A stretch of 63,972 nt of DNA, filler included, from Ministeria vibrans ATCC 50519 (taxonomy: Eukaryota > Protista > Filasterea): assembly GCA_943704425.1 (NCBI GenBank). It is 9 parts of 9 records of this genome, joined end to end, with 100 filler letters (N's around TTAATTAATTAA, not from the genome) between each part and the next. Parts side by side here need not be neighbours in the genome. Positions count along the whole stretch, not along the records: positions 34,498 to 43,547 come from CALSCP010000269.1; 8 more parts are not named here. The stretch is one strand, 5' to 3'. Position numbers and translations under genes: made by a program. Below, in pieces: positions 1 to 63,972 of this stretch. Position 1 is the stretch's first letter, and every line of letters starts with the position of its first letter. The notes under the pieces were generated by a model, which was given only the letters and a program-made list of their open reading frames with translations, did not search any database and was not told where the DNA came from.

Positions 1-47
1 CACACACACATACGCACCACAAAGACAAACAAACACACACATACAAA

Positions 48-91
<44 letters not shown>

Positions 92-96
92 CACAC

Positions 97-172
<76 letters not shown>
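1..172. repeat. (CA)n microsatellite, probably in an intron of the sulfatase gene
   Basis: Direct reading: near-perfect CA dinucleotide run. Confidence 0.95.
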
Positions 173-174
<2 letters not shown>

Positions 175-207
175 TCATTCTCTCTCCTCGTTCTATATCA
201 TGTGACT

Positions 208-1412
208 AACAATCGGTCTCGGCACACATTGCATAGTATGTCTGGCGAGTCTTGAGGATGTCTGCGTCGCTCATGTCGCCCCACACATTCTTTGACTGCG
301 ACATGTACGAGTCAGCTGGATGAAACTGCTCGCGTGGCAACCAAGGTGGTGGTGTGATAAGCTCGGGGTGCGTCATTGCCAGCCAGGTGGCATTCGTGTC
401 GAACGGAGGCTGAAACAATAAGTGGGGTGAGTATATGTGAGACACGCAGAGCGCAAAACCCAAGAGCGCAAAGAGCCCTTACGTGTGGGATGTTGAGCGA
501 ACAGTACAGCATCCAGTTGTCATTGCCGCCGTGCTCAGGATCGTGTTGTGACAAGAAGTCAATGCACTTCTCGATCATTTTCCAGTCCTCTACAGACAAG
601 AGAAAAAGACAACAACACGGATCAGAGAGGCGTTCAACGACCGCAACGACCACACTTGCCAGGATGAACATTATTGTCTTTTTCGTTTGTAATGGCCTCT
701 GGGGTTTGCTTGGTGGGCAATCGAATATCGGCAGCACGAGTTAAAATGGACAGACTTGGTCCGGAGTGGAAGCTGGGGAAAAAGGAAGAAGAGTTGCGAG
801 TGTCAGACAGAGCGTGAGATGATATGCCATCCACGCATTGCACCTACCCGGCGACCGTGGCATTTTCCTCGCCCGTCTCCTCGATGAGCCCCGCGCCCAC
901 GTCGACCTTCCCATACAGGTGCGTGTTGAAGTTGAGGGTGCGCATTGCGTCGACAATGGTTGTCGTCACATTGTTGCCCTTGCCGAACTCCGTGCACTGC
1001 TCTTCGCTCCAGACCTTTTTACAGACCGGGTCCACTGTCCCGTCCACCGCGACTCCGATGCCTTGCCCTAATAAAGCAGAAGGATGAGCGAAGTTGTATT
1101 GTTTGTTTGTTTTGATTGCTCGTTACCGTTATTCCAGCATTGGATTTGGTCGGTGCGTCGTCCAGTGAACATGGTGGTTCTTGACGGCACGCACTGGGGC
1201 GATGCGGCGTGTGTTCGAATGAAGTTTGTGCCGCGCAAAGCGAGTTTTCGCAAATTGGGCATTTCCATCCGGAGCGACACAGGCGACGTCGGGTCGAGCA
1301 CACGCCCATCCATCGAGTCGCACATGAGAAACAGGATGTTGGGTCGGGGGGGCGCACTGGATGTGCCGCACACCAATGCAGTGAGCACGACGACGCTCAA
1401 GATGCACTTCAT
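208..1412 (-). CDS. ARSK: Secreted arylsulfatase K-like sulfatase, multi-exon, 3' end beyond the window start
   Basis: Signal peptide MKCILSVVVLTALVCGTSS, then PNILFLMCDSMDGR and the formylglycine motif C-V-P-S-R (SPQCVPSRTTMFTGR). Later exons give YCSLNIPH and IRxxYYAMCAETD-like KTRQTYYAMCAETD, characteristic of ARSK. Confidence 0.85.
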
Positions 1413-1502
1413 ATGACTGAAGTAGTGAAGTTTCGATTTTGATTTAATGATTTTTGAATAGTTTTTTTTTTTTTTTTTTTTTTTGGTAAAATTCAACAGA
1501 CC

Positions 1503-4422
<2,920 letters not shown>

Positions 4423-4488
4423 AAACGCCAATGAATGGAGCGTTCGCGACCGACATATTATACACACAAAAAATACAAAGATACACAT

Positions 4489-5839
4489 TTATTGAAACAT
4501 GGACAGGAGACGTTGTTGCATGCGGGGACGCAGTGAGGCGTACCAAACGCGCACACGCCGCTGGTGGTCGCACAAACGTTTTGTACTCCACTCGTCGAGG
4601 CGTAGAGACGGCAGCGAAGACCAGGAGTCGATGTAGAGCACAGGGGCCGCCGTGCTCTCGAGCAGCGCAAACGCTGCGTCGCCATGGCATTTTTGCGCCT
4701 GCTGTGATGGCTGGGGTCGTTCGACAATTGGAATAGAGCCTTGGCTGGCTGCCTCAAAGATGCGATAGGAGAGAGGGTGGGCGCCAGCAGGGCACAGCGT
4801 GAACCAGGCGCGTCGAAGCGTCGAGAGGTGATCGATTGACTCGCTCGGCGTGTCATGCACTTGCCATGTAGTGCGCGTGCGCAAGTGGCAGGCGACGCTC
4901 AGTATTGGGTGGCTTCCAATCACCTGTTGCATAAGGACACGCGTTGAGCCGTCATACACAGTGCCGACAAAGCCGCAGAGAAGATCTCGGTCGTGAGCAG
5001 CGCAGGGCCGCGAGAGGGACGTGTGCTCGTCGAGGGCTGCCGTAGGAAAGTGTCGGTAGGCGGCGACACCGAGGGGCCATTCGTGCACGGGAATGGATGG
5101 GAACTGCTGACGTGCAACCTGTGCGAGATTGATATCGTAGTACACGAGAAGGATGCCGGAGAGAAGAGGCAGGTAGGGCTCGAGCCACGGGAGATTGTCG
5201 CAGGTTTCGGATCCGTGCAGAAGCAGAATCACACGAGGCACACTAGAGGATCGTTGTCGACGCTGTTGGATCTCGTTGAGCCATTTCTTTGCCTCGGACA
5301 CTTTGCGCGCTTCGCGTCCATTCAGGACCAGCAGAATGTTGCTCGCCCTCTTCGGCACCTAGATACCAAATTACGACACATTGTCGACGCAAGGTTAACA
5401 CACAGCATAGGGTGAGACAAACGTGCTGCCACTCAAATGCTAGCAATCACTAGACCTTGTGGGGCACAACACCGACGCCCATGCGCAAGATGAATTTGAT
5501 GGGACGACTGTGATGCACCGGATCGGAAAGAGATTTCTCGCCGTACTGCCACACGCCGCCAAGGCGGTTCTCGTATGTGGCATCCAATATGTACTCCCAC
5601 AGATAATGTACGACGGCAGCCTTGCCCCACACTTCAACGGTGAGCGGCAGCGCTCGATCGGACAGCGCTCCCTCGTTGACACTCTTGACACTGATCGACT
5701 TGACTGACGGCGACGGTACTGGGACCCCCGAAGGTCGCTCTGTCCAGCTCTCGCGTCTTCTGGACAGCACATAAAACAGAACAATCGCAAGAGCAATGAT
5801 GCCACTGACACGGCGGCCGCAACCGCGTCGTCTTCGCAT
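4489..5839 (-). CDS. RXYLT1: Ribitol-phosphate xylosyltransferase RXYLT1/TMEM5-like type II membrane glycosyltransferase (2 exons)
   Basis: Basic N-terminus and TM segment, then VEVWGKAAVVHYLWEYI, LVLNGREARKV, LHGSETCDNLPW, EWPLGVAAYRHFP, CGFVGTVY, TLCPAG..SYRIFEAASQGSIPIVE. These are colinear with motifs I recall from human TMEM5. Confidence 0.88.
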
Positions 5840-5951
5840 CGACAACAAAAATAATTGAGTGTTTCAGACTATTTGACTTGTGACACTATTCACTTCAGAG
5901 TTGAGAGTTCACTGTTCAGTCGTCACCAAATTATTCAACACCTCATCAAGA

Positions 5952-7642
5952 ATGGACACTTCTAAAGAGAACGCATCTGTTGCTGGCGACAGTGGTGGTG
6001 GTGGTGGTGGCGGCGGCCATGCTAGTATCGCGAGTGGCGAGAAGGCGCCGGCACCAGCGCCGTCTGCCGCTACCTCAGCTGCCCCGACGCCAAGCGACGC
6101 CAAGCCGCCCGTGTCAGCACCGTCGGGTGCGGTGCAAGGCTCCACGAGCACTCGGAGCGAGCTGTCGAGCAGCCCCAACGAACACAACAAGACTAAATCA
6201 ACCGTTTCACACGAGGGAGGGCGCTCGACGACCGCCTCGTCCCATGGCGCTGCCGGCAGTCCGCGAGCGACAAGAAGAGAGCGTTCGACGGCCGGAAGCG
6301 CGTCGCACGAGTCGAGCGGCGCGGCAGATGGGCCAAGTGAGTCTCGAAAGAATTCCGAGCCCACGACCGGACGGTAAGTCGTCAAAATATCGCTTCTCTC
6401 CTTCCTTTCTCGACGACCTCGCTCCCCTGCGTGATTGGTAGTAGTGCCACCTGTACTCTGCCAACGGCACAATGCCTGTTTGGCGCTCCCTGCACCGCTG
6501 ACATTTGATTTTTTTTTTTTTTTTCTTTTCCATTGTTCTTTTTTTTCCTTCTTTCCCCGTTGCGGTTTCTCAGCGCACGCAATGCGGCCACGAACGAGCG
6601 CGGTGGCTCTAGTCAATCGAGTGGGACTGTGTCGTCTCCGAAGCCACCACGCGCGGCCAAAGTGGCGGCGCGCGTTGTGGTAGCGTCGGATGAGCATTCG
6701 TCGTCGTTGAGAGCGCGCAAAGGTATATGACAGACCGGTGTAAAAGAGAGACTGATGTGATTGTTGGCGGTAGGGCGAGGGCGTGACGACGAGTCGACGA
6801 ACAGCAGTCGAAGTGGCCGAGGTACTGGTGGTAGCGCCGCCGGTGGTGGTGCTGCAGTGGGTGGGGGGTCGTCGTCGACTTCGTCGAGTCGTTCTGAGCG
6901 CACCAGCAACACAGCGGGCCGATCGAGTCGAAGTGATCGCGAGCGTACGTCGCATGCGCACTCGACGTCTTCGTCGCTTTCCTCGCCCGCAATGGACGCG
7001 ATGAAGCGGACAGCAAATTCGTCTGGGCGAATGCCTGGCGGTGGTGGCAGTGCTGGCGCAGTGTCGAGTCGAGGCGTAAGCGACCATTTTCCTGCAATGT
7101 ATATTTTTTTTTGCTGAGCATATATGTTTTCTCGTAGATGGGCGGTGCGGGACAGCCAAAGGTTTCGAATGGACGGGGACCGTTACTGAGCTCGGGGATG
7201 GTGGCGACCGTGTCGACGGTGGGCGGTCTGGGCCATGTCGCGCCCAATAGTAGCAGTTCGCTTGGCGGTGTTGGTGGACCGGGACCGACGTCAGTATCGA
7301 CAGCAAATGTCACGAGTGTGGCAGTAGACGGGTTGTCGGGGACGGCATATACCTCACGACAGGGCACGCGCTGTGTATTTATTGGCGATGTGCATGGCAA
7401 ACTGACGCGCATCAACTCGCTCATCCACAAAGCGCACGCAGCCTTTGCGGTCGTGACGGGCTCCTTTGGCTTCTACGACGCGACCAGCCATGCGAGCCTG
7501 AGCGAGTCTCAACTGCGCGCTGCTGCCATTGCGCACGAGTCCAATGCCAGCGAGCGGAAGCGCATCGCCGCCCTGTCCGACCGAGGTACGCGACCCATGC
7601 AACAAATAATTATAATTATGATAATGATTATAATGATTATTA

Positions 7643-7715
<73 letters not shown>

Positions 7716-9138
7716 ATTAATAATTTATTTTATTCTTATTATATTAATTATTTTTGTGTTTTTTTCTGCAATTTTTTTTTTACATTAGAGCTACGAGAGG
7801 CGATACGTGGCGACGCAGGAAAGCTCAGCGAGTTTACTCTCTTTGTGCGAGGGGAACGCAAGTTTGTAGCGCCCGTGTTTGTCGTGTGGGGTGCGCACGA
7901 GGACATGTCGGTGGTGGAGCGACTGCGCACGGGCGCACAGCGTATTGATCAGCTGAGTTTGGTGCACGAGAGCGCAACGCATTTGCTTCCGGGTGACATC
8001 AGGTAAGTTGACGAGTGAGCTCACGCGACAAACCATCTGATGTGCCTGTGGTTCTTCTTAGGTTGTTTGGTCTTGGTGGCGAAGTGGTTCCAGAGCGACT
8101 GTTTGATCATGGTGATTGCGACGGAAGTGTGAGTGTGATGGGTGGTCAGGGAGGGCACATGTGGGTGACAATGATGCAGCTGGGGGCGTTGCTGCAGTCG
8201 GCGGACACGTTACACGACACGCGGGAGACACGCGTGCTCGTCACGCACGACTCGACGGCTCACTCGGCGTTGCTTGCTCTGCTGGCAGTGCACCTGCGCG
8301 CTGATTACACCGTGTCGCGTCAGGGTGCGACGCCCCAGCACTGCTCTGTGGTGCGTGACAGTGACTTGGAGCCATTGGCGGGTCGAGTGAGTGCGAGTCT
8401 TGCTGCCGTGCGAGATGTGTATGCTCAGGCGGAGCCGCATCTGAGCGCACTGTGCACCGAGCAAGAGCGGGTGCGTCTGGAGCGGGCGCTTGTGCTCATT
8501 GACCAGAATGCGACGGAGCCGTGTGCCTTTGCAAGCTCACCCATGTTTCATTTGCGCGTGCCTAACAGCGACGCAGGGCACTTTGTGCTGAGCCTTGACT
8601 CGCGCGGGCGCGCCACACTTCACATTGACTCGGAAGCGCGTGACCTGAGCCACCGCAGGGCAACCTTGCCGTCAGCTGTCGACGACACCGCCGGCAGAGC
8701 TCCCTTGTCAACAGTGGTACGTGACTGAATGACGCCATAATAATACTAATTATTATTATTATTATATTTTTTTTTGCAATTTTATTTCTAATCTGGTTCG
8801 TCTAGAATCACCATGAGAGTGGATCGGGGCGGCACACGGGTTCGAGTGCGGTGGCGGGCACTGGGCCGCACTCTATCTTTGTGAAGAGTGTGCCTGTACC
8901 CGAGTCGGAGGTGCTGGCGCTCTTTGAGCATTGCGGTCCCATTGTGAGTGTCTCGACAATTCGTCCTGGTATTTGGTTTATTGATTTTGAGAATAGCGAG
9001 GCCTTTAATGCAGCTCTGGCTGTGTCGGGACAGGTGAGAAACATGACGTAGTGAACGAAGAAGGGTATTAATCGTCGTCAATGAGCGTAGAAATTGGGAG
9101 GGAAAGCTGTGACAGTGGAACCAAAGAAGAGGAAGTAA
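5952..9138 (+). CDS. DUF2433 / degenerate metallophosphoesterase-like protein with a long Ser/Gly-rich N-terminus and a C-terminal RRM
   Basis: CVFIGDVHGKL..VVTGSFGFYD, then LFGLGGEVVPERLFDHG..GGQGGHMWVTMMQLGALL..ETRVLVTH resembling fungal DUF2433 proteins. RRM: SIFVKSVP..FEHCGPI..WFIDFEN. Confidence 0.72.
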
Positions 9139-9311
9139 AAATCACTGAATAATTATTAAAAACAATAATAATAATAATATTAATTATTAAAATTCTTACA
9201 AAGATCGGGATGCGTTTGTTTATCACCACTGAAAATAATTACAAAAAAGTTAAAAATTAATAAATTTATCAAAAACCAATATAATCTACAACTGAATACC
9301 TGGTGTGTCGC

Positions 9312-11738
9312 ATGTCGGGAATCGTCCTCCACTCGGGCTGGCTCACAAAGTGCAGCGGCTCGCACAAGGTGAGGCAGCGCAGTCAACTTTGCTTTTTGTG
9401 ACACACTCAACTGTGTAGAACTGGAAGCGGAGGTTCTTCAGGCTGCTTGCCCGCTCCCATTCAACGCCGCCGAGACTGAGTTACTATCGCAATGAGGTTT
9501 CAACCGAGGTACCAAACGCAAAACAGTAAAAGGGGGAAAGAAGAAAAAAAGAAGAAAAAAAAAAGTTCGGGTCGCTCTGAAAGCCGTTCAAACCGCCACC
9601 TCCACTTCCGCGCTGCTCAATGTGTACTATACGGCGATGATTATAATGCATTTTCGTGCTTCACAACCGATTTGACTCAGTGCGAGCGGTCAAACGCATT
9701 TTGTGACACCCATGTCAAAAAGGACAAAATGCGCTGTGTTGGGCGGCAATGGGCAGTGCAGTGGTGCGTGGCGGGGCCTGGTGGCGGGGAGTGCATGGCG
9801 GGCACGGTGGGCGGATGTACTGACGGTCTTGCGTAGCCCCTGGGCAACATTGCCATTGAGCGGTGTCGGCCCATCCAGCCGGCTACGTCGCCCGTCGCGC
9901 GCAAGTACTGCATCATTGCCGAGACGCCGTCGCGCACGTACGAGCTCATTGCCGAGACTGCCGAGGACCTCGACGCGTGGATGCACCACATCAAGAGTGT
10001 GCAGAACCCTTCGGTTGCTCCGCCCGGCACTGACGAGCGCCACTGCATTTGCGAAGGCTGGCTCACCAAGCAAGGGGGCCGTGTCAAGTCGTGGAAGCGT
10101 CGCTGGTTCATGTTGCGCGATACCTTCTTACTTTACTTCAAGTCGGACAAGGTAACAATACGATTATAAAGCATTATAATTTTATCAGAATAATTCTTAT
10201 TATTGTTCTCATTCTTATCATTATTATGATTAAGACGTTTCTATTAATAATATAATAATTAATATTAATATTTGTTATATATTTGTTTTGGATGTGTAGC
10301 AAGCGACTGCCATTGGGCATGTGGACCTGACGTTGTCGACGGCAGTCTACGGTGCGATGCAGGCACAGCTGCCCCAGTTTCCGTTTGCCTTTGAGATTCC
10401 CACGACCGAGCGAGTGTACCTTTTTGCGTGTTCGCGTCGTGAAGATCTTGATTACTGGCTTGATGGCATCTATCGCGCTCTCCAGCAGCACCGCGATCGC
10501 GAAGAGTATTGTTTTTTTTTTGTTTTTTGTTGTTTTATTTTTTGTTTTTTTCTGTGTCTAAATCACATTTGATTTTCCTCAATTTTAGGCGAGAAAGGGA
10601 GCAAATGCAAAAGCGAATGGAGCGACGGACGGTAGAGTGTACGCAAAAGTCACAGACAGCCCGACTGAGCGACCTAGAGGCGGAAATTTTGATGCTTGGG
10701 GGTCAACAACGGGGCTCAGTTATGACACTGTCGGAGTCATCGATGCCGCGGCTGAACTCGCTCGCACACGCACTGAGCAGCGGAACCGGCAGCGACACAG
10801 ACGAAGACGAGTCGGCGGGTGCCTACTCAGCCGCGTATGGCTCTCGTCCCATGCCCTCCCCCGGTGCGGGGGCCGCGCCCCCTCCGCCGCTGTCGGGAAC
10901 GTCCTCGTCAAGACGGACGTCTGCCGTGCACACGTATGAGACGCGCCCAGCGTACGAGCCGGCGTACGACGAGGCGAGCTCTACCTACTCTGATGCCTCT
11001 TTCCATCCGCTCCTTGCACCCCCTACACGTCCTCCACCAAATACTCCTGGCAACGACGACGTCGATGCCGAGGCGACGCTACAGCGCGAGAAAAACGACG
11101 CACGCGACTACGACTATGGCGATCCGCGCTACTACGCCAAAATTGACGTGGACCGTGCGATGAAGCACCAATCGGCACACTTCCCACAGTACGACGAGGA
11201 ATTTGATCATGACGAGGAGGAGGACGACGACACGGTTAGTCTGGCTCCGTCGACGAGCACGTCGATTCACCTCTCCAGCGCCGCTCCACCTCCGCCGCCG
11301 GCCCGTCGCGTCATACCGCGCCCGCCCGAAGAACGCCTCGTTGACACGCCACGCAACACAGGGCAGCCGCGCTCTAGCGATCTCTATGCATACCAACGAC
11401 AACAGCACAAGCTTAAGCAGGAAGCTCAGGCGACGGGATCCCCGTCTCACGATGGCGATGACGTGTACGTCGAGGTGGACCCCGTCGCCGACGAGGGCGA
11501 CTACGGCAGCGTGCACGGCGGCAGTGACTATGACTACGCCGACCCGAGCAATGCAGCGCCTGCACCAGCGCCCGCGCCCAGCCGCAACAAGCCCATGCCC
11601 AAGCAGCAGTCGCTGCGCGTAATTGCTGAGTCCGCTCCGTCACCTCCTCAGCGCTCCTCCTCCTTTGTCACCACCGCTCGTACTAACCTCTCCTCCGCCA
11701 AACCCCCGCCCGCTCTCCCCCCCTCACGGCGTCGCTGA
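9312..11738 (+). CDS. Tandem PH-domain adaptor with coiled segment and Tyr/Pro-rich disordered tail
   Basis: PH1: [13 protein letters not shown]|[29 protein letters not shown]2: [39 protein letters not shown]. Final exon 10590-11738. Confidence 0.88.
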
Positions 11739-12480
11739 CTTCTGTACACCATCCCTCTACTTGTTTATTATATTACAGTATTATCATTAATGAATTTATA
11801 ACGCCTCATATTCTGTCCTTTCACAATAATAATAATAATTGCGCGGGATCGGTATCGTCGCCATTTCTCTCCTTGGACCCACGTGTGGCTGCCGAGAAGA
11901 ACGCCGCCCGTCGAGAAGCTCTCCAGCTCCTCTCGATGCCCCTATTCTCTGGGGGTATTGGCGACGAAACAACAAGCACTTCAATTGCGGCGACGGATGA
12001 CTCAGCGCACAAGCTGTCACTCGACGAGGCACTTGCGCAACTGCCTTCGCTGGCACGAGCCTTCGATGGTGGCAATGAACGTGCCAGACGGTCTGCAGTT
12101 GGATGGACCGGGCAAGGGCGTAGGTGCCTCGAGCAGCCATGGCCTCGAGTTGCCACCGGGGTGTGAGCACTTTGTGCTTGAGAAGAAGAAGAAGAAGGTC
12201 ATGGATGATGGATGGGCGTGAGGGGAATGTCAAGAAGAAGAAGAACAAGAGGGCGATGGTTGGCGCTGGTCTGATCGTGCAAAGCATCTGCCAGTCTCCT
12301 ACTCGTCCATTTATTTGTTTGGACACGTTGACGCTCTTTGGCCAGGAGTCTGTCTCAACTCTCCCTAGCTAGGTAGGTAGGTAGGTACAGCGTACATTCG
12401 CAATCACGCCACACTCGAAAAACAGTTGAAAACAAAATCATAAACCCTTCATAAACCTTCCATAAACCCCTCTCCAGTCT

Positions 12481-13401
12481 CTAGACATGCTCAGTACTAC
12501 AGTCTACGGGAGTGCGAGCATAGCGCTCGAGGTTCTCCTGAATGCTTGCGGCGGTATCTTTGTCAAACAACGACACAGCCACATCGCGCACCAGACGACG
12601 CACAGTTGAACGACTGGACTGCTCGCACGGACTCAGGTGCGCCTCGTTGCCACCGTGGGCTGTCAGGCCGTGAATCCCGTCAACAAGTTCGTTATACTTG
12701 GCCTCAACTGCCTCACTATAAAAGAAGTCTCTCGTCATCGTGTCGCCCATAAACCACGCTCTTGGGAGTTGTCGCACCTTACTGTGATATAGACACTTCT
12801 GCAAACTTTTGCGCGTCACCCATCAGAGTCTGGCGAAGGATGACTCTGAGCTCAGCATCAGTCTTCGCGGCATCATTCCACTTCAACCACGACAGAACGT
12901 CTGACTGATCAATGTCAACTGCGACGTGGAAAGCGAGCGTATGTGTCTTGGCGTTCGCAAATTCCGTCAGAAGTGCCAACGGCAAAAAGTCGCTACACGC
13001 TCGAAATCCGGCCTGCTCAGGCAGCTCTCCCCGGCAAATTACGATACCGGGACCGTGTTCAATATGGTCCGCCGTAATTTGGTACCGCATCTGCAGTGGG
13101 AAGGATGGACGAAATTAGAGAATAATTATTAAATTTTATTTCTGAAGAAAGCTATATTTAGTACGTGAGGCTCGAATAAACAACGCATGCATTTCGCACG
13201 AAGACTGAGCTGGTCCGAAAGCTCGACAAACTTCTGGCCCACGAGAGGCGTGTTGCAGAATGCGAGGTTTTCATAGCGCACTGGTTCGTCCAAACACGCT
13301 TCAGCGTGAACACACGCAAAATACTTCTCTGGTTCGGCAAGGACAGAAGACACGACACTCAGAGCCACGAATCCCACGATGAGGAAGAGCGAGCGGATCA
13401 T
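12481..13401 (-). CDS. Hypothetical secreted protein, with a frame break near 12778-12796
   Basis: Signal peptide MIRSLFLIVGFVALSVVSSVLA; a canonical GTAC..CAG intron joins the 13.2-kb and 13.0-kb ORFs. No family recognised. Confidence 0.5.
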
Positions 13402-13898
13402 GGGCGAAAATAATGTAAATTTATCTTTGATCTTTCGGAGATTTCTGGAATCTTCCCCTGGAATCTTTCTTCCATCTTTCTCTCTTCTCTCTCTCTTCTC
13501 TCTCTCTGTCTCTCCCTCTACTCAAAATGTCTGCGCCTGACGACAGGCTCCACAGCCAAGCGGGAACTCCTGTCCTCCCGGGGGATGCTTGACACCCAAA
13601 GGACTCTCTCCCACCAACTGTTTGCCAAGCGGACCTGAAAAAAGAAAAAAAAAACAATAAAAGAACAGAGCGGCGGGACGTGCTTACAGCTGGGCATGAA
13701 TATCGCTTGTGCAGTTGTGCCTGTTCCTCTGGTTACTTATTAATAATATTAATTATAAATGATTTTTTAGTATTATTATTATTATTATTATTAGTATGAT
13801 CACTTTAATTAACATAAAAATTATTATTATTATTATTGGAACTATTTTAATGATGTACAAAATAAATAAAAGAAAGAATCGTAGGAAGTGTTGGGTAG

Positions 13899-15959
13899 CT
13901 AGGTTGCAGAGGAGTGACGACCCTTTTTGGCACTGCTCTGAGTGGGGCGCATGAAAGCAGGCACAGAGGAGGCGGAGGAAGTGGAGGAGGTGGAAGAGGT
14001 GGAGGCAGTGGAAGGGGCGGGGGGACGAGTGCGCGCCGAAGGAGGGGGTTGAGAGCGACGGGAAGACGTAGTGGAGGAAGACGTGAGACGGGCACTGCGG
14101 GTGGACGCGGACGTTGGCCTGGAAGTTTGCGATGCGGAACGCGATGATTGTGTTGGATTCATGTAGCTTGGGCGGCTTCGCGGTCGCGTGTCTTTGCTTG
14201 TCTTTGGCGCGGTATTTTTGGTCGCGGACTCTTTGTCTAACAAGACAGGCTCTTCCGCTGGTGTCGGTTGAGGCAGAGGGGGCGTAGACTGACTCACCTC
14301 TGGCTCGGAGATTGGAGCTGCGCACTGTTCAATGGCGTCCGCTGCTTCTGTGGATTCCACGGACTCGCTCGTTCTTTCACTTTGTTGTAGCGGTACATCA
14401 CACCCGCTCGTATCATCTACGTGGTCTTGGCCATGACCACCGACGGGCGCGGTGTCGTTCATATTGCCATGATTTTCCTCTGGCTCCTGCTCTGGGTCAG
14501 CCTCAGGAATATTGACGGGCAACCCCTCCTGTGCTTCCTTGACAGGCAACCGCTCCTGTGCTTCCTTGACAGGCAACCCCTGCTGTGCTTCCTTGACAGG
14601 CAACTCCTCCTGTGCTTCCTTGACAGGCAACCCCTCCTGTGCTTCGACAACTGTGTCACTGGCGGAAGGCGATGATGTTGTTGAGCGACGCTTTGACGTA
14701 GAGGCTGCCTGAGCGGACGCATTGAGCTTGAGACGGCCCGTCCCGTCAATGCCACTGAGCTGCGACGCACCTACTCCATCTGCCTTTTGCCCGTGTTTTT
14801 CTAGATACACCGAGAGAGTCTCCCAACCACCGCCTACGCGCACCATAACATGGGTACGCAAAACACGCACGTAAACGCCCTTGGACTCGGTACCGACGAC
14901 ATACTTGCCGCGTGAAACACGACGCAGAGACACCCCCCAGTCGCCATGATCGACGACGCGTCCCACCTCTGCGTCAATGTCATCGTCCTTGACGGCATGG
15001 TATCGTCTGCGACGTGTTGCTGTGACACGTGCTGCCGCTGCTGCAGAAGCAGCAGCGGCACTGTCAACACTACTGTCGTGGGTGTCATCGTCCTTGTCTT
15101 GGTCGCAATCGGGTGGGGAGCGCGCGTGAACGGATGATGATGATGTCGCTCTCGAAGAGGGACGCACGCCACCCGCCGAAGACGGTCGCTCGCCCATAGT
15201 GCTCCCGCGTAAAGATGGTTGTTGTTGTGGCGCCAGGGCCACTGTTTCACGGAGGTCTCGAGTTGCGCTGGCGGGCGCAGTAGAGGGTCGCTGGAAGAGT
15301 GCGCCTCGGATGGGCGTTGTATCACCGCTGCGCTCGAGGCCGTCGATTTCCATTTCCATAGCAATCAATTGAGAGGGTGCAAGGCCCACGCGAACGCCAT
15401 AGCGCACGCATTCGAGCTAGGGAAAGGGAGAGAGAAATCAAAATTAATACGACCTGATGTGAAGAGAATATTTGACCATATGGCGCGGTCATGGTACAAG
15501 GCAAGTGACGACGTTGGCCGACGTCTGACGGACACGATGACTGATCAGGTCGTCCGACTCAAAGAGCACTTTGATGCGGTGTGCGCGAGCCCACTGCAGG
15601 AACTGGGCAATGTTGTCGCGCGCGGCAAACGACGCCGGCTTGGCGCGCATGTCGACGGCGACACGCGCACCGGCGTCCATCAGCCGCACCAGCCGGCACA
15701 GGTACACGCCCGTGCCCAATGCGTCCATCAGCGCATCCTCTGCAATCCCCCAAAACGCGTGTGAAACGCGTGTGTGAGTCGCAAGACAGATCGAGAGAGA
15801 TACGCGCACACCTTGGATTTCGCTGTCGAGCTGCAGAACGACCGAGAGCCACTCCGCAATGTCTTCGCGAAGGGCCACCATCAGTTCCCACAGCAACTCC
15901 TGCCGTCGCTGAGTTCTTGGCGAGCCGCGCTTCTTGTTTTGCCATTCAGACTTTGACAT
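13899..15959 (-). CDS. GAS2-like actin-microtubule crosslinker (CH domain + GAR domain + basic Ser-rich tail)
   Basis: CH: [44 protein letters not shown]: [38 protein letters not shown]. Confidence 0.92.
14511..14645 (-). repeat. 30-bp coding tandem repeat (about 4.5 copies, [10 protein letters not shown]-type) in the GAS2-like gene
   Basis: Repeating cctgtgcttccttgacaggcaac unit on the + strand. Confidence 0.9.
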
Positions 15960-16157
15960 GATTGAAAAGTGATTGAAAAACTTTGGGTTTGATCTTTTTA
16001 AATTAAATCTTATTTATCTTAAATCTTTTTCCCTTGTTGCTTCGCTCTCTCTCTCTCTCTTTCTCTATCTAAGTACGTTTACTAATTACTGCGGTTCAAT
16101 GTGTTTCTCTCTGGATCACTCATCCGCGTGCTCCCGTCTCCCCGCCCAGACACAGCC

Positions 16158-18604
<2,447 letters not shown>

Positions 18605-36590: not shown

Positions 36591-36948
36591 CTTTTTGTAT
36601 TTATAAAGAAATGCTGCATGCCAGAGGATGCATGTTGTTTTTGACGTGCCTCTACGCCTCCAGCATTCGAAGCGTGTTGATACTTAGGGGACGGTTCCCC
36701 GGAAATAAGAGGTGCTCTACACTAACGAGCAAGGTGCGTTACACAGTACGAAAAATAAGGCCAGAGACTCACGGATGTCACGGCAGAGACGCTAGAGCAA
36801 CATAACTTACATAAGTACATATTGACTACCATTCGTCATTCGAGAACGCCAAGGATACATATAATACTTGAGATTAAAAATTTAAATTAATCGTCATTCT
36901 TATATATTTTATAATAATAATAATAATAAAATATAATAAATATTTTAC

Positions 36949-37569
36949 ATGATCGTTGTGTTTGACTTGGGGGGCGTGCTCGCCAGCAACAATGACTACT
37001 CTGCGTTCTTGGAGCGTGTTGACCCCGAACGACGCACGGCAGCGCTGGCTGCAATCGATGAGGAGTGGAATAGAGTGAAGGTTTCGCCAACAGCGACGCC
37101 TGAGAGCTTCTGGCGCGCCATCATGACGAGTGCGCAGGTTGACGGGGACTGGAACGTCTATAATGATGCTTTGTGCGACGGCTCAAGCGCATATCCCGAC
37201 ACAGTCGCTCTGGCACAACGTCTTGTCGCCGCTGGACACTCTGTCGGCATTTTGTCGAACCACGCAACGCACTGGTTTGCTCATCTGTACGCGAAACACA
37301 ATCTAGGGAGGGTGTTCGACGCATTCAGCAAGCAGGTTGTCGTCAGTGCGGCTGTTTGCGCTGCAAAGCCCCATGCGGAGTGCTTTGAGGCGTTTCTGGC
37401 GACGACGAACGGAGCAAGGGCGGCGCAGTGTGTGTTTATTGACGACAAGAAGCGCAATGTTGATGCGGCGTGTGCATTCGGCATGAAAGGCATACTGTTC
37501 AATGCGGAGAAGGATGCCATTGACGTGCTGGAAAGAGCACTGGCTGAAGCTGGCGTGGTGCTGGCGTGA
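36949..37569 (+). CDS. HAD-superfamily phosphatase (YihX / soluble epoxide hydrolase N-domain type), intronless
   Basis: Motif I VVFDLGGVL, motif II ILSN, motif III KP, motif IV FIDDKKRNV. Confidence 0.9.
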   Translation: MIVVFDLGGVLASNNDYSAFLERVDPERRTAALAAIDEEWNRVKVSPTATPESFWRAIMTSAQVDGDWNVYNDALCDGSSAYPDTVALAQRLVAAGHSVGILSNHATHWFAHLYAKHNLGRVFDAFSKQVVVSAAVCAAKPHAECFEAFLATTNGARAAQCVFIDDKKRNVDAACAFGMKGILFNAEKDAIDVLERALAEAGVVLA

Positions 37570-37839
37570 ACAGTACAATGCGTTTGTACATATTATAACA
37601 CGAACAACAGCAATTTTTAGTAACCCTAACCCTAAGAACACGCCCAACCGGTAACCACCATTTTTGCCCGTGGCCCCGTGTAAACTAAAAACTTCCGGTC
37701 CCAAAAGACCCAAATCTTCCCAGAATGCGCTGAAACCCACTTTAGCAAGGAGCCTTTAAAAGTGTTTATCCATTAATTCCATTAATCCATTATCAAACTA
37801 ATCAAAAATTCAAAAATCAAAGCAAAATAATTATAAGAA

Positions 37840-39584
37840 ATGAAGCTCCTTGTGTTGCTCACCGTTGCCGTGGCCTACGCCGCCGCTGCCGACCCGACTT
37901 GGCATGTAAAGTCTTTTTTTTTTTTTTTTTTGTCAAAATTTTCACACTGGCAAAATCGCTCGCTTCGATAGGTCCTGAAGGACGACCTCGCTACGATTCT
38001 CACCGGCATTGACTTCCCGTCGAACAACGATGGATTCCTGTCGGGCGGTAAGCGTCGTCGTCGACGGGGTGGGGGCGTTTTTTTTTTTTCGTAACGACGT
38101 TTGTTTTTTTTTTCAACTTCGCAGGTGCCAACGGTGCCGGCTCGCTGATCCTGCACACTGTGGATGGTGGAAAGAACTTTACCTCTGGTACGATGCAAGA
38201 GACCGATATTGCATTGCGTGCGTCTTTTTCTACCGTGTTTGCCTAAAGTTTGCCTCTCAAATATTGAGAGCTCTCAGGCTCTTGCTTGCCTACGTGATGG
38301 ATGCGCTTTTCTTCGTGGTCATCGTGTACGAACCCTAACCCCTGCCTTTTCTTTATTTATCTGCGACGCAGAGAGTCACGACACCGAGATGATGTATTTG
38401 GCTCTTGCTTGCGCCGGCCCGAAAAACTGCCTCGCGACTGGTACAGACAGAAGGAAGCACGAACCCAAGCGAACTCAGCCCATATTCTTAGGACTTGGTC
38501 TTGCTGAGCGCATCCCCGGCTCGTCGTACACCAAGGACGGCGACAATTGGCTTGCTAGCGATTCGCCCCATCTCGAGAGTGCTTTCCAGGATTGCTCTGC
38601 GTTGCATGACAAGAAGACATTTTTCCGTTACGGCGACTGGGCCACCCTTCACGGCTCGTTCTCGGGCGTCAGCATCTCGCACGACGGCGGCGTCAAATTC
38701 GACGACATGCCCTGGCCCACCAACTGGACGACCGTCCGGTAAGACGCTTCGAAAGGTTGAAGACATATACTAACCTCCTCTTTATCGTGTCTTTTCGTCT
38801 CTTGCGTGTGTAGTTACGGCAGTGCCATCTCCAATGACTTCATTGTTCTGGCGGGCGGAGAGTGGCCCGAGGACCCTACACCGCCAAAGGAGGACCTGAG
38901 TGCTCCCCGTCTCATCCGGAAGCTGTCCATGCACATCCACCTTGTTGAGGACCGTGTCACCAAGAAGCGCTCCATGGTCCGCGCCCCTCCCGCCAAGAAA
39001 GTCGAGTACGTATTCCACTGACTCTTTTTTGTTTTGTTGTATTCACATTTTGTCTTTCTTAGGGGCTCTGATTTCAAGACACTCATTATGAAGAGCATCA
39101 ACGGCGGTCAGACCTTTGAGACTCTCTACAACCACACAGTACAAACACAAGAGCTCCATTCTCCAATCTTATCTGTGTGTTTTTTGTGTGATTTCAGGGC
39201 AGCTACTACCCTAACGGAATCCAGTTTGTGACGGACAAGATTGGCTGGTTCGTGTGCGAGGGCGAAGACGAGAGTGGCGCTGCTGTGGCCTACGTCATGG
39301 GCACGACCAACGGAAAGGACTTCACCAAGCAGCTCACAGTGGCCAACGGCGGGCTCTTCGGCGTTGCCTTCCACAACGACAAGGAGGGCTGGGCTTACGG
39401 CGCCACCTTTGCCAAGTTCGGCTTCACCGCCAACTTCTACCACACCACCGACGGCGGCAGCACCTGGACGCTCGAGACGCTCAAAAACCACTACCCATAC
39501 GAGATCTCTCTCTCTCCCGGCGGAAACTCGTACGCCAGTGCCTTCATGGTCGACGGCAACAGCGGTGTCCTCATCTACGACTGA
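37840..39584 (+). CDS. Secreted BNR/Asp-box beta-propeller protein (Ycf48/VPS10-like), multi-exon
   Basis: Signal peptide MKLLVLLTVAVAYAAAA. Asp-box repeats TVDGGKNF, TKDGDNW, SHDGGVKF, SINGGQTF, TTNGKDF, TTDGGSTW. Confidence 0.8.
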
Positions 39585-40359
39585 TTGCTTACAACCAGAG
39601 TAGCAAGAATGAATAAAAACTCCATAAAAACCTAGCCCCAGGAAAAGAAATAGAGGAAGCGATTATTCCATGTCACAGTATGGTAAAACACAGAAAGGAA
39701 GAACGGAACACTTAGCAACGCAATTCTTCCGCCATAAATAGCCGGCGAGAAGATCTCGGGAGATGTTCATAGACCCACTCCCAATAATACCCTCGCGACA
39801 AAAGTGTACGGAGGCAGAACCCAGTACCGAGCGAGGATCAGGACCAGCCTGGGTTTGCGGTGGTTCCGTGCGTCTCAGTCACCGCCACCAGGCGAACCGT
39901 TGGCCACGGTTCCAGGCTACGGTGTCTAACGTGTACTCGTGTAGGCATGCTGAGCCAACCGATCAAATGAAGATCAAATCGGACTTTGGCTTCCGCATCT
40001 ATATAGTGTATTTGAACGAGAGGGAGATTACGGAGTACAACCACAGCCACCGCAATGATAACGTAAGCCTTGGGCCCAATGCCGCCCATCGCCGCATTCT
40101 GGAGCAGGGCGAAGGTAGTAGAGAGTGCAGGCAAGAAAAAGAATAATACAAGAGAAAAGAGTGTTTATATAAAGGCTGGAGTGCGGATTTGCCAATCAAT
40201 CTTGCGCCACACACGAAACATAGCATCGAGGACCGAGCTCTTGTCGCACAGGTCAACGATTGTCTTGGTCGCATGCTCGACGCCAATGGAGTGGATGGAT
40301 CGCCAGGGTGTGCGCAGATCGCAGTAGCGCTTGTGTCTGTGCCGAGTGCGGTGGTCTAT

Positions 40360-40688
40360 CTCGAGTGCGGTAGCTCCATCGCCACATGCAGCAGCACAAA
40401 GAACTCGATCTCTCCGCCACCGCGTCGTACAACCACTGTCTCGTGAGGGTGCGAGTCCGTGCGACTGGGTCTGCGTGAGCATGCGGTTGGTGAGCGTCGC
40501 TCGACGACACCGGTGCTCGCCGTACCGCGTAACCCTTATCGGCCGCCAGTACCTGCTGCTTGCTATCGACCGCCGTGAAGATGTCGGCAAGGCGGTTCGC
40601 GAGCCAGTGCAGGTTGAGGATCACCATCGGCTGCAATCCTTTTGCTTTTGCCTGCCGCGTGTAAAGCAGCAGCAAGCCCCAGTCATTG
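40360..40688 (-). pseudogene. Possible degenerate COR-domain (Roco) fragment
   Basis: DWGLLLLY..LQPMVILNLHWLANRLADIF resembles the COR LHxxGxxxxF..VxLxPxWL signature. No start codon context, and the frame breaks downstream. Confidence 0.35.
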
Positions 40689-40863
40689 AACAACATGGCT
40701 GCTGTGTTCAAATCGCAAGGAGACTACACTCGTGCTCTTGAGTACTACGAGCGTTCTCTGACCATCTACGAGAAGTCTCTTGGTGCCGACCACCCATCCA
40801 CAGGCCGCACGTTGAACAACATGGCCGTGGTGTTCCAGAACCAAGAAGACCTCACTCGTGCCC
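40686..40863 (+). pseudogene. Isolated TPR fragment (kinesin-light-chain / NPHP3-type 42-aa repeat)
   Basis: LNNMAAVFKSQGDYTRALEYYERSLTIYEKSLGADHPSTGRTLNNMAVVFQNQ. About 1.4 repeats, no upstream exon evident, followed by (GA)n and a gap. Confidence 0.75.
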
Positions 40864-41537
40864 AGTTTACGCTCTTTACCATGGTGAGAGAGAGAGAAAG
40901 AGAGGGAGAGAGAGAGAGAGAGAGAGACNNNNNNNNNNNNNNNNNNNNNNNNNNNNNNNNNNNNNNNNNNNNNNNNNNNNNNNNNNNNNNNNNNNNNNNN
41001 NNNNNNNNNNNNNNNNNNNNNNNNNNNNNNNNNNNNNNNNNNNNNNNNNNNNNNNNNNNNNNNNNNNNNNNNNNNNNNNNNNNNNNNNNNNNNNNNNNNN
41101 NNNNNNNNNNNNNNNNNNNNNNNNNNNNNNNNNNNNNNNNNNNNNNNNNNNNNNNNNNNNNNNNNNNNNNNNNNNNNNNNNNNNNNNNNNNNNNNNNNNN
41201 NNNNNNNNNNNNNNNNNNNNNNNNNNNNNNNNNNNNNNNNNNNNNNNNNNNNNNNNNNNNNNNNNNNNNNNNNNNNNNNNNNNNNNNNNNNNNNNNNNNN
41301 NNNNNNNNNNNNNNNNNNNNNNNNNNNNNNNNNNNNNNNNNNNNNNNNNNNNNNNNNNNNNNNNNNNNNNNNNNNNNNNNNNNNNNNNNNNNNNNNNNNN
41401 NNNNNNNNNNNNNNNNNNNNNNNNNNNNNNNNNNNNNNNNNNNNNNNNNNNNNNNNNNNNNNNNNNNNNNNNNNNNNNNNNNNNNNNNGGGGGGGGGGTT
41501 ATTTATTTTTGAAGGGTCTTCAGTGGAGAATCAATAT

Positions 41538-41975
41538 ATTACTGTCGCAACCCTCCGTCGTTTCTTGTTGTTGAGCTTCTGTTCATGATAAACATGTGAG
41601 AAACAAACTCAAGGTCCGACTTGTCACCAACATAGAGAGGGCAAATATGGGCATAGCCCCTGTCGGTCGCCTGCGGCGTCAAACCAGTGGTCGCTGGGAC
41701 AACAAGTTTGATGTGGTTGCCATTTAAAAGAACACCGCGAAAGACAAGGCGGTTCTTCTAAGTTTCGCGCCGATCAAGAGTCAGCTCCATGTTCACTGAG
41801 TCGGACTTCCAGCGCGGGGGTTTGTCCGCCATGTCAAGCGTGAATTGGTACTTGTTCCCTGAATCAAACACAGGTACGCGACTGTTTCGAAACGTCTCCT
41901 AAGAGGGTTCCAAGTCCTCTGGGAATGCCAACTCAGCCATGGGATGATGAGAGAGTCGGAATAGTTGCTCGCTCC
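41538..41975 (-). pseudogene. Possible pseudo-exon with two in-frame TAG stops
   Basis: After a ccgcag acceptor, one frame reads about 145 codons (SEQLFRLSHHPMAELAFPEDLEPS*ETF..RRET*KNRLVFRG..) with only two internal stops. Family not recognised. Confidence 0.3.
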
Positions 41976-42831
41976 TGCGGGAGGAAGTACAGCATTAGAT
42001 TACCATAAAAAACTATTGCAGATGAGAACACATAAACCATGTAGCATGATTACAACAACTCAAACTGGAAATGAATTCGAGATGTGAAGGGAAACCCCAA
42101 CTGATTTCGCAACAGACACAAGAGCAAACATTAGCCCACCTCTCACTTCTCAGAATGACAGTTATGACACCTCCTAAGTCCTTATGATCAAAGAAGGAGA
42201 GCAGAACAGAATTGAAAAGAGTTGAAACACAAAAACGTCACGGGCAGGATGCCTCGAAATAAGCGATAACGCGTTGACAGAAAAAGCGCACGGTCGAACG
42301 GGACCGTAGCTATTGGAGCATGAGGTACTAACGCCCATACACCCTCCCGCCGGCAGAGAGCGCGAAAGGATTGTGCGAACTTTGCTCAACCCGATGTCGC
42401 GACAAAAGAAAAGCCTTTTTCTGCTGTTATCTGCGAAAACGCCACGAAAACATGTTTTTCATGCAGACACGGCGCGAAATGTGTCCGGTTCAGTGTAAAT
42501 ACCTCGTTTCTACTTTGGGGCGCTCGGTGGGAAATTGAAAATATTGTGAAGTTTTAGTCAGAATAAGGCCGTGCGCTAAATACGCTAATCGATTTTGGAT
42601 GATGACTTTTCTCTAAGTGCTATGTATCAGTAGGGTTGGGTGCCTAGTGTACGTGGGCGCGAGGGTTTGTGTTTCCGGTGCATACTTATTTTTGTAGTGA
42701 GTGAAGATCGCACCAAAACCTAAAGTCAATTTTCTCACTTTAGGGGGTCAAAGTGAACATTCGTTAAGAATGCAATGGACGGTATGGGTTTACTGTTTAG
42801 TGAATGGTGCATGGGGGTGAGTGAGTAAGTG

Positions 42832-42885
42832 AGGGTTAGGGTTAGGGTTAGGGTTAGGGTTAGGGTTAGGGTTAGGGTTAGGGTT
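42832..42885 (+). repeat. Telomeric repeat array AGGG(TTAGGG)8TT
   Basis: Direct reading: eight perfect TTAGGG units. Confidence 0.95.
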
Positions 42886-43547
42886 CAGTTTTATTCATTT
42901 CTTCCTTCCCCAGCAAACTCCTGTGCGTACTGCCGGGCGTTCGTTGATCAATCTGATCGACTTTTTCAAATTTGAAAAAGCAAAAAGAGGAAAAACATTT
43001 CGCGACTAAAGTCTCTCTTCTTCCCGGCCCCGGCGGGCTGGATGCCTCCCGGGAAGGCAGCTCTAACTGCGCTGGTGAAGGAGGGCCTCGGCTCTGCGGC
43101 GGGTGACGTGATATCTGTGGGAACGAGGGTCGACGTGCAGCGGTCACCCGAGAGCCCCATTGCGCCGGTTCCGGTCCGCGTGCTGGCCGACGCGCGCCCC
43201 GGAGTGGTAGTCACGGTGCGTTCGGACCGTGTGGACGCGGTGATGAACCATATCGGCCGCTGGGGGTTGACCATCGGACGATCGATTTTCAAATATGCGG
43301 ACCTCTCGATGCTGTTTGAAATCTTTCATTCCGAATCCCTGAAACGCGTTGAGGTGACCGCCGCGATCAAGGCCCAGCTGCAGGCCTTGGACGTGTGCCA
43401 CTCGACCCGTGAGCCGTCGTACGCTGAGGCACTGAGGGGCGCCGGACAGCGGCATTTTGTCTCAGTAAAGTGGAACGGCGACCAGCGCGCGCTCCACTTT
43501 CTGCCCCAGAGCGCCAACGAGCTACGTCACCACTCAGGCAACGTTCA
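42886..43547 (+). mobile_element. Candidate telomere-targeted non-LTR retrotransposon: 5' UTR plus start of ORF1 (43042 onward, cut by the linker)
   Basis: Begins right after (TTAGGG)8TT with an initiator-like TCAGTT junction, then a 156-nt leader and an intronless GC-rich ORF with a PSYAEAL motif. No RT domain visible. Confidence 0.5.
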
Positions 43548-43648
43548 NNNNNNNNNNNNNNNNNNNNNNNNNNNNNNNNNNNNNNNNNNNNTTAATTAAT
43601 TAANNNNNNNNNNNNNNNNNNNNNNNNNNNNNNNNNNNNNNNNNNNNC

Positions 43649-43976
<328 letters not shown>

Positions 43977-44239
43977 AATGGGTGCGGTGGTTTTTTTGAC
44001 AGAGATGGGTAAGTGATAGAAGTGACTAATATTTTTCGATTGACGACGATCAAATATCAATTCGATATTCTATCGCTTTTCGTTTGCGATTTCTTCTTTT
44101 TAATTCAATATTCATTTCGATTGATCGACGACGTTTTTTGGGACGCTCAGGAATCCTATAGTCTGTAGATCTTAATGTGGTGATGGAAAAAAATCTCCAA
44201 AATATCTGTTATTATTTTGTACACGAGAGATAATGAAAG

Positions 44240-45249
44240 TTAGACAAGCAGTTGCGACCGACGATCCTCCTCGACAGCCAAATCAAGCATGCGACGAGCA
44301 CGACGAATGACAAAGAAGATGAGCACAACACTGAGGAGGATCTGAAAGACAAGCATGATGGAGCCGGAGGAAAGAGAGCCGGAGTCGGCCGACGAAGAGG
44401 TCGAGAAGATATCCTCCATGCTCTTGAGGGTCGAGCCCAAATAGACATTGAGCGACTGGGTCGGAGCAAGACCCAGCACGGTAGCCAGATAGAAGACGGA
44501 GGGGCGTACTTTGGTGACGGAGAAGAGACCGTTTTGAAGGCCAAAGGGGACGGGAGTGAGTCGCGTGAGAGCAATGATGCGCAGGGCGTCACGGCCGTCA
44601 ACAACGCGCACGAGTGCACGCAAATGAGACGATTTGTCGATTTCGCGCTGCATGGGACGCCGGCAGAGAGCGCGGCAAATAAAGAAGGAGGCGAGCGAAC
44701 CGAGCGAGGCACCGACGGCCGACGTGAGCATACCCATCCAGAAGCCATAGAGGTAGCCCGACGAGATGACCAGAAGGATGTAGCCCCAGGCAAGGGGAAG
44801 AGACACAATGCAGAAGAAGACGGTGTAGATAAAGGCGCTGGACGGAGCCGGCAGAGAACCCATCCAGAGCAACAGATTCTTGACGTGACCACGCAGACCA
44901 TACGCAATAAAGCCAATGCCGACAAAGACGGCAAGGACCACGAGCGAGCCGACAGTAAGACAGCGGCTGGGGCCAGACGAGGCGCCGGCCGCCGACGACG
45001 ACGACAGCGGGCGACTGCTCGTGCGCTGCTTCCGTCGGTGTTGTTGCTGGTGGTACGGATGAGCGCCCCCTGCCGCCCCAAACGACCCGTTCACACGCGG
45101 CTCGCTCACCACCTGCTCGCCAATTGTCGGCAACAGGTGCTCGGCAGCGCGCCCCAGCGTCTCCGCGTCGCGCAGCTCTGCCGATCGCACATTCAGCGTC
45201 CGCCCATCCCCATCCCCATCCCCACCCCCACCCCGCTCCTCCTCCTCCT
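44240..45249 (-). CDS. TMEM64: TVP38/TMEM64 (VTT / SNARE-associated) membrane protein; start hidden in the gap
   Basis: VSLPLAWGYILLVISSGYLYGFWMG, IIALTRLTPVPFGLQNGLFS, LAPTQSLNVYLGSTLKSMED. Confidence 0.9.
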
Positions 45250-45258
45250 NNNNNNNNN

Positions 45259-45810
45259 AGCGCGTCGAAGCACAGTCGCCAGCAACTGTCTTAGAAATCG
45301 CGAGTAACGGGTAAACTCGCCATCGATCAAGGTCGCCTGCTGCTCCGCATCCGCCTCGGACAGTGTCCCTTCAACCGCATAGCGCTGCCACAACACTGCA
45401 AGACGCACCGAAACACACATTACCTTGAGCAGTGCCTCTCGAATCATCACCAGCTACACAACGAACATTACATCAGAAAATTCAAAAGCATCCTTTCCTT
45501 CAGTCGTCCTGCATTGACCTTTTCGTGTAGCAAACAACGGTCAATCGTCGTGTGTAGAAAGCGCTCGTGTGTTTCCATCAGATCATCAATGTCAACACAC
45601 GAGAGAACATTCACTCGAACTGACATAATCTACACACAACAATTTCATTTTTCCGACGAAAGAAGAAGAAGAAGAAGAAGAATAATAATAATAATAATAA
45701 CAATAATAATATAATAAAATAATAAAATAATAATAAAATAATAATAAAAATAATAATAAAATAATAATAAAAATAATAATAAAATAATAATAATAATAAT
45801 AATAAAAATA

Positions 45811-45863
<53 letters not shown>

Positions 45864-48820
45864 GTACTAATAGTATCAGTATTATTATTATTATTGTTAT
45901 TAAATTGATGTTATTATTATTCTCAGTCGTGTTGCGTCGTACTTGGGTGAACACGTAGAGAGCAACGTTGTTGACAAAGTGAGAGAGCTTGGCGCGCAAG
46001 AGGAGAAAGGCATGGACCGTGTGGCGCGCATGCGCATGGAGTTGATGCTGCCGGGCAGGACGCAGCTCGTCGAGCGACCACTTGGCGTACTTGATGGCCA
46101 GCAAGAAGCGAAAGATGCGCGCGTACAGGGCCAGCGATGAGGGCGGCACAAGCGTGTCTAGAGGCCATGGGAGCGAGTAGACGGGCTCGAGACCAGAGTA
46201 CTCCTCAATGAGGGTGTCAAGCGGTTGACGTGTGCCACTCAGTGTTACTGCGACGTGCTCGGCTGCCAGTTCAGCGTGATTCTCCCGCAACAACTCTTGA
46301 AGCTGTGAGCTCAGCGTGTACTCGCTCTGCTGACGCAAAGCACCGTTGCAAAACACACCCGTCGCAAACATGTGCATCACATGACCGGATTCCATTAGAA
46401 ACACCGCACGCAGAGAGTCCAGGTGCTCTTGCAAACGTCCAAGCGACGAGTCACCGCACAGCCAGCGCAACACTCGCCCATTCACCCGACTTGCATGTTC
46501 CCGCACACTCGCTTCAATGCTCGCCAATGCCGCTCCTACCCGTCCAGAACCCGCCAGTGCACTCGCATCACCATCATCATCATCATTGTCATCATTATCA
46601 TTGTCATCATCATTATCATTGTCATCATCATCATCATTGTCACCATCATCTCCTTCGTCGCGCGTTGTGATACCCTCTTCAAGTTCTACCAATGCTACGC
46701 CCCTTGACAATCGAGTCAGACTCGTTTGAGCATCAAACACGGGGGTAGCATGATCATGATTATCACTACTGCAAGGCAACACACGCGCGGGTGCCCACGT
46801 CTCCACCAAGTCACACTGCTGCACCAGAGCCATTCGCTGCACAAACACCTCGAGCAATGCGGTACACCGTGCACGCACATCCTCTACCATCACCTGTGTC
46901 TCTCCCTCTCCATCCCCACCCCGACTCCCGACCAGCTCGTTCAGCAGCACCATTGACTTGCCTGTGGCCAGAAGAGCCGCACTAAGGGTACCGGAAAGAA
47001 ACAGGGGCACATGAGGCGCACTTGGATGGGGTTCAAGGCTCGTCTGGTTCTCGCGCGTTTGTGCGGGTGGATCAAACACGGCCGAGCGCAAGCGATACGA
47101 CTGTGCCCAAAAGGCTGCAGATTGCGGGGGAGTACTCGTGTCGTGCGCAATGCAAAACTCGCCGTGGACGTCGCTCGCAAGCGACGAGTTGTACAGCCAG
47201 TCACCAAGTAAATGTAGATAGGCCGAGGTAGTGCACGCAAACAGAGAGTGCAGCAACTCGGTGAGCGTGTGCGGTGCGCCCGACGTCGACAAGTGCGCGG
47301 TGGTCGACGTAAGCACGTCCAAAATGTGCGTGGTCTGTTGACAGGCACTACGATGGGCCGCGTCACTCTCAATCGTCGCCACGAGACGGTCGAGTGTGTG
47401 CACAGTGCGCAAGTCGTCGCGAAGACAATGTTGCAGGGCAAAAAGTGACATAAACGACTGACACTGGAGCGCATTCAGACGCCCGTCAAACGCCGCCAAC
47501 CACGCATAGAGACCTGTGGCAAACGCCGCCGAACACTGTGCCACCACGGCAGGTGGGGGTGCCGTACAGCAAGTCGCGTACGCACGCACACGATAGACCT
47601 GTGTGCCAAACGTTGCAAACTGTTGCAGCAAATGCCGCAGGGCGCCGCCCGAGACGCTGCGACCATCGTTGAGACGGACACCCTTGCGCACTTGCATTGT
47701 CACCGTTGGTAATGTTGATGCTGATGTTGTTGTAGTAGTTGATGAATTATCCGTGTAGAGAAAGGTTTCCTGGCCCTGCAACATCCAGAGGGTCTCACGC
47801 GTCACATCCTCAACGGAGAGCGAAACAGATTTGGGCGACGTGTGAAACGGCACACGGTCAAGCCCTTCGTTGGCAAGCGCCTCTGGAAGACCCGCCAAGC
47901 CTCCGAGCGCGCCTACGGGTCGTGAATCCCGTTGAATGAAATTGGAGACGGTCTCACAAGTCGAAGTGGGTGCCACGGGCGGCGCAAGCCAGTAACACGC
48001 AGTCTCACGCTCCACTTGAGCAGACACTTTCGATGCAGATGTTGAGGGTGTTCTCGCAGAATCCTCTGGCCCAAGTTGACGGGACACGTCAACTGCACTG
48101 TGGTTGTAGTTGCTGATGTCGGCGTCATTGTGCGCATTCCGATTGCTGCTGTCGCTGTCGCTGTCGTCGATGTCGCTCGCACTGTCGCACTCTTCGAGCC
48201 ACTCCTGCATCTCTTGTCGCATAGCATCATCAATGAGATCCAATGGTTCACAAGAACCATCAATGGCGGGCGCTACAAAGGTCGTCGGATCAAAGGGAAG
48301 ACGCGATTCGACGACGCTCGTTGGCGAGTTGGACAGGTGCAGCAGGAGATCGACAAAGCGATAGCACTCGTCGTCGGGCGTCTCCAGCTGCCGCCGTCGA
48401 CACTCTACACGCACAAACGCATCTACAAGCGACTGTAACAGCGCTGCTCGATCTGCCAAGCCGTGCACTGTCAATTTGACCTTCAGTCTGAAAAATGGTA
48501 AGAAATTATTACAAAAAAAGGCGCGCAGAGTTCAAACAGGAAAACACACACACACACTCACACACGCTACTCGTCACACACCATACCCTTCGCATCTGCG
48601 CGTCACCAGAAGTTTGTTGGGATCCAAGTAGCTGTGGTGCTTGAAGTTACTCAGCGCATACTCCAACGCAATGCGATGATTTCGAGCGTCGGTCGTCGCC
48701 TGAAGAACAAATGGAGAGTCACACACAACTAACGAACGAACGAACTTTCAAATTGAATGCTCCTTCTCGTACTTCAATGCCACCAACACTTGCGACCAGC
48801 CGCGACACAAGGCCGTTCAT
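45259..48820 (-). CDS. TUBGCP5: Gamma-tubulin complex component 5; C-terminus hidden in the gap
   Basis: ALEYALSNFKHHSYLD, LLLHLSNSP, RETLWML, HLDSLRAVFLMESGHVM, YSLPWPLDTLV..YARIFRFLLAIKYAKWSL. Confidence 0.9.
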
Positions 48821-49091
48821 CGCAGCAATCGGAATATTTTTGACAAAAGTCAAACACAAGTCAAAACTCAAAACTCAAAAAAGTTTCAATCAATCATTGC
48901 ATTCTTCTCATGGGTGTATGATGTATCAGTGCCCAGTGGGTGTATGGGCTCCTTTTGAAACATTCTCGTTTAGAACTCTACGTTGTGTATTGTCTTGTTT
49001 GTTTTGACATTGAACTCTGATTGAACTTTGAAGTTTGTGAAGTCAGTCATCGTTACATTATTTCTATCTCCCGGCCTGCTCGCTGTCTGCT

Positions 49092-49321
49092 ATGGACTAT
49101 CTTGGAAGGGTGGGTTGATGCCAAAGGGTGGCATGCAGTCATTCACCATCTTCGTGTAGGTCATCCACAATGTCAGAGAGTTCTACAAGGAACTCAACCC
49201 GGCAACTCTGTCGGGCGCGATTGATGTCATTGTGGTCGAGCAGCCCGATGGATCGTTCAAGTCAACACCCTTTCACGTGCGCTTTGGCAAGTTTGGCGTC
49301 CTCCGAAGTCGCGAAAAATTC
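49092..49321 (+). CDS. LPIN: Lipin/Pah1 phosphatidate phosphatase: only the first two exons (part of the N-LIP domain)
   Basis: MDYLGR|[53 protein letters not shown]. No further lipin exons found in the contig. Confidence 0.85.
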
Positions 49322-49386
49322 GTACGAAAGTGGAGTTCTTCAATTGTGTGTCGCGCTCTGCCGCTCCCCATCGCTTTGCAGCTCAC

Positions 49387-49756
49387 CTACGCACATGCTT
49401 GAGAGAGACATGGCATTTCCATCGACGTGCACCCCCAATCTTCATGGTGTGTCTTTCGTCTATTGCTCTCTTTGAGTGGGGAAAAAAGAGACCGGCTTTT
49501 TTTTTTTTTTTTTTTTTTTTTTTTGAATTCGCAAAATACGGTGAAATGACGAGGAGAGCGATTGGACAGTTCGTACCAGTTCCATCGGGTCTACCAAGGG
49601 GTCTCCAATGGCCCTGAGCAGTCGCATGGTGTCTGTGTCTTCGGCACTTGAATCAGAGAGCGAATCTGACTCATCGCGCTGCGGACCGTCTGTCCCTGCT
49701 ATTCTCGCCTGCGGTGTGTCCACATTGCTGGGCGGGTCTTCGCCCTCGAGCGCCAT
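49387..49756 (-). CDS. 5' exons of an unidentified gene converging on the lipin fragment
   Basis: AT-rich leader then [21 protein letters not shown] with a GTACG donor; a probable second exon ends at a GTGAG donor near 49386. Confidence 0.35.
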
Positions 49757-49849
49757 TGAAATTACAAAAAAAAACAATACAAAATGTAAACTTTTTACTT
49801 TTATATCGAAATGGAATCGAATTATCGAAACTGATATCTACAAGGCACT

Positions 49850-52800
49850 CTACTCAAAGGAAACGCCCGTGCGAAGACGCACCATCAACTGCGCAAAGGT
49901 GGGACGCAGAGCAGGGTCTTCGGCCCAAGACTGGTCAATGAGGGTGGCAAGCGAGGGCGGACACGATGCAAGCGAGGGCCGTCCTCCCGCCAGAATGAAC
50001 TCTTCCAGATCCCATACGGAGGCACACTGGCCCTCGTAGGGAACCCGTCGCGTCAGCAGCTCCCACAGAATCACTGCGTAGCTGTACACGTCGACAGGGA
50101 AGCTGTAGTGTGATTCGTTGCGCAGCAGTTCGGGTGCTTGCCACAAGAGAGTGCCAACGCGACGGGTCAACTCAAACTGCCGCGGCTCATTCCCACTGTG
50201 CACCCCAGCGGCATTGGAAATGCCTCCATTGTCGCCATAAACCACATCACCCCCATTGGTGTACAGTCGCTCCTCTCGCAACGTGCCTTTACGCTTGCTC
50301 GTGCTCCCTTTCTTGTGCGCTGCACTTCCGCCACCAATGGAGGCAAGCAGAGTCGAACAGCCAAAGTCAGCAACTTTGGCTATTAGTGGCACTCGCGCAT
50401 TCTCGTCGGTGGTCTGTCCTATGAGAATATTGTCGCTCTTGAGGTCGCGATGGAGACACTTGAGACCGTGGAGCATTTCCATCGCACGCGCAATGTCCCG
50501 TGCAAACGACAACCGCTGCTCACTCGACAGCGACACACGCTCCACATCGCGAATCGAGTCACGCAGACTACCACCCGACATGAGCTCCGTCACGAGAAAC
50601 GGTACGCCGTTGTGCACTCCGGCGCCGTAAAAAAACACAACGTTTGCATGTCGCACCGAACGCAGAAAGGCCATTTCACGCTCAAATTCACTCAGGGACG
50701 CCTCGTCGGCCTCCAGCACCGCCTCACGCAGCATTTTTACGGCAACTCGTTTACCAATCCAGTCCCCTGAAAACACCTCGCCCATCGCACCGCTGCCGAT
50801 GAGTGACAGATCTTGCAAGTCTCCGTGACGAATGCGCCAAATCGATTCGAGTTCTTCCACCTGTTGCGAACGGTCTTCAAGGAGCCGCTCCGTCAGCGAA
50901 TATTGCGTCACGTAGTGTCGCGATCGCTTCATTGAACGCATCACACCGACCACCAGGAGTAGTAGGAGAACCAAAAGCACAAGAATAATGCCAACCCAGG
51001 GCGTCTCACAGCTGTCGGCGGCCAAGTAAAAAGCATTGCAACTGCACTGAGTGTTGCCACGCAGCACGTCCGTCACGGTGCACTGACCGTGACCATGGCA
51101 CACCGAGTGATCGTCGCACACATCGCATTCAAGACTGCTGGTGGCGCCTGCTCTTTGTGTCTGAGTGAGCGCAGGGCATGACAGACACACTGTGGCGCCG
51201 GTTGTGTTCGCATAGGTTCCAAGTGGACACGGCGTGCACGAGTCGACACGCAAATCGACGGCAGACGAGCCAGCGTTGCATCCAATGAGAACACGAATGC
51301 CCTGCGATGGCGTCTCTTCCTGCTGAATCCACATGGATGTGCCATAGAGATCGTATGGCATCGCAGTCGACATGACAAATTGAAGACCCGTCCCGAGCGA
51401 CGCCGGCGCAGCAGGCTCCAGCCGAGTCCACGTCAGATGCGGCATGTCAAGCATCCACAAATCGATGATGAGGCCTGGATCAACATTGGGTGCATACAGC
51501 GACTGTGAGAAGCCACCGGATACGATCATTTTGTTTCCAATGCGTGCAAAGGCAGGGTCCACACGCGCCTGAGGACGCGGCCATGAGGTGCGCAACGTCA
51601 CATTAGCCCATGTACCCATGGTCACAGCGCCATCCGCCCCGGTGCGCGTCACACTAAACTGCCAAGTGTCGCCAGTGGACACGGTGCACCACGAAGGTGT
51701 CGTTCGGTGTGACTCACACGGGGCCACTACATTGCAACGCACAAGAGTGAGAATGATGGCTGAATCTCTATTTATTCTTTTGAATCTTCATCCGTACTTC
51801 CCCCAAAGAGCATCATGCCGTCGCCCGCTTCGTTCTCCACCATGGCATAGCGCGCCACGGCCGGTCCATTGGTGGCAATCTGTGTCCATGTCTGTGTGAC
51901 ACTTGAAAAGGCCCACGTATCGCTGTAGAGAAGCACTTGACTCTGCTGCGGATTCACAACGGAAATGGAGAAGTTGTAGGGTCGTGAACCGCCGTGAATG
52001 CACACGGTGGGACCGCCTGGCAAGGGAATGCCTTGGAGAAAGGTGCGCGATGGTGGACGCTGGACGGTGTGTATGAGTTCAAAGACAACGTCTGACTCGC
52101 GGATGTGGACGTAATAGGAGTCATTGACGGGAATGACGGGCAGAAGGTTCTGCTGGACAAAGCCGCCGTAGACAAAGAGAGTTGTGTCGTTGAGGGGCGC
52201 CATGGCCATAGTGGCAAGTCCGTGAGGCGGCGCATTATATGCAGGAAAGTGAGTCCAGACAAAGGTGGCAAAATCAAGACGCCACACGGCCGAGTTAGAC
52301 ATTCCGGAGAGCTCAAAACCCCCAAAGGTAAAGAGAAAAGTATCGATGAGACTTGCGCCAGTGCCAAAGGTGCTGAAGGGTCCCGCCTGAAGAGGCAGAG
52401 TAGAAAAAAGCGACTTGGGGATGTCCGAGTCAACAAGTCGGTCGTAGTGGGGAAGCGAGTAGAGTTCAATGGCACTGTCGGTGAACGAACCTCCAATGGT
52501 GCCAAGGTCGAGACCGCCGTAGATGACGACACCCAGGTCGGGCACAAGCACTGCGCTGAAGGAGGTGCGTGCGCGCGTCTCGTAGAGCATGGGTAGCGTG
52601 AGGGCCGTTGCATTGTCAATCCAAATAAGCACAGCACGCATGTTGGGTGTCTGTGCGTTGCGGTAGCCAAGTGACGCGCCTCCATTGTAGAAAGTGGGAC
52701 CGGCAAAGGCGAGAATGGCATTGATGCTTGAAAGATAGACGGATGCCGAATAGTCGAACGGTTCGACGTCGTCCGGCGCACCAAGGTACGACCAGCTCAT

Positions 52801-53592
52801 GGTGGCTGTATTGAGAACCCAGACTTCGTCAAGAAAGTAATCGTCGCTCGTGAGACCGCCGAACATGGCGAGCGCCGTGTCATTGATGGACACAACAGCG
52901 GCATGAGCGCGCGGTGCAGGCGTATTCGCCGTGGTGATGTTAGTCCACACGTTCGTGTCCAAATCGTACGTCCAGTAGTCGGGAAAGACGCCAAAGGTAC
53001 CGTCAAAGCCGTCATCCCACAGGCCCGAGAACATGAGGAGGCGGCTGTCGGGTATTCGCACAAGATACGCTCCTCGTCTGGAGGGCGGGTACACTCCATC
53101 AACGGGCACCAGCTCGGTCCAGGCATACTCGCCAACTTCGGCGTCGGCGGCGTCGGCGGCGGGGGCGGCGGGGGCGGCGGGGGCAAAGCGGTAGAGCCCG
53201 CGAGCGTACACGGCGTCGCAGGTGATGCCGGCGTAGAGGAAGCCTTGGCGGTCCTCGGTGAGCAGCGTCGACCAGGCAAGCGGCGGCGGCGCAGGCCCAG
53301 ACACCGCCACGCGCCACAGCTGCTGCGACACATCAAACAGGAAAGTCTCGTTTGACAGGTGGTAGGGCGCCGAGCTGTTGCAGTTGACGAAGAAGTTCGT
53401 CGGCAACGTTTTGGTGACAACTCCACCGTACATGAGCATCAACGAGCCCTGGAGCATCCCTGCGGCCTGGTTGAACCGCAGCGCAGGCTGCAGCGGCGCA
53501 AGCGACGCATACTCAAACCCATTAAAGGCATTCTGCGACGCGGTCAGACTCAGGAGGGCAGTGAGGATGACGAGACGCCGACCGATCGACAT
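49850..53592 (-). CDS. Receptor-type TKL kinase: signal peptide, Kelch repeats, Cys-rich (GCC2/GCC3-type) repeat, EGF, TM, kinase
   Basis: Repeated MYGG/MFGG..W Kelch motifs, [83 protein letters not shown]. One intron near 51.69-51.79 kb. Confidence 0.93.
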
Positions 53593-53836
53593 TCAGCAGA
53601 AAAAATGTGAGTAAGACTCAATAAGAATCAATAATAAACATCAGTGATCCTATGGAATAAGTGTATCTCTTTTGGGACATTTAGGTTGGTCTAATGAGTC
53701 TGCGGAAGCTTATCAGTTATCACTGCTTTTTATTTTATGTGAATGTGATTATCTTTGAGAAAACTTTTATCTCCACATTTCACTCTCATTGAATTTCTCA
53801 TATTTTGATCTGCTGACCTCACCTTCAACCTTAACA

Positions 53837-54071
53837 ATGTCAACATTTACCGATTTTGCCGAGACGTCCTTCCACAAATACGCCCTTGTAGTCGGTCGAA
53901 GTGTGTTTGACAAAAATACTCTTGAGCTCGACTCACTCGCAGGCGTCGCACCGACCGTCCGTAACGTTGCCGTCGACCTTGTGCGCAACGGCTTCAACGT
54001 CGTCGTGCTTGCAGACACGCCCATGGCGCTGTCGCAGCCCGCTTTCGACGCGACGCTGGAAAAACAATACA
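53837..54071 (+). CDS. N-terminal fragment, possibly caspase-like (peptidase C14) fold
   Basis: KYALVVGRS..LDSL..V..DLVRNGFNVVV resembles the first strand-helix-strand of C14 domains. Cut by the linker before any catalytic residue. Confidence 0.35.
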
Positions 54072-54233
54072 NNNNNNNNNNNNNNNNNNNNNNNNNNNNN
54101 NNNNNNNNNNNNNNNTTAATTAATTAANNNNNNNNNNNNNNNNNNNNNNNNNNNNNNNNNNNNNNNNNNNNTTTTTTTTTTTTTTTTTTTTTTTTTTTGT
54201 GCAATTTCATTTTAATAACGTACGTATTTATAG

Positions 54234-56419
54234 GTGTGTCGCAACCTTATCTCACAAGTCCGTCGCCGGTTGTCGTGTCGACCGGCGCGTCTGCTTGATG
54301 AAAACATTGCGCTGCACAAGGTGGCGGCGTGGACGATGATTTTGGCTGCGTGCGTGCACACAGGTGCGCACTTTTTCAATGTGCTCAACGCAACGGATCC
54401 GGGTGCAGTCAAAGTCACAAGCGAAGACCCCGGCACCGATCCTATTATTGTGCTGCTCACAACTGTCGCGGGTACCACAGGCGCCGTTCTCTCCATCGCA
54501 ATCTTTCTCATGGCCACATCCTCCCTTGAGTTTATCCGTCGTTCCTACTACGACTTATTTTGGTGCGCAAACATACACGTCTTATTATTATTAATCTTAT
54601 TCTTATTATTAACTATGTTCTATGTTTTGCACATATTGGATTGATTGTACATCGTTTTTGCGTAGGGCTGTGCATCAGTTCTTTGTGGTTGTCTTTGTCA
54701 TTATGTGTGTCCATGGTCTTGGTGGCTTTGTCATGGAGGAGACCAATCCGTCCGTCTGCAATTCCAACACAGGTTCAATTTTCTTTTGTTCAATTAGTGT
54801 CTATTTTCTTTTGACACGCCATTTCATTTTGGATTGATCAGCTGCTTGCGAATACAAGCCCGTGGGGGGTGCGACGTGGAAGTGGATTGTCGGACCGTTC
54901 GTGTTGTATCTGCTGGAGCGAGTGCTGCGGTACACGCGCGCACGCCGGGCCTTCAAGGTCCTCAAGGTGGTTCAGCATCCGTCCAAAGTGCTCGAGATCC
55001 AGGTTGAGAAGAAGCCCTGGTTCAAGCCTCGTGTTGGACAATATTGTTTTCTCAATGTCGACGAGATTGCTCCCTTTGAATGGTATGCCAAAGCTGGAGA
55101 ATCGAATGATACGTGTGAACGCTTCTAATTATTCTCAGGCACGCCATTACTCTGTCGTCTGCGCCCGAAGAGACGTACGTTTCGGTGCACATTCGCGTGC
55201 TGGGCGACTGGACAGAGAAGCTTGCCAAGAGACTGGGCTGCCGATGGGACTCGGCGGGTGACGTCGCAGCGCAACGTAAGGGAATTAGTCTATTTTTTAT
55301 ATAATTCATTTGTTCGCTCTCACTTCTCTCTACCACTTTGTTTGTTCTCACCTTTGTTTCCTTGTACCTTTTGATTTTTTCTCTCTCTCATTCTGTTTTT
55401 TTTTCTTCTTTTTTTGCGTGCGGATTGATTTTGTTTCTCTTTCTTCAGCTGTTGCCGACTCGTTTACACTGCCTCGTATTGGATTTGATGGACCATTTGG
55501 TAGGGAGCACAAGAGAGAGATAGAGATAGATAGTGAGAGGAGAAAGAAACAAAGTGATAGAGAGGAAAAAGAAACAAAGTGATAGCGAGGAGAAACAAAG
55601 AGTGTGATAGAGAGGAGAAAGAAGCTGATAGAGAGAGAGAAAGTAACTGAACACAGAGTGATAGAGAGAGAGACATGTGATGCGTGATGGGATGTGCTCC
55701 TCGAGAATAATCGTGTGTGATGTCTGTGTAGGAACCCCCACGGAGGATGTGTTCAAGTACGAGGTATCCATGTGTGTTGGCGCGGGAATTGGCGTTACGC
55801 CCTTTGCCAGTGTTCTCAAGAGCATTTGGTACCACTTTGCTGGCATGGGAGAACAACAGCATGCCAAGTTTAAGCTCAAAAAGGTCTACTTTTACTGGAT
55901 TGCGCGCGACAAGGTACGAGCGTGATGACCGCAATGATAATAATATAATTATTAGGAATAATTGCTAAAACTGTGTTTGGTTGTGCGTAGGATGCCTTTG
56001 AGTGGTTTGTAGAGCTTCTTGATGCGCTTGAGGCACTACTGGAGGAAAACGGCGCGGGTGACTTCCTGGAAAGCAACATCTTCCTGACGGGCGCCATGGG
56101 CGAAGACTTGACAACCAATGTGCTGCTTAATACCGATGAAAATGTTGATGCCATCACTGGTTTGCGCTCAAAAACGCGCTTTGGTCGACCCGACTGGTAC
56201 GTGGGAGGATGGGTGTCGCTTTGCGAAACATGATATTCTTTTGTTTCTACTGTGTGCAGGCACCGTGAGTTTCAACGCGTGTCGGGAAACCATCCGAACG
56301 CGCACACGGGTGTTTTCTTGTGTGGACCGGGCCCAATTGCCAACATACTGCAGAAGCAGAGCCAGGCTTTCACGGTGCCCGGGGGAAACACATTTTCCTT
56401 CCAGAAGGAGCACTTTTAG
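54234..56419 (+). CDS. NADPH oxidase catalytic subunit (NOX/gp91phox family), 5' end missing
   Basis: CRNLIS, heme His pairs LHKVAAW..VHTGAH and [48 protein letters not shown]-terminal KEHF. Confidence 0.95.
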
Positions 56420-56790
56420 GCAGTACAAATGCAACAAGAGAGCAACGAATCGGAGAGAAAGGACAAAAAAGAGAGAGTGAGTTCTTCTATCTGCTGGCGG
56501 ATGGAAAACGAGGGAGGAGCGAGAGAGAGAAAGTATGGAGAAAGAAGCAAAGTGAAAGTAATAGAGAGGGAGAGAAAATAAAGTGATAGAGAGAAACGAA
56601 AAAAAGCGTGCTTAAAATAACAATAATAATTTGATATTCTTTCTGTACCATCGTGTGGTAGTTTAATTTGAGAAAGAAGTAACCAAATTGTTTCCACCGT
56701 AGCTGCCAGTTCTCAGCATCCATACACCCACATTAAGACTAGTATTATTATTAACTATTATAAATTTTTTATCTAAAACTATATACATTC

Positions 56791-57798
56791 TCAGCTTTTC
56801 AGCTCCTTTACCATGTCGTTGCGGACACGTTCCAGAAGAGCAGGAACATCGTCGGTTGTGAGCCCGGCGGTCGAGACGGGTGGAAGGACGGTAACCTGAA
56901 ACTACACACAATGGTGAGTGTGCCATTGCATACAAACACTCCATCATACCTCTCCGCTCGTAAACGTGGTATTGTGCGAGCTGTAAATGTGATCATAGTT
57001 GTGCACACAAATGGGCACGATATGAGCTTGGCACTGGACAGCCAGATGAAAGGCGCCCTTCTTAAACGGAAGGAGGTCCCCTTCACGGTTACGCGTTCCT
57101 TCCGGAAACAAAAAGGTATTAATGTGTCGCTCGCGAATGTTCTCTGCCGTTCGGTGCATCGCCTCAATCGCCTTGTTCGACTGGCGTCGATCGATCAGCA
57201 CGTTGCCTGCAATCCAAAATGCCTACAGCGAAAACAACAACCAACGAACGACGTACAAGTCAGTCGCTTGCAACCCTCGCCAAGAAAAAGCTTACCAGCC
57301 CAAAGAAGGGGACGTAGATGAGCTCGCGCTTGCCGACAGCAGCAGTCCCTCTCTGCCAGACGGCGGCCATGGTGACCAGGTCGAGGGACGAGATGTGGTT
57401 GCACACAAACACGGTGGGCCGGTGCGCCGACAGGTGCGCCCGACCCTTCACATTGGTGGTTAGGCCATACAGGTGACGAGCAACCCAGGTGAGCATGCGC
57501 ATCACGACCATATTGACCTCTACGTGCGCGACAAATTCACGTGCAAGTTCACGTCGCGTTTCCTCCTACCTAGCTGCTCTCGGTTGCAAAAGGGCGCCGC
57601 CAGCGTGCCCAGGAACGCGAGAAACGTCACCACTGACAAAAACACCGTTCGCTTGACCGCCCAATGCAGAAAGCGACGGTGGCGCACATACAGAACGACC
57701 AAAAGTGCGGCCATAGACGAAGCGGCGTAAGTCACGATCGACGTTTCCGCCAACGCGTCCATGAGCCGCTTCCAGCCACCATCAGAGACTTCTACCAT
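56791..57798 (-). CDS. 1-acyl-sn-glycerol-3-phosphate acyltransferase (AGPAT1/2, PlsC type)
   Basis: CNHISSLD, GKRELIYVPFFG, LIDR, FPEGTRN..LPFKKGAFHLAVQ..IVP. Confidence 0.93.
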
Positions 57799-58667
57799 AG
57801 CGTGTGCAAATTGTGTGCGAGTGTGATCACTGTCGCTGTGCGCCTGACTGTCAAAGCTGAACGGCGAAAAAATAAAAGAATAAGTAAAATAATAATAATA
57901 ATAATTATTATTCATTTTTGTGATCTTGCTCAACGGCAATAGATGAAGATGCTATTGCCCATTGAAATGTAAGCGTGAGAAAAGTGTCGACACTCGACAG
58001 ATTGACAATTGTTGAGATAGACTGGAGAGTGGAGAGGCGCAGAGACCTGGGGGGCGTGGCGGACTGGCGGTGGACTGGCGGTCAGGTTCGGTTCAGCCTT
58101 CCTTTCACTTTCTTTTGAGGCGATCGACATTACATGCGGCACTTGTGCTCTTCCAATCTCCATTCACCATTCACCATTGGGCATTGAGTCTATAGTCCAT
58201 ACTCATAACTCATTATCCGACTGGAAAGTGGAGAGGTCCACCGAGAAGGCATCAAATACCCAACGGGAAATATCCGGATGAATCACTTCGGTACAGGAGC
58301 CATGCGCGCCATGCATGGTGGTGCATGCTTGGGAGTTGATCAAAACAGGAGAGCAAAGCGTATTTTGATGACATGAAACGTCGAAGTGACAGCTCGAATC
58401 TCAACGCGAAATGAGAGCAATGAACTTCCATGTGAACTTCACATGAAATATCGGCGAGCGTACAACCCAGCAGCTGCCCGCCCGACCGCAATATCCGAGT
58501 AATGCTTTCAATGCACGCGTCACGCATGAGTCATGTCTTGATTGTTAATCGTAGCTTTCAGCTTGTGTTATTCAGTTCTTATGTTTTGCGTCTTTCCCTT
58601 TGGGTTTGTATTTGACAATCAACGTCAACTCAGGTCTCAGTGATTTTTCTTTTCTTCTCTGAGCCAA

Positions 58668-58771
58668 TGCGACTGCCCACACTGGTGGTGGTTGCTGCTG
58701 TTGCCTGCATGGCTCTTCAGCTTGCGGCTGGCGTCAACGCAGCCGCTCAACATGTCACTCAACAACAAACG
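58668..58771 (+). CDS. Possible signal-peptide exon of an unidentified small gene
   Basis: MRLPTLVVVAAVACMALQLAAGVNA followed by a GTACG donor. Downstream exons are not convincing. Confidence 0.3.
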
Positions 58772-59656
58772 GTACGAAGTGCTTCGAAAGAACACACGTC
58801 TGCTACCTGCCGTCTGTCCAGCCCTGGCTGTCTGTTGCACGCGCCCTAATCTCCTGCAGAGACACGTGTTCGACCTTTTTCGACCTTTTTTCTCACAGAT
58901 CCAAAAGAAGAGAAAAGAAGAAAAAACACAGTTGTTTGAAAAAAAAAAATCTTCACATGGAGAGATTCACAAGAAGATACACTGCAAACGAGTGCAATGG
59001 AAAAGTCCTCATTGCTGTCTGTGGCCCTGGCAAGTGGCTTTGACTCGCGGGACGCTGGCGTTTTGAGCTGGCGGCCCTACCTGCTTAATTGTGGTTCTTC
59101 TGGCGTTCTTTCGGCGTCTATGCAAAAACAAACTAAACAGCAACATGAGCACACAGTGAGGGGCGCATGGCATGAGGAACGGCTGTGCCTTTGGCCTTTG
59201 CGTGTTTTCTGATCTCTCATCGTCTTCCACGAGACGAGAAGAGGGGTTTTCGTTTTCGTTTTTTTTTTTTTTTTTCACTTTTTTATGCGTACCCACAAAT
59301 TCCCCACGGAAGAGTCGGAGAGAAAAAGAAATCGTTTCGCTTGTTCCGCTTGTTCGTGCACGGAGTGGTGGATTGTACGCGGCGAGCCACATCAGGCAAT
59401 GTGTCGCGTGTGTGCCGTAGTGAAGAGTGAACAGTTCACAGTTGTCGCTTTTCGTTGCCGCTGATCAACGTCAAAGGGAGCAGGAGGGGTTTTTTTTGTT
59501 TTTTTATCATTCTCTTTCTTTAATTTATTTTAAACTCTCTTTAAAACTCGTTAGGATAGCTTGGATGTCGTCGACCGGACGACCCGTGCTAAGCTAGAGG
59601 AGATCAATGCTGGTATACATGCCGGAGAGAGTAAAATAAATTATTAAGCAAAAAAG

Positions 59657-59900
59657 ACTGATCAAAAAAAAACCCGATTTTTTTTCAAAAACTCGATATC
59701 GAGTAAAAACGTTTTAAAACTTGTGATTTGCTATTGTTTGTCACGAAGAGGGGATTTTGGAACGCAAGCGAGAAGTGGAAGTTGTGCACCAAATTGGGTG
59801 ATCAACGGTGCAAAAGAAAGTGGAAAAAACGGGCTATCAGGCCCAGATAACCACTCGATATCGAGCCATAACAGAATAATCGGGTTTTTTTTTGATCAGT
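59657..59900. mobile_element. MITE-like element with perfect 23-bp terminal inverted repeats
   Basis: actgatcaaaaaaaaacccgatt (59657-59679) is the reverse complement of 59878-59900. CTCGATATCGAG palindromes lie symmetrically inside each arm. Confidence 0.65.
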
Positions 59901-59945
59901 ATCATTAATTATTATTATAATCATCATCCTTACTATTATTATTCA

Positions 59946-60202
59946 TGGTGTCAGAGCCCTAAGCCTCCACTGGGGGTATGGCGTACCATTGCGATTGCCT
60001 CACTGGATAGCGTCGAGACAGCACTATGACCTGCCACTGTTCTCCCATGTTACCTCTAGAGTTTCGGTNNNNNNNNNNCCACTGTTCTCCCATGTTACCT
60101 CTAGAGTTTCGGTCGAGTTTGCAAGGCGGTCTGGCTGTGTCTTCGCGTGGTGACTGTATCATTAATAAATGGGTTGTATTCTTCTTCTTCTTCTTCTTCT
60201 TA
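59946..60202 (+). mobile_element. Longest visible copy of the (TTC)n-tailed short retroposon
   Basis: 59970-60011 matches the reverse complement of about 21725-21766 (1 mismatch), and 60104-60190 matches the reverse complement of 21524-21610. Ends AATAAATGGGTTGTA(TTC)7. Confidence 0.72.
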
Positions 60203-60398
60203 NNNNNNNNNNNNNNNNNNNNNNNNNNNNNNNNNNNNNNNNNNNNTTAATTAATTAANNNNNNNNNNNNNNNNNNNNNNNNNNNNNNNNNNNNNNNNNN
60301 NNAAAAAAAAAAAAAAAAAAAACATTGAATTATGTACGAATGACAATCTGTATTGTGTAGACTCAGTGCGCGACGGAACACGCAGCAATAAAGGCACG

Positions 60399-60518
60399 AT
60401 GAAGATGAAGAAGAGTGCGTCGACGACAACGGGTGCCACAACGGCAAACCCGCCCACTGAAGAGAAACGTACCAAATTTTGCATCATGGAGCGTATGTAT
60501 GCATGTCTGACAATATAT

Positions 60519-60557
<39 letters not shown>

Positions 60558-62575
60558 GTAGCGTCATTTGATCGTGGGAATATCAGTGAGACGGACAACC
60601 ACAAGACACTGTCGCGGATGCTGGGGTGGAATCGAAAGAAGAAGGAGGCCAAGACAATGCTTGTGCGGCACGCGGGTGGCGTGACGAGCATTGCGTGCAT
60701 TCTGGACCGCAGTGGACACGCCTACTCGCTGACGGGCGGTGTTGATATGGTGCGCATATGTCTATTCACTTGAGTGTGTACATCTTCTTGCTCTTTGATT
60801 GCGCGTGCTACACGAAACTCATACTACTGAATGTCTTACCCGCATCGTAGTATTGTATTTCAATCCTTCTCTCTTTATCAGTCTGTTCTTTCTCTCTCTC
60901 TATCACTTTGTTTCTTTCTCTTATCACTTGGTTTCTATTTCCTCTCTCTATCACTTTGTTTCTTTCTCCTCTCTCTATCACTTCGTTTCTTTTTCCTCTT
61001 TCTATCACTTTGTTTCTTTCTCTTATCACTTGGTTTCTATTTCCTCTCTCTATCACTGTTTCTTTCTCCTATCACTTCGTTTCTTTCTCCTCTCTCTATC
61101 ACTTCGTTTCTTTCTCCTCTCTTTATCACTTTGTTTCTTTCTCTCTCTCTCTCTACTATTGTCACTTTTATGTTGACTGATCCATACTTTGTTTTCCCCT
61201 GCAGTGTGTTGTACTTGCCGATGTGGTGGACAATGACATTGTTGAGCGATGGAGAGGACACCAGAAACCGGTCACCAAGGTACATCAGTTTCCCTTTTTG
61301 GCTTGTGTGACTCATGCCTTCTATTCTGTCTCGGGTTTTCAGGTGTTGTTCTCAAAAGACGGCTCAATGTACAGTGGAGATGCAGGAGGTATCAAAACTA
61401 TCATCACAATCTTACGTTGTTTCCCTTTCTCATTCTTGTTTTTTACCTTTTGTGTGTGTGTCTGTGTTTGTGTCTGGTTAGGAATGATGTACCGGTGGGT
61501 TCTGGGGCAGGCTAAGCCTCAAGGTCGCTTTCAAGAGCATGCAGATCCAATCACTGGCCTCTGTGTTAACCCCAGTACGACACACATTCTCCCTCGCAAA
61601 AATACACTCTTTATATCACTCATTGCTTTTGTCTCTGTTTTGTGCCTCAGCGGGCGATCGCCTTGTGTCTGGCTCGCGCGACTTTACTGTGCGACTGTGG
61701 GACATTGAGCGCCAAAAGGTCATTGGCGGAGAATACATTATGGACAATCTGGTACACACAAGCGATCTCAAAAAGTATCTTAAAAAGTATCTTACTCATC
61801 CTGGAACGATCATTGGTATCAGGTGACCGAATGCAAATGGATTCCGGAGCAACAGTGCTTTCTGCAGTCGAGTGAGGATCACTATTTGCGCGTATGGGAC
61901 ACACGCACAATGTCAGTCGTACAGACATTCCCAAAGTGCCCAAACAGTCTCGTAAGACACAGAGAGAACAACGCAGAGAAAGCAGGAGAAGAGACAATTT
62001 CATGCTTTTGTTTGTCCACAGTCATCGTGTGACGTGCACAAGCGCGGAAACCACTTTCTGTCTGCATCTGCGGGGACACTACTCAAGGAGGATGACATGT
62101 ACGAAGCAACGCTGTGGGACCGAAGACAGCGCATGGCCATCAAGCTGTACCGCGGTCATGAGCAAGCACTCACCAGCTGCGCCTTCCTCCCGGCCATGCG
62201 CGGATGGCCTCAGCTCATTGCCACTTGCGGGTAAACACTATCAATATTATTATTAATTTTGATTTTGTTCTCTTGATCTCTCTGTTGCTTTGGCTCTCTG
62301 TCACACTTTTTTCACACACACACACACACGCACGCACATACATACATACATACATGCATACATACATACACCTTCTCACACTTGCATTGAAACTTTCACA
62401 GTGTCGATTGCTCCGTGCGTGTGTGGTACACCATGGGAGGCGAATGTGCTGCGCAGGTAACCGTCCCCGAAGTTGGCGCCTTTACCTCTATTGCTGGTGA
62501 TGGTGTCGGGGGTGTTCACTGTGGCTCTGTCTGGAAGGACGTTTACACTATGCAACTCAGTGGCCAGTGATCCAC
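60399..62575 (+). CDS. WDR31: WD40-repeat protein WDR31-like
   Basis: LVSGSRDFTVRLWDIE, NLVTECKWIP..LQSSEDHYLRVWDTR, EATLWDRR..YRGHEQALTSCAFLP..LIAT, matching the WDR31 pattern. Confidence 0.8.
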
Positions 62576-62632
62576 TATTTATTTTCTATCACTTTCTTTC
62601 TTTCTCCGTCCTCTCTCTCTCTCCCTATCGCT

Positions 62633-62687
<55 letters not shown>

Positions 62688-62789
62688 NNNNNNNNNNNNN
62701 NNNNNNNNNNNNNNNNNNNNNNNNNNNNNNNTTAATTAATTAANNNNNNNNNNNNNNNNNNNNNNNNNNNNNNNNNNNNNNNNNNNNCT

Positions 62790-63972
62790 GCAAACGCTTG
62801 CGGTACATGTCCCGGTGCGCAAGTTGCCTCATCGGCGGGTACCACCTGCGAAGAGTGTCCCGTCAACAAAATCCCAAAGGCTACCGGAAAGAGCTGCGTA
62901 CCCTGTCCTAACGGTCAACACCGTCCCCTTCGTCAGGACGGCTGCGTTGCGTGTGGCCCTGGTCGCTACTCGTACACTTCGGCAGTGTATGCCGGTGGCT
63001 GCAAGCTCTGTGCCGCTGGTAAATTTTCCTCCAGCGCTGGCGCAACAACATGCACCCCCTGTCCCACGGGCGCGTTTGCCAACACTGCCGGCCTCACCCA
63101 GTGTACCGTCTGTCCTCCTCGCCTCGCCGCCACCGGTATCGGCGCAACCGCGTGCAAGGCGTGTTCCGGGCAACAAGGTTACACTGTTGATGGGAAAACC
63201 TGCCTGGTGTGTCAGGCGTCAACACATAACCTCGTGGACGGTCGATGCACGAGGTGTACGGATGCCAACACCATCCCCAATGCAGGCGGTGGTTCCTGCA
63301 AACAGTGTCCGCTTGGTACAGTGCCCAATGCTGCAGGTGACGCGTGCGAGAACTGCCATGCGAGTGGCGGTTTTGCCATAAACCATGCTCGTGGCATCTG
63401 CCTGAAGTGCAAGGAGACCGAGAAGGTGAGCGGCACCGCATGCGTTCCCTGCCCAGCTGGCCAGAAGCGAGTCGCCCCTGGCACTCAATGTGGCGGTTTG
63501 AATTGCCCCGATCCGAATCAAATCAGTACAGACAAAGGTGGTGGCGGCACAACCTGCGAAAGTGTCGAAGTGGCCTGCTTAAAAAACCAGCGCGCCCTCA
63601 ATGGCGTATGTACTGACTGTCCTGGCGGTCAGATGCGGCACAGGACAAACGCTCAGACGTGTACGGCCGACGTCGCCGACGCCTGTCCGCCTGGCCAAGT
63701 GATGCAGCAAAATCGCGAAGGCTGCGTCACAGACCCATTAAAGGCCGAGTGGGCCGAGGTCGGGGAGAAACGCCTGTTTGCGTACATGGAAATGCCCTCA
63801 ATGAGTATCCGCCAACTTTTTGCCGCTGCCCAATTGCACATTGAATTTGTCAAGCGCGACACCCAGTGCTTTTCTAAACACGAGGGAGGCAACCTCGTTG
63901 GGTGCACTTGTGACTGGTTCCACGGCGACAAAGCCTTGGAGGAGCGTACGGAAATCGCTGGATTTTGCAGCC
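62790..63972 (+). CDS. Cys-rich (CxxC-PxG, GCC2/GCC3 or furin-like repeat) surface protein fragment, open at both ends
   Basis: A frame absent from the ORF track: ANACGTCPGAQV..CEECPVNK..CVPCPNGQ..CKLCAAGKFSSSAGATTCTPCPTGAFANTAG.., with no stop to the window end. Confidence 0.85.

Follow-up and report, generated by a model that had tools for sequence, protein, structure and literature searches.

Retrotransposons that target telomeres are known from insects (TRAS and SART on TTAGG repeats; HeT-A and TART) and from a few fungi (MoTeR). The HeT-A, TART and TAHRE elements of Drosophila and the Athena/Terminon Penelope-like elements join the chromosome end through their 3′ ends; Drosophila has no telomerase repeats and Athena has no endonuclease. 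SART1 uses overlapping stop and start codons for the translation of ORF2. The SART1 insertion site lies between the T and the A of the TTAGG strand, and at least three repeats are needed (PMC7265360). The endonuclease of MoTeR1 is restriction-enzyme-like, and this element has variant repeats at its 5′ end, which faces the chromosome end; a second MoTeR element, MoTeR2, shares only its termini with the autonomous MoTeR1 (PMC7367193). Among APE-type LINEs, target-specific families are known from two clades, Tx1 and R1 (PMC4640811). None of these three papers describes a protist LINE of the APE type that is dedicated to TTAGGG repeats (PMC4640811, PMC7265360, PMC7367193), which is not in itself proof of novelty. 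The window, the whole stretch of 63,972 nt from the Ministeria vibrans ATCC 50519 assembly (GCA_943704425.1) that was analysed, very probably includes the 5′ end of such an element. The piece from 42832 to 43547 is best explained as a target array followed by the 5′-UTR and the first 168 ORF1 codons of an autonomous endonuclease-type LINE that resides specifically in the (TTAGGG)n repeats of a marine eukaryote, residence in telomeric repeats only being judged from seven contigs.

Positions 42832 to 42885 are occupied by a perfect AGGG(TTAGGG)8TT array (TRF: period 6, 9.0 copies, 100% matches, score 108) that is the target sequence of the element; chance alone would give 0.01 occurrences of an 11-mer of the telomere repeat in the window. 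The G strand of a telomere points, 5′ to 3′, to the chromosome end and, as it is the + strand that reads as the G strand here, the end is to be placed on the right-hand side of the array. The array is followed by CAGTTTTATTC, and the next bases past the array read CAGTTTTATTCATT. At the junction itself, the last T of the repeat and the adjoining CAGTT form the sequence TCAGTT (42885 to 42890, + strand), which resembles an initiator and may have a role in starting transcription. Array and leader are located exactly where the initial annotation had placed them, as confirmed by the sequence and by TRF, and its description of a 156-nt leader (42886 to 43041, + strand) followed by an ATG at 43042 and a frame open to the edge of the piece is also correct. 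The encoded protein contains EPSYAEAL. The leader, the 5′-UTR of the LINE, is 99 to 100% identical to the corresponding sequences in three of the related contigs described below (L001, L002 and L003). It contains a perfect 20-nt palindrome, CTTTTTCAAATTTGAAAAAG (42961 to 42980), detected as a self reverse-complement BLASTN match and present in every copy that covers these positions (the window, L001, L002 and L003), that may be a candidate protein-binding site. The 168 stop-free codons of ORF1 (43042 to 43547, + strand) are cut by the edge of the piece and, with a G+C content of 0.68, 0.46 and 0.74 at the three codon positions, look coding. Neither the Rfam nor the tRNA scan of the piece gave a match.

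An exhaustive search of 1.84 billion representative proteins with the ORF1 sequence returned a single match, P0001, that is 98% identical. The 90% cluster to which P0001 belongs has four members (P0001 to P0004), to which the window ORF1 is 98 to 99% identical, encoded on a TARA scaffold (L001), a JGI metagenome contig, contig JBFPED010040371.1 of the NCBI assembly GCA_041166445.1 (L002) and an ENA metagenome scaffold (L003). For the JGI contig, the gene layout and Pfam call were used, and sequence comparisons were made without its DNA. The cluster of the downstream ORF2 added three contigs, two from Logan assemblies (L005 and L006) and one from ENA (L007), and a DNA-pattern scan yielded one TARA contig (L004), which brings the public assemblies with copies, other than that of the window, to six (TARA, ENA, Logan, JGI and NCBI). 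A related-locus search of JGI metagenomes, and scans of viral and prokaryote genomes for the element, found none. In L002, L003, L005, L006 and L007, ORF1 is followed by an ORF2 that encodes a reverse transcriptase (RT). A long ORF with a Pfam RVT_1 call follows ORF1 in both L002 and the JGI contig, and the 1595-aa ORF that follows ORF1 in L003, although without a recorded Pfam call, aligns to the L002 ORF2, from which it differs in 17 codons over 4785 nt. With an RT-bearing ORF2 behind it in sister contigs, the window ORF is ORF1 of a retroelement rather than a host gene. The lack of any Pfam family, and of an RT within the window, would suit an ordinary host gene located beside an interstitial telomere repeat, but the presence of ORF2 in five loci and of a multicopy, tandem unit leaves that reading a negligible probability and it was rejected.

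The initial annotation had proposed that the piece is the 5′ end and ORF1 of a telomere-targeting element, and this has been borne out by the RT downstream, by the related copies and by their telomeric flanks. A single-copy host gene is excluded, as copies 98 to 99% identical are present in six other assemblies, the ORF2 located downstream has 2228 codons and a recognisable RT (RVT_1, E 3e-16), and (TTAGGG)nTT, the same repeat as in the window, directly precedes the 5′ end of the element in L001, L002, L004 and L007. ORF2 is intact in L002, L005, L006 and L007, and in L003 as far as the contig extends. Any two ORF2 copies differ at 2 to 17 codons over 4.8 to 6.7 kb, too few for selection to be estimated. 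Copies from five assemblies are intact and more than 99.9% identical, and the window copy has 99.7% DNA identity to L002. Judged by these identities, the family is either recently active or strongly homogenised.

Sister copies reveal that full-length ORF1 proteins have from 496 to more than 516 aa (about 500 aa), with 496 aa in L003. An orphan N-terminal part of ~200 aa, without a recognisable family, is followed by a basic middle stretch that contains a 20-aa (60-nt) tandem repeat of the ERKERQQGEKKECAVTTAPP type and then by an acidic tail. The copy number of this repeat differs between copies of the element, with one in L003 and in the JGI copy, two in L001 (L001:990-1110) and at least five in L007 (L007:1-360). 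ORF1 matches nothing in Pfam, NCBIfam or PDB sequence searches, the 168-aa fragment in the window has no Atlas feature neighbour and no word-index match, and single-sequence AlphaFold modelling of the N-terminal 230 aa gave no usable fold (pLDDT 32). An exact-protein look-up returned no entry for this fragment or for the protein of the HAD gene described below. A CCHC knuckle (C-x2-C-x4-H-x4-C) is absent from ORF1, there being only three cysteines in the 496-aa protein.

The ORF1 stop codon overlaps the ORF2 start codon, within ATGA, in all six loci that cover the overlap; in SART1 the ORF1 stop and ORF2 start likewise overlap. The 2228-aa ORF2 protein has a LINE-type reverse transcriptase, recognised as RVT_1 by Pfam at residues ~1030 to 1297 (E 3.3e-16, 60 bits; cut-off 29.6) and with the RT motifs GTRQG at 1177 and FVDD at 1253. 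Among PDB sequences, the best match of the RT to a protein with a solved structure is the human L1 ORF2p, at 7e-7 and a weak 30 bits, followed by R2 at 0.04. Word-index searches with the RT, both as a region of the whole ORF2 and as a 701-aa piece that admits proteins of ordinary LINE length, returned only its own cluster. N-terminal to the RT, six APE-type motifs are present in the usual order, with QD in place of QE, namely FNTKGW in the region of residue 114 (N114-like), CVQDTG at 164 (QD at 166), SVYVRHG at 310 (Y312), AGDLND at 360 (GDLN at 361), RLDRIL at 518 (D520) and DSDHA at 542 (SDH at 543). The match of this region to Pfam Exo_endo_phos (E 0.026, 14.7 bits) is below the cut-off of 24.5; in the Atlas feature comparison, all of the 10 best matches are clusters of PF03372 (Exo_endo_phos), the top score being 0.95 with 161 shared features. 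C-terminal to the RT, residues 1768 to 1954 constitute an RNase H-like part with TDAS, E, TDN, H and D motifs (Pfam RNase_H, E 0.004, below the cut-off), and there is a C-terminal CCHC finger that matches zf-RVT with an E value of 6e-5, just below the Pfam cut-off. The APE-like, RNase H-like and finger assignments, based on sub-threshold Pfam matches and motifs, must be considered weak. No meaningful PDB match was obtained by phmmer with the endonuclease and C-terminal parts, single-sequence AlphaFold modelling of the endonuclease part gave no usable fold (pLDDT 34), and neither Pfam nor NCBIfam recognised a restriction-enzyme-like endonuclease domain in ORF2.

As reconstructed from L002, L003, L004 and L007, the full unit is ~8.9 kb in length. 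It terminates with a 475-nt 3′-UTR, 75% G+T, that folds no better than its shuffled versions (z 0.4) and ends ...GTCTCG straight into GTTAGGG repeats, with no poly(A) and no run of A residues. Some site-specific LINEs also have no poly(A), so the missing tail does not exclude membership of the LINE class. An LTR element was ruled out, as no LTRs were found; the sole direct repeat of at least 25 nt in L007 is the 60-nt tandem repeat in ORF1. In L004 and L007, the 3′-UTR ending ...GTCTCG is followed by GTTAGGGTTAGGGTTAGGGTT and then by CAGTTTTATTC of the next unit, and this succession of 3′-UTR, (TTAGGG)3TT and the next CAGTTTTATTC establishes that the units are arranged head to tail. The telomere-repeat spacer between units is 21 nt and is the same in L002, L004 and L007. 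L002 corresponds to a single, circularly permuted unit, which is how a tandem array would be expected to assemble, and the gene layout of the JGI contig fits one unit with overlapping ends.

All five of the visible 5′ junctions (the window, L001, L002, L004 and L007) are located after GGGTT and in one orientation. The window, L001, L004 and L007 have the identical junction GGGTT|CAGTTTT, with L001 starting with GTTAGGGTTAGGGTT and continuing with the same CAG start. In L002, the same three repeats are followed by 42 extra nt and then by TTTTATTC. Two 3′ junctions are fully read (L004 and L007) and a third (L002) is broken by NN; all three lead into GTTAGGG. Within telomeric repeats, the element has a constant position and a single orientation, in what is a small sample of seven contigs. 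Insertion at TT|AGGG, as originally proposed, is correct for the 5′ junction but does not describe the 3′ side, where the repeat resumes as (G)GTTAGGG. This resumption is compatible with a small target deletion or with a 2-nt TT duplication, depending on where the last base of the element is placed.

Two of these contigs have additional features. The last 15 of the 42 extra nt in L002 (L002:400-441) resemble a degenerate telomere repeat and the 42 nt match nothing elsewhere in the element; they may be a variant of the 5′ junction or nucleotides added at integration. In L004, (TTAGGG)3TT is followed by a unit (L004:4484-4776) that has the first 60 nt of the 5′-UTR, 95% identical, continues as unrelated sequence and ends in a run of T residues at the end of the contig. 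On the basis of these shared 60 nt, this unit may belong to a second family or be a non-autonomous partner, comparable to MoTeR2 in its relation to MoTeR1, with the shared termini of MoTeR2 paralleled by the sharing of only the first 60 nt, or it may be a metagenome chimera.

The regularity of these arrays could also be explained by a tandem repeat of the subtelomere that arose once, from a LINE copy and captured telomere repeats, and has been multiplied and kept uniform by unequal recombination or break-induced replication, with no ongoing site-specific integration. Such an origin would account for the identical 21-nt spacer in L002, L004 and L007, and differences between ORF2 copies at just 2 to 17 sites in 4.8 to 6.7 kb are as expected under concerted evolution. 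A passive satellite would, however, decay, whereas in every copy the two ORFs remain intact across ~8.2 kb and an endonuclease-like domain has been kept. There are, furthermore, at least four junction contexts (in the window, nine repeats that adjoin unique DNA; between units, three repeats; in L002, three repeats plus 42 nt; and in L004, a different unit) and the 5′ end is always after GGGTT. We regard this explanation as improbable.

The sense strand of the element is the G strand and its 5′ end is on the centromere side. This argues strongly against endonuclease-independent addition to the 3′ end of the G strand, as by HeT-A/TART or Athena-type Penelope-like elements, which would put the 3′ end of the element towards the centromere. 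A telomeric location and head-to-tail arrays are features shared with these systems, as retroelement arrays at chromosome ends are characteristic of HeT-A/TART/TAHRE and Athena/Terminon, but the element described here has the opposite orientation, telomerase-type repeats flanking every unit and an APE-like domain in which all of the catalytic motifs are kept. Terminal addition was rejected on orientation and has only a very slight probability. MoTeR1 and MoTeR2 of Magnaporthe oryzae (CRE/SLACS-like) resemble the element in residing in (TTAGGG)n telomeres, in head-to-tail arrays with short TTAGGG tracts between units. In contrast to MoTeR, the element has an N-terminal, APE-like endonuclease, a 5′ end that faces the centromere and no run of variant repeats at that end; its proximal 5′ end, and the failure to find a restriction-enzyme-like endonuclease by Pfam or NCBIfam, set it apart from the CRE-like elements.

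The closest parallels are with SART1 and TRAS1 of Bombyx mori (R1 clade), APE-type LINEs that share with the element, whose putative endonuclease is APE-like, the two ORFs and the fixed orientation in telomeric repeats. By analogy with SART1, the sense strand is the G-rich strand, the 5′ junction follows TT and nicking would have a C-strand geometry. The orientation is that of SART1, as had been noted initially, and the at least three repeats required by SART1 can be compared with the three repeats present between units here (PMC7265360). The element differs from SART1 and TRAS1 in that its target is TTAGGG rather than TTAGG and its host a marine protist-like eukaryote, in having an ORF1 without CCHC knuckles, no poly(A) and an ORF2 approximately twice as long with an RNase H-like part, and in having no sequence similarity to them detectable by the searches run. 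Given an ORF1 without CCHC knuckles and a 3′ end without poly(A), the proposed affiliation with the R1 clade (SART/TRAS) is not supported. Similarities to the L1/Tx1 group are that the best solved-structure match of the RT is human L1 ORF2p and that the C-terminal finger matches zf-RVT, which is weak evidence that may lean to the L1/Tx1 side; the RT match is, however, weak (30 bits) and ORF1 does not have an L1-type ORF1 family.

For an autonomous LINE specific for telomeric repeats, the most plausible life cycle would begin with transcription from an internal promoter at the junction. Translation of ORF2 would then occur by termination-reinitiation at AUGA, as suggested by the ATGA overlap. 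Given a proximal 5′ end and a sense strand that is the G strand, it must be a nick in the C strand that initiates target-primed reverse transcription, and the APE-like endonuclease would presumably introduce this nick in the C-rich strand within the repeats. The freed 3′ OH would prime reverse transcription at the 3′ end of the RNA, probably helped by pairing with telomere repeats at the 3′ end of read-through RNA; as there is no poly(A), the start would be set most economically by pairing with the nicked C strand. A second-strand cut of the G strand after TT would generate the constant GGGTT|CAG 5′ junction, and arrays would build up by repeated insertion on the distal side of the last host genes. 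A fixed choice of site, or amplification of the array by recombination, could account for the constant three-repeat spacer.

Judged from the sequences compared, the element appears to be a protist counterpart of the silkworm telomere elements, without detectable sequence relatives, and the strategy appears to be SART/MoTeR-like, carried on TTAGGG by this lineage in a marine eukaryote present in several ocean metagenomes. A family that is intact and near-identical across ocean metagenomes, with an orphan ORF1 and a very divergent ORF2, is possibly an independent case of LINE telomere specificity. The more extended proposal, that this is an independent APE-type LINE lineage on the ancestral TTAGGG repeat in a widespread marine protist, with priming by telomere-repeat complementarity and arrays that are a regular part of chromosome ends, is put forward only tentatively, and we consider it rather doubtful as a whole. 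If true, there would be a Bombyx-like mixed telomere outside the animals, with element arrays interleaved with telomerase repeats, and the element would encode a naturally occurring endonuclease with specificity for telomere repeats of the human type. These observations bear on how LINEs acquire telomere specificity and on how hosts tolerate or use such LINEs, and they provide a candidate for a natural endonuclease, and for natural integration machinery, directed at telomere repeats of the vertebrate type, a goal otherwise approached in work with SART1.

The sequence to the left of the array (41489 to 42831) is unique, non-coding, telomere-adjacent DNA, with no BLASTN match to any copy of the element. 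Its last ~230 nt are G-rich and telomere-like, and degenerate G-rich motifs and the repeat family D3 are present in this flank near the array. It had been described as a gene-poor stretch of 3 kb and it is gene-poor, with no ORF of more than 71 aa, but its length was overestimated, as there is 1.34 kb of real sequence preceded by a 560-N scaffold gap (40929 to 41488), with a gene fragment just before the gap. Further left, from 35615 to 40928 and within 2 to 7 kb of the array, are host genes with introns, consistent with the array being distal to unique DNA. They include a GINS Sld5 gene (SLD5_C, E 2.5e-10), a HAD-family hydrolase gene (36949 to 37569), a gene for a secreted protein with a signal peptide (37840 to ~39600) that has several short GT-AG introns and weak, sub-threshold matches to BNR/Ycf48-like Pfam families, and the fragment of a TPR_10/TPR_12 repeat gene (40686 to 40928) that is cut by the N gap. 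With Sld5 within 2 to 7 kb of the array, an essential replication gene is very close to the chromosome end.

The element could be real and its join to this particular subtelomere nevertheless an assembly artefact, the left flank having a true terminal telomere that was fused, via the repeat common to both, with a telomere-flanked element originating elsewhere. At 54 nt, the array has a length near the k-mer sizes that assemblers commonly use and near the usual de Bruijn k values, so that the physical link between subtelomere and element rests on one short-read scaffold; this scaffold has N gaps at microsatellites and ends inside a multicopy element, and its left flank is in none of the other assemblies compared. 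The element-side, right-hand junction recurs in independent assemblies, and this speaks against an artefact only indirectly. A false join is the likeliest of the alternatives considered, although we still think it unlikely, and it would concern the position of the array beside these host genes.

Long (TC)n/(GA)n microsatellites and a 20-nt CT-rich minisatellite are located at 34499 to 34754, 35162 to 35207, 35404 to 35503 and 40886 to 40927. Such tracts adjoin both N gaps (35253 to 35403 and 40929 to 41488), which indicates an assembly scaffolded from short reads. The C-strand telomere motif AACCCTAACCC is present on the + strand in three exact copies (35915 to 35925, 37622 to 37632 and 38331 to 38341), opposite in orientation to the terminal array, with about 0.01 expected by chance. 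Two copies are in apparent introns, of the Sld5-like and BNR-like genes, and the third precedes the ATG at 37840 by 218 nt; the three copies may represent relics or a telobox-like motif.
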